Shown here piece by piece: positions 1 to 64,000 of a stretch of 64,000 nt of DNA. How positions within the stretch are numbered: position 1 is the stretch's first letter; each line of letters begins with the position of its first letter. The DNA lies in assembly GCF_004010195.1 (NCBI RefSeq), contig NC_057718.1:60196137-60260136 (forward strand), given 5' to 3'. A program made the translations under genes and the position numbers. The notes beneath the pieces are model-generated. The model did not search any database. It saw nothing but the letters and a program-made list of their open reading frames with translations, and had not been told where the DNA came from. The DNA is from Chiloscyllium plagiosum (Eukaryota).

Positions 1-248
1 CATTAAGGAGTAGATCAATGTGCAACTCTATGCATATATTGAGTAAGATATTGACTAAGATTTCAAAATATCTTTTCCTAACATAATATAATTTTTCTTT
101 TTATTAGATTATTGTGCTTGATAGAAAATAATTCAAATGAAAGATTTATTATTAACAAGTTCAATATTAATTTCGTGAAATCACTCTCTACTAATCAGGA
201 TATACTTTCTCTGTTGCAGGCAATTCTTCAGACTGATTTCTATGCTTC

Positions 249-452
249 AAGAGAGTGGTGCTGGAAAAGCACAGCAAGTCGGGCAGCAGCCGAAGAGCAG
301 GAAAATCGACATTTTGGGCAAAAGCCCTTCATCAAGGATTATTTTTGCCCGAAACTTCTTGCTCCTCGGATGCTGCCTGACCTGCTAAGCTTTTCCAGCA
401 CCACACTCTTGATTCTAATCTCTAGCATCTGCAGTTCTCAATTTTGCCTAGT
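249..452 (+). mobile_element. Palindromic non-autonomous PLE-type element (inverted terminal repeat + terminal repeat) with degenerate hammerhead centre
   Basis: Arms gagtggtgctggaaaagc...gcttttccagcaccacactc are inverted repeats. The 15-bp direct repeat tgatttctatgcttc lies at 234-248 and 453-467. The minus strand reads TTGATGA-AGGGC-TTTT-GCCC-AAAA-TGTC, a decayed hammerhead. Confidence 0.8.
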
Positions 453-1265
453 TGATTTCTATGCTTCTATGACCACAGCTCACAATAGCACTGGCCACCT
501 CCAAAGCAAAAGCTTGACAAATTGACCTGATATAGGTATTGAGTTCCTTCTTTACATATGCCCACAATCTAAGTCTACTGCAGATACTGTTAATGTACAA
601 CTTCTAATTGTTGTTACCTAATAGGGGAGTTGGTGCACTTTTGCCTAGAGAGATATATCTGTGTACTGCTGTCTTTGCCAGCCAGTTGTGTTGAAGTACT
701 GAAATGCCAGGTCTCTGTTTGGCTGACAACTCTTGGAGATGAAATCTTTGCCTTTAAAGAGAAAGAAATCCCATTTCCAGGATGTTCATTGCATGATAGT
801 CAAGCAAAGTGCAAGTCTTCCAGAAATAGGAGGTTTGCCTCTGGCTTTCTTACCAGTAAATGGATTCATTACTCGTGCCTGTTAAATAACTGCTGAATAA
901 TGAGTTGCATATGACTTGCACAAATAGTACAGGCATTAGTAACTTGTAAATTTCAAGGGACAGGATTCTCTGGATATGGAGTGGTGCACAATTTCTGCTG
1001 CAGTCATTCAGATAAAAACTTCGATGGGGTGTAGTATATGGAAAATCATTGGGATACATGCACATTGAAATAATTGATACATTGGCAAGTTTATGAGAGA
1101 ACTTGTTTTCACAAACAAGTAACTTGGCATTAACTACACACAGGGCTTTGTGCAGATCTTGAAGCCCACCCTTTCCAGTATGAGTTGTAGCCAATTCCAA
1201 CTTGTGGACATCGCCATGATGTAGCATTTGAATTAATGTCTTGGGTCAAATATGATCCACCAACA

Positions 1266-1395
1266 GAAATGAAGGGTCATATTCGACAGAAAATATAAAC
1301 TTAGTTTCTTTTTCCACAGATGTGGCAGATCTACTGAGTTTTTCCATCACTTCGCTTTTATTTTAGATTTACAGCATCTGCAGTTTTTTTTTTCT
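1266..1395 (+). mobile_element. Old PLE-type terminal repeat fragment (second family)
   Basis: Resembles the copies at 27021, 32796 and 53531 (ccacagatg..gcaga.ct.ctgagtttttcca...tttcagattt.cagcatctgcagt). A GTC/GAC stem II remnant sits at the 5' end. Confidence 0.55.
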
Positions 1396-2572
1396 TTTAA
1401 TTATCATCTTATAGCTGATGTTTTCAATTTCACTGTGGCACAATGACTACATGGAAAATCAGACAATGATCTTACAAACTTGGCTTGTGGCCTGGTAGTC
1501 TCAGACTGTCACCATTACGGAGAATTCAGGGTCCCACAACACCTTAGTAATCTGTTCTTTAAAAGATAATGGATTTAGAAGGAATGCAGAGTTGTTCTGG
1601 GAAATATTAGTGTCTCCGTGAAGCATGAACCTGCTGTTTTCTCTCAGTATGCTGCTACTCCTTGTCTCCACCACTGTCACTCTGCCAGTGCCCTTGTTGT
1701 AACCTGTCAGCCATCCCATGTTATTGCAGCCCATGCTATAATGGCACCTATAGTTTACTGCAGAGTCACTGACAGTCTCACAACCTTCCACAGACACTGA
1801 GGTCACACTACATAGAGCAATAAGAGAACTAAAGAAACATGCAATATTAAGAAAATACATGAGAATGAATAGTTGAATATTGTGGAATACCAGATAATCT
1901 TTTGAATTTAGTTGATAAGGAATGGTTTTGTGGTAAGTAACTTCCAGAATGTAATGAAGAGGATACTATGACGATCCATATGAGTAAACAGTTTAGGTGT
2001 GAGTGTGTGGTTCAATGACCATCTAAGGTTGCATTCATGGACTAATGCACCCATGGACAGCAGCATAGATGTAACAGCTGTCTCTTCCCTTTTACCACCT
2101 CCTCATTCTTCTCTTCTTGAGGTACTGGCAAATATAGTGCACTTATCATGTCCCGTGACAACAAGATAGAACAAACTTCTAAGAATTAGGACACTCACTG
2201 TGGCAAGAACTAGCATCCCCTCTGGTTAAGGCAGCAGAAACATTGCCTTAGCAGGCATGTTTTTTGCTCTATGACGTTCCTCATGGCAATCTAGCTGTCA
2301 ATATACACATCTGGTTGGGCTGCAAGGTGTGTGTCTTGCATTAAATATAGAATGGATGACCCTTGTTAACAAATTATCAACCCCCAGTGTGGTGTGAAAG
2401 CTAAAGTTTTGTGGGAACAGGGCAGACTGATACTGATGTGAGCTTTTATCAAAATGATATGCAGAATGGAGAAAATGGTAAAACTTGTTAATTTTGGTTT
2501 CACACATCTCGCATAATTTAAAATGAATGTCCACTATAACCAGTACACTCACATTCGTTTACAAGTATTACT

Positions 2573-2792
2573 AGTTGTTATTGGATTTTCCCTCAGGTTG
2601 TTCAGCAATTGGTAACCTTCATGATTTTGGCATGGGTAAGGGCCTGAGGCGGGAATTGAACCCGGGTCTCTGGCGCTGCGAGGCAGCAGTGCTAACCACT
2701 GTGCCACCGTGCCGCCCACAAAGTTGTTATTGGATTTTCCCTCAGATTGTTCAGCAATTGGTAACCTTCATGATTTTGGCATGGGTAAGGGC
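2573..2792. repeat. 71-bp direct duplication flanking the SINE head
   Basis: 2573-2643 and 2722-2792 are identical except for one g/a substitution. Confidence 0.95.
2644..2721 (-). mobile_element. HE1 (V-SINE) tRNA-derived head fragment
   Basis: The reverse complement reads gggcggcacggtggcacagtggttagcactgctgcctcgcagcgccagagacccgggttcaattcccgcctcag (A box and B box), nearly identical to the heads at 34443 and 38291. Confidence 0.9.
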
Positions 2793-3289
2793 ACACTGCT
2801 TTTACCTTGGATGGAAGTGAGAGCAATGCTCTCAGAAAAATCTCGATACATAAGACTTTGCAATCACAGGCAATGCCTTCCCCATATACAGCAACAATTG
2901 CTGCAAACTTTACCAAAAGTTAACAGTTCCCTCAAAACACACAGGACTTTCACATTCTCAAATAAAGTCAATAGAAAGTAATCAACAATTAATCTCGGCA
3001 AATTGATATGATTATTTTCTGGTGCTGGTAGAAGTGATGGCTGGGGTTGATGACGAAAATGAGACTCCAATGCTAAACTCATGTTTTCTGAAAAAGTGCT
3101 GAATTCTAAAATATTGGGTCTCACATCTAATTAATGTTAGATACTCATTGATCTACCTAATCTGAATGCTTCAGGTTTACATCCATTAGGGCTCAAAATG
3201 GGTAAAAGCAACCAGGTGCAGTTTTGCCACTAAACTGACATCTATAGTACTTGAACTACCAGCAAATATGGAGGTGAATATTTGCTGAT

Positions 3290-3494
3290 AAAGCTACTGT
3301 GATAGCCGCAACAGTTTCAGCCCCGTCTTACTGGAGGAGTAGACTTCTGAGTAAAAACATGGTTGGCCACCCCCCCACCACCACCATGTCGCACCTGAGT
3401 GACACGCTTCGAGTGGGTGTCAACTTCAGTTAACTGTTTGCTCGCCAGAGCTTTCCGATTTTTCGATGTTCGGATAAAGGATCTTCTACCTGTA
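3290..3494. mobile_element. Tigger/pogo-like (Tc1/mariner superfamily) DNA transposon end
   Basis: Ends ttcggataaaggatcttctacctg+TA (reverse complement CAGGTAGAAGATCCTTTATCCGAA), resembling Tigger-type TIRs with a TA target. Locally CpG-rich. The opposite TIR is not seen. Confidence 0.55.
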
Positions 3495-5429
3495 CCGACA
3501 AAAGTTTTTTTAAATGGAAGAGGAGGAGGTTTGCATCTCCACTTTCATGCTACACACTGAGGGATAGAAATAGGTATACTTTGTGCCTAAATTTTGCGTA
3601 TAACTTTGGGAGAATCTTGTCATGAAATTATCTGCACATAAGTTGTCAAATTTGTGGTTCCCCTAAATAAGGTTACAATTAATTTACAGTACTTCAATAA
3701 TGTAAATACTAAAATGTCAATGTGGATTACAGCCACTTTTTATTCATTTCATTATGTCAAGTATTGGTCTAGAAGAAGTATTCTCCCAAAATGTAGTGAA
3801 AAATAACAACAGGAATTCCATCCTTCTTGGACATGGTAATGGTGCTCATTTTTCTGTACTACATAGCAAAGACATTCCTTTAATCCAGTGTTCTTCAGAT
3901 CTGTGTGGACTTTGAAGACTCAGTTTTTGTTACATTTGTTATTCTATTATAAATTCCATTCCAAACGATGTTGACACTGGTAATGAATATACGGGTCAAA
4001 ATAATTTAGCGTTCTCCACTGAATTAGCCTCAATAGACAAACTAATTATTTTCTAGAAACCATAATTATTTTCTAGCAGTCTTCGATAAAGCAATGATGT
4101 GCTTATGGGAGCATAATGTATTTTATTAAGGTATAGTGCTGGAAATGATTCAATTAAAAATCAAAAAAGGACCATAATTTTCCCTGTGAGTATATTACTG
4201 CTGTTCAATCATATCTTCTTCCCAATGAGTATTGAATTAGTTTTCTATTGTACAACGTATCTTTCTTCTCCATTTACAATATTTTTTGGTGAGAGTAAAA
4301 TGGGGAATGTAATAAAGATGAATTTTAATATTTTTGACAGACATTCTGTAATTTTAAGACATAGTAGATATAATTTATCAATGGTTTGTGTTAACTCTGT
4401 ATTAGACAACTTGCAGATACAGAGAGTCATTCCACATGCTGCTTGCATACTGATAAGCTAATGCATCATCATTTATAATGAACAACTTGGAGATAGTGGC
4501 ATAATTGTGACAACTTTTCTTTTGTGATGGCCAGATTGCGGATTAATAATGTCATAACTATCTGATCTGTGACTGGTAATTCATTGGAGTGATCATGTTC
4601 TTACACTTGATGTGACTAAAAGTCAGAGATGATTGGGGTCTTCATTTCAAAACTTTGATGTATAAAGTCTTGCAACACTTAAGCAGAATGGTTTTGAATT
4701 ACATCTGATTTTTTTGCTTTTTCAGAATTTTTGTAATAAAAACTCTGGGGGACTGCATATTTAAACAGATGTTAAGCAAAGCAAAATGTAGTCATATTTG
4801 TGGCATTACTACATTAATTTTATAATAACTGATATTATTAGTCAAAGACTTTGGTGGCATACTATAAGAATATTGCCTTGAACAGAGCCAGGAGAGTTCC
4901 ATTTTGACATCCATTTACCCTGATTTATTATTTTTATTGCTTGTGTTCCTAGTTGTACTTAACTCACCTCCTCTAAAAAAGATCAAAACGGAAAGTAATT
5001 AAGGAAATTGAAAGAAAATAGTGACAGGAGAGAGAAGGAAAAGGTGAAAGAGGAAAGAAATGAAAGTAATTTACACAACATGTGAGAAGGAATTATGGTT
5101 GAAAATGGCAAGGTAAGGGACGGAAAAAAGGTGTGAAGGTCAACTCCCTTTGAGGCAAAATGCTTTGTTGCATTATATTTAATTGTGCCTTCATCCTATA
5201 TGATTCTCAGTACTAATTAAAGTGTTATACATGTATGTGCTCGTAATAAAAAATGTGAATTTAGCATTTTTATAACAGATCCAGTACTTCATAATTAAGA
5301 TTTCTTTATAAATTGGTCATTTCTACTTGGTAAGAATAAAACAGAACCAGACATCAGAAATGCATAAATGAATAACTTAACATTTCCAGTGATAACAGAG
5401 AACAGCTCACTGCCTGCAATTGGTATGTT

Positions 5430-5555
5430 CTGGGTTAGTGCCCTACCTCACACCAGTGCAGTAGCACCATCACCACAAGGACCACAGTGATTCAAAGAAA
5501 ATGACCTCTCTCTCTATCTCCTCAAGGCAACAATGGATGGACAATAAATATGTTT
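5430..5555 (+). mobile_element. Decayed 3' tail of a CR1/L2-group LINE (second lineage)
   Basis: caccacaaggaccacagtgattcaaaga...ctcaaggcaacaatggatggacaataaat resembles the tail shared with the SINE at 9460. Confidence 0.45.
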
Positions 5556-7084
5556 ACTAACACTTTGTGGTTTTCCAAATGTTAACTTGCATACCATGAA
5601 GACCAGATTCTGTTGAGTCAGATATTCACATCCTGAAACAAATGTCACAAAAATAATCCTACTGTTTTGAAGTAAATTAATGGCAGGGAGAAAATTCTAT
5701 GGGTCATCAATACCCTATGAAATTCAATCAACATATTTATATCTCCTTAGAGCAGAGAACCCACAGAGGAGATTTAAAATTGGTGTTTAAAATTAGGAAG
5801 GATTTTTGGAGAGTAAATAAAGTGGAACAGCTTTTAATGTCTGAACAATTGATAACCATAAGGCACAGATCATATTTGACAATGGAACCAAAAGCAAGAT
5901 GAAGCATAATTTTGCATGAGTAAAATAATATGTATGCTAGCAAACTGCAATGAAACTATCAGTGAGTCAGCATTTATGAAGAGAGGAAGAGTTAACATTT
6001 TAAGGTATTGCCTTTCTTTCAGACTTTTCTCTAAACTACTTGTAGTACCTATTGCAGAGTTCATGCTTCCTCTGATCAGATTGGTGCAGTTACACCTCAG
6101 AAAGGCACATGTGCTCATTAAAAATATTGTTTCAGTACCCATTTCTCATGGTCCCTACGACCAAGTGATTGGATATATGCAGTGGAATGTAGATGTTAAT
6201 ATTGCATTATGGCACAGATTCCAGACGAAACAGGCTTGCACCTTTAAGATAGTTACATGACATCATAACATGTGATTTTCTATCTTACCTTCAGTCACTG
6301 TTTCTGTGCAATTAAGTCATTGCAGTGTGCTTAGTCACTATGCATGCATAATATACAACATCAGTAGGAAAATAACCCACATTATGTGTATAAGTTTGTG
6401 ATATTGTACCCATGTAAATTATGTGATTAATAAACTTCAAGATATCTGACACAACAGGACCTGGTCGTCATGGTATATGCTATGCAGGCTAACATAAAGA
6501 AAACCACAAAGTGTATCATAGTGGTAGTACATTAAAAGTTCTTTGTAATGGCTGTAAGGTTGAACAAGTGATAGAAGTCTGGCAGTTGTGAAATTTCAAC
6601 AGGTCAACCATATACCTGTTTGAGTTCAGAACTGAGATTCCCAGCTACAAGCAAAGCTAAAGGCTAGAAAGCCGGAGTGAAGCATATTGACATCTATCTC
6701 TTTTGGAGAAAACAAACAATAGTTTATAAGAGACCAAAGACAGCTCCATTTGAAAGATGACTCTTATATGGTGCTGAAAAGACAGCTCCAACCTAATAAA
6801 CTGATTCTTGAATAGGAAAAAAGAGAGAAAAAAGTAAGAGAATAGTTTTATATATCAACAAACCTTACCTGTTCTCAATCATCAGTTGGTTCCATCATCT
6901 GGACACTTGAAAAAAGTTGCAAAGGCAAAGAGAAGATTCACACATCATGTCATCATTGCTATTTTCTCACTGAGGATGCCATCTAAAGGTACAAGCCTGC
7001 AACTTAAAAGAACAGCTACTTTAGTGCAAAAATGACAGAAAAAGCAGGGAAGCCAAGATTCCAAATAATATTTTCTACATCTAA

Positions 7085-7370
7085 GGACATGATTGATTTC
7101 TAACTATTTGTAATTATTTCACCAAATTCTCCTTTGTGAGATAAGTCACAGATACCACTAATGAAATGGTTATTAACACATTGGCACCAAGTACACTCCA
7201 TGTTCAATGTACCTCAACAAACTGTGTCCAATGATGGTTGCCTGTACACAAGTTCACCCTTCCATAACATATACAGAAAATGGGATATTCAACATATTAC
7301 TTCTTCTTCCCGTTACCCTCAGTCAAGATGTCTCGCAGAAAATAGTGTTTGTACAACAAAACCAAAGCTA
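7085..7370 (+). mobile_element. Gypsy-type LTR retrotransposon integrase core remnant
   Basis: Translates to GHD.FLTICNYFTKFSFVR ... SMFNVPQQTVSNDG..YTS..F...KWDIQHITSSSRYPQS..LAE, matching the rve pattern FG.P..IVSDNG.Q....W.I.HITSSP.YPQSNG.AE. Confidence 0.75.
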
Positions 7371-7454
7371 TATATGCAAGACTGAAAGTTTTAATATGTT
7401 AGTGTTTGCTGTATTTGAATCTGCCACTGCATAAATGAATTTACTTAAATATAG

Positions 7455-7858
7455 CAATAGGCTCTTTTCCCTGGAACATCAGAGGCTGAGGGGAGACCTT
7501 ATAGAGGCATACAAATTATGAGGGTCATAGATAGGGTGAATAGCCAAGACCTTTTTCCCAGGATGGGGCAATCTAAAAAACTAGGTTTAAGGTGATAGGG
7601 GAAGGATATAAAAGGGGCAACTTTTTCACACAGAGGGTGGTGCTTGTATGGATGAGCTGCCAGAGGAAGTGGTGGAGACTGGTACAATTACGACATTTAA
7701 AAGGCATATGGATGGGTACATGAATAAGAAGGGTTTATAGGGATATGGGCTAAATGTGGCAAATGGGACTAGATTAGTTTAGGATATCTGGTCGGCATGG
7801 ATAAGTTGGACCAAAAGGTCTGTTTCCATGTTATATGTCTCTATGACTCTATGACTCC
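7455..7858 (+). mobile_element. CR1 (HER1-like) LINE 3' end
   Basis: [18 protein letters not shown] motif, 3' UTR and (CTATGACT)n tail. Confidence 0.9.
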
Positions 7859-8537
7859 ATCCTGTGATCAGATTAAGATCTGAAATGAATCAATCAAATA
7901 AGCTCATTTTCCTCAATCTGCCAATTAAGTAATTATATGGAGCTGTTTTCTCTCATTGTCTACTGCAAACTTATCTGCACTGGTCAATATTCACACTGGA
8001 ATTTTAACATTCCATGTGCTATAAAATTGGATTTCTTGACAACCTCATAAATAGAGCACGTCATTTGTTCACTGTGCAAGCTTGATGCTAAGATCTAGAA
8101 TATCAAATCATCCAGTGGGATAATGGCAATCTGATCAAGCCATTTTTCACTGTATATCACAGAAACACATGAATGGCTTTAAGTGTCCAGTCTATCACAA
8201 ATTATCCTGGAAGAGTAAGGGATTTCAAAGGTCTGAGCAACTGGAGAAGCTAGCTATTTCACACTGCTGCTATGTTGTGGTATCACATGACTTCTAACAC
8301 TGCTACTATGCAGTAGAAACACATGTGGTGTTCACTATGAACAAAATGCTGCTATTGAGCCAAAATGCTATTTTACCCATCACAAAAAACAGTAATAAAG
8401 TATACAAATTTCGGTGTGAGTGTGACACCAGATACTTAAGCAATATGTCCTAATGATTGTCAGATCCTCTCAAACAGGATATCTTATCAGTTGTTTGCAA
8501 TGAACAAGGTCCTGACCACACCAATAAGCTTACACTC

Positions 8538-8843
8538 AGAGTCATAGAAGCATACAGCACAGAATCAGATCCGTCAGTCCAACGCATCTATGCCAAGTTT
8601 CTCTCTAAACCCTTTCTATTCATGTACCTATCCAAATATTCTTTAAATCTTGTAACTGTACCTGCATCTATCAATTCCTCTGGCAGTTCATTCCACATAT
8701 GAACCACCCTCTGTGTGAAAAACTTGCCTCTCAGATCTCTTTTAAATCTTTCTCCTCTCACCTTAAACATATGCCTCCTAGTTTTGAACCTCCCCCACCG
8801 AAGGAAAATATATTTGCTAATTAGCTTACCCTTCATGATTTTA
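8538..8843 (-). mobile_element. CR1 LINE 3' end
   Basis: ORF 8588-8836(-) FKRDLRGKFFTQRVVHMWNELPEE is the CR1 ORF2 C-terminus, and the tail lies at 8538. Confidence 0.85.
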
Positions 8844-9592
8844 CAAAAAACTTCCCTGGAGAGTTGGTTGGCTGGCTGCTGTGGCTCAGATTGGTGTCAA
8901 CATTATGGATTTGTTCCCAATTTTCGCTGGTGTGGATTTCGGATCATCTCCTTACCATAGCCATGACTGTGGCACTTTAGCTAGGATCTGCCATTGGATA
9001 GAGGACAGAGGTAGTTACTTCTCACCCTTGGTTTCCCTCTTATTATGGTATGAAATTCGCAATGGTCAACTACAAGTTTTTGATTTTAAAACTTAACCAC
9101 TTTATTTATTTTCTTTATTTTGTCACAATCTGGGAACTTTTGTTGGCAATTAAAGAGGAGCCCTTGTTGAAATAGATTCAAAGCCAAAAAGGTTACAGAC
9201 ACTGTATGGCCTTTTATGCATTTTCAATACTTCGATGTTTTCATTCCTGATCTTCAGCATCAGTACAATTTTGCTTTTTAGCTATAACCAGAATTTGTAA
9301 ATTATTAAGGGTGTTGTAATACAAAAAGGCATATGATTAAACTCATGTAATGGGCACCAAATTAATTTGATTTTTAGGAAGAGTTACTGGGATTTTCCTC
9401 ATCAAAGTGAAAAAAAAACCCTCCTGCTCTACTCCTCTTGAATGAGACATTTTTAAAAAATTCATTCATTCATGAGGGCATCACTGACTGGACCAGCATT
9501 TATTGCCCATCCCTAATGCCCCAGAGGGCAGTTAAGAGTCAACCACATCGCTGTGGGTCCAGAGTTACAGGTAGGCCAGACCACGTAAGGAG

Positions 9593-9798
9593 CTGAAAAT
9601 GTCTTGCTGGAAAAGCGCAGCAGGTCAGGCAGCATCCACGGAGCAGGAGAATCGACATTTCGGGCATGAGCCCTTCTTCAGGATCATGCCCGAAATGTCG
9701 AATCTCCTGCTCCTTGGATGCTGCCTGACCTGCTGCGCTTTTCCAGCAACACATTTTCAGCTCTGATCTCCAGCATCTGCAGTCCTCACTTTCTCCTC
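9593..9798 (+). mobile_element. Young palindromic PLE-type element with hammerhead centre
   Basis: Near-perfect inverted arms (agctgaaaatgtcttgctggaaaagcgcagcaggtcaggcagcatcc / ggatgctgcctgacctgctgcgcttttccagcaacacattttcagct). A perfect 17-bp TSD ccagaccacgtaaggag lies at 9576-9592 and 9799-9815. Confidence 0.9.
9650..9685 (-). ncRNA. Minimal type I hammerhead ribozyme motif
   Basis: The minus strand reads GATC-CTGAAGA-A-GGGC-TCAT-GCCC-GAAA-TGTC-GATT: conserved core, 4-bp stem II, stem I GATC/GATT and a GUC cleavage triplet. Helix III is ATGT, a CpG-decayed ACGT. Confidence 0.75.
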
Positions 9799-10237
9799 CC
9801 AGACCACGTAAGGAGTGCAGTTTCCTTCCCTGAAGGGCATTCATGATCTAGATAGTTTTTTTTTCCCAACAATTTACAATAGATTCATGGTCATCATTAG
9901 ACTTTTAACTGCAATTTCTAAAATTGAACTCAAATTCCACCATCCGTCCTAGTCGGTTTCAAACCCGGGTCACCATCTGGGTCTCTGGAATTAACTCACA
10001 AAACGTGCAACACGGTATTAAACATTAGATATGATTTAGCAATTGGACAACAATTGTTCAATAATCCCGAGTGTGTGAAGAATTATAATGATAAACAATT
10101 TAAGATTACAGTCTGGCTTGCAATGTTGTGCACTTGCATGTACTGGAAGCTACATATATTAAAATATATGGGCCTGTTATTTGTAAACAGAAAGAACATA
10201 TACAGGCACCGTGTCTGTTGCAATTCGACATAAAAGC

Positions 10238-10570
10238 TGGTACGACAGTTCAGTGGTTAGATTGCTGCCAAGAAACCAGGTTTGATTCTGGGCAACTATC
10301 TATGTGAAGTTTGCAAATTCTCTCTGTGTCTGCATAGGTTTCCTCTGGGTGCTCTGGTTTCCTCCCACAGTCCAAAGATGTGCAGGTTGGGTGGATTGCC
10401 AAGCCAAATTGCTCACAGTGTCCACGGATGTGTAGGTTAGATGGGTTGGTCATGGGAAATGCAGGGTAACAGGGATAGGGTAGGGTGTATGTGGGATGCT
10501 CTTCAGAGGGTCAGTGTGGACTTGATGAACTGAATGGCATGTTTCCACATTGTAGGGGTTCTATGATTCA
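10238..10570 (+). mobile_element. HE1 SINE
   Basis: tRNA-like head, V-domain ggtttcctcccacagtccaaagatgtgcagg and CR1-like 3' tail. Confidence 0.9.
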
Positions 10571-10609
10571 ATTCACTGACATATTTCTTGGGGCAATGCT
10601 TGACAAATC

Positions 10610-10842
10610 ACAGTAAACCTGTCTGGTTTAAAATTTGAATGATGTTAACTGTCAACCATTATTAACTTGTGACTTTCCATGGTAATGCCCCTACTAATCA
10701 GAGTCTACTTGCCTACCAATCAACACTCTTCTTTCATACAGTGTCTATGTTATTTTTCCCTTTGAATTGGTATTCTTGTGGATTATCCTGATAAGTGCAA
10801 GATGGAAAGTTTCAACAAAATATATTTTCTTTCTCAGCATTA
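10610..10842 (+). mobile_element. Decayed PLE-type terminal repeat (third family) with hammerhead remnant at 10784-10817
   Basis: TATC-CTGATAA-GT-GCAAG-AT-GGAAA-GTTTC-AACA is a few transitions from TGTC-CTGATGA-GT-GCAAG-AC-GAAA-AGCTTC-GACA. CCAATCA boxes lie upstream. Confidence 0.45.
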
Positions 10843-13339
10843 CACAAGCCTGTGATATATTACATATCTAACTATGAGAGTTGTTAATAAGCTTCAAAAT
10901 ATCTGACTTAATAGAAACCAGTTTTTATGGTATCTATTACATGGGCTAAATACAGAAAAGCAGCGAGTGCATTAGTCTATTAAACCAACACAACCAAAGT
11001 ATAGGCATCAACAATACAGACTCTTTCATTCCACTTTAAGGTATAATCAAATTACCATGTCTTTATGTCAAATACCAGAGGATGTTAAGGTGGTGGCATC
11101 TATTCACTACCTTGTTAATTTATACCCTGTACACAGGGTATTGTCTCATAATTTATTACAAATTTGAGAAAGTCTTATTAAGAAAATTATGCCACTCAAA
11201 TTAGCACAGTCAGGTAAATGTTGTTAGGTCACACACTACCTCTGGCTTTGCGACTGCAAAATCTACACTTTTTCTTCCTTTCAGATGCAGTTTCAAGACA
11301 ATGAAAATTAAGTACATTGTTCCATCCTGAACCTTTCAAAATCATTCTAAAAGTCATCTGCCAAAAAAACAATGAAAGAAAAATTGAAAAAGGTATTGAA
11401 CTATAGAAAATTTAATAACTCTTATTCAAACACTGAAAATCTTACCTTAGATGTGACTGCAGCCATCAAATCATTAAATTTACACGACATATGATAATAT
11501 CATCTGTATGAAATATTTTATGAAATATTTCCCTATTTCATAGAGACAGTATTAAAATTAAAAGCAATCAATATTGTGAGAAATGCATTACTCAAAGTGA
11601 CAGTACTGAGAACTCATGCAAGATACATTTTACATTTAAAATCATGCAGCTATATTTTACTTCGCATGAAGAACTATAAGTAACAATTTGCATCACACTA
11701 GTTGGTCTGTTTATAAATCATTTGCAACTTAATTGTTATGGAATTATCAGGTCAGGCTTCTTGCAGTTATTTTAATAATCTCAAATTTTAAGCTGAACCA
11801 AACAAAATGCATTTGACAGACTGAAAGAAGAAAGGTTTTCTGCAATATAATGGCCCCTCATCGGAACACACCGAAGTGACATGTTCTCTGATAACAACAC
11901 TTTAATGCCTTGAGTTTAGGCTCTAGGAATACTGGTGTATGAATACTTAATGCATTCATATGAAATTTCTTTGTCTGTTCTTTTAACAGAAGGATTGGTA
12001 GACCTATTGAAGTGATAGAAAATACATTTCAATGCATTCTTCACTAGAATTCAAACAGTTTCATTTTAAGGAACTGGCGATGTGATTCTTCTTTTACTCA
12101 AAAATACAATACCTGTTTTTTGCCAAACTTGCATACAATTTCAAAAGTATTGTGAAAGGCATGGTTTTGATGTGTACAATTTCTGAGAATATGATTTCAT
12201 TAATTGCCTTTTTCTTTATTTAAAGAGGAATGACAACCTTTATTCTTTTTAAAAGTATAAGCCTGCAAAACCGCTACTATATGGCACACTCTTCATTTTT
12301 TTTAGAATGACATTCTGTGGATGGCAAGGTAGGATTATTATATTACAAGAATTAAGATAGTGTTATAATATTCCAAATGGAAACCTACTTACCTCACTAA
12401 ATCCTGGACATGTACATTGCTGGAGAACTTGTGACCTCCCTATCATCTTAAGAGCATGTAGTCCAGGGGGAACTTGAGTGACGTTCTCAGAATCTCATGC
12501 ATTTCAAACATGGATAATTGCAATTTCTGCAAATTACAAGTGGGCACTGAGAGAATTACCTGACCTAAGATTTACAATAAGATTTACAGACACTTTTTAA
12601 CAGGTTATCGGATTTTATAAAAAGAAAATCTTTTAATTCCAAGGAGTCTGAAGGGGTCAACACTCAATTATGCCCAAATGTTTCAGCTATTGTGTTTTTA
12701 GACCTGTTTTATGCATCAAAACTGTTCCAGGCAAACTCACTTTCATGGTAATTCTTGAAATTAAAATTTGTATTTAAAGACCTATCAGCCATAAATAACA
12801 ATGTGAAATCCTCTTATGACATATGAATACTGAGAACATGACAGTACAATAGACTTTAAATATATTAAGGTATCGTATTGTAACTAATCTGAACAAATGA
12901 TCATTAACTAACCTCAGTACTTCAATAGTTAATGACTGAAATATTTTAATTTTAGTTACTTGATACGAGAAAAGTATGCGTATGTTTCGATAAAATTAAG
13001 TGAAATATTCAATTATATGTATTTTGCAAATTTTTGGAAATAATCCAAAACATAACAGCTGTCTTTGGGCAGTTTGCTTCAGACATTAGTCTTGTTCAGT
13101 AGCAATGTCCAGGTCCAGAACAGAGTTACTGTGGCTGATTAAGTGCAGGATAAAAGGAAACCAAGTGATCTAAAGAATGAGGACCTATGAATACCAGTCC
13201 TATCAAACAGGTACAAAATATAGCTACAATCAAGGATAAAGATTTAAAACCTATTGAAAGGATAGCCAAAATGCAGACTATGGGACTATAGAACACAAGG
13301 CCATCAAAGAGGGAAAAGGCAAATGGAAAGTGAAGCATA

Positions 13340-13780
13340 ATGTGACAATTGTAGGGGATTCAATAAGTAAGGGAACAGGCAACATTCTTTTTAAAGTAGG
13401 ATCAAAAATTCCATACGGTACTTTGCCAACATATTCCAAAGTGAGAGGCATCTCACACTAGAACAATTACTGGAGAGGATCCAATCATTGTAACTTATAT
13501 TGGGGCTAACAATATAGGGAAGAGTAAGCAAAAGGTTCTACTCAGAGAATAGCTTGAATCAGGAACTAAATTGCAGAACAGAAATCAAGGTTTATTCTCT
13601 GGGTTATTGCCCAATTTACATTCACATTAGTGTCAAGATAAATGGATTATGGAGGTGACTGCATGGCTGAAAGGGATGTGGTTAAGAGGGGTTCTATTTC
13701 ATATAGACCAGTGGCAGAAATGGAGAGGGTCCACTTAAACTGAGCTGGGATTAGTATCCCAGAAGAAAGCAGAAATCAGT
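13340..13780 (+). mobile_element. CR1 ORF1 remnant (SGNH/GDSL esterase-like domain)
   Basis: VTIVGDSI.KGT ... DPIIVTYIGANNIGKSK..VLLRE ... FSGLLP ... VHLN: the SGNH blocks typical of vertebrate CR1 ORF1, with frameshifts. Confidence 0.65.
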
Positions 13781-14343
13781 CAATCACAAGAACACCAAGA
13801 AAGTGCACAGGAGGTGGGAGGATGCAGATAAGACAGTAAAACACACATCAGCAAGAGATCCTTGGCAGAATTCACCCAGTCCCTGAACAAAGTGCAAGTG
13901 GGTGAGACAGTCAGCAAAATACAATGAGAATGGAAAATCTAGATTCTCTATGTCAAGAAAATATAATACTATAAGAAATATCACCACTTCACAGCTGCCC
14001 TTTATAGTTCCCTGATACCTTACATTATAGTGCTACTGCCAATCCAATGTACAAGGAGGTTTAGGTTTCCATCTGATGCATTAGAACATGATACATTATC
14101 TTAGTTTGCTTTCTTAGAAGTCACTCACTTTATGCCTACTTGAATGCTCACTAGATCTCTGCCTTGCCTTGCCTTATCATTTTGCATAATACCACTTCAT
14201 TGAGAACTTACAGACCCAAATGTTCCATCTTGCCTTGCCTTTTAGCACAACCAGAGAGCCATGTTTGTAATGAACAGCTGAAGAGGTTGAAATGTTGCTG
14301 CACAACATTGTGCTGTATCAGTGTCACAACTAAAGCACATTCC

Positions 14344-15423
14344 GGGGAGGGGGGTCAGGCCAGGGGGGGNNNNNNNNNNNNNNNNNNNNNNNNNNNNNNN
14401 NNNNNNNNNNNNNNNNNNNNNNNNNNNNNNNNNNNNNNNNNNNNNNNNNNNNNNNNNNNNNNNNNNNNNNNNNNNNNNNNNNNNNNNNNNNNNNNNNNNN
14501 NNNNNNNNNNNNNNNNNNNNNNNNNNNNNNNNNNNNNNNNNNNNNNNNNNNNNNNNNNNNNNNNNNNNNNNNNNNNNNNNNNNNNNNNNNNNNNNNNNNN
14601 NNNNNNNNNNNNNNNNNNNNNNNNNNNNNNNNNNNNNNNNNNNNNNNNNNNNNNNNNNNNNNNNNNNNNNNNNNNNNNNNNNNNNNNNNNNNNNNNNNNN
14701 NNNNNNNNNNNNNNNNNNNNNNNNNNNNNNNNNNNNNNNNNNNNNNNNNNNNNNNNNNNNNNNNNNNNNNNNNNNNNNNNNNNNNNNNNNNNNNNNNNNN
14801 NNNNNNNNNNNNNNNNNNNNNNNNNNNNNNNNNNNNNNNNNNNNNNNNNNNNNNNNNNNNNNNNNNNNNNNNNNNNNNNNNNNNNNNNNNNNNNNNNNNN
14901 NNNNNNNNNNNNNNNNNNNNNNNNNNNNNNNNNNNNNNNNNNNNNNNNNNNNNNNNNNNNNNNNNNNNNNNNNNNNNNNNNNNNNNNNNNNNNNNNNNNN
15001 NNNNNNNNNNNNNNNNNNNNNNNNNNNNNNNNNNNNNNNNNNNNNNNNNNNNNNNNNNNNNNNNNNNNNNNNNNNNNNNNNNNNNNNNNNNNNNNNNNNN
15101 NNNNNNNNNNNNNNNNNNNNNNNNNNNNNNNNNNNNNNNNNGTGTTGGTCGGGGATGGGGGTGAGGGCGGGGGTGCAGTGTTGGATGGGGTTAGGGGTCG
15201 GTTGGGGGGGTGCAGTGTTGGACAGGGTTGGCGGGTGGGGGTCGGTGTTGGAGGAGGGCGGGGGCTCGCGTGCTGTGTGCTGCTGCGTCGTCTCCTGTAT
15301 GGGGAGCATACTTTAAAGTCTTCAAGCCCCAGAGAAAAGGCATTTAATCGATTAACCGAATAATCGATTATCTGAACGAAATAGTGTCCGCCCATCTCGT
15401 TCGGATAATCAAGAATCCCCTTA
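14344..15423. mobile_element. Non-autonomous DNA-transposon-like element with internal G-rich minisatellite; right TIR at about 15398-15423
   Basis: Repeats of GTGTTGGxxGGGG units, followed by cgattaaccgaataatcgattatctgaacgaaat...gttcggataatcaag..cc.tTA. The TTCGGATAA core is shared with the Tigger-like end at 3469. Confidence 0.5.
14370..15141. other. Assembly gap (N run) flanked by G-rich sequence
   Basis: Ns in the sequence. Confidence 1.
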
Positions 15424-16090
15424 CATAGATCCCTGAAAGTTGCCACCCAGGTTGATAGTGCTGTTGAGAAAGCATACAGAGTGTTAGGTTTTATTGGTAG
15501 AGGGATTGTGTTCCAGACCCATGTCAAACTCCGACTGTACAAAACACCGGTGCGGCCACACTTGGAATATTGTGTACAGTTCTGGTCACCCCATTACAGG
15601 AAGGATGTGGAAGCATTGGAAAAGGTGCAGAGGAGATTTACCAGGATGTTGCCTGGTCTGGAGGGAAGGTCTTATGAGGAAAGGCTGAGGAATTGGGTCT
15701 GTTCTCATTGGAGCAAAGAAGGCTAAGAGGGGATTTAATAGAGATAAACAAGATGATTAGATAGGGTGAACAGTGAGAGTTTTTTCCTAGGCTGATGATG
15801 TCAGCTTGTACAAGGGGGCATAGCTGCAAATTTAGGGATGATAGATTTAAGACAGATATCAGAGGCAGGTTCTTTACTCAGAGAGTGGTAAGGGTATGGA
15901 ATGCCTTGCCTGCCAATGTAGTTAACTCAGCCACATTAGGGAATTTAAACTGACCTTGGATAAGCACATGGATGATGATGGGATAATGTCGGGTGATGGG
16001 CTTAGATTAGTTCACAAGTCGGTGCAACATCAAGGGCCGAAGGGCCTGTTCTGCACTGTATTGTTCTATGTTTTATGTTCTATGTTCTAT
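15422..16090 (+). mobile_element. CR1 LINE 3' portion (young)
   Basis: ORF 15481-15726 [41 protein letters not shown], and a (TTCTATG)n tail. Confidence 0.95.
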
Positions 16091-17354
16091 TCCAGCAGTT
16101 TATGCAGCAAACACACTGCTTGTTCTACAATAAAGAGGACATATCTGAAAGTCCAAGGAGAGTAACCCTTAGTGTATTCCAGGGGGACTGTGGGGAGTCA
16201 GAGCATGCTGTCATAGTCATTGAAAGGCATAGTCCAGGGGCCTGGGCACAGTCACTCTGTCACTTGGGCAAACAGGAGAATGAGATGTATCCCCTTACAG
16301 TCAGATAATCAGTGCAGTGATCCAAGCAGTCTGGAGATCATAGGAAAGTCAATTGGAGAATTGCGCAGAGATTATTCAAGGGTCTGGTCTATCACCAATC
16401 TATCACTGCCATTTCTGGTGAGTTAGGGAAGGGCCACTGTCAGGACTAGAGGGACATGTGCTGAAAGTCGGGGGCAGGAGCGGGGGAGCTGTGGTTATCA
16501 GGTGCCAATGCTGAGGTGGGGATGATAAGTTTGGGGATAGGATAAAGAGTGGACTTTTCCTCTGTAAGGGTCTTAAATGTTAGGAAGTCCTCAATGCATC
16601 TCTTTGTTTGGCATTCCTAACCTTTAGCCCTGAGACACAGGGAGTAAAACAAGAAGACGAAGATTTAAATATAGGGGTACGATAGGAATGTGGGGAGATT
16701 CAGAACTGAAGCGGTAGACAGCGAGTAGAAGGCCCATAAATGTTTAGAATGAGGGAGTAATCTAGATTGTCAGGCTGAGCCTTGAACTAATTCTCTGCAG
16801 CTCTAGCTGTGTGACCTTCCACCTTTAGCCAAATCACAAATGCAAATGAAAATGAAATGGTTAATGGAAGCTGGAATAAGGAAAGTAAGTTTCCTTTAGA
16901 CTGCAAAAGATAACTTCAACTGCAAGTGCTATGAAGTCCTTGAAGAGACAGTTGTATTAAATAGACAGTTATACTTCACAAGTTGTGGATTTTTGTATTC
17001 ACAGAATTCTGTATGTGTATCACCTGCAGTGATCAATAATTGTACTGAACACAGATTCCGGCGTCAAGTAATCTTGACTGTGACACTGAGCATTGCAAAT
17101 GTGTAATTGCTATGACACAAGCGATGCTAGAAGTGTCACCTGCAGTCTATACTAGGCAAATTCATTCCAAGTGTCATTAACTGCACAAAGGCTTTCCTCA
17201 CAAATTGAACTGTATGTATTATCTTTCATGCTTTGTGTACAATGCTGCCTTTCTTGGGTTATGACTGGGGGTGTAGGTGTCATAATCTCCATCGGTATTT
17301 GCATGACATGGCTTGTGCAGTATGCATCTGAATAAGGTCTACTGTGTTAACAGT

Positions 17355-18416
17355 GATTCTTTCAAGAAATTGCTAGAATCAGGAAGGGGCCCAGAGGACT
17401 GGAAAATCCCTACATGACACCCCTGTTTAAAAAGGGGATAAGGAAAATCACAGACTGATTAGCCTAACTCAGTTGTGGGTAAGATCCTGGAATCCATTGT
17501 GAAAGATGAGATTTTTGAATACTTGGAAGTGTATGGTAAAATAGGGCAAAACCAATATGGTTTCATCAAGGGGTGGTCATGCCTGACAAATCTGCTGGAA
17601 TTCTTTGAGGAATTAACAAGCAGGTTAGACCAAGGAGAACCAATGGATGGTATCTACCTGGATTTCAAGAAGGCCTTTGACAAGGAGCCGCACAGGCTGC
17701 TGAGTAAGATAAAGGCCCATGCTGTTAGAGGCAAGGTGCTAGCATGGATAGAATATTGCCTATCTGGAAGAAAGCAGAGAGTGGAGAAAAAAGGGTCCTT
17801 CTCAGGATAGCAACCAGTGACAAGTGTTGTTTCGCAAGGCTCAGTGTTGGGATCATAACCTTTTACTTTATACATTAATGATCTAGATGAAGGAACTGAG
17901 GGCACTCTGGTTATGTTTGCAGATGATACAAAAATAGGTAGAGGGACAGGTAGTATTGAGAGGCGGGAAGGTTGCAGAAGAATTTGGATAGATTAGGCGA
18001 GTGGGCAAATAAGTAGCAATTGGAATACAATATGGGAAAGTATGCACTTTGGTAGGAAGAACAGAGGCATGGACTATTTTATAAATAGGGAGAGAATTCA
18101 GAAACCTGAAGTGCAGAGACTTGGGAGTAAAGGGAAGACATTTTAGAACAGAGTTAAGGAGAAATGTCTTCAGCCAGAGAATGGTGAACCGATGGAATTC
18201 ATTGCCACAGAAGGCTATAGAAACCAGGTTATTGAATATATTTGAGACTGAAATAGATGAGTCCTTGAATATCAAAGGGATCAAGAGTTATGGGGAGAGA
18301 AGGGGGAGAACAGGTTTGAGAAACTTATCCATCATGATTGAATGATGGAGCAAACATGATGGGCTGATTGACTGAATTTCTGCTCTTATGTCTTATGGTG
18401 TTATGGTCTTATGGTC
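17355..18416 (+). mobile_element. CR1 LINE, RT region with internal deletion and 3' end
   Basis: QYGFIKG.SCLTNLLEFFEE..YLDFKKAFDK and FADDTK motifs, a jump to the C-terminus near 18130, and a (CTTATGGT)n tail. Confidence 0.95.
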
Positions 18417-18417
18417 T

Positions 18418-20160
18418 GAGTGTTGGTTCAATTGATTTTACAAGTTGAACCTGTGAAAGTGAGATTCAGTGATCCAAACAAGGTAGCTAGGAACATTAGG
18501 AGTGGCTTTTTAGATAAATTCTCCTGATCGCAGGAAGAAAAATGTTATATCATGTGAACATGTTAAAGATATATCATCACAGAGAAGAAAGTAAGGGTGA
18601 TCACAGGGTCAAGAAGACAAAGGTAGAAGGAGGGATAGTTCACAAAACAGCAAACCTACAATTTGACTAGCCTATACTGAAATACTGGCACAGTTAGATG
18701 ATGATTTATGTGTTGAAACAATGTCTTTATTGGTTACTCTTGGAAAAGTAACCTCAGGTAGAAATTAAGATACAATTTATGCTAAAATAAACACTGGATT
18801 TCACCTAACCAAAGCAGTTGCAGTTCACTGGTGGTATTAGTACCTAAATCAGACCCATATCCAATTCCTTAGTTAGAATATTATATCAACAGGGCTGCTA
18901 GTGCTTTATTTCATTCTAAGATTGAGCTACTGATGGGGCACTGGCAAGTACCAACAGCATTAAAAGCTAAGACAGTATCAGCCTTTGTTACACTGAGTGA
19001 GTTATATCATTGTCGTGTGATGCCATTTGGGATTACAAATGCTCCAACAATATATTCCAAAGACGTATGAATCACTTCGTAGCTAAAGTGCCATTTTTCT
19101 AGTTTATTTAGACGATGTAATAATATACTATAACATCTAAGATTAGCATAAAAAATAATTTGAATTACTGTTTAAAAAACAACAGTTCGCTAACCTAGTA
19201 ATAAGCCTCACCAAGAATGAATTTGCAAAAGCATAACTTACATATGACATTTCATAAGGCTAAGTGCTATTTTATTTTAGATTAGTGTAAATTCATTTTC
19301 TCAAAACTAAATGGGAAATCAAGTGATTGGGAAGATTTTGTGTTTTTTTAATCGAAGATTTGTGCCTAATGCTGGCATATTTGCTGTATCTTCAACAGAT
19401 TTTTAACAAAAAAAATAAGTAATTTTACTGTCAGCAATGTGCTAAGCAGTCTATGAAAAGCAAAGGCAGACCCAATTAATGAACAAGAGTTAGCTTCCCC
19501 AATTTTACAAAAAGCTTTCCAAATGGCAGTTGATTCTGGTGTCTTGTGGATAACGGTCGTCTTATTGCAAGATGGTGAATTAAGAATAGAGGAGTAAGTG
19601 GGGTACTTTCGTAAGAAATTGAACCAATATTAGAAGAAGTACTCTACAGTGAAGAAAGAGAATTTGGGACGAGTGTTGGCTCTTCTACATTTTGACAGAC
19701 ATGTGTGCCCATGGTTGCCGAGAAACACTAATATATACAGGACATAATTTGTTAACTTTTGTAGAGAAAGAGACTCAAAACAATGGCTCTGTGGCCCACT
19801 GCTGCCTCAAAGCGCCAGGGATCTAGGTTTGATTCCAACCTCGGGTGACTGTGTGGAGTTTACACAGCCTTCCCTGAGTGCTATGGTTTCCTCCCACAGT
19901 CCAAAGATGTAACTGTTAGGTGGATTGGCCATGCTAAATGCAGGAATACAGGGATGGGGTAGGGGACTGGATGTGGGTGGTATGCTCTTCAGAGGGGTCA
20001 GTGCGGATTTGATGGTCTGAATGGTCTATTTCTGCACCGTAGGAATCCTAAAATGCAAGATAATAACATGGAGCTATTGATTCAGCCATTTAATATAAAA
20101 GTTATTCACATTGTTGGATAAAATAATGTCATGGCTGATTCACAATCAAGAATGTGCTTG
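18418..20160 (+). mobile_element. Gmr1-like Gypsy LTR retrotransposon pol remnant (IN C-terminus, RT, RNase H)
   Basis: PVKVRFSDP..SPDRRKK..HVNMLK (integrase GPY/F tail, 18450-18580), then KIELLMGHWQVP..SAFVT..VMPFGITNAP..VYLDDVIIY (RT), then FQMAVD..GYF.KKLN..YSTVKKE..IYT.HN..NVMAD..SR (RNase H). Many stops and frameshifts. Confidence 0.85.
19781..20050 (+). mobile_element. HE1 SINE inserted in the Gypsy RNase H domain
   Basis: V-domain and tail present; RNase H motifs continue on both sides. Confidence 0.9.
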
Positions 20161-20336
20161 TACTGATTTAGTTTCAGAATTTGGGATGTAAGTGACAAGA
20201 AATTAATTAAATATTATATAAGAACTATACAAGAGTGAATGATTGTAATTTTTTTTTGTATTGAGTATGCGTTTTGTTTACTTGGAAGTGAAATGCTTTT
20301 AAAAGCAGAGCATCATTTTCTCTTGGGAGGGAGGCA

Positions 20337-21175
20337 TGTAAGAGATTACATATTTTTCAGGTTTTGGAAGTATGAGCTGAAATAGAGATTGGGTTGCTGT
20401 CATTGGAATACCAGCAAAGTTTCACAACTTGAACATCAATTGCTGCATGTTGTTAAACTGTATAGTACAACGTTGCTTTTTAGAAACACAAAAAGTGAGC
20501 TTTTGAGACAGAAGTTAACCAAGAATGTTTTAAGTTGAGGGAATTCTGCACGGCAACATGTCTCAATTACTTGAGCTTCACAGTGTTGGAAAAGTGGTAC
20601 GTGCTTGGAGGAGCCAACCATTCTATACAACCGAGCATGCTGAAGACCCCAGAAGGCTAAAAAAAAAGGTTCCTGCAAGTATTTCAAAGATCACCTAATC
20701 AACTATTGAATCAAATGATGACTGCCACTGTGCAGATGACAACATCTCATCAATACAAAAACAAACTTTCCACTTTGTGGCTTGGACTTTCAATCTTCAG
20801 AATTTAATTTATCCTCTACATTTCTCCCATCTGTAATACCTGTGTTAAACTACTTGGCTTTGGTCTGTCTTAAATTGTCATTGAGTGTGTGTGTGTAGTT
20901 GGGATTTTTGAAAGGCTACAGTTTAAGCTGCACAAGTTAGAAGTGCTTTTTTCCTGCTCGTTTTTTTCAATTAAGTATGTTACGATAAGTAGAGATGTTA
21001 TTGCTTTTACTGAAGTAAGCTGGTGTGAATTGCTTTTGTCCTGAGTAGTAGTTAGTCAAACAAATTGTTCATTTTGGTAGTCTTGGTGGGATTTTATATA
21101 TTTATGCATTTTCTGATGGATTGTGGAACAGTGAGATTTGATTATATGTGCACCTTTTCCAGTTAAGTGATGACA
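20337..21175 (+). mobile_element. Putative 3' LTR of the Gmr1-like element
   Basis: Polypurine tract gggagggagg (20325-20334) just upstream of TGTAA, and a candidate end TGACA at 21171-21175. Confidence 0.5.
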
Positions 21176-21436
21176 AATTTATCTGCTCTTTTGTCATTCC
21201 CAGTCTGCTGTATTCTCCTTAAATTTGCAACTCCTACCCTCCTTACCCTTTTTGTTTCTATCATTATTATTTTCCCATCTATATCCTAGTTTCTTCAGTA
21301 CATTCTGAGGATCCTTCTAGCATTCCCATGCCTTCTATGTTTCAATCTACTTTTCCTTTCTGCCTAACTTGAATCTTTTGAGTTGAGCCCCCTTTAAGGT
21401 TAAGACTGGCATTTCTGCACCTGTCTGGATTGCTGG

Positions 21437-21810
21437 CATTAGCAAGTGTGGTTGCCTTGGCTTGGGAAGGATGGTTAGTCTGGTCCCTTACATCTCTTAC
21501 ATTGTGAGTGTTCACAAACAATAAACAAGACCCCTAGTGACTGGACCATTTCATGAACAAATTGATCCAGTCAGGCTTTGCCCCTTATATGACAAGCATT
21601 TAGGAACACTAAGCAAGACCGCACATTAGCAAGTGTGGTTGCCTTGGCTTGGGAAGGATGGTTAGTCTGGTCCCTTACATCCCTTACATTGTGAGTGTTC
21701 ACAAACAATAAACAAGACCCCTAGTGACTGGACCATTTCATGAACAAATTGATCCAGTCAGGCTTTGTCCCTTATATGACAAGCATTTAGGAACACTAAG
21801 CAAGACCGCA
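21437..21810. repeat. Tandem duplication, 2 x 187 bp
   Basis: 21437-21623 and 21624-21810 differ at two positions. Confidence 0.95.
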
Positions 21811-22199
21811 TATGCCTGAAACTTCCTATGAACTGATTAATCTGGTCAGATGACTGTACCCCCAGCATCTCCACCTCCCCCCCCCCCACTGCCATAAAAG
21901 TGCTTGCCAGACATCTTACACATTAGTTAGGTTTGTGAACACACATTCCCTATTTTTGCCAAACAGCATTGTGCCTGTGGACACAATTTCAGGTGACTGC
22001 ACATTAATAAGCATTCTTGGCAATATGACCAATTATGAAAGTGTTCAAGATTTTGAATGCCAATCCATTTGACAATTGAAAACTTAACACCAAGATCGTA
22101 ACCTTCCATCGGAGAACTGATTTTTGCTCTCTGCCAAATTAAGCTCCGTTACTGCCCTTCTACAATTTCTACAGGGAACCCAGAAGATTTTGCCTCAAG

Positions 22200-23640
22200 G
22201 ATACTAAGAATGAAGAAGTTAGGAATACTAATATCAACTCAGATGTAGTGCTGGAGAATATCAAGGGCTAAAATGTGACAAAGCTCCTGCAATCTGATTG
22301 GCTACTTCCTAAGGTTTTAAAGGAGTAGCTGCAAAGATAGTTGAAGCACTGGCCATAAATTTCAAAAACTTCTCTAAATTTTTGGAGTGTTTCAGCAGAC
22401 TAAAAGTTAACAAATGTAAAGCTCTTATTCAAGAATGGAGGGAGAGAGAAAACAAGGAACTGCAGGCTAGTTGTTTAGCATCAATCATTGTGAAATGAAA
22501 GGAATCTATCATAAAAGAAGTCTTAACAATGTAGTTAGAAAAACATTCTACGCTTAGAACATGTTAATATGGTTTATAAAAGAAAAATTCTGTTTGACAA
22601 ATGTATTAGTGCATTTTGAGGATGCAACTATTTGACTGATAAATTGATACCAGTATCTGTAGTGTTCTTGGACTTCTACAGAAGATTTAAGAAATGTTTC
22701 ACTAAAAGTCAAAACATAAGGGAAGAGCCACAATTTTAGAAATGTATGTTACTGGATAGAGAATTGGTTAATGGACAGGAAGCAGAGAGTAGTGATACAG
22801 TGAACATTGGTTGGGCTAAATTTGGAATATTGTATGCAATTCTGGTCTCCCTCCTATAAGAAGGATGTCATGAAACTTGAAAGGATTCAGAAAAGATTTG
22901 CAGGGCTGGAGGGTTTGAGCTATAGGGAGAGTCTAAATAGATTGGGACTATTTTCCCCTGAGCATTGGACGCTAAGGGGTGACTTTATAGAGGTTTATAA
23001 AATCATGAGCGGCATGGATAGGGTAAATAGACAAGGTCTTTCCCCTGGGTTGAGGGAGTGCAGAACTAGAGGGTTGAGAGGGGCAAGATTTAAAAGGGAC
23101 TTAAGGGGCAACTTTTTTTGGAATGAGCTGCCAGAAGAAGTAGTGGAGGCTGGTACAATTACAACATTTAAAAGGCACCTGGGTGGATATATGAACAGGA
23201 AGTGTTTGGAGGGATATGGGCCAAGTGTTGGCAAATGGCACTAGATTAAATTAGGATATCTAGTCTGTATGAACGAGTTGCACTGAAGGGTCTGTTTCTG
23301 TGCTGTACATTGCTATGACTCTATGAATAAATTTTCAAGTTGGTAGGCCATTATTACTGGTGTTCTGCAAAGGTCTGTACAGAATCCTCATTTTTTACTG
23401 AGGACTAAAATACGGGGAAATTTCTTCACTCAAAGTGTTGGGAGCATTTGGGGATTCTCTACCCCAGAGGACTGTGGATCTATAGAACATTTTTAAGACT
23501 GAGATAGATACCAGTTTGGTGTCTCAGGGAATCAAGAGATGAAAATGGATGGGAAAGTGATCTACAATGATGATATTGAATAGTTGCATAGGCAGAACAG
23601 GCTATTTGGTTTTCTGCCGCGCCTATTTCTTATATTCTTA
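22200..23640 (+). mobile_element. Old CR1 LINE remnant with a nested younger CR1
   Basis: RT-region motifs (CLTN.L..FED, WIENWLMDRKQRVVI) resume as FSSW.AIITGVLQ after the insert. Confidence 0.75.
22806..23326 (+). mobile_element. Nested CR1 3' end
   Basis: ORF 22807-23244 LEYCMQFWSP..KKD..KLERIQKRF..LRGDFIEVYKIM, and a ctatgactctatg tail. Confidence 0.9.
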
Positions 23641-25359
23641 GAAATGTAAATTTTATGATTCTTAAAATTAATTCTGTGAAAAGTTGACAAAGTCCAAATG
23701 ATTGAGCTGCCAGGAAAATACAAATAGACAATTTGTGTTACTACAGATACATGTCAAGTCAAAGATTCTTCAATATTTAATTCTCCTCAAAAATGATTCA
23801 GAGGGAATTTTATATCTAAACATGCAACAGCAGTTCATTCACACCAAAAAAATGGGTAAGAAATTGAACATTGTTGAACTGGCAAAAATAATTGGTTTTG
23901 CAGTTGTTACATTCTCCACCCACGAATACTTGAAAATGTTTATCTAAAACAATTAGGCTATTTGCAACTACTAATGAGAGATTTTACCTCAGGTATAAAA
24001 CTCTTAGGGAAATTGTTTTGTCTTCACATGTAGCAGGTCACCAGAAAGGTACTCTTGCATCCCTTAGCCACTTCACCCATCTAGCACTCACCTCAGGGCT
24101 TTTACTGAGGGGCTGGTGCTGAGAAGCATATAAGTTGTTTTATGAGATGTGTCAGCTGTTTGCAGTGACACAGTTGTTTCCACAGGTTTGAAAACTTACT
24201 AGGACTTAGAGATATACAATATCAAACACATCTAAAACTTTCTGTAGCTGAGCACTATGCATTGTTTCTATGAAAGTATTCCTACAGTGATAGCAAAGAA
24301 AAATTTACATGTTTTAAGTTCTTTAGTTTATTCCTACACTTTGTTAAGGTCCGTATTAATAGCAACTTCAGTGATCCACTATTTTAAAATACATTATCAT
24401 CTAAGTCTTTAGAAGGATTTTTTTTCAACAATGTCCAGTCTTTAAATCCTATCTGAAACATAATTAGTAAACAACAAAGGTCTGGATATGTATAACAGCA
24501 TTATGAACACACTTTAAAAATGAATAAAATCATATTATAAGTATTGATCATCGTATCATTAACATATGCATTCTAATTTTTCTACACAATTTTGGGGTGC
24601 AAATTGCTATATCTGATCTCTGCCTGTGCTTCATGTTATTGCAAGTGGCTTCCATGTAAGCCTGGCAGCCAGATAAAACAGACTTTTGTGCATATTTTTA
24701 TGAAGTCTAACACCTGCTACTGAATTCCTTCTAGAAATTTGGCAATAATATGTGAAAACCTGCTCTTCTCAGGATCCTAGGTTTGCATATAACCTAATAA
24801 AAGATCCTTAGGGTTGCTGCAGGCCAGCACTAAAATGTAAGATATTTTCACTTACCTTTATGTGGAGCTGTGGGGGAACCTCCTAAGCTTACAGCATTCC
24901 TGTAGACTTTTGCTAGCCATTTGCTTGTTCTCTTCCCCTGCCTCTCTCCGATCCATAGCTTAGGTCCACTTCCAATGAAGCAATTAGTTCAAATTAGATA
25001 GAGCAAAGTGTTGAGCTATTCCCAGAGGCATGATAAGCCCTGAAGTCATAATTATTAAAATAAGGCTCAAGATTCAATTTCATATGAGCTTCAGGGCCTC
25101 AACATCGAGTATATCTTCCACACATACTTCTTTTACTAAACTGACTAACTTCTGATACATCATTGTGAGCAACATCGTATGTTGATTCCAGTAGAACAGC
25201 AACTCCTGGTTGCTCTTCTTCTTTGCTGTAGCCTTCTCTTGGATGACTCTGTAAATTATTTGCTTCCTACTTGTGTTGTGCCTCTATAGGGAAGACATAA
25301 ATGGGAAGGTACCTGATAAAGATTGAGTATCGTTCAGTTGTTATGCCTTTTACCTTTTA

Positions 25360-25665
25360 GCTGCATGGTTCTGTGTTCTGGCCTTACTCCAGAGCCAGAG
25401 CTCAGAAAGCCAGGTTGACACTCCTGTGTGGTATAGAAGGGATGCTGCATTGTATTGCATTGCTACCTCTTGAGTAAGACATCAAACTAGGTCCCTACCT
25501 GCCTACTCCGGTTGACCATGTTGCTGTTTGCTGGAGTTTGCTTTGAGCAAATTGGTCAACATTGTTCTAGATTACAGCATTAGCTATATTTCAAAAGTAC
25601 TTTATTGGCTGTAAAGTGCTTTGAGACATCCGGTGTTTATGAAAAATACGATTTAAAGGTGAAAC
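25360..25665 (+). mobile_element. Deu-domain SINE (SacSINE1/AmnSINE1-like), decayed
   Basis: gttgacactcc.gtg..gta..gaagggatgctgca...ttgctgtttg..ggag.ttgct....caaattgg...ttcaaaagtacttt.attggctgtaaag.gctttg.gacatcc matches the DeuSINE body and tail as I recall them. Confidence 0.65.
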
Positions 25666-27020
25666 ATTTAAAATTGTGTCACAAAAGACGAGGAAAGAAG
25701 GAATGTCTGAAAGGCAGAACAACTGTGAGGAGACCTCTGGAATCTCTCCAGTGAAAGCTGGTTTTTTGACCAAAACTTGTGCTGAATTTAACTTGTCCCT
25801 GGTTTGACAAGTAACTCAAGTAATTTTCCCTCCTTTTGACACGTTTAGCTTTAGTTGAATGAAAGCTGGGGGTAAATGGTAGAATTTCAGAGAGAATAGG
25901 TTTCACTGACTATCTTATCACATACAAACATAGACTATTTTGAGAATGGGTATATCTTACAGTTAACATTCGAACAGCATTTAGGAAACATCTTAGAGTG
26001 TGACTCTTCAGCTGCAAACAGTTAAATAGTATTAACATTTCTTTTAAAATTTTGGTAAGCCAGCATTTGACTGACATGGATATTAATGGTTAAAAGGTTG
26101 GGAACAAAGCTTTCTGCAGGGAAATTCAATTTTTTTTTTATTTGGAGTATACTCCCTCTCTCTCTTCTCATAGCAGCTGGCCAGCATAAGGTACTGCTGT
26201 CATACATAGAACTGCATTGCCAATTAAGGCAATTGTTCACAAGATTATCTGGGTCCAAGGAGGAAGAATCTTAGTCCTGTAATAATTCCAGATCTCATTA
26301 CCCAGCCATGCCAGTTAATCAGCAATAGTGCAGTAAAGTTAGCAAAAAAAAATCTTGCAGTTAACACTCCAAATTCACCATGTTTACCTTCCTCAAAATG
26401 AAACAACTCACAAGTGCTAATTTCAGGATGCAGAAACTGCTCACAATGCAATGGTGAGCAATATGACTCCTTGTAAGATGCATGCGTACATTAGTCACAT
26501 TACACCATCGTAAACTATAGGCACCGAATTCTGGACAGAACAGCATATAGTGTCATTTCAAACTTCCATGTCATATTTTCAGCAGTTGTTGCAACAAGCT
26601 TCAGAGATTCATCAACAACTAATCAACTATATCATTAATAACTGCCTACAATGTAGCAAATAGATATAAAGTGGAAAGCTAACATTGTTTTAATGTCTAA
26701 GTTCATAATAGTATGCTAAGCCTACTTTGCACCAATCGTTTAATCCAAATAGTCATGTGATATACCATCACTGATATCTCTTTTATGCTTACTTATTTAT
26801 ACACTGTCCAGTGGGACATTACATTTCATTTTAATAATATCGTTATGATCGTTGTAGAGACAGACAACTTTTGAAAAGAGACAAGTTTCCCCTCAATCAT
26901 TGGATAGAATTAAAGCACAAGATTTCATCCTTTAGGACTTCTACTGTAACAAACAAACTAAAATCAAAAATAGATCAAACATTACTTTATGAACAGCGAG
27001 TAAACTAAAGTATAGGAAAG

Positions 27021-27212
27021 GGAGAAAATCCTAGAGCAACTTAACAGGCTTGCCAGTATCTGCAGAGTGAGAAAAACAGGGTTCAAGCTTCGAATCCGAC
27101 ATGACTTCTTCAAAACATTAAATCTGCTTCTCTGTCCACACATGCTACATGCTACATTTTTCTGACATTTGCTGTTTTTATTTTGGATTTGCATCATCTA
27201 CAGTATTTTGGT
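27021..27212 (+). mobile_element. Old palindromic PLE-type element (second family)
   Basis: The left arm (caacttaacaggcttgccagtatctgcagagtgagaaaaacagggtt) is an imperfect inverse of the right arm, and gacttcttca at the centre is a reverse hammerhead core. Confidence 0.55.
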
Positions 27213-28619
27213 TCACTAAATTGAAGGTACTGATGCATGAATTAACAAACGCAATATTGACATGTATGATAAGGTTTTATTTTGCTGTCTACACTTCTGG
27301 GAGATACGTAACAATACAAGAATAAATCCCAGATTATCACCAATTTCCTAGCAGACTCACTTACACTGCCACATCAAGCTGAAATCCATAAAGTCCTTCA
27401 AAAATCATTCCCCTAAATCTGAGGTCTTACAGATCTAACTTTTATCAGTTAAGCCCACCTTGGCAACTCCTGTTTGTTTAAATCTTCAAAAGTCCTGTCT
27501 CTTCTATCTTCTTATTTTTGAAGAGAGCACAAGTTCTCACAAACATCCTCTTAATGGCTAACATCGTACAGTCTTTCTATGTTCTTCACGGATGTAGCTA
27601 TGTTGTTCCTCCAAACAACATCAATTTCTTTGTCTTTCTCTCTCTTTGAATGTCAAAGGCTGCTGCCCAGGTTCTGTAAGGTTGCCTGCTAGACTGTGAA
27701 ATATATTATGATAATCAAGTCAATTTCATTTAAGTTTTTTTCCCCTTGCTAACTCGATCATGCAGATCTGTTTCAAAACAGGGTGGCTTGATATGACCTC
27801 ACTGTCTCCCTTAAAATATTCCGTTTCACTGTGAGCCAAAGGAGATATTTCAAAATACAACCTGGAAAGTTCGGCATTGAAAACATTATATCCTTAAAAA
27901 ATACTCTTAAAAATTGAAATGTAATTAATATATGTAGATCTGGGAGTCAAGCTCTCATTCTAATAACTTCTCTCAAAGAAGATCATAAAATGTAAAATGT
28001 TTAAAAGCCTGCTATGAAAGGAATTAGAAAATGTGTATAAATTGCTTTAGCTTGCTGGGGATGGGTTGTACGGATTATCACCTTATCCATCTCAAGTACT
28101 ATCTCTTAAATAACTCCTTCATTTGTGAATATAGGTTAAACTGTCATTGATCACACTTACCATAACATGCAAATAATTTTATTGATGGCATTTGTGCCAT
28201 CCACAAGAATAATTTTTGTAAGCATTTGTGAACAATTTAGTGTTGCACATTAATCCACAGAGCAGTGTTTGCCAGGAGGGCTTCTATTTCTGCCACTGTG
28301 TCACACCATTCTCATAACTCAGCATTGCTATAGGCCTGCAAAGAAAGTGTAGACAACTTTCAGACATCAGCTCCTTTAACATCCACAAACTTTCACTTCT
28401 AAGCTGCACAGTCATTGTAACTACCTACAGTTGAAGTTAAGGTAGCCCTGTATCTACCTTTGTTATGGCTTGACCCTATTAAGAGAAGTGCCTTATGCTG
28501 TTTGCTATCAGGTATCTGCATCTGACCTGAGATAAGGTTGCTGATGTTTTCACAGCTGTGGCCAAGCAAAACAACAGCAGGTACATAGTCCAAAGGTTTG
28601 TTATGTTTGCATTACTGGA

Positions 28620-28820
28620 TATTATAGGAACATTGGAACAGGAGTAGCCCCATGAGCCTATTCCATCATTCAGAAAGATGAAAGTGATCTGTGTCTAACT
28701 CTGTATGCCTGCCTTTGGTCCATATCCCTTGCTTAACAAAAATTCATTGAAAATTAAAAACTGATCCAGAGTGCACTACTGTTGTAGAAGAGATTTCTAA
28801 ATATATATCACCCCTTATGC
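28620..28820 (-). mobile_element. CR1 3' tail fragment
   Basis: ataggaacattggaacaggagtagcc is a reverse tail and 3' UTR. Confidence 0.55.
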
Positions 28821-30436
28821 ATGTTGAAGATCAACACAAAATGAACTGCTTAAAAGCTCTTTTTGATTTCTCTTTCTGTTTCAATGGGCAATTTGACAAT
28901 TTATGTCCGAGAGAACTACTGGCAGATTTTGTCAGTGTGTTTTTTTGAAAATACCAAAATGATCTTCTGTGCTCCATTTTCTACTTTGAATATCACAGGC
29001 TGCCAAAAAGGGTCTGATCAAAATTAAGAGTTGAACTTAGATCAGGCTACAGATCTAAAAAATACACTCTCTATTTTTCACCAAAACTCTTCAAAATTTG
29101 GAAAACAGAATACAGCTCATGGCTGTTTTATTGATGAATCAAGGCAACGGCTGAAAGATATTGTCACCATGAAAGCTTCCAAAGAATTTGAAAACATATG
29201 TTGTGCACTTTGGTGCTAATTGGGAAAGATAAAACCATTTTCACACAACATTAAGCCTTTAAGGGTATGGAAACACATCTACATTATCAACAATATAATG
29301 TGTAACTCTAATGTTTTAAGACTATTTTTAATAATACATATCATTGTTATGAATGTACTTTCTAGTGTATCCATTTGCTGTTGTACACTACCATTTGAAA
29401 GACTATTGTACAAGGAAAATATATTTTCATGTTGCCAAATAATAAAGAAATTCAATGCTTAGGGGCTCAATGAAACTGTGTCACTGAATCTGGACACTTG
29501 TAAATTTAGTCAGATGCTACAAAGGGACAAAACACTTTTGATGAAAATGCAGCAGGATAATCAGAGATGAAATGGTCAATGATTCATGAAGGATGTCACA
29601 TCCACACTATTGTGAGATCAAAGTTGGATGCTGTTGATAGATAGCATTATGACAGTGACAGAGAGAAACATTGATCTTAATCCATCCTATCTCAACACCC
29701 AACAACTTGGTTAAATTTAAATTTAGAATTATATGGCCCATCCGCAATTAGCCTTATTTCTGCCTGCTGTAATATTTGCAGCTTCAATTCATATCTTTGA
29801 TAAAGTTCTTGCTGAAAGCAGACAAATGCCTATTTAACGCTCAGAAAATAAACAAATATGAAGGGTCAGAGGAGATCAACAACAGGAATTTAGTCCTTTT
29901 ATCCTGGGTATTGTGCCGCAGAAGGTTCAATAGCATGATCAGGTCAGAAAAGGTGAACGACATGGCTCACTTAAATGCAATCTATTTACTCTGCCTTCTC
30001 CTGCACAGCATTGCTCATAGCAATAATACTTGCAGCTATAGACTTCCCTATCCGTCAAGGTATTTTCTCACATTTCCACTTGATCAATCACATTTGCCTT
30101 CAACTTACAGCAATATCACAATAACCGCTCACTTTCACCCTTCATGAATATCCATTGTTTCAAAACATTCCACTTCTCAAACTCATAGGTCTTTTCTTTC
30201 TTTGTAGGCTGGGAAGTGGATGTAGTTCTCCAGTCATCTCCACCTTGATAGCTGTAGCGGATGAGATAATAGAGATAAGGCCAGGTTTCCTTATGCCTAT
30301 CCATTGTTGATTGGAAGTATGGGGGTTGTATGGTAGAAAACACTCATTAAGTTAAAATGCAGCTGTTTGTGCTGAAGAGTGATATTTTGCACAATTATGA
30401 CTTGGAACCTTCTCATCCTGCTGTTTTTTTTTTATT

Positions 30437-30705
30437 CACAGAATCCCTATAGTGTGGAAGCAGGCCATTCAGACTGTCGAGTCCATGCCAACCCTCTGAA
30501 GAGCAGCCCACCAAGACTCTGAATTTCCCACAGCTAATTCACCCAACCTGAACATCTTCAGACTGTGGGAGGTATCTCTGCACCAGAGGAAACCCAGGCA
30601 GACATGGGGAGAATGTGCAAACTCCATACAGACAGTTGCCTGAGGGTGGAATCAATCTTGGCTCCCTAGTGCTGTGAGGTTGCATTGCTAACCACTGTGC
30701 CACCC
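30437..30705 (-). mobile_element. HE1 SINE
   Basis: Reverse head (ctaaccactgtgccacc), V-domain and tail. Confidence 0.9.
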
Positions 30706-31109
30706 TATTCATGTCATTCATCTTCCATGTATGATTTCTTCAAACAATCCCCAAGAAGTGGTACAGAAGAATGATAAGACTCCCATCAGAGGTAATTCAT
30801 TTTCAGATACAGCATTACAGGAATCATGTATGCAGTCTACCAGTTCAGACAGACACAGCTTGATGGGACTGCCAAGATAGGTTGCTATGGGCTGTCCAAG
30901 CATTTGACACAAGTGATAAGAGCAGGCAATGAAGATAGGAATAGCAGTGGAGGGACCCTGTCATGGTGTGTAGGCTCTTCCAAGCTTTGTTCATCTGGAT
31001 GCACATGGAAGTGGAGGAAAGGTGTCACTGAAAAGGAGCAGCATTTCAAGAGACACCATACCTTAGACTGGCATTATAGAAGTCCTTCCCAGCCATGAGT
31101 ATTATGATG

Positions 31110-32250
31110 CCAGATGCTGGGAACATTGCAGCGAGGAACTCACTGCCTGATTCCCTACAGTCAGTCCACCATCTTCAAGGTACCTGTCAGGAGTGTGATG
31201 GAAAACTTTGCACTTGTTTGGATAAGCACAACCCAAAAAAGATTCAAGGAACTTGACGCTATCCAAGACATAGTAGCCAACTGAATCCGTACCATATCCT
31301 GTTGGCTTTTATTCCTACCTTCCCTGGTCCATCCGGTTTACTCCAGATATCAATAACACAAAAATAGTCATAACAACAGGGTATAAACAATTCTTATTTA
31401 TGTGGAAAGCTACATGACAAAGTACTGCAATACTAACAATTAATCAGAGAGTTACCCATACAATTCTTACAATTGCAATTGACCTGGTTTATATATACTT
31501 GTCTGAGGATCACACTGAAACAGATAATCAGCCTGCTCTGTCCCATCCTCCATTCAATAATCAGATGATCCCTGTACCTGAGCTGGTTATCACTCTGAGG
31601 TACATTCACTTATACTCCTTTGCATGCAAGCACCAGTCCTTGACACTGTTCCTCTTCAGCAATTGATTGCTTGACCAAGGCCAAGCACCAGACATATGTG
31701 ACATCTGTCTCTGTCCCTTCACCTTTCATTCATTAGGATATCTATGACTTTTCTCTGAAGGAGGCTTATCTCTTGGTTTAGCAAACCTTGACCCCCGGCC
31801 AGCCTGCTCACAGCTGCTCATATAAGCTATTTCATTGCAGCTTTTATGTCATTCAATCAATTGTGTGGTAGTTACACAGAAGAACCCTGTGATTAAATGT
31901 GTTCTATTGACAAATGGTTACCAATCACATCTCGTTCCTTGCCTTTGGTTTTTAACAGGACTTGACTCAAACAAACTCTGTCACCAATTCAGCATATCTC
32001 CTACTGAGTCACAACACTTAATTTAAACACACATATCCCTTCAGAAAACAGTAAGTCATTTTCTGACTGATCATCCTTCCAACAGAGCAGGCTTGCATGG
32101 TTTTTCTCATTTTGGCTGACACTGTAATTTAGAATTACAATCTACAGTGTTCGCTCTGTCCACTACTGCTGCAAAGAAAAACATTGTATACTGTATGTAA
32201 GATGCACTGCAGAAATTCACCAAACCTTCTAAGTGCCAGCCCTGTCAAAC
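31110..32250 (+). mobile_element. CR1/L2-group LINE (second lineage) ORF2 remnant split by a solo LTR
   Basis: STIFKVPVRSVMENFALVWISTT..RFKELDAIQD (31165-31299) resumes at 32140 as ...YKMHCRNSP-like sequence (aagatgcactgcagaaattcaccaaa). Confidence 0.65.
31300..32139. mobile_element. Solo LTR
   Basis: An 840-bp insert with TG...CA termini and a 4-bp flanking repeat atcc/atct that interrupts a collinear LINE. Confidence 0.6.
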
Positions 32251-32528
32251 CAAACTATAGTCTCCTGTGAGATGTGTTTAATTGTGGGCTACAAATTGCA
32301 AGATTCACCAGATATAATCCAGATTCATTAAAGTATGTAAAAGTGAAATAATTAAGGATTATTGTAATTTTGACTGCCACTGGCAATGGATATCCACTTG
32401 CTCAATTTTGAAGGAAGTCTTCTTTCTGGACACTGCAAATGTCTGTGTCAACTTGATGGGAATCTCTGAGAGACTGGTGCTTGGTCACTTTCAGCAATTT
32501 TACTTGCTGTCATTATACCTTCAAGTAT

Positions 32529-32930
32529 AAACAGAAATTGCTGGAGAAACTCTGCATCTGTACATCTGATCTGTACATCAAACTGCCTAAAATTAATTTG
32601 GGTCAATTAACATTGGAACTTCTCAATGTTGTGCTTAATGATTTGTAAACCTACCTCAGGATGACTTCTCATACTAGCAATGAAACTGTCACTGTTCTGT
32701 AACATTCAAGTAATTGCAAACATATGGCAAATCTGTAAGGAATTGTTCTATAGTGATCTAGTGAACCACTGCTGCATTGTGGGTCTTCTTCCATTCTGAA
32801 GCAGAGCCAAATTGAACTCAAAACATTCACTTTGTTTCTCACGCCATAGATGCTGCCAGGCTTGCTAAGTTTGCCCAGCATTTTCTGTTTTTATTTTAGA
32901 TTTTCAGCATCCACAGTATTTTGTTTTCAA
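32529..32930 (+). mobile_element. Old PLE-type element with short inverted 5' arm; hammerhead remnant at 32793-32831
   Basis: aaacagaaattgctggagaaact is the inverse of agtttgcccagcattttctgttt. The remnant reads ATT-CTGAAGCA-GAG..CTC-AAAAC-ATT. Confidence 0.55.
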
Positions 32931-33967
32931 TAATTTGGATATACATTATGTAGGGGATATCAACTCATTCAAGCTGGATTGGTTGGCTTATCTCCTCTGT
33001 ACTGTGCAGTTATAGATATTTGAAGAGAAGGATACTGTTACTGCTGCGGATAGTCTTTCAGCTATTGCTACTTCTCTTGTTCTTCATCTAAAGTGCAGAT
33101 TACCCATGCTGCCCTGAGGCTTATAGCTACTAAGTGCAGATCAAAAGCAAAATCTTCCAAGAAAGTAGAAATAACCTGAAAGCACAGACAGTAATAAAAT
33201 GCTACAAAATTAAGTTGAGGCTCTTAATGTTGTGATTCCTCTCTGCTGTGCATAATGATTTGTGAACCTTTTCCAGCATGATTTGACATACTTGCATTAA
33301 AACTGACAACGTTGTTTCACATTCAGCTAATTGAAAAGATATAATAAACATTTAAAGGCATTGTGCTTTAGCCATCACTGATATTAATGCAGTGTATGGA
33401 CTTTGTAGCTTTTTTTTCTATACCTCCTATAATAGGGCAGTGGCCTGTCTCCAAAAGAACGTGGACAGGTCATCTTTTCACAGCATGGTTACTCACCAGC
33501 CCATATATGAGTCTTATATTCTATTTAACATCCATGTAATTAGATAAAGGAGAGAAATGAAAAAGTCAGAACTTGAAAAAGAATATTTAACTAACTACAT
33601 AAATGAAATGATTTTGGTGTCACTGACTGACTAGATCATGCTTGGCTCATTGAATGATCTCTCTTTGAATGGAATAAATTGTCTTAATCAGGAAAGGTGT
33701 GCAACGACGTACACAATGCAGTCACCATCAGAACTCAAGTCATTGATAACATAGTGCTAATATTTTTCCACACGGCTGACCTGCTAAAAGGAGAAGATGT
33801 GTCTCTGTCTTCTCTTCTAATGCAGCAGTGATTTCCTGGATCCAACCATGCATGAATTCATGACATGCAAATTGGTAGATGACATTTGGATGAACTCGAT
33901 GGCTCAGGATATCAACAGAACAGTCTCGTTACAGCTACCAGCAAAGTTGCCATCACAATGCAGCGCA

Positions 33968-36900
33968 GGCTTCACTTGAAGTGTACTGGGACCAATGTCC
34001 TGGGGAATCAAATAAAGTCTGTAGAGCGAGCTTTAAACTAATTAGAGGGGAAGCATTTAGGAGAGGAGAAAAGTAGACAGAGAGCAAGGGGATACCGCAG
34101 CATTACAGTTGGAGAATGACTCCCAGAGTAGGACAGGAAGGGACAGAACATACAAAAATAGCAGTAAATAAGATTAAAGGGTGAAAAAGGGGAGAAAAAG
34201 ACAAATTTAACAGCTCTTTTATCAAATGTATTTAGTAATCCAACAAAATAAATCAATTAACAGCACAATTAGACGTTAATGGATATTACTTTATAGCCAT
34301 TACAGATAGAGACATGATTACAAGGAGATCAAAGCTGGGAAGTAAATTTTTGAGAGTTTATAGATTTTTAAAAGGACAGGCAGGAAGGAAAACTTGTGCT
34401 TTATTACTATGGAATGGAATAAATATGATTGCAAGACACGATGGGGCGGCACAGTGGCTCAGTGGTTAGCACTGTTGCCTCACAGCGCCAGGGACCTGGG
34501 TTCAATTCCCGCCTCGGGCAACTGTCTTTCTCCCCGTGTCTGCGAGGGTTTCCTCTGGGTGTTCTGGTTTCCTCCCACAGTCCAAAGATGTGCAGATTAG
34601 GTGAATTGCCCATGCTAAATTGCTCATAGTGTTAGGTGCATTAGTCATGGGTAAATGTAAGGCAATGGACCTGGGTGGGTTGCTCTTTGGAGGGTCGGTG
34701 TGGGCTTGTTGGGCCAAAGGGCCTGTTTCCACACTGTAGGGAATTTTAAATCTTAAAAATTATCCTGGACCAGAAGACGTAGACTTCATTTGGGTGGATG
34801 TAAAAATTAACAAGAGGAAGAATGTGCTGGTAGAAGTAGTCTATAGGCTCTGAACTGCAGTTGTATGATAAGGAAGCAAATAAATCAAGAGATAATAAGG
34901 ACATGTAAAAATGGCAATACAATAATTGGGGTGATTTTAATCTTCATGTAGCTTGGGAAAGTCAGATTATCTGAGATAACCACAAGGAAGAATTCCTAGA
35001 GTATATTTGGGATTGTTTCCTACAGCAGTATATTGTGGGTCCAACCAGGGATAGAACTATTCTGGATCTGGTGATATCTAATGAGACAGGTTTAATAAAT
35101 GATCACAGATTAAAAGAGCCTCTTGGAAACAGGGGCTATAACATGGTCGAATTTAGCATTCTGTCTGAGAAGAATAAACTTGGATTGGAAACAACTGTAC
35201 TAAACATTAGTAAGGGTACTCACAAAGGAATGAGATCAGAGCAAATTGAGTGGACTGCAAAAGGAGTTTAGCAGCAAAGATGGTTGAAGAACAATGTTAG
35301 ACATTTACGAAAACAGTTGATGATTCACAGTGAAGACAAAACCAAGTGAGGAAGAAAGATTCTCACAAAGGAATAAATTGACTATAGGGTCAACCAGGGA
35401 AAGCAAGAATACCATCAACTTGAGTGAAAGCACATACAATGAGCAAAGATCAGTGGTGAAACAAAGGATTAGGAAAATGTTAAAACTCTTAAAAAACAAA
35501 CAAAAAAGAAAAAGAGGGTAAAGGTACCCTTCAAGGATAAACTTACAAGTAATAGTAAGACACACAGCAAAAGATTATTTACATTTTTGAAAAGGAAGAG
35601 AGAGAGAGACATCATTGTTCATATAGGCCCCTTAGAAAATGAGCCTGGGGAAACAGTAGTGGGGGACAAGGAAATGAAAAAGGAGTTAAATAATTACTTA
35701 GCATCTGTACTCACAGTAATAGAAACTAATAGAAGAAAATCCAAAATTATGAAAGAATCAAGAGGAAAAAAAGGAAGTGCAAAGATAAATAAAATAACTA
35801 CCATTTGAGAAAATTTGCCCGGGAAACTAAAGGGGCTAAAGAGCGATAGGTTGCCTGGATCTGACGGAATTGCATCCTAGAATATTAAAAGAAGTAACTT
35901 CAGAGATAGTGGATGCACTGACAGTAATTTTCCAAGATTAAATATTAGAAAAATTTCAGAGATTGGAAAACTGCTAAATAGGGAAGGAGACAAAAAAAAT
36001 TGTAACGATTAGTTATTCCATGAGTAGGGAGATAATGCTATAGCTTTAAAAGGCATGAGTGAAATCACATCTGGAATATTGTGCACAATGCTGGTCACTG
36101 CTCTTACAGGAGTATGGTAATGCTTTGGAAGCAGTTCATAGAAGATTGACCAAACCAACACCTGGAATGAGTGGATTGCCTTAGGAGGAATGGCTAGATA
36201 GACCAGGCCTGTATCCTCTGGAGTTTAGAAAAGTTAAGCAAGAAGGCAAAAGCTTGGCAAATGCAATTTAATGTGGGGAAGTCTAAGGCTACGTTGGCAG
36301 GAAGAATAGAGCAGTTATTTAAAAGGAGAAAACCTCCAGAAAGCTGTAGCAAGGAGGGATTTGAGAGTCCTTGTTCATGAATCACAAAAAGCTGACATCC
36401 AAGTTCAGCAGATAATAGGGAAGGCAAATGGAATGACAGCTTTCATTTCAAAGGAAATAGAGTATAAGTTTAGGGAAATTCTGCTAAAATTATGGAAGAC
36501 ATGAGTTAGATGATGCCTGAAATATTATGAATAGTTTCGGCCCCCTTATCTAAAGAACAATATACTGGCATTGAAGGTTCACTTGGTCAAACCTAGATTT
36601 GGAGGGATTGTCTCATTAAGAAAGCATGAATAACTTTGGCTTGTACTCATTGGAATTTCAAAGAATGATTGGCAACCTTATTGAAACATACAAGAATCTT
36701 AAGGGACTAAGACTGAAAGCCTATTTCTCCTTCTCTAGCAACAGAAGGAATAATCTCAGAGTAAAGGATTGTCCATTTGAGACAGAGATGAGGAGGGTAG
36801 TTAATTTGTGGATTCTTTATCACAGAGGATTGTTGAGTCTGGGTTGTTAAATATATTCGAGACTGAAATACTGTATATAGATAATTAGTTGGTAAGAGAA

Positions 36901-37032
36901 TCACGGGTAATGGAAAAATGCATGAAAGTGCAGTTTAGGATTATAAAATTAGCCACAATCTCATCGAATGGTGGAGCAGACTTGAAGTGTCGAATAATCT
37001 ATTTCTGCTCCTGTCTTATGGTTTTATGGTCT
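33968..37032 (+). mobile_element. Long decayed CR1 (ORF1 end, ORF2 endonuclease to 3' tail; internally deleted/mosaic)
   Basis: LHLKCTGTNVLG (ORF1 end), IAITET..QGD and GDFN..PTRDRTILDLVISNE..DHN-like EN motifs, and a tcttatggttttatggtc tail. 36050-36235 is out of order and probably comes from a second copy. Confidence 0.85.
34443..34753 (+). mobile_element. HE1 SINE nested in CR1
   Basis: Intact A/B boxes (tggctcagtgg, ggttcaattcc), V-domain and tail. Confidence 0.95.
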
Positions 37033-38040
37033 GACTGTGAAAATGGATCGCAAATTATCACTCAGCTTTATAAAATGTTGTAAATTCTTGCTTGTTATGT
37101 TTTACCCATTTGATGTATTTTAGAGTTTGAAATGCAGGATGTTTAAAAAACATTTTGCTACTAGGCTCAGAATTAAGGCTCAACTCCACTTCCACAAGTG
37201 AATGCAAATTTAGTCATGAATGCAGCTCACTCTCCAAATTTAACTAGCTTTCGGAAGTTATATTTCTAGTGTTACCTTGTTATATTGATATTTTTGGATA
37301 GTGATGCCAGGGAGGTTTTGTAATTATATAAAATATTACTTACAAAGAAATAGATTTTATGTTTTATTTAAAGCTCTAAAATCCAGTTTTCAATTTACAG
37401 AGGAAAGATTTGGCTACTTACTTGCTAGTTCTTACTGAGAAACAGAATTGTTCATGACAACTTTTTTAAAAAAGCGAATGTTAACTGGCCACCTGAGACT
37501 CACACAACTTGATTTTAAGCAAGCTTTGATATGCATGGTCAGCTCTTCCACTAAAACACTTAGGTGCTTTGGTAAAATATTGCCGACAGGCCCCTATACT
37601 GCATTTATAGGGTCCTGATGTAATGGTTAGGTATCAAAATGTAGCACTGCAGGTCATAAAGCACTCCTTCCCTCTCTCAATGGTTGATTTCTCATGTCAC
37701 CTCGCTACCCCATTGCTATGTCTCCTAGTTTTCAGACCTTGTTACCTTTCCCATACTGTATGTTTGACTCTGTATTTAGCTCATGAAGCCTTGGTAACTT
37801 ATCAAATGTATTCAGTTGAGACCCAATTATACAAAAAATGTTATGATTCCAGTGGATTGCAATACTGGACAAGTCTGAACCCAAAGTGAACCCTGGCTTG
37901 ATAGTCCTAAGTTTCAGTTTTGCAATTTGGTTGCCATGATGGGACATTACTGAAGATATTCACACAAATCTGATAACCTACTTTTACCAAAAGAATATAA
38001 GTTTATCACACAAAATGATAAAAAAGAGATAAGTGATAAT

Positions 38041-38340
38041 TTAGATTAAATTAGATTACTTACAGTGTGGAAACAGGCCCTTCAGCCCAACAAGTCCACA
38101 CCGACCCGCCAAAGCGCAACCCAATCAGACCCATTCCCCTACATTTACCCCTTCACCTAACACTATGGGCAATTTAGCATTGCCAATTCACCTAACCTGC
38201 ACATTTTTGGACTGTGGGAGGAAACCGGAGCACCCGGAGGAAACCCACGCAGACACAGGGAGAATGTGCAAACTCCACACAGACAGTCGTCTGAGGCGGG
38301 AATTGAACCCGGGTCTCTGGGTCTGTGAGGCAGCAGTGCA
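38041..38340 (-). mobile_element. HE1 SINE (young)
   Basis: CpG-rich reverse copy with a (TAATC)n-type tail; extreme 5' end truncated. Confidence 0.95.
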
Positions 38341-39739
38341 GATTTTATCAAAACGTGCTTAAAAATAAAATTCAACTCTTTTTCAAGGTAATATATGTTG
38401 AAGATACTAAATCCCAGTAAAACATCATTTTTTCCTTTAATTTAAAAATTCTTAGCAAACAGACAAGGCTGTAGTTGTTTCCATTCGACAACTTTCTGCA
38501 TCTTCACCAGAAATGATTCTCCTCATTTCTCCCTGAGGCCTGCAGACACACAGGCTAACTCATTGACTTTTCTCTGACTTGACTAATTGAGGCTGCTAAA
38601 ACAGCTTGAGACTTCTTTCTAGCTCTGTTGACCTAGAGTCTTCCAACATTTAAACCAGCCTTCAGCTGGTAAGAGTCCTTTCTTCTAAAAACAACATGCT
38701 TTACTGTCTCAGCCATCTGTCTTTTCCATAGATCATAGCAGTTCCTTTGGTAAATACCCAGCAATTATCTCCCTAAGTAGATTGCTAATCATTTAATTTA
38801 ATCACCTTCTTTCTTGAAAATAATTTATTTTAACTTACTATTCCAAATGACTTTCTATTCCTTTCTTAAAGAGAAAAAAATCATACCTCCACACCATAAA
38901 ACCCATTTACCTCTACTTCAGAATCCAAGTTGCTAAATAGCAATAAACTTTAATTTTTTTTTACAATAGATCTGTTCATTCACTGGATCCAAAGGCTGTT
39001 ATAAATATTGTTCATTGTAATGGTAATGTCAGGAAAGGTACACTGCTTAAAAATCAATTAACCTTCAACTCAAGATGGCACTATGTGATTGGACAAAGAT
39101 CAATTAAGCAAGCTAATGTATGCAATGGCTATAGGCAAAGCTGAAGGCAATGCTAAAAGTGTGCACTTGCTTTTAATATAGCTGAAACAAGAGTAATTGA
39201 AAAAAAAACAATGGAAAATTAATTTTTTATTTGAATTGTTCTAAAGTAAACTCCATTTTTTCTGACTTGCTCCTGTCATTAAAATGAGGCGTTCTTGTAA
39301 AACCAAACATGCAGAAAATGAAAGGTGAGAGCTGTCTGCACCATGGAACCATTTTTTACACAGCAGCAGCTTTTATTAGATTCATCTTTCCGCAGATAAA
39401 TCTTTAAACTAATGCAGTTCTTATGAAACGATCATAAAAATTTACAGCCAGTAACTTTTGCCATTCCCTTACATAGTGTTAAAGTACTTTAACAAACCCT
39501 CGTTAATGTCTTTAATTGATTGCCTAACGAGTCATAACCATTTTCAAAAGAATTTCTGGAATGCAGGCCCTTTTAAACTAACCCTTCTATCTCTAAGAGT
39601 GAAATACTTCATGTAAAATAATAAAATACTATCACTTGGCGTATTGCCAGATTTTTAACCAACTTTAACATAAGGGGATGCAATATAAGTGAATTCTATG
39701 TAACACCTTTAAATAGTATTTTCAAAGCATTAAATATGT

Positions 39740-39842
39740 CTCTTGTGGTGCAGTAGTAGTGTCCTTTCTGCCAGAAGTCAAAATTCAAATCTAACCTGAC
39801 TGTACTAGTGTCATAATGCATTTAAAAGATTGATTCAAAATG
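39740..39842 (+). mobile_element. Short tRNA-derived SINE-like repeat (decayed)
   Basis: tgtggtgcagtagtagtgtcc...ttcaaatc...aaaagattgatt; a similar copy lies at 55292-55405. Confidence 0.45.
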
Positions 39843-41424
39843 TTGTTTAATCAACATAACCTTTACAAGATCCCAAAGCAGAAAACAAACAAAAAACTAG
39901 AAACGCATATCGATATGCTCAATATCTGTAAAAAGGGAAAAAAATCAGGTTAATCTTTGTTGCAGACCTGAATACAGATGAGGACTCATTTTTCTTTTCA
40001 GTCACTGATGACCATGCTGTACATTGTCAGAATATCTTTGTTGTAAAATTGACCTTGGCAGTATTGATTGTTTGGGCAATACAGGATCTGCTCAAGGTGG
40101 CACCCAATTTTTGAGTGTACACTTGACTGTGAATTGCACCAAACAGACACCATCTTGATGGGGCTGTTAGTGCACTCACAGCAAGCAGCCATGGTGGCAT
40201 GCAGAACAGAACAGCTTTTACACCAATTAGCTGCATCACCAATTCGATATCAACAGTGTTACTCAGGAGCAAAACACTCCAGCCAATGCTCACACTTAGC
40301 CTCACACAGTGGGACAGACATTCAGCAGCAGGAAGGAGTTGTGCCTTCCTCCCTCTAGCAATGCAATTTTAAGGGGTCATAAACTAACCAGTTCTATGAC
40401 ATGGGATGTACCAGTATTTTGGGTGTATTTTGTGCCCAAAGTGTCCCAGTTTAGAAGTATTTTATCACTGTTATGGGAGGAATACGCTGGTAATGAAGCC
40501 CCATTTACTCCACCAGTCATACTATTACTAAAAATATGTTAATTCAATTACCAAAATTGCAATTGCCAATAGACCTGAACCAGACTTCTTTAATGGATTG
40601 AAAATAATTGATTTATAATAAACAAATCTTATTCTTAAAACAATTGGCAAGCACTGGATACACCTAAACTATAATCTAGAATTAGAATCACATTGCTTAA
40701 TTGCAAGCAGAGACATACTCACATAATACAAAAGACAACATTGTCTGCAGAGAATGCATTTTTTAAAAAAATCATTAAAAATAAAAAATACCTCTGTTGG
40801 CTAGGAGTCATAAACAAAAAATAGACTTTAATGATCTCTCATGGTCTACCATGTTTTCCACTGACGAGATTGAATTGATAGCAGTTATAGATTGATGGAA
40901 GATCAGTTTGGATTGAAATCTTGCTTGATCTGAGTCCTTGTAAAATCTTTACAGTTCACCTTTTCAGGGCTTATATGATAGTCTGATATTTGAAAATGAT
41001 TATCAGGTTCCTAGGACTTCAACTGAGAGAAAGAGAGAGACATGTAGCTCCTGAATTTTCCTTACAATTACTTACATTTTTAAATTTTCATGGGGGATGT
41101 TAACCTATGTATAGACTGAAAAGTCAGATTGTAAGATATAGTCTAGAGGAGGAATTTATTGAATGTTTTCAGGACAATTTCTTTGACAAACATATTATGA
41201 TACTAACAAGAAAGCAGATTATACAAACCAGGTTTTGCCCAATGAAACAGGATTAATTACTAACTTCCTGGTGAAAGCACCTTGAGCTAGCAATGACCAT
41301 AATATGATTGAATTTTAAATACACTTTAAGGAACTGTAGATCCTACTATTTTAAACTTAAACAAGGGCAACTATGAATGCAGAACTAATGAAAGTGGAGT
41401 GGCAATTTAGCTTAAGGAATAGGC

Positions 41425-43870
41425 CCATAAGACCATAAGACATAGGAGTGGAAACAAGGTCATTCGTCCCATCGAGTCCATCCTGCCATTTAATCATGGC
41501 TGATGAGTGTTTCAATTCCACTTACGCACACACTTCCCATAGCCCTTAATTCCTTGCGAGATTAAGGAATTATCAATCTCTGTCTTGAAGACATTTAACA
41601 TCCCAGCTGCCACTGTGCTCGGTGGCAATGAATTCCACAGGCCCACCACTCTCTGGCTGAAGAAATGTCTCCTCTTTTCTGTTTTAAATTGACCCCTTCT
41701 AATTTTAAGGCTATGCCCACGGGTCCAAGTCTCCCCACCTAATGGAAACAATTTCTCAGTATCCACCCTTTCTAAGCCATGCATTAGCTTGTAATTTTAT
41801 ATTAGATCTCCCCTCAACCTTCTAAACTTTAAAGAATATAGTCCCAGGATTCTCAGCCGATCATCAAATGTTGGGCCTACCATTCCAGGGATCATCCATG
41901 TGAATCTCCGCTGGACACGCACAGTGTTAATATGTCCTTCCTGAGGTGTAGGCCCAAAATTGGACACAGTATTCTAAATGGGGCCTAACTAGAGCTTTAT
42001 AATGTCTTAGAAGCACATCACTGCTTTTATATTCCAACCCTCTTGAGATAAATGACAACATTACATTTGCTTTCTTAACCATGGACTCAACCTGCAAATG
42101 AACATTTAGAGAATCCTGGACTAGCACTCCCAGATCCCTTTGTACTTTGGCTTTATGAATTTTCTCACTGTTTAAAAAATAGTCCATGCCTGTATTTTTT
42201 TCCAAACTGCAAGACCTCGCACTTGCTCATGTTGAATTTCATCAGCCATTTCCTGGACCACTCTCCTAAACTGTCTAAATCTTCCTGCAGCCTCCTCGCC
42301 TCCTCAGTACTACCTGCCTGTCCGCCTAACTTCGTATCATTGGTGAACTTCTCCAGAATGCCCCCAGTCCCTTCATTCAGATCATTAATATATAAAGTGA
42401 ACAGCTGCAACCCCAACACTCAATCCTGCGGGACACCGCTTGTCACCAGCTGCCATTCCGAAAAAGAACCTTTTATCCTAATTCTCTGCCTTCTGTCAGA
42501 CAGCCAATCCCCAATCCATGCCAGTAGCTCACCTCGAACCCTATGGACACTTGCCTTACTCATCAACCTCCTGCGAGGCACCTTATCAAAGGCCTTTTGG
42601 AAGTCTAGGTAGATAACATCCACTGGGTTTCCCTCGTCTACCCTCCTTGTTACCTCTTCAAAGAATTTTAACAGGTTTGTCAGGCACTACCTCCCCTTAC
42701 TAAATCCATGCTGACTTGTTCTAATCCGATCCTGCACTTCCAAGAACTTAGAAATCCCATCCTTAGTGATGGATTCTAGAATTTTACTACAACCGAGGTT
42801 AGGCTAATCGGCCTATATTTTTCCACTTTTTGTCCTGATCCTTTCTTGTACAAAGGGGTTACAACAGTGATTTTCCAATCATCTGGGATTTTCCCTGACT
42901 CCAGTGATTTTTGAAAGATCACAGTCAGCACCTCTGCTATTTCCTCAGCCACCTCTCTCAGAACTCTGGGATGTAGCCCATTGGGGCTAGGAGATTTATC
43001 AATGTTTAGACCTTTTAGCTTTTCTAGTACTTTCTCTTTTGTAATGACTACCATACTCAACTTTGCCCCCTGAGTCTCCTTAATTATTGGGATATTACTC
43101 ATGACTTCCAGTGAGGACTGACAAAAAGTACTTATTAAGTTCTTCAGCTATTTCCTTAGCTCCCAGCATGAGCCTTCCAGCATTAATTTGGAGTGACCCA
43201 ATTTCTACTTTTGCCTCTTGTTTGTTTCTTATGTATTGAAAGAAATCTTTGCTATCATTTCTAACATTATTGGTGAGCTTACCTTCATATTTGATCCTCT
43301 CTTTCCCTAGGTCTCTCTTTGTTATCCTCTGTTTGTTTTTGTAGTCTTCCCAATCTTCTGATTTCCCAATGCTCTTAGCCACTTTATAGGCTCTCTCCTT
43401 TCTTTGATACATTTCCTGACATTCTTTGTCAGCCATGGCTGTCTGACCCCTCCCCGGATAATCTTTCTTTTCTTTAGGATGAACCTCTGTACTGTGTCCT
43501 CAATTACACCCCCCTGTCTTCCCCGGTAGGCTCTGTTTCCAGTCAATTTTCATCAGTTTCTCTTTCATGCCCCTGTAATTACCTTTATTTGACTGTAACA
43601 ACATTACATCCAATTTTGCCTTCTCTCTTTCAAACTGCAGACAGAACTCTATCATATTGTGATCGCTGCCTCCTAAATGTTCCCTGACTTTAAGATCTTT
43701 TATAAAGTTTGGCTCATTACATAGAACTAAGTCCAAACTGGCCTGCTCCTTATGGGCTCCATCACAAGCTGTTCCAAAAAGCCATTCTGTAAGTATTCCA
43801 TGAATTCCCTTTCTTTGGATCCACTGGCAAAATTATTTGCCCAGTTCACCTGCATATTGAAGTCCTCCAT
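41425..43870 (-). mobile_element. Younger 5'-truncated CR1 (ORF2 from EN C-terminus to 3' tail)
   Basis: A series of minus-strand ORFs: [56 protein letters not shown]. The (CTTATGGT)n tail is at 41425. Confidence 0.95.
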
Positions 43871-44400
43871 CAATAGAAAAGCTGTGCAAAAATTTAAGGG
43901 GGAATTCTAGAATACGCAAACCACATTCTAATAAATAAGGAAAATTCTAAAGGATGAGCCAGCCATTGTAGTTAACTAACAATGTCAAAGATAGCATCAA
44001 TTTTGAAGAAAATACATATAGTTATGCAAAGCTAGGTGACAGACCAGCAGAATAGACAGAATATAAAATGGCAAATAACTGTTAAAAGATTAATAAGGGA
44101 AAAATTATAGTAAGAGAGAAAATGAGCCAAAAATATAAAACATGTTAGAAAAAATATCTTCAGATATTTGAAAAAGAAGACTGAACATATTAAGTGTTGG
44201 TCCTAAAGGAAATGAATCTGGAGAATCAGCAACGAGGACAAAGAGATGGCAGACAACTTGAACAGGTATTTTGCATTGGTCTTCGTGAGAAACAATACAA
44301 GTGCAATCTCAGAAATAGCTGTAAATCCAGAAAAGAAAGGAAGGGAGGATCTCAAGAAAATTACAATTACTGGGGAAGTGAGACTGAGTAAATTCTTGAA

Positions 44401-44521
44401 AGCTCATGCCTGAAACGTTGACTCTCCTGCTCCTCGATTGCCGCCTGATCTGCTGTGCTTTTCCAATGCCACATATTTTGACTCTGACTCTCCACCATCT
44501 GCAGTCCTTACTTTCTCCTAG
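44401..44521 (+). mobile_element. Single-arm copy of the hammerhead-bearing PLE-type element
   Basis: Starts in stem II (agctcatgcctgaaacgttg) and ends ctttctcctag. It is flanked by the degenerate TSD tgagtaaatt(c/g)ttg at 44385 and 44522. Confidence 0.8.
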
Positions 44522-46209
44522 TGAGTAAATTGTTGGAACTGTGAGCTGATGAATCCCAAAGTGCTGATGGATTTTGTCCTAGTACATTAAAAGAGATAAT
44601 CGGTAAAATAGTTGATGCATTGGTTTTAATTTTCCAAAACTTGTTAGAATCAGGAGGTTTCTTTCAATTGGAAAATAACTAACATAATCCTTCATTCAAA
44701 AAGAGAAAGAAGCAGAAATTGTAGGCCAGTTAGCTCAACATTTATTTCAGAGATAATATTGGAAACTATTAATAGAGTTTTTAATCAAAGGATACTTGGA
44801 TAAGTTCAAGATAATCAGACAGACCTACCATGATGTTGTCAAAGGGAAATTGTGTTTAACTAATTTATTGGAGTTCTTTGAAGAAGTAACTTGTGTTGAA
44901 AATAAAGGAGAATCAGTTGATGTAGATTTCCAGAAGGCATTTGATAAGGTGCCACATCAGGGTTTATTGTTCATGCAGTAGTTGGAATAATATTAGCATA
45001 GAAGATTGGCTTGCTAACAGGAAGCTGGGCCCAGGAATAAACAGACCTTTTTCAGCCTAGCAGCATGCCATGAGTAGACTACAACTGGGGTCAGTGCTGG
45101 GGCATCAACACTTTCCAATTTGTGTAAATGATTTGGAACTAAAGATTTTGTAGCTAAATTTGCTGATGACATGAAGCTAGGTTGGAAACTGAATTGTGAA
45201 GTGGACATAATGAGCCTACAAAGGGATGCAGATAGGTAAAGTGAGTGGGTAAAAATCTGACAAATGGCGTACAATGTCAAAAAGTGTAAAATTGTTCATC
45301 TTGGCAGAGACAATAAAAAAAGAGGCAAATTATCCAAATTGTGAAAGGCTGCAGTGCTGTGAAATATGGAGAGGTCTGGGTGATGGATCACAGAAATATA
45401 GTTTGCAGGTACAGCAAGTAATCAGGAAAACTCATAGAATGTTATGTTTTATTGCAAGAACAGTTGAATGCAAGAGGGAGACTGTTATGTTTCAGTTGTA
45501 TAGAACATTGGTGAAAGTGCATTGGAGTATTGTATACAGTATTGGTCACTGTCCTTATGGAAGGATGTTAATACTTTGGAAGCAGTTCAGAAAATGTTTA
45601 CTAGACAAACACCCAGAATGAAGAAAGGCTAGACATGCTGGGTCTGTATCCTCTGGAGTTTAGAAGAGTCAGAGATGACTTAATTGAAACGTATAAGATC
45701 CTGAGTGGACTTGACCTGCTCGATTTTGAAAACATGTTTCCTCATGTGGGAGAATTGAGAACTTGAGGTCACAGCTTATAAATAAGAGGTCACCTATTTA
45801 AAACAGAGATGCGAAAACATGTTTCTCTCTCAGAGGATTGTGAGTCTTTAGAATTCCTTTGTACAAACGGCAGTGGATGCAAAATGTTTAAGTGTTTTTA
45901 AGGCAGAGGTATTATGAACTCTTGATTACCGAGGGAATATTGGGGATATTATTCCAGCTTTACGTTATCACTATCACAACTACCTCAACATTACTGTACT
46001 CCGAAAGTAGTCAATCCAGGATCTTGTTAACATTAACAGTTACTCCCAGATAATATTGTCAAAACTCACTCTAATCCATCACATCAAGTAATAGTCACTG
46101 CAAGACCAAATTATTGTTAATACAGGCACTCCAGTATCATACGGTTGATAACTCAGTCATTTTAATATTGTGCTACAATTAGTGGAATCATTATACCTTA
46201 AGACAATGA

Positions 46210-47450
46210 AACTATAAGAAATAGGAATAGCAGTAGGCCCTTCGGCCCTTCGCAACCCTTCTGTCATTTAATAACATCAGTGCTGCTCTGATCCTCGTCA
46301 CATTCATTTTCTTGCCCTTTCTCCACAATTCCGGATTCGCTACTGATCAACAAACTATGAATCTTAGTCTTAAATATACACAAGGACTCTGCCCTCACAG
46401 CTCCTTGTGGCAAGGAATTTCAAACACTCTCAACTGTCTGAGAGGAGAAACTCCCCTTCATCTCAATCTTAAATTGGTGCCCCTTTATTCTGAAACTACG
46501 TCGTCTCTTCGCAGGTTCTCCCATAAGAGCATTTACTATGTCAAGGCCCTTAAGAATCTGATATACTTCAATGAAATAACCTCTCATTCTTCTAATTTCC
46601 ATTGAGAAGAGTCCCAACCTGTTTAGCCTTTGCTCATAAGTCAGTCCCTCTGTACCAGGGATTATCCTAATGGACCTTCTCTGAACTGCCTCCAAGGACA
46701 AAATATCTTTTCTTAAATAAGGGGATCAAAACTGCTGACAGTATCCCAGATGTGGTCTCACTATCACCTTGTGCAGTAAGACTCCCTACACTCAAACTCC
46801 AAACTTTCTGATAGCTTTCCTGATTACCTGCTGCACCTGTGTGCTAGCTTTGTGCACAAGTATCCCCAAGTCCCTTCATGTTGTAGATTTCTGTCGTTTT
46901 TCTCCATTTAAATAATAGTCTGTTTTTTCGTTCTCCTTTTCAAAATGAACAACTTCCTGTTTTCCCACATTATACTCCCTTTACTAACGTTTTGCCCATT
47001 CAGCCTATTGATATCTGGTTGCATTCCTCTTGCAACCTACCTTCCTATCCATTTTTGTGTTCTCTGAAAATTTGACAGCAACACATCCATTTCCTTCTTT
47101 CAAGTCAGCAATATACATTGTGATGAAACAGCAACGATCCCTGTGGATACACTGGTTACAGGTCATCAACCTGAAAAAGAATCTTCTAGAACTAGCTGTT
47201 ACTTGCCCATGCGCTAATTCTCTACCCATGCCAATACATCACATCCAATATTTGGGCTGTGATAACTTACCCTTTTATGAGGTACCTCATCCAACCCTTT
47301 TGGGAATTTAAATGCAGCACATCTACTGGTCCCCCTCTAACTGCTCTGGTTGAGACTTCCTCAAAAAACTCTAATAAGCTAATCCAACATGATTTCCCTT
47401 TTGTGGAAGCCATGCTGACTTTGCTTGATTAGATTATGATTTTCTACATA
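46210..47450 (-). mobile_element. CR1 LINE 3' portion
   Basis: ORF 46420-46701(-) LEAVQRRSIRIIPG..L.YEQRLNRLGLFS, with RT motifs upstream. Confidence 0.85.
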
Positions 47451-47619
47451 CAGACAATTAGCCTGAAATTGCTACCACCACTGAATCAAACAACAACTGC
47501 ATTCATTGAGAATTCTGTAACCGATAATTGTAAACAAAGTTGAATTGTTGTCTTATAGGTTTTAATTTTGGCTATGCTTTAGGATTAAAGAAAATTTAAA
47601 TTATTTTGAATGCCTCTGG

Positions 47620-48050
47620 AAAGGTACAGTGGCAGTTTATTAGACTGTTGTTGGCAAAAAGGTTTTCAGTTGTAAGGAGAGACTGGAGAATTTAGGATTG
47701 CTCTCTTTGGAACAGAGAAGGTTAAGTGGTATCCGGAAGGAAAGCTAAGAAGTGATGAGAGTTTTTGAGAAAGCAGTGACAGAAAAGCTATTCCCTTCAG
47801 TAAGTGGGTCAATAACTGGAGGCCAAAGGTTTAAATCATTTGCAAAAGACCTAGACAGGAGTTGAGAATTCTTTTCACTCAGAGAATTGTCAGGATCTGG
47901 AATGGTCTGGCTGGAAGTTGAATCTATAAATAATTTTAAAAGAAAGTTGAGCAGGTTATGGACAAAACAAGGGTGTGTAGGACTAAAATGACTTTTCTGT
48001 CAAAGACTCAGTACTGACACAATGGCAAGTGGTCTCTTTCCTTGTCAGTT
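47620..48050 (+). mobile_element. Decayed CR1 3' end
   Basis: ERLENLGLLSLEQRRL..FTQRIVRIWNGL motifs. Confidence 0.65.
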
Positions 48051-48848
48051 TCTTTTTAATTACTTTATTAAATGCATTAAAAATCATAAAATTGGCATGA
48101 TCAAATATTGTAGGAATTGGATTGATGGAGCAATGTATCAATGGATGCTTTGACTAATAATGCTCTGACAAGGTGAAAAATATTTGTATTAAATAAATGA
48201 TAATGTATATTTTATCAAAGTTGAAGTTTTCTGAAATCTGTCTCAAATCCAAATTTTATTAAATTTTGTTGCTTGAAGTAAAAGCCCATTTAAAAAGGTC
48301 ATGCTCCAATCATCTTATGTTGAAATACTTCCTAACAAAAGGGCAGATGGGTGGGAGAGGGGGTGGGGTTGGCTTGTTAATCACAAATGAAATCAAATCG
48401 ATTGCAGAAATGATATAGAGTCAGAAGACATGGAATCTGTGTGGGTAAGGTTGAGAAAAGGTAAAAGAACCTAATGGGAGTACAAGGCCTCCTAACAGTA
48501 ATCAGGATGTGGGGCAGAAAATAATCCAGAAATAGAAAAGGCATGTGATAATGGCTCTATTATAAGAAAGACCTTATTATAATAGTCATGGGGAACTTCA
48601 ATATGCAGGTGGACTGCTGGAAGATTTCAAGAAAAGGAATTTGTAGAGTGTCGACGAGATTTATTTTCTTTTTGGAGCAGCTTGTGGCAGAGTCCACTGT
48701 GGAATGGGTGATTCTGGATTGGGTGATGTGTGATGAGTTAGACTTGATTAATGAGCTTAAGGTGAAGGAACCCTAGGAGGCAGTGACCATATTATGATAG
48801 AATTTACCCTGCGGTTTGAGAGAGAGAAGCTGGAATCAAACGTAGCTG

Positions 48849-49032
48849 NNNNNNNNNNNNNNNNNNNNNNNNNNNNNNNNNNNNNNNNNNNNNNNNNNNN
48901 NNNNNNNNNNNNNNNNNNNNNNNNNNNNNNNNNNNNNNNNNNNNNNNNNNNNNNNNNNNNNNNNNNNNNNNNNNNNNNNNNNNNNNNNNNNNNNNNNNNN
49001 NNNNNNNNNNNNNNNNNNNNNNNNNNNNNNNN
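48849..49032. other. Assembly gap (N run)
   Basis: Ns in the sequence. Confidence 1.
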
Positions 49033-49271
49033 CCTGCAGTCTTCTTCTTGCCCTCTCCGCCTCCACCCTACTCCGACCTATCACCCTCACCTTGACCTCT
49101 TTCCACCTATCACATTTCCAACGCCCCTCCTCCAAGTCCCTCCTCCCTACCTTTTATCTTCTCCTGCTGAACACTCTCTGCTCATTCCTGAAGAAGGGCC
49201 TGTGCCCGAAACATCGAATCTCCTGTTCCCTGGATGCTGCCTGACCTGCTGTGCTGTTCCAGCAATAAAGT
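49033..49271 (+). mobile_element. 3' end of a longer PLE-type element (pyrimidine-rich tract + terminal repeat)
   Basis: A C/T-rich tract followed by the same terminal-repeat sequence as the palindromes (ggatgctgcctgacctgctgtgctgttccagc). Confidence 0.75.
49184..49219 (+). ncRNA. Minimal type I hammerhead ribozyme motif
   Basis: ATTC-CTGAAGA-A-GGGC-CTGT-GCCC-GAAAC-ATC-GAAT: perfect stem I (ATTC/GAAT), stem II (GGGC/GCCC) and both core boxes. Helix III is ACAT, a CpG-decayed ACGT. Confidence 0.8.
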
Positions 49272-52200
49272 ATCACAAATGAAATCAAATCGATTGCAGA
49301 AATGATATAGAGTCAGAAGACATGGAATCTGTGTGGGTAAGGTTGAGAAAAGGTAAAAGATGGGAGTACAAGGCCTCCTAACAGTAATCAGGATGTGGGG
49401 CAGAAAATAATCCAGAAATAGAAAAGGCATGTGATAATGGCTCTATTATAAGAAAGACCTTATTATAATAGTCATGGGGAACTTCAATATGCAGGTGGAC
49501 TGCTGGAGGATTTCAAGAAAAGGAATTTGTAGGGTGTTGGCGAGATTTATTTTCTTTTTGGAGCAGCTTGTGGCAGAGTCCACTGTGGAACGGGTGATTC
49601 TGGATTGGGTGATGTGTGATGAGTTAGACTTGATTAATGAGCTTAAGGTGAAGGAACCCTAGGAGGCAGTGACCATATTATGATAGAATTTACCCTGAGG
49701 TTTGAGAGAGAGAAGCTGGAATCAAACGTAGCTGTATAACAACTGAGTAAAGATAATGACAAAGACATGAGGAAAGAGTTGGCTAGAGTTGATTGGAAGG
49801 GGATCCTAACAGGGAAGATGGTGGACCAGCAATGGCAGGTGTTTCTGGGGCCAATTCGGGAGGCACAGCAGAAATTCATCCCAAGGAAGAAGATGCATAC
49901 TAAGGGGAGGATGAGGTAACCATGGTTAACAAGAAAAGTCAGGGACTGCCTAAAAGCAAAAGATAAAGCATACAATGTAGTGAAGATTAGTGGGAATCCA
50001 GAGAATTGGGAAGCCTTTAAAAACCAGCAGACAACAACTAAAAAAGCAAGAAGGGGAAGAAGATGAAATATGAGGCGAAGCTAGCGGGTAATATAAAAGA
50101 AGATTATAAAAATTTTTTTAGAGATATGGAAAGCTAGAGACAGGTAAGTGTGGACATCCGACTGGGAAATGAGGTTGGAGAAGTACTAATGACGAACACA
50201 GAAATGGCAGAGGAACTTACATCAGTCTTCACAGTGAAAAAATACTAGTAGCATACCAGCACTTCAAACAAGTCAGGAGGAGAGGTGAATGTAGAAGCCA
50301 TCTCTAAAGAGAAGGTACTGGGGAAGTTGAAAGATCTGAAGGTGGATAAATCACCTGGGCTACATCCCCAGAGTTCTGAAGGAGATGGCTGAGAAGATTG
50401 TAGTTGCATTAGCTATACTCTGTCAGAAATGACTGGAGTTAGGGAGGGTCTCATATGACTGGAAGGAGGACAGCAGAAGACAGAAAATTATAGACTGGCT
50501 ATAGGCCTGGTTGTTGTTACATTTTTCGAGTTCATTATTAAGGATGAGATTGCGGAGTACTTGGAAGTGCATGGTAAACTAAGATTGAATCAGCATGGCT
50601 TCATCAAGTGCAAGTCATGCCCAACAAATCTGTTCGAATTCTTTGAGGAGATAATGAGCAAGTTAGACAAATGGGTTTCAGTGGGCATGATCTATTTAGA
50701 TTTCCAGAATGCCTTTGACAAGGTGCCACATGGGAAGCTGCTAAATAAGATAAAAGCACATGGTTTTAAGGGCAAAGAATTAGCAGAGATAGAGGATTAG
50801 TTGACTGGCAGAAGGCAGAGAGTGGGGAAAAAAGTGTTCTTGTTCAGGATGGCAGCCAGAGCCTTGTGTAGTTCTGCAGGGGTCTGTGTTAGGTCCATAA
50901 CAATACATGTTATACATTAATATCCGGATGAACGAACTGAAGGCATTGTTGATTAATTTGCAAATGACACTAAGATAGATGAAGGGATAGATAATATTGC
51001 AGAAGTGGAAGGGCTTGGACAGGCTAGAAAATTGGGCAAAATAGTGGCAGATGGAATACAACGTGCGCAAGTATGAGGTTATATATTTTTACAGGAAGAA
51101 TAGAGGCGTAGACTATTTTCTAAATGGAGGAAGGCTACAGAAATGTGAAACACAAACGGACTTAAGGAGTCTTGGATTCTCTGGAGGTTAACAGTTAGGA
51201 AAGAAAATGCAATATTAGCATTCATTTCAAGAGGGTTAGACTTACATTTAGACTAGAATACAACAGCAGAGATGTACTGCTGACGCTCTTTAAGGATCTG
51301 GTCAGACTGCATTTGGAATATTGTGAGCAGTTTTGAGCTCCACATCTGAGGATGGATTACTAGCATTGGAGGAGGTCCAGAGGAGGTTCACAGGAATGAC
51401 CCAGGGGATGAACGGCTTGTCATATGCAGGGCAGTCAAGGACTCAAGGTCTGTACTTGATGGATTTTAAAAGGATGCAGTGGGATCTTGTTGAAACTTAT
51501 AGAATAGAGACAGGCCTGGATAGAGTAGACATGTAGAAGATGTTTCCATTAGGAGGAGAAAGTAGCACAAGAGGGCACATTCTCAGAGTGAAAGGTTGAC
51601 CCTTTAGAAATGAGATGAGGAGGAATTTCTTCAGCCAGAGTGTGTGAATCTGTGGAACCCAATGATGCAGAAGGCTGTAGAGGACAAGACTTTGATTGCC
51701 TTTATGACAGGAATAGATAGGTTCTTGATTAGTGGGGGTTGAGAAACAAATTAGTCATGATTGAATGGTGGAGCAAGCCAAATGGGTATAATGACCTAAT
51801 TTTGTTCCAATGTCTTATGGCCTTATGACGTTATGGTCTCAAAATAAGTAGCAACGCATTCCATCAAATGGCAATGTTCCATAACTTTATTATTTTGACT
51901 GCTAAGCAATGCCAGCAGTAGGATTTTCTATCTATGGTAATTTAAAATTGTGACTATTGCTTCTTTTGGAAAAACATCTCATTATAAATTCAACCAAAAT
52001 GCTAAAACAGAGTTGTCCCCAGTAAGTTTGTTTTGATAAATTTTCTTTCAATAATACTTTGTCAATAATAAATATTTTCTCTATACTGATACTATAACAT
52101 TTCTATATGTTTATCTCATTAACATAACCCTCGTCCTTTGCATAATCTATCAATATGTAGTTATGGCTCTGCCTGTTGTCCACATTCAGGTAATCAGTCT

Positions 52201-53530
52201 TTGAGGGCTGATATACATCAAATATTTGTTTTCCAACATTACACTGCATAAAAATGAAATATTCAGTCCAACAGAGAAACATGTTGAAAACAAAGTACAA
52301 ACCCAAACAATCTTCCCATGTTTACAATGGCAATGAAAGAGATGTAAAAGTCTAACATTGTCATCTATAATTTTTAGATATGATGCAATAGCTCTGTTCA
52401 CCTTTAAAAGGTTTGGAATATTATAGCATCACATATCATTTTCCAATATGGCAAGCTTATTATATGTTGCTTAATGTAGAGAAAACCACATATAAAATGA
52501 AATTATGATGATTTTCTGTTTGCATTCCTCTTATATTTGAAGTAGTATTAACTGTTCTTCAAATATATTTGAAGTAGATATTAAGAAATTGAGAAATGAA
52601 TATAAATCTGTAAAACTCCAGTAAAAATACATATTTAAATTGATAAATACAACTGCATAAATTACAAGGCAGATTATTGGCAGTATTTTTATAGGTAATG
52701 TAAGTTAACAGAAGAAAAATTATATTTAATATTTACATCACCTGCACTTGATTTAAAGAAACAAAGATTTCAAACACTTGCGTTAGTTTGGGCTTTAACA
52801 TTGAACAGAATATAAATAACAAGGAACATGCATTGTGCCTATTAGACCCATGGGAAGTAAAGGAAAGGCCTCAATGAGGCATGCCTAATGAGGACAAACA
52901 CAGTCAGTGACTTAAAAGAAAATCAGTAGGAAGGCCAATGAAACTTGCATTGATTATTTACCTAAAGCCTTCATCAGTGATCCTCTAAATCATTGGGTTG
53001 AAGTCCAAAAGCCACAATTATCCTTATTAAAATTTATTGAGTGTGAACCACTGTACTTTATAGCACTTTGAAATATAATTGATACAGCAAAAACACCGTG
53101 CAATCAAAGTGAGTGAAGTTTCCAGGGTTTTAGCATCTCTTAGTGACTATATCAATATACAGAGACAGTATTATTTACATGTAAGCTTATTGACGATCAA
53201 ATGATAAATGGTATCAGGGCGACATTATGGGGTGAATTTTCACACAACAGAATGATGGGACAGAAATTCAGCATATAGCTGTCTATGTTGCAGCAGTAAA
53301 ATGAGATTTAGGTCTTTGAATTCCATGTACAATTGGGGTTTGCTTTGGATTGGAAGCGTGCTAAGCATCAATTTGGGGCAGTTGACTTTCAATCATTTTT
53401 GTCCTTCCTCCAATAGCCATTATACTTCTATACACATAACTTGAGACTCTAGAATGTTGGTGAGGTCCAAATGTTACATATAGAACACAAGTGGACAGAT
53501 GGTATAAGGTACAGGATCAGGCTTATGACA

Positions 53531-53628
53531 CGAAAATAGAGATTTCTTGAGAAACTCAACAGGTTCAGCAGCATCAGTGGAGAGAAAGCAGAGTCAATAT
53601 TTTGGGTCCAGTGCCCTCTCCCCAAACT
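53531..53628 (-). mobile_element. Old PLE-type terminal repeat fragment (second family)
   Basis: gagaaactcaacaggttcagcagcatcagtggagagaaagcagagtcaatattttgggtcc is a reverse copy of the 1266/32796 repeat. Confidence 0.55.
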
Positions 53629-55291
53629 GACTGGCTAATTAAACCTGGTTTTGAGTGGTCTAGTTAATGATCCTTAAATGGATGCTTAAAGGATGCATAA
53701 CGGTTCATCTTCCTGTGTGACCAAGAGAAAAACAGTACACCTAGTAGAAAAGTACTTTGCCCAGCCTCCAGCTCATTCATGGCTCACTGCTATTGGGTCA
53801 CTGGTTTCTCCATTCTACTCCTAGAACTGACTAACTGTCTAGCTTTTCGAAAGGTGGCAGACATCCCAATTTTCCCAACCAACCAAGCAAGGTGTCATTT
53901 AATAGCTCAAAACTGAAGCTGGCACAGATTATATGAAGAGTGTTTTTTTTCCCAACCTTGAGTTGTGCTTTCTGCACCTCTCCAATTTTTCACCTAGTGC
54001 ATCCCTTATGATTTTAATACCCAGGTCCTATCCTCTTCCCAATGGACAGTTGTTCACCTAAAATGATTGACTCAAGACATGTCCAAACTGCAGGTCCTGT
54101 ATACATTTACTGTCATCCAGGTAGCTCATGGGGACATTGGAGGTTTGAATTAATATTGCTTTATACAGGTGAAGGAGTGGGGGTGTCTGTCTGTAGCTCA
54201 ATTTCTTTCCTTGGGGATCCCAGAAGAGTACTCTAGTTTCAGTTTACCTGGTCATGAATGGCTTTAACCTCCCCTACTGGGTTTTCTTTGTCTCCCACCA
54301 AATTTTACTGACCATAGCTTTGCCACACACAAGCAACTCAATCAATCATTACACTTCATTTGAACTCTGTTGATACGCAAAGTATTTTCATGTATTCAAA
54401 AACATTTATCAACTTCAGATGTGCTGGTTGATCATAATGCAATTAAAATAACAAACAGTGGGAATAGAGTAAGAATGGAATGCTGATAAGTCTCTATAAT
54501 TTTAATTTTTCACCCGTCTTATTTTTGCAAGGCAATATAGGCTGAAATTCCACTGATGTTTGGGAGCATTAGAAATGCAACAGCAAATAAATGTACTTCA
54601 TAAGTCAATAACTCATTATTTTTATTGCAAACATTGCTTTCCTTGGAACATATCATATCTCTTGTACACTGTTGTGAGTTGACCTTCACTTGGTACTATA
54701 TAACTTGACTAGAAATTTGATATTGAAGTCAACATGGTATCCAGCAAATTCTTCAAAATTTTAATCTCCCTGTGGTGAATTCAACAACAATCCATGGGGA
54801 TTTCAGTAGATTTTTTAGACAGTTCGTTGAGCTGTTGATTAGCTGTTTATTCCATATAAACAATTCAAGAAGTTGTAAAACGTGATTTGGTTTATCCCAA
54901 TTTTGGAAAGCTAAATTGTTCTTTTTTCATGAACACCTCAATAATTTAATAGCTTCATAAAGATTATAAATCTCCAAAATGAAATTAAATAATTATTGTT
55001 TTCACTCTTTCTTTGCCTCTCCTGTTTCAGGGAATATTTCAGCAACAGATGTTGGTTTGTGTGGCACAGTTTTGGTACTGAATAGGTTTGTGTGGGAGAG
55101 CTCAAAGGCTAGCCTTTGGATGGTGGTTGAATGTTGAGATCATAGCAGGAAAGCGTGGAGAGGGATGTGAATTTTCGGCAAGGAAAGCATTTGTGTAAAG
55201 ATAAAAATGGACACATGAAGGTATTTTGCAAAGTAATAGTCTGGTCTGATTGCAAATATCTAATTTTCCAATTAGTTAAATTTAATGTCAT

Positions 55292-55405
55292 TTTTGTGGT
55301 ATAGTAGTAGAGTCCATGCCTTTGCACCAGGCAACTCACATTCAAGTTCCACTTGCACCAGAAGATTGTAATAACATCTCTGAAAAGATTGATTAGAAAA
55401 TAATC
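55292..55405 (+). mobile_element. Short tRNA-derived SINE-like repeat (decayed)
   Basis: Similar to 39740-39842. Confidence 0.45.
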
Positions 55406-55699
55406 AATAAACTTACCCTTGCTCTGTTGTCCTAAAGAATTCAAGTCAAATTTATGTGTCACTTATTGCTTGACATTCAATTAATAGCTACTTGTAATCT
55501 TTTTGGAACAGATCAGTGCCTCAAAATGCCTGAACTGAAAAGTTGCTCATTTCTGGTAACAATTTAAATAAGTCAGTTTTCTTGGTTCTGTCAGTTGTAT
55601 TGTCATCTCAAACTAAGAGTGGATTCAAGGTTAACCTTATTATCTATTCTAGTATTCAAATATTGAACTCAGGGAATGTTGGAGATTTGTAGTGCTTTT

Positions 55700-55950
55700 C
55701 TTCAGACAAAATATTCACTCAGGGTTTACTCAGTTAAACATGTTATGGTTGTATTCAAAAGATGCAGGATATTTTCCTAAATAGTATTGATCCCCCTCAG
55801 AAATATTCATGTTAATTTCTTACTTATCTTTGCTGCTCATGGGACATTGCTGGTAGAGAAATGATGGTATGAGAAGAGTTGTTGTACTGAAAAGCATTCT
55901 GAGATATTTTAGTGTGCTAGTGGTCTATGGAAACGAATTATTTTTCCTTG
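55700..55950 (+). mobile_element. Highly decayed Deu-domain SINE
   Basis: ttgctgctcatgggacattgctg...aagcattctgagatatt resembles the 25360 copy. Confidence 0.35.
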
Positions 55951-56029
55951 ATATGTGTTGTAGACTATCTTGCAGCCAAAACAATACTGTAAATCAGGGA
56001 AAGGGTGCATTAGATTGTATTATATAGTT

Positions 56030-57485
56030 ATATAGTCAGAGATGTATAGCATGGAAACAGACCTTTCAGTCCAACTCATCCATGCCAACCAGATATCCCA
56101 ACCCAATCTCGTATCACCTACCAGAAACCGGCCCATATCCCTCCAAACTCTTCCAATTCATATACCCATCCAGATGCCTTTTAAATGTTGCAATTGTACC
56201 AGCCACCACCACTTCCTCTGGCAACTCATTCCACACATGCACTACCTTCTGCATGAAAACGTTGCCTCTTAGTTCTCTTTTATGTCTTTACCCTCTCACC
56301 CTAAACCTATTCCCTCTAGTTCTAGACTCCCCCACCCCAGATAAAAGACTGTGTCTATTTACCCTATCCATGTCCCTCATGATTTTATAAACCTCTATAA
56401 AGTCACCCCTCAGCCTCCAACACTCCAGAGAAAACAGCACTATTCAACCGCCGACTCTGACAATATCCTTGTAAATCTTTTCTGATCCCTTTCAAGTTTC
56501 ACAACATCCTTCTGAGAGGAAGGAGACCAGAATTGTACACAATATTCCAAAAGTGGCCTAACAAGGAGACCAGAATTGTACACAATATTCCAAAAGTGGC
56601 CTAACCAACGTCCTATACAGCCGCAACTCCTGTACTCAATACTGTAACCAATAAAGGAAAGCATACCAAACGCCATTTCACTATCCTATCTACCTGCGAC
56701 TCTATTTTCAAGGAGCTATGAATTTGCACTCCAAGGTCTCTTTGTTCAGCAACACTCCCTAGGACCTTCCATTAAGTGTTTAAGTCCTGCTGTGATTTGC
56801 TTTCCCAAAATGCAGCACCTGACATTTATCTGAATTAAACTCTATCTGCCACTCCTCAGCCCATTGGCCCATCTGATCAAGATCCCGCCGTAATCCGAGG
56901 TAACATTCTTTGCTGTCCACTATACCTCCAATTTTGGTGTCATCTGCAAACTTACTAACTATTGCTCTTATGCTCACATCCAAATAATTTATGTAAATGA
57001 CAAAAAGTAGAGGACCCAGCACCGATCCTTGTGGCATGCCACTGGTCACAGGCCTCCAGTCTGAAAAGAAACCCTCCACCACCAGCCTCTGTCTTCTACC
57101 TTTGAGCCAGTTCTGTATCAAAATGACTAGTTCTCCCTGTATTCCATGAGATCTAAGCTTGCTAACCAGTCTCCCATGGGGAACCTTGTTGAACGCCTTA
57201 CTGAAGTCCATATAGATCATGTCAACTGCTCTGTCCTCATCAATCCTCTTTGTTACTTCTTCAAAAAACTCAATCAAATTTGGGAGACATTATTTCCCAC
57301 ACACAAAACCATTTTGACTACCCCTAATCAGTTTTTGTTTTTCCAAATACATGGAAATCCTGTTCCTCAGGATTCCCTCCAACAACTTGCCCACCACCGA
57401 TGTCAGACACGCTGGTCGATTGTTCCCTGCCTTGTCCTTACCACCTTTCTTAAATAGTGGCACCTCGTTAGCCAACCTCCAATCT
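56030..57485 (-). mobile_element. CR1 LINE, RT to 3' end
   Basis: ORF 56780-57277(-) YMDFSKAFNKVPH..PQGSVLGPLLF.IYIN..FADDTK. A perfect 43-bp internal tandem duplication lies at 56520-56605. Confidence 0.95.
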
Positions 57486-58084
57486 TCTTAAAACTAAAAT
57501 GTTTCTCCTTTCTCTCTATCCTAAATCCATTGTCACATCCATTGCCAATTTTAAAATACCTCCCGTATTCTTCTTTATGCCTCTCTGTATCCAATGGGAT
57601 ACATAGCACATGTCCTTTGAGATGGCTGGAATGTTGCACATTTGTGTTTTAAATATAAACAATTTGTTTAAAATTCAGTTTTGGATTGCAAAAATAAAAG
57701 TGAATTCAACCAAACACTTCTGCATTAGTCTTAACCTTTCCACTTCACTGGAGATGTGTGTTAGGAGTCAAGAGTCATTTAAAATGTCTCCATCAATTAT
57801 CCCGTAATTTTCTAATGAAAACTGGCCTTATTGATGGCTCTGCAAAAGAGCAGGCTCATATCTCTGAACCTTAGCTCTGCAACCATGCTCTTTCTTTAAC
57901 TTTTCTTGATGTATTTGAGCTTCCATTAACCCCTTCTCCATTATTCGTTAAGGATTTTTCATTATTTTTATTCTTTTATCAATTTTAGTTTGCAACTGTA
58001 AAATTGTAAGCTGCAATTAACTTATGGACTTTAGGGCAACCAGTGGTGAAAGGAAGAGAACAGATCATACAAGCTTTGCTTGTT

Positions 58085-58945
58085 TGTAAGGCCAGGCTTA
58101 GAGTTTATTTTTCAAACTGGTTCTTGATTTAAAATATTCCAAAGACACAGTGGTCCTGGGAAGAGCATTGTGTTTTAAGAGCAGAAATTGGCTGTTAACA
58201 AGGTATGTACCTGGGAATTGGTTCCAGCGAGTCTGGAAGAAACTGTATGTTCAATCAGATGGTAGCTGTTTGAATAGTAATTGAAGTCCAGAGATGAGGC
58301 ACCAGTTTTTCCAAGGTGGATCTGGAACTGAAGATTTTTCCTTAACTATGTTAGAAATGAGCTTGGCTGCTGACAGCGTAGCATGAAGATTTGAAAGCTT
58401 CCAGCCTAATCTCCCTCACCAGCTTCTGAATGTTCAAAGAGTGAAAGCTGACTTGGAAGTATTGCTGCTTTTGCCTGAGTGAATTGAGAAGATGATCCTG
58501 ATTGGCGTTCTGGGAAAAGCATCCAGAGTCCATGCCTGTATCTGACAAACGATTCACTGCGAAAATCATTTTAGTCATCTGGCCAATTTTTTAAAATTTC
58601 TTTTATTTATTCCCTAATTGTCTTTGTTTTCTGTCTGCCTTTTTGTGTGAATGAGGGTGAAAAACTAATATTTTGCATTTAAAGCGCAGGCACTAATCAG
58701 TGTTCCTTGTTATTCAATATTTCTCTGCTAAATTTATTGCATTTTATAGTTAAGTCTTTTGTTTGAAATACAAAAGTGGTGTCTGGAATTAATTATTTGC
58801 CAAGTCTGGAACTGATTATTCAAAAGTCTTGTTAGGAATGATTGAAGTAACAATTATGGTTCTTCGACAGTTTAATTTTACTGCATTGTGAATTTAAAGG
58901 TGGAAGGGCTGGTTTGGTTTGGCTGTCTGTCTCTGTGCCATTACA
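58085..58945 (+). mobile_element. Possible solo LTR
   Basis: TGTAA...TTACA inverted termini about 860 bp apart, with length and layout like 20337-21175. No TSD seen. Confidence 0.3.
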
Positions 58946-60347
58946 AAAGGTTGGGAGGAACTAAAGAATACTAAGGCCATAAGCAAAATGGCACTGTGCA
59001 AATTGTTGGAACTGCATGCTGACAGGTCCTCAGAATGTGGTGGGAGTGGCTCCATCTTAGGGCCTTAAAAAAAGTGACCAGTGAAATAGTTGATTTGTAT
59101 TGATTTTCCAACTCTTAGATTCAGGAAATGTTCCATCGGTGAATATTACTCCTTTATTTGAAAATGTAGAGAGACAGAAGGCAGGGAACTACAGGCCAGT
59201 TAACTTAACATTTGACAGAGGGAGAATGTTAAAAAATATTGTTAATGATGTAACAGCAGGACACAGAACAATTCAAGGAAATAATGCAGAGTCAACATTG
59301 TTTTATGAAAGGGAAATCTTTCCGGGTGCTCTTTGAAGAAATAATAAGTGCTGTAGTTAAAGGAGAATAAGATATATTGCACTTGATTTCCAGAAGCCAT
59401 TTGATAATGGTTGATAGTGTAATAGATAACATGGTGGCATGGATAGAAGATTGACTAGCTAAATGGAAACAGAGAGTAAGCATAATTTCTTTTAATCTAC
59501 TTGACAAGATGTAGCACGTGGTGTACCATAGAGATCAATACATGGCCCTCATCATTTTGCTATTTATAGAAATGACTTGATGAAGGAACCAGTCATGGTG
59601 TTGCTAAATTTGCTGAAAACTTAGATATGGAGACAACTGCATTGTAAAGATGACATAAAGAAGCTACAAGTGTTATAAGTAAGTGGAGTGAATGGGAAAA
59701 GATCTGGCAAGTGGCTATAATGTAGGGAAAGGTGAAATTATCCACATTGGCAACAAGAATAAATAATGAGAGATTGCAGAGCTCTAACATGGAGAAGAAG
59801 CTTTATGACCCAGAGTATGAATCATGAAAGTTAGCAACCAAGTTTAGCAATTTATTAGGAAAGTTAATAGAAAGTTATTATTTGTTGCAGGGAGCATATA
59901 CATCAGTTATACATTACACTGGTGAGACAACATCTGGTATACTGCGTATAGCACTAGTCTGTTAATTTTATAAACTGTTTAAATGCATTGGAAGCTGTTC
60001 AGAGAAGGTTTACGAGACTAATGGAATATGTTGTGTTTTGAGGAAAGGTTGGATGGTATAGCTTTGAATCTACTAGATTTGAAAAGAGCAAGAGGTGACT
60101 TGATTGAAACATGTAAGATCCTGAAGAAGCTTGACTGGCAGATGCAGAAAAGCATGTTACCTCTTGTTCAATAATTTCTAACAAGTTGTAACTGTTTAAA
60201 AATAAAGTTTCTTTTATTTAAAACAGACACTAAGAGGATTTTTGTCTCTCAGAGGATCTTCTAAATTCCTCCTCAAAAGGCAATGGAAGCAGAGTCATTT
60301 ACTTTAGGGCAGAAGTGCATAGATTCTTGCTAAGCAAAGGGGTGAAA
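58946..60347 (+). mobile_element. Decayed CR1 (RT region to near 3' end)
   Basis: ITPLFE...KAGNYRPVNLT, AKFAE and LEAVQRRFTRL motifs. Confidence 0.8.
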
Positions 60348-60850
60348 GTTCAAAGTTTGTGAGAAGATTTGTAGCTCGGGTGCTCGTTGCTGTGGTTCTG
60401 TTCGCCGAGCTGGAAGTTTTTGTTGCAAACATTTCATCCCCTGTCTAAGTGACATCCTCAGTGCTTGGGAGCCTCCTGTCAAGCTCTTCTGTGGTGTTTC
60501 CTCCGGCATTTATAGTGGCCTGTCCCTGCCGCTTCCGGTTGTCAGTTTCAGCTGTCCGCTGTAGTGGCCGGTATATTGGGTCCAGGTCGATGTGTTTGTT
60601 GATGGAGTTTGTGGATGAGTACCATGCTTCTAGGAATTCCCTGGCTGTTCTTTGTTTGGCTTGCCCTATAATGGTAGTGTTGTCCCAGTCGAATTCATGT
60701 TGTTTGTCGTCTGCGTGTGTGGCTACTAGGGATAGCTGGTCGTGGCGTTTCGTGGCTAGTTGATGTTCGTGGATGCGGATCGTTAGCTGTCTTCCTGTTT
60801 GTCCTATATAGTGTTTTGTGCTGTCCTTGCATGGGATTCTGTACACTAGT
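60348..60850 (-). mobile_element. Penelope-like element 3' end encoding a GIY-YIG endonuclease domain
   Basis: Open frame VYRIPCKD..KHYIGQTGRQL.IRIHEH...HEFDWDN..I......REFLEAW....INKH (PLE GIY-YIG). CpG-rich, so young; 5'-truncated with no RT. Confidence 0.9.
60425..60464 (-). ncRNA. Minimal hammerhead ribozyme motif in the PLE terminal repeat
   Basis: The minus strand reads GCA-CTGAGGA-T-GTC-A-CTT-AGAC-AGG-G-GAT-GAAA-TGTT-TGC: stem I GCA/TGC, extended stem II with wobbles, both core boxes and a GUU triplet. Confidence 0.7.
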
Positions 60851-61359
60851 GCAATAAGTATGACAACCAAACATGTAATGCTGTTGTTTCCTGAAGTTGT
60901 GAAATAAAGTAATGGTTGATTGGAGTCAATTTGACTTTGGATGATAAAATATTATGGATTATTATCCAGATTTCATTATTTTACTTTGAGTTAAAGGATT
61001 ATTTCAATGTTTAACCACCTTATAATATTAACTTTGTTGACAGGTAATCAAATCAATAGCTCACGTTTTTGCATTAATCCAAACTCAAAATTACCCCCCT
61101 TCTGTTAAGAACTGGTGGTTGTTCAGTAATGTAACATTCCAGACATAGTAATTTCAATTCAGCATGGGTCTGGCAAGGAATTAATTGTTTATATTTTGGG
61201 ACATGTTTACCATACTGGGTGAGTTATTTTACCAAAGGTTACCAACAGTATGCATTAAACTATTGTCTTGTATTTTTCATTTTTTTAAAAAAATGTTTAA
61301 ACATACAATAGCAAGCAGTGTTCTTAGTTGGTTTCCCATGTTTCATCTTTCATAAAACA

Positions 61360-61645
61360 GAGGTCATCCAAAACTCACCTGCCTATTTTAACTCACTCCC
61401 TTACATCTATTATGCTCACTGACCTATAAAGGCTCTAAGTCAGTTAAAATCTTGATTTTAAAATGCTCATTTTGTTTTGAAAACCCTCCATAACCTAGCC
61501 CTCAACATCTTTGTAGTCTCCTCCAGTTCGACAGTCTTTAAGTATCTGTACTCCTCTAATCCTGGTGAAGAGCGCATTCCCAGTAATAATTGTGTTCAAT
61601 CATTAATGGTCATGCCTTCATTGCCTAGACCAAAAGCTCCTCCTG
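61360..61645 (+). mobile_element. L2 LINE ORF2 C-terminal remnant
   Basis: IQNS...ITSIMLTDL....LDFKMLILFLKTLHNLA...LYSSNPG resembles L2 IQN.AAR...ITP.L..LHWLP...FKIL.L..K.L..LAP. Confidence 0.6.
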
Positions 61646-61979
61646 TGAAAAAACTTAGGATATTTGAATTAGTGGTGTTGCTATTACTGGTTGTATATTG
61701 GATACAAGCACAACAAATTATTTCACCCTTGTGTGGTAAACAAGCTGGAAACAAATTTTGCAATCAATTTGTTTTTGCTTTCTCCAATAAAAGGCGATTG
61801 AACCAAAATATTAACTTTGTTTCTTTCCATGAATATTGCCTGAGGTGATGCATATTTCTGGAATTTTCTGGTATTATTTCCAAATAAACATTTTACCCAA
61901 AGAATTATAAGATTGTGAAATTCCTGACCAGTTGGAGTATTTGAAATAAATAGCACAGATGCTTTTCAGGGGACATTAG

Positions 61980-63950
61980 ATTACAGAATCACAGAATAGT
62001 TACAGTGCGGAAGGAGTCCATTCAGCTTTTATGTCTGCACTGGCTCTCTTCATATGAACTTGACATTTTCTGTGTTTACTCGTTCTCTTACAAATTGTTT
62101 CTATTTAAATAGTCATCCAATGCCTCTTGAAATGTCTCGTTGAATCTACCTCCACAACATGTTTAGGCAGTGCATTCAATACCCTAATTACTTGCTGACT
62201 GGACAATTTTTTTTTCTCACCACACATTTGCTTCTTTTGGAAACTACATTAAAACAGGACACTGTGGTTCATGATCTGTTTATGAATGGGAACAGTTTCT
62301 CCCTATTCACTCTGTCTTCCTTCCCACCTGATTTTGAAAATTATCAAATTTCCTGTGAGCCTTCACCTCTCCAAAGAAGTTCAGAGTCAGAGAGTCAGAG
62401 AATCACATGGCACAGAAACAGACCATTTGGCCCAAAGCATCCATGACGACTGGGTTTCCCAAACATAACTAGTCCCATTTGCCTGTGTTTGGCCCATATG
62501 CCTCTGAACCTTTCCTATTCATGAATCTATCCAATTGTCCTGAAATCTTTCCTCATAACCGAAGTGCATGCACTTGGAACCATTCTTATAGGTTTCCTCT
62601 GCATTCTCTCCAATACACTCACATCCTTCCAAAAGCGCGGTGCCCAGAACTATACATAATCCTGCAGAAGAGGTCTTGTATAAGTTTGACATAACATTCC
62701 TGCTCTTTGTACTCTGCCTGTATTTACAAAGCCTAGAATATTTTTTGCTTTATTAACACCTCTCTCCATTTGTCCTTTTAATCAACTAGGAGAAAGTGAA
62801 GACTGCAGATACTGGAGATCAGAGTCACAAAGTGTGGTGCTGGAAAAGCACAGCAAGTCCGGATGCATCTGAGGATGAGGAGAGTCGACATTTCGAGCAT
62901 GAGCTCTTCATCCTGATGAAAAGCTCATGATTGAAACATCAACTCTCCTGCTCCTCAGATGCTGCTTGACCGGCTGTGCTTTTCCAGCACCACACTTTGC
63001 AACTGTGCCACTTTTAATGCTTTAACACATACACACAGGTCTCAATGCTCCTGCATATCGTTTAGAATTGTACCCTTTGTTTTGTCTGTTACTCTGTATT
63101 CTTTGCACCAAAGTGTACTATATCACATTTCTCTGTGTGGAAATATATCTGCTAAATCTGCATCCATTCCATCAATGTGTAAATGTCCTTTAAGAGGTTT
63201 TACATTTTCCTCCTCACAGTTTCCAAAATTTTGTGTCATCTGCAAACTATGAAACTTCCCTCTGAACACCAAAATCTAGATTATTCATAAATATAAAAAG
63301 AAATTACTCTAAGCATGACTCCTGGGCAACTCATTATAAACCTTCTTGAAGTCCAAAAATACACATTAGCCATCACTCCTATTTCTTATCCCTTACCCAA
63401 TTTTGTATCCATAGTGCTTCAGTTCCTTACTTCACAAGCCTGTTGTGTGAAACTATATTGCATACCTTTTGGAAGTCCATGTACACTGCATCAACAACCT
63501 TCACTCCAACTATGTTATTAGCTCTACCAACAACTCCAGCGGGTTGGTTGACTCCCTTAACAAATCCATGCTGATTCTTCTGAATCAATCCACTTATTTG
63601 CGTATGACCATTAATTCTATCCCAATAATTGTTTCTAGAGGTTTCCTTATAAGTTAAACTGGTCTGCAATTGCTGGGCTGATCTTTGTAACCTCTTTTTA
63701 TCTGAACAAGAGCACAGTGTTTGCAATTCTCCAATCCTCTGGCAACATCCTCCATTCCGGAAATAATTGTTAGTGCCTCTGTAATTTACATTCTCATTTC
63801 CTTCAATATCATTGGATATGTCACATTTGGTCCACGAGTCGTATCAATTTTATGACCTAATATCTCCTCCTTAACAATTTTAAGTCCTTCTCATGACTAC
63901 ATTTTCTCTTCTGGTCTTGGGAGAATCTGCCTGGTAGGTAAAAAGACAGA
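61980..63950 (-). mobile_element. Decayed CR1 with nested CR1 tail (about 62385-62540) and palindromic element
   Basis: LIQKNQHGFVKG..DAVYMDFQK, reverse tgtgtcatctgcaaact (FADDT), and tail acagaatcacagaat. Confidence 0.8.
62785..63004 (-). mobile_element. Palindromic PLE-type element with hammerhead centre
   Basis: Inverted arms agtgtggtgctggaaaagcacagc / gctgtgcttttccagcaccacact around the centre gagctcttcatc-ctgatgaaaagctc. A degenerate flanking repeat cttttaat is present. Confidence 0.85.
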
Positions 63951-64000
63951 TGTAACACCCAGCCATCCCTCTTGCCTCTAAGTGTAAGTACCCCTAATCA

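Follow-up and report, generated by a model that had tools for sequence, protein, structure and literature searches.

Hammerhead-bearing palindromic repeats in Chiloscyllium plagiosum are probably dead-end insertion products of a Penelope-like retroelement

Results

Repeat copies in the window

The window, a stretch of 64,000 nucleotides from Chiloscyllium plagiosum, holds five copies of one short repeat, together with an older relative and the 3' end of a different Penelope-like element (PLE). A 90% protein match to Chiloscyllium punctatum likewise points to a carpet shark or a near relative. Positions are counted from the first base of the window.

249-452, plus strand: copy 1, with an inverted arm (249-340) bearing a damaged hammerhead, a tail arm (343-452) and a duplication at 234-248 / 453-467
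9576-9592: left target-site duplication of copy 2, 17 bp, the last 3 bases of which also prolong the inverted arm
9593-9684, minus strand: inverted, tail-less arm of copy 2, beginning 3 nt ahead of hammerhead C3
9650-9685, minus strand: minimal type I hammerhead motif of copy 2, with C3 at 9681 and the predicted cut at 9654/9653
9685-9798, plus strand: tail-bearing arm of copy 2, 5'-truncated in loop II, with the tail at 9764-9798
9799-9815: right target-site duplication of copy 2
27028-27225, plus strand: older related family, head-to-head with the tail on one arm (nhmmer E 4e-4 and 6e-3)
44401-44521, plus strand: copy 4, a solo tail arm starting from stem II, inside a LINE remnant, with a 16-bp duplication at 44385-44400 / 44522-44537
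49033-49271, plus strand: copy 5, non-palindromic and tail-less, with a whole hammerhead core (C3 at 49188), meeting an assembly gap
60360-60864, minus strand: a different Penelope-type 3' end (Poseidon-like PLE), in which a GIY-YIG frame precedes a decayed hammerhead motif lying about 95 nt from the end
62780-63007 (left end approximate, also given as 62785), minus strand: copy 3, with a decayed duplication of which 8 bp are exact
62912 down to about 62780, minus strand: tail arm of copy 3
62912-63007, plus strand: tail-less arm of copy 3

The three palindromes (249-452, 9593-9798 and 62785-63007) and the single arm (44401-44521) described in an earlier, sequence-only reading were all recovered, with blastn E values of 1e-24 to 1e-47 between copies, but its list of four was incomplete, having overlooked the longer, non-palindromic fifth copy at 49033-49271. 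These stubs make up about 1.6% of the window (995 of 63,044 non-N bases). Upstream of its hammerhead, and before the assembly gap, copy 5 carries a pyrimidine-rich repeat of at least 150 nt. A 469-bp direct repeat (97.4%; 48380-48848 / 49272-49734) flanks the N gap and copy 5, and is likely to represent either two haplotypes joined in the scaffold, with and without the insertion, or an assembly artefact.

The palindromes are alike in size (204-228 bp), and each is bounded by a duplication. They are asymmetric, as had been claimed, with a one-sided tail of 35-42 nt in all three; the proposed common arm end is present as a tail, but in copy 2 (9593-9798) it finishes CTCCTC rather than CTCCTAG. 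The head-to-head, inverted and 5'-truncated arrangement occurs in three of the five window copies, and at four further joints in public sequencing runs. In copy 2 the arms are 95% complementary over 83 nt, and its RNA is predicted to fold as a single hairpin of -151.4 kcal/mol (z -18.6), a value equalled by none of 200 shuffles. Those two arms are 96% identical to one another, against at most 86% to any other copy, while arm-to-arm identity is 85% in copy 1 and 81% in copy 3, no closer than between copies. The mirror half is probably made anew at each insertion.

Two further details concern the tail end. The same six bases follow the tail CTAG in copies 1 and 3 (447-457; 62780-62790), overlapping the duplication in copy 1, which may reflect either a longer element end that pairs with the target, or a nuclease preference for ATT-containing sites of the kind described in PMC11167929. 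The tail end also resembles a 3' splice site (a pyrimidine run, then TAG) at 44505-44521 and at 62786-62803 on the minus strand, and in intronic copies could support exon capture.

Target-site duplications

Flanking duplications are perfect in copy 1 (15/15) and copy 2 (17/17), each matched by 4 of 2924 random flank pairs, and nearly so in copy 4 (13/14, extending to 14/16), where 7 of 2924 random pairs score as high; around copy 3 only 8 bp are exact (p about 0.04). An empty site is available for copy 4, in that a paralogous LINE copy at 58946-59029 aligns ungapped with one copy of the duplication, whereas alignment of the same paralogue to the site with both copies requires a 16-nt gap; the duplication at copy 4 therefore arose at insertion. 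The long, variable duplications of 15-17 bp that had been proposed are thus perfect in copies 1 and 2 and proven by an empty site in copy 4, but weak in copy 3. Copy 5, the Poseidon-type end and the copies of the older family showed no duplication when their flanks were compared.

Short palindromes in high copy number would suit a MITE or another derivative of a DNA transposon, but the ends do not: exact terminal inverted repeats amount to 2, 0 and 0 nt, with 4-7 of the first 20 bases matching, and the duplications are long and variable instead of short and fixed. Solo arms exist besides. We rejected this origin on the end sequences, which lack symmetric terminal inverted repeats and a fixed short duplication, and regard its probability as negligible. 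The earlier reading had itself argued against DNA transposons and for hammerhead-bearing elements mobilised by PLEs; the absence of terminal inverted repeats and the long, variable duplications agree with Penelope-type retrotransposition, but its further notion of a non-autonomous palindromic family is not supported.

Related elements and coding frames

The older family at 27028-27225 is a second family with the head-to-head, one-tailed anatomy. Older related families sharing this terminal layout were noted at 1270-1400, 5965-6026, 27028-27225, 32525-32935 and 53541-53625, and the one at 32525-32935 has its inverted end fragment separated from the tail arm by about 260 bp that are unrelated. 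Elsewhere the window contains two near-perfect tandem duplications, one of 187 bp at 21437-21810 and one of 43 bp at 56520-56605.

The GIY-YIG frame at 60360-60864 (PF01541, E 8.5e-4) is 87% identical to the reverse transcriptase (RT)-bearing Chiloscyllium protein P0025, and it is here alone, in another family than copies 1-5, that a terminal repeat was shown to be joined to such a frame. The frame also occurs as a fusion in a number of annotated isoforms of shark host proteins (P0029, P0030, P0034 and P0040). For the family of copies 1-5, the open frame of copy 5 had no protein matches, and no RT or GIY-YIG frame was linked to it. Pfam searches of 145 of the 301 frames (at least 70 aa) returned four LINE-type RT fragments, one GIY-YIG and two weak unrelated matches; tblastn with six Penelope proteins revealed no other convincing trace of a PLE in the window, and pattern scans of viral, metagenome and genome contigs gave no match. 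In sharks, such ends presumably follow a Neptune-type endonuclease frame.

The hammerhead motif

A strict minimal-hammerhead descriptor matched the window twice (9681, minus strand; 49188, plus strand), compared with one match in 200 Markov-null windows. The core is whole in two of eight arms, belonging to copies 2 and 5; in copy 1 the motif carries one inserted base and an altered G12, stem II has decayed in copy 3, and copy 4 is without the first core box. The minimal type I motif that had been placed at the centre of the copies does exist, but among the four copies originally listed it is whole only in 9593-9798, and it lies off-centre, in the tail-less arm. Likewise, the palindromic ACGU said to form helix III is missing from both whole-core copies, which have AUGU at 9681 and ACAU at 49188, but is present in 43-88% of the family sequence in public runs (position 49213), the commonest change, at 49213, restoring ACGU in the copy 5 alignment.

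Rfam hammerhead models gave no match; three matches at E<=1, to mir-1253, mir-2007 and U6, were rejected as falling under the gathering score. A covariance model built on the arms themselves recovered its training arms, by construction, and weak matches at 5988-6026, 32791 and 53590. Among the 40 of 67 variant rows listed, variation fell at none of 12 core positions and at five of eight free positions (Fisher p 0.004, for positions that are not independent and beside a stretch, 49233-49251, that is likewise invariant). Stem II is paired in 85.7% of cells, and at two of its pairs both partners have changed, probably in few events; helix I is paired in 56% of cells in an alignment that is partly out of register, with 4 bp possible in copies 1, 2 and 5 and no compensating row, among those listed, for the frequent 49218 A>T change. 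Since the core is spared of variants, ACGU is restored at 49213 and helix I is weak, we read the motif from its sequence as a real but decaying PLE-type hammerhead.

A transcript of these palindromes had been expected to form a hairpin capped by the ribozyme. The motif lies instead within the hairpin stem, across from the strand with the tail, and none of the three palindromes has a whole core on its tail-ending strand. When helices I and II are imposed in the fold prediction, the penalty is 32.7 kcal/mol for the complete 9593-9798 RNA as against 4.2 for the lone arm, and 8.9 as against 2.3 kcal/mol in copy 1. The hammerhead is best viewed as inherited terminal-repeat cargo, predicted not to fold within the hairpin.

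Abundance and RNA in public runs

Four of 24 listed public runs were compared with copy 5 only, on 308 bases. Matches to this region numbered 55,249 of 53,205,000 contigs in run X1, 18,795 of 23,558,182 contigs in X2, 7,194 of 2,290,627 contigs in X15 and 2,047 of 12,955,460 reads in X21. Upstream of its hammerhead, copy 5 consists of sequence that is high-copy in its own right, and reads of its subfamily run into the same tail, from which it follows that the palindromic, solo-arm and long forms all belong to a single repeat. RNA reads fall near equally on both strands (763 versus 1024 at 49231) and show no pile-up of starts or ends; the library is a poly(A) single-cell one, unsuited to small RNA. 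In this library (run X21, on copy 5) RNA ends are not piled at the predicted cut site. For copy 2, no RNA record is listed across 9560-9830.

Arm ends, centres and joints

Relative to C3, tail-less arms begin at -4, -3 and -1, tail arms at +13, +14 and +3, and the solo arm of copy 4 at +9 or +10. All seven arms with a visible 5' end cross the predicted cut (+28 from C3), as does copy 5, and because every such arm spans this site the templates were uncleaved. The 5' ends are not random, gathering at the hammerhead, which simple truncation does not explain; either a start site may lie there, or RT may stall. Centres differ in all three window palindromes, and among five joints listed from public runs the four that link opposite strands are all different (49182/49221, 49183/49233, 49184/49219 and 49193/49233).

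These observations bear on the proposal that the palindromes constitute a self-propagating, ribozyme-processed family resembling retrozymes. Their similar sizes, bounding duplications and hammerhead motif would fit, and a single contig of run X15 steps back 81 bases, from 49265 to 49185, giving one head-to-tail, hammerhead-to-end repeat. This sole joint is nonetheless off the cut site, as are the arm starts; the centres differ, the same sequence occurs also solo and in longer forms, and no array of the family is found among the six tandem-repeat rows of the window. A tail-ending strand without a whole core, and the 32.7 kcal/mol needed to fold the ribozyme in the hairpin, weigh further against it. 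We consider such a family very improbable, and the claim for it is not supported.

A second possibility is that a roughly 130-nt RNA, running from the hammerhead to the tail, issues from solo terminal repeats such as copy 5 and, as a true non-autonomous unit, is copied in trans by PLE proteins, the palindromes forming at insertion. Consistent with this, 5' ends cluster at the front edge of the hammerhead, where the tail-less arms begin at -4 to -1; 108 RNA reads and contigs (X15) have loose ends before 49184, and three joints fall at 49182-49184; and X21 read depth climbs from about 217 to 724 across 49165-49197. Non-LTR retrozymes have moreover been proposed to derive from pLTRs, according to bioRxiv 10.64898/2026.07.22.740005. 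Stalling of RT at the ribozyme would, however, give the same clustering, longer copies are also highly numerous, and RNA on both strands with no pile-up is what read-through would leave, albeit in a library that would miss small RNA. This short unit is thus a tentative proposition, which we doubt rather than favor.

The polarity of the arms speaks to how the inversion is made. In four of four palindromes the tail-less arm extends further 5' than the tail arm (p 1/16, weak), which fits priming from both target nicks. Inversion by snap-back self-priming, whether of cDNA or of antisense RNA, was put forward for Adineta PLEs in PMC3846280, and it would suit the short inverted microhomology seen at the centres, which takes the form of GATC in copy 2 and of a hairpin stem of 5 bp in copy 3. 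Snap-back of sense-templated cDNA, however, should leave the tail arm furthest 5', as we understand its prediction, and the opposite holds in four of four; snap-back of antisense RNA would account for the polarity, though not for the start sites on sense RNA seen in vitro (PMC11167929). We judge this route unlikely.

Discussion

Taken together, the stubs are likely to be insertions by an abundant carpet-shark retroelement of the Penelope-like kind that ended there, in which two hammerhead-bearing ends lie head to head within a 15-17 bp duplication. Four of the five defining features of a PLE terminal-repeat insertion are present, and the assignment is one of anatomy. On this account, nicks spaced about 15-17 nt from each other would be made in the two target strands by the GIY-YIG endonuclease. 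From each exposed end RT would then copy element RNA that is still uncleaved, entering it at two internal start sites whose spacing equals one tail (35-42 nt). Synthesis of either cDNA would end at the hammerhead or within it, and microhomology of 0-5 nt would link the two; where only one end is copied from, solo arms such as 44401-44521 would result, and longer copying would leave forms such as 49033-49271. We infer the priming of both nicks from two start sites, drawing on the four of four palindromes and one in vitro study in another clade.

The fixed polarity may have a more specific cause, which we offer with considerable hesitation: an RT dimer might prime from both nicks on a short RNA whose start lies just ahead of the hammerhead, such that the tail-less cDNA always reaches the RNA 5' end, while the tail cDNA stalls in the ribozyme. 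If true, a great number of independent stubs from shark genomes would settle how PLE inverted insertions form, and the roughly 130-nt, hammerhead-headed RNA would be a template of its own. The origin of PLE inverted insertions is called undefined in PMC8557442, and these minimal insertions represent a large natural test set for it. They also matter for annotation, as the stubs mimic MITEs or microRNA precursors, and the best Rfam match is a miRNA model; intronic copies would give 80-90 bp of double-stranded RNA.

Comparison with known systems

Literature searches, which lay outside Repbase, Dfam and subscription journals, found no account of this shark family and nothing on point regarding MITE misclassification or twin priming in PLEs. 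The non-LTR retrozymes (PMC7229834; bioRxiv 10.64898/2026.07.22.740005) resemble the stubs in being non-coding and pLTR-related, with a type I hammerhead and long duplications. They consist, however, of head-to-tail units with a ribozyme each and a circular RNA, whereas the shark stubs join their copies head to head and hold no more than one whole motif. Retrozymes are also marked by a canonical type I hammerhead whose helices have the usual sizes; the shark motif is minimal and matched no Rfam hammerhead model.

Minimal hammerheads of metazoan PLEs occur as opposite-strand pairs, 100-700 bp apart, in PMC4209133, and share with the shark motif CUGANGA, the extra base before stem II, G10.1-C11.1 and GAAA, as well as the palindromic ACGU that replaces helix III, a putative short helix I, solo copies and the opposite-strand pairing itself. 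The shark elements differ in that stem II has only 4 bp and one of the two motifs of a palindrome is shortened. A search of the PMC4209133 supplement returned no shark example.

For Poseidon of Anolis carolinensis, PMC11167929 reports that both target strands are cut and extended in vitro, that two internal starts bound the tail, and that the RNA is uncleaved. Although Poseidon is another family, and the shark mechanism is read from footprints only, the two have in common a tail between two 3' end points, an uncleaved template and no RNA ends at the cut.

In published PLE insertions a 5'-truncated copy lies inverted and one end bears a tail of 30-40 bp (PMC8557442, PMC3846280 and PMC8969392). 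Compared with complex insertions of EN+ PLEs (PMC8557442 and PMC3846280), the shark stubs consist of two ends only (about 200 bp), with the coding frame of the family not seen, and their duplications measure 15-17 bp as against 8-10 bp in Adineta PLEs (PMC3846280). They share with these insertions the head-to-head copy, the one-sided tail, a variable duplication, a terminal-repeat hammerhead and heavy 5' truncation. The pattern is thus likely to be the ordinary, already described footprint of PLE insertion, and not a new self-copying RNA element.
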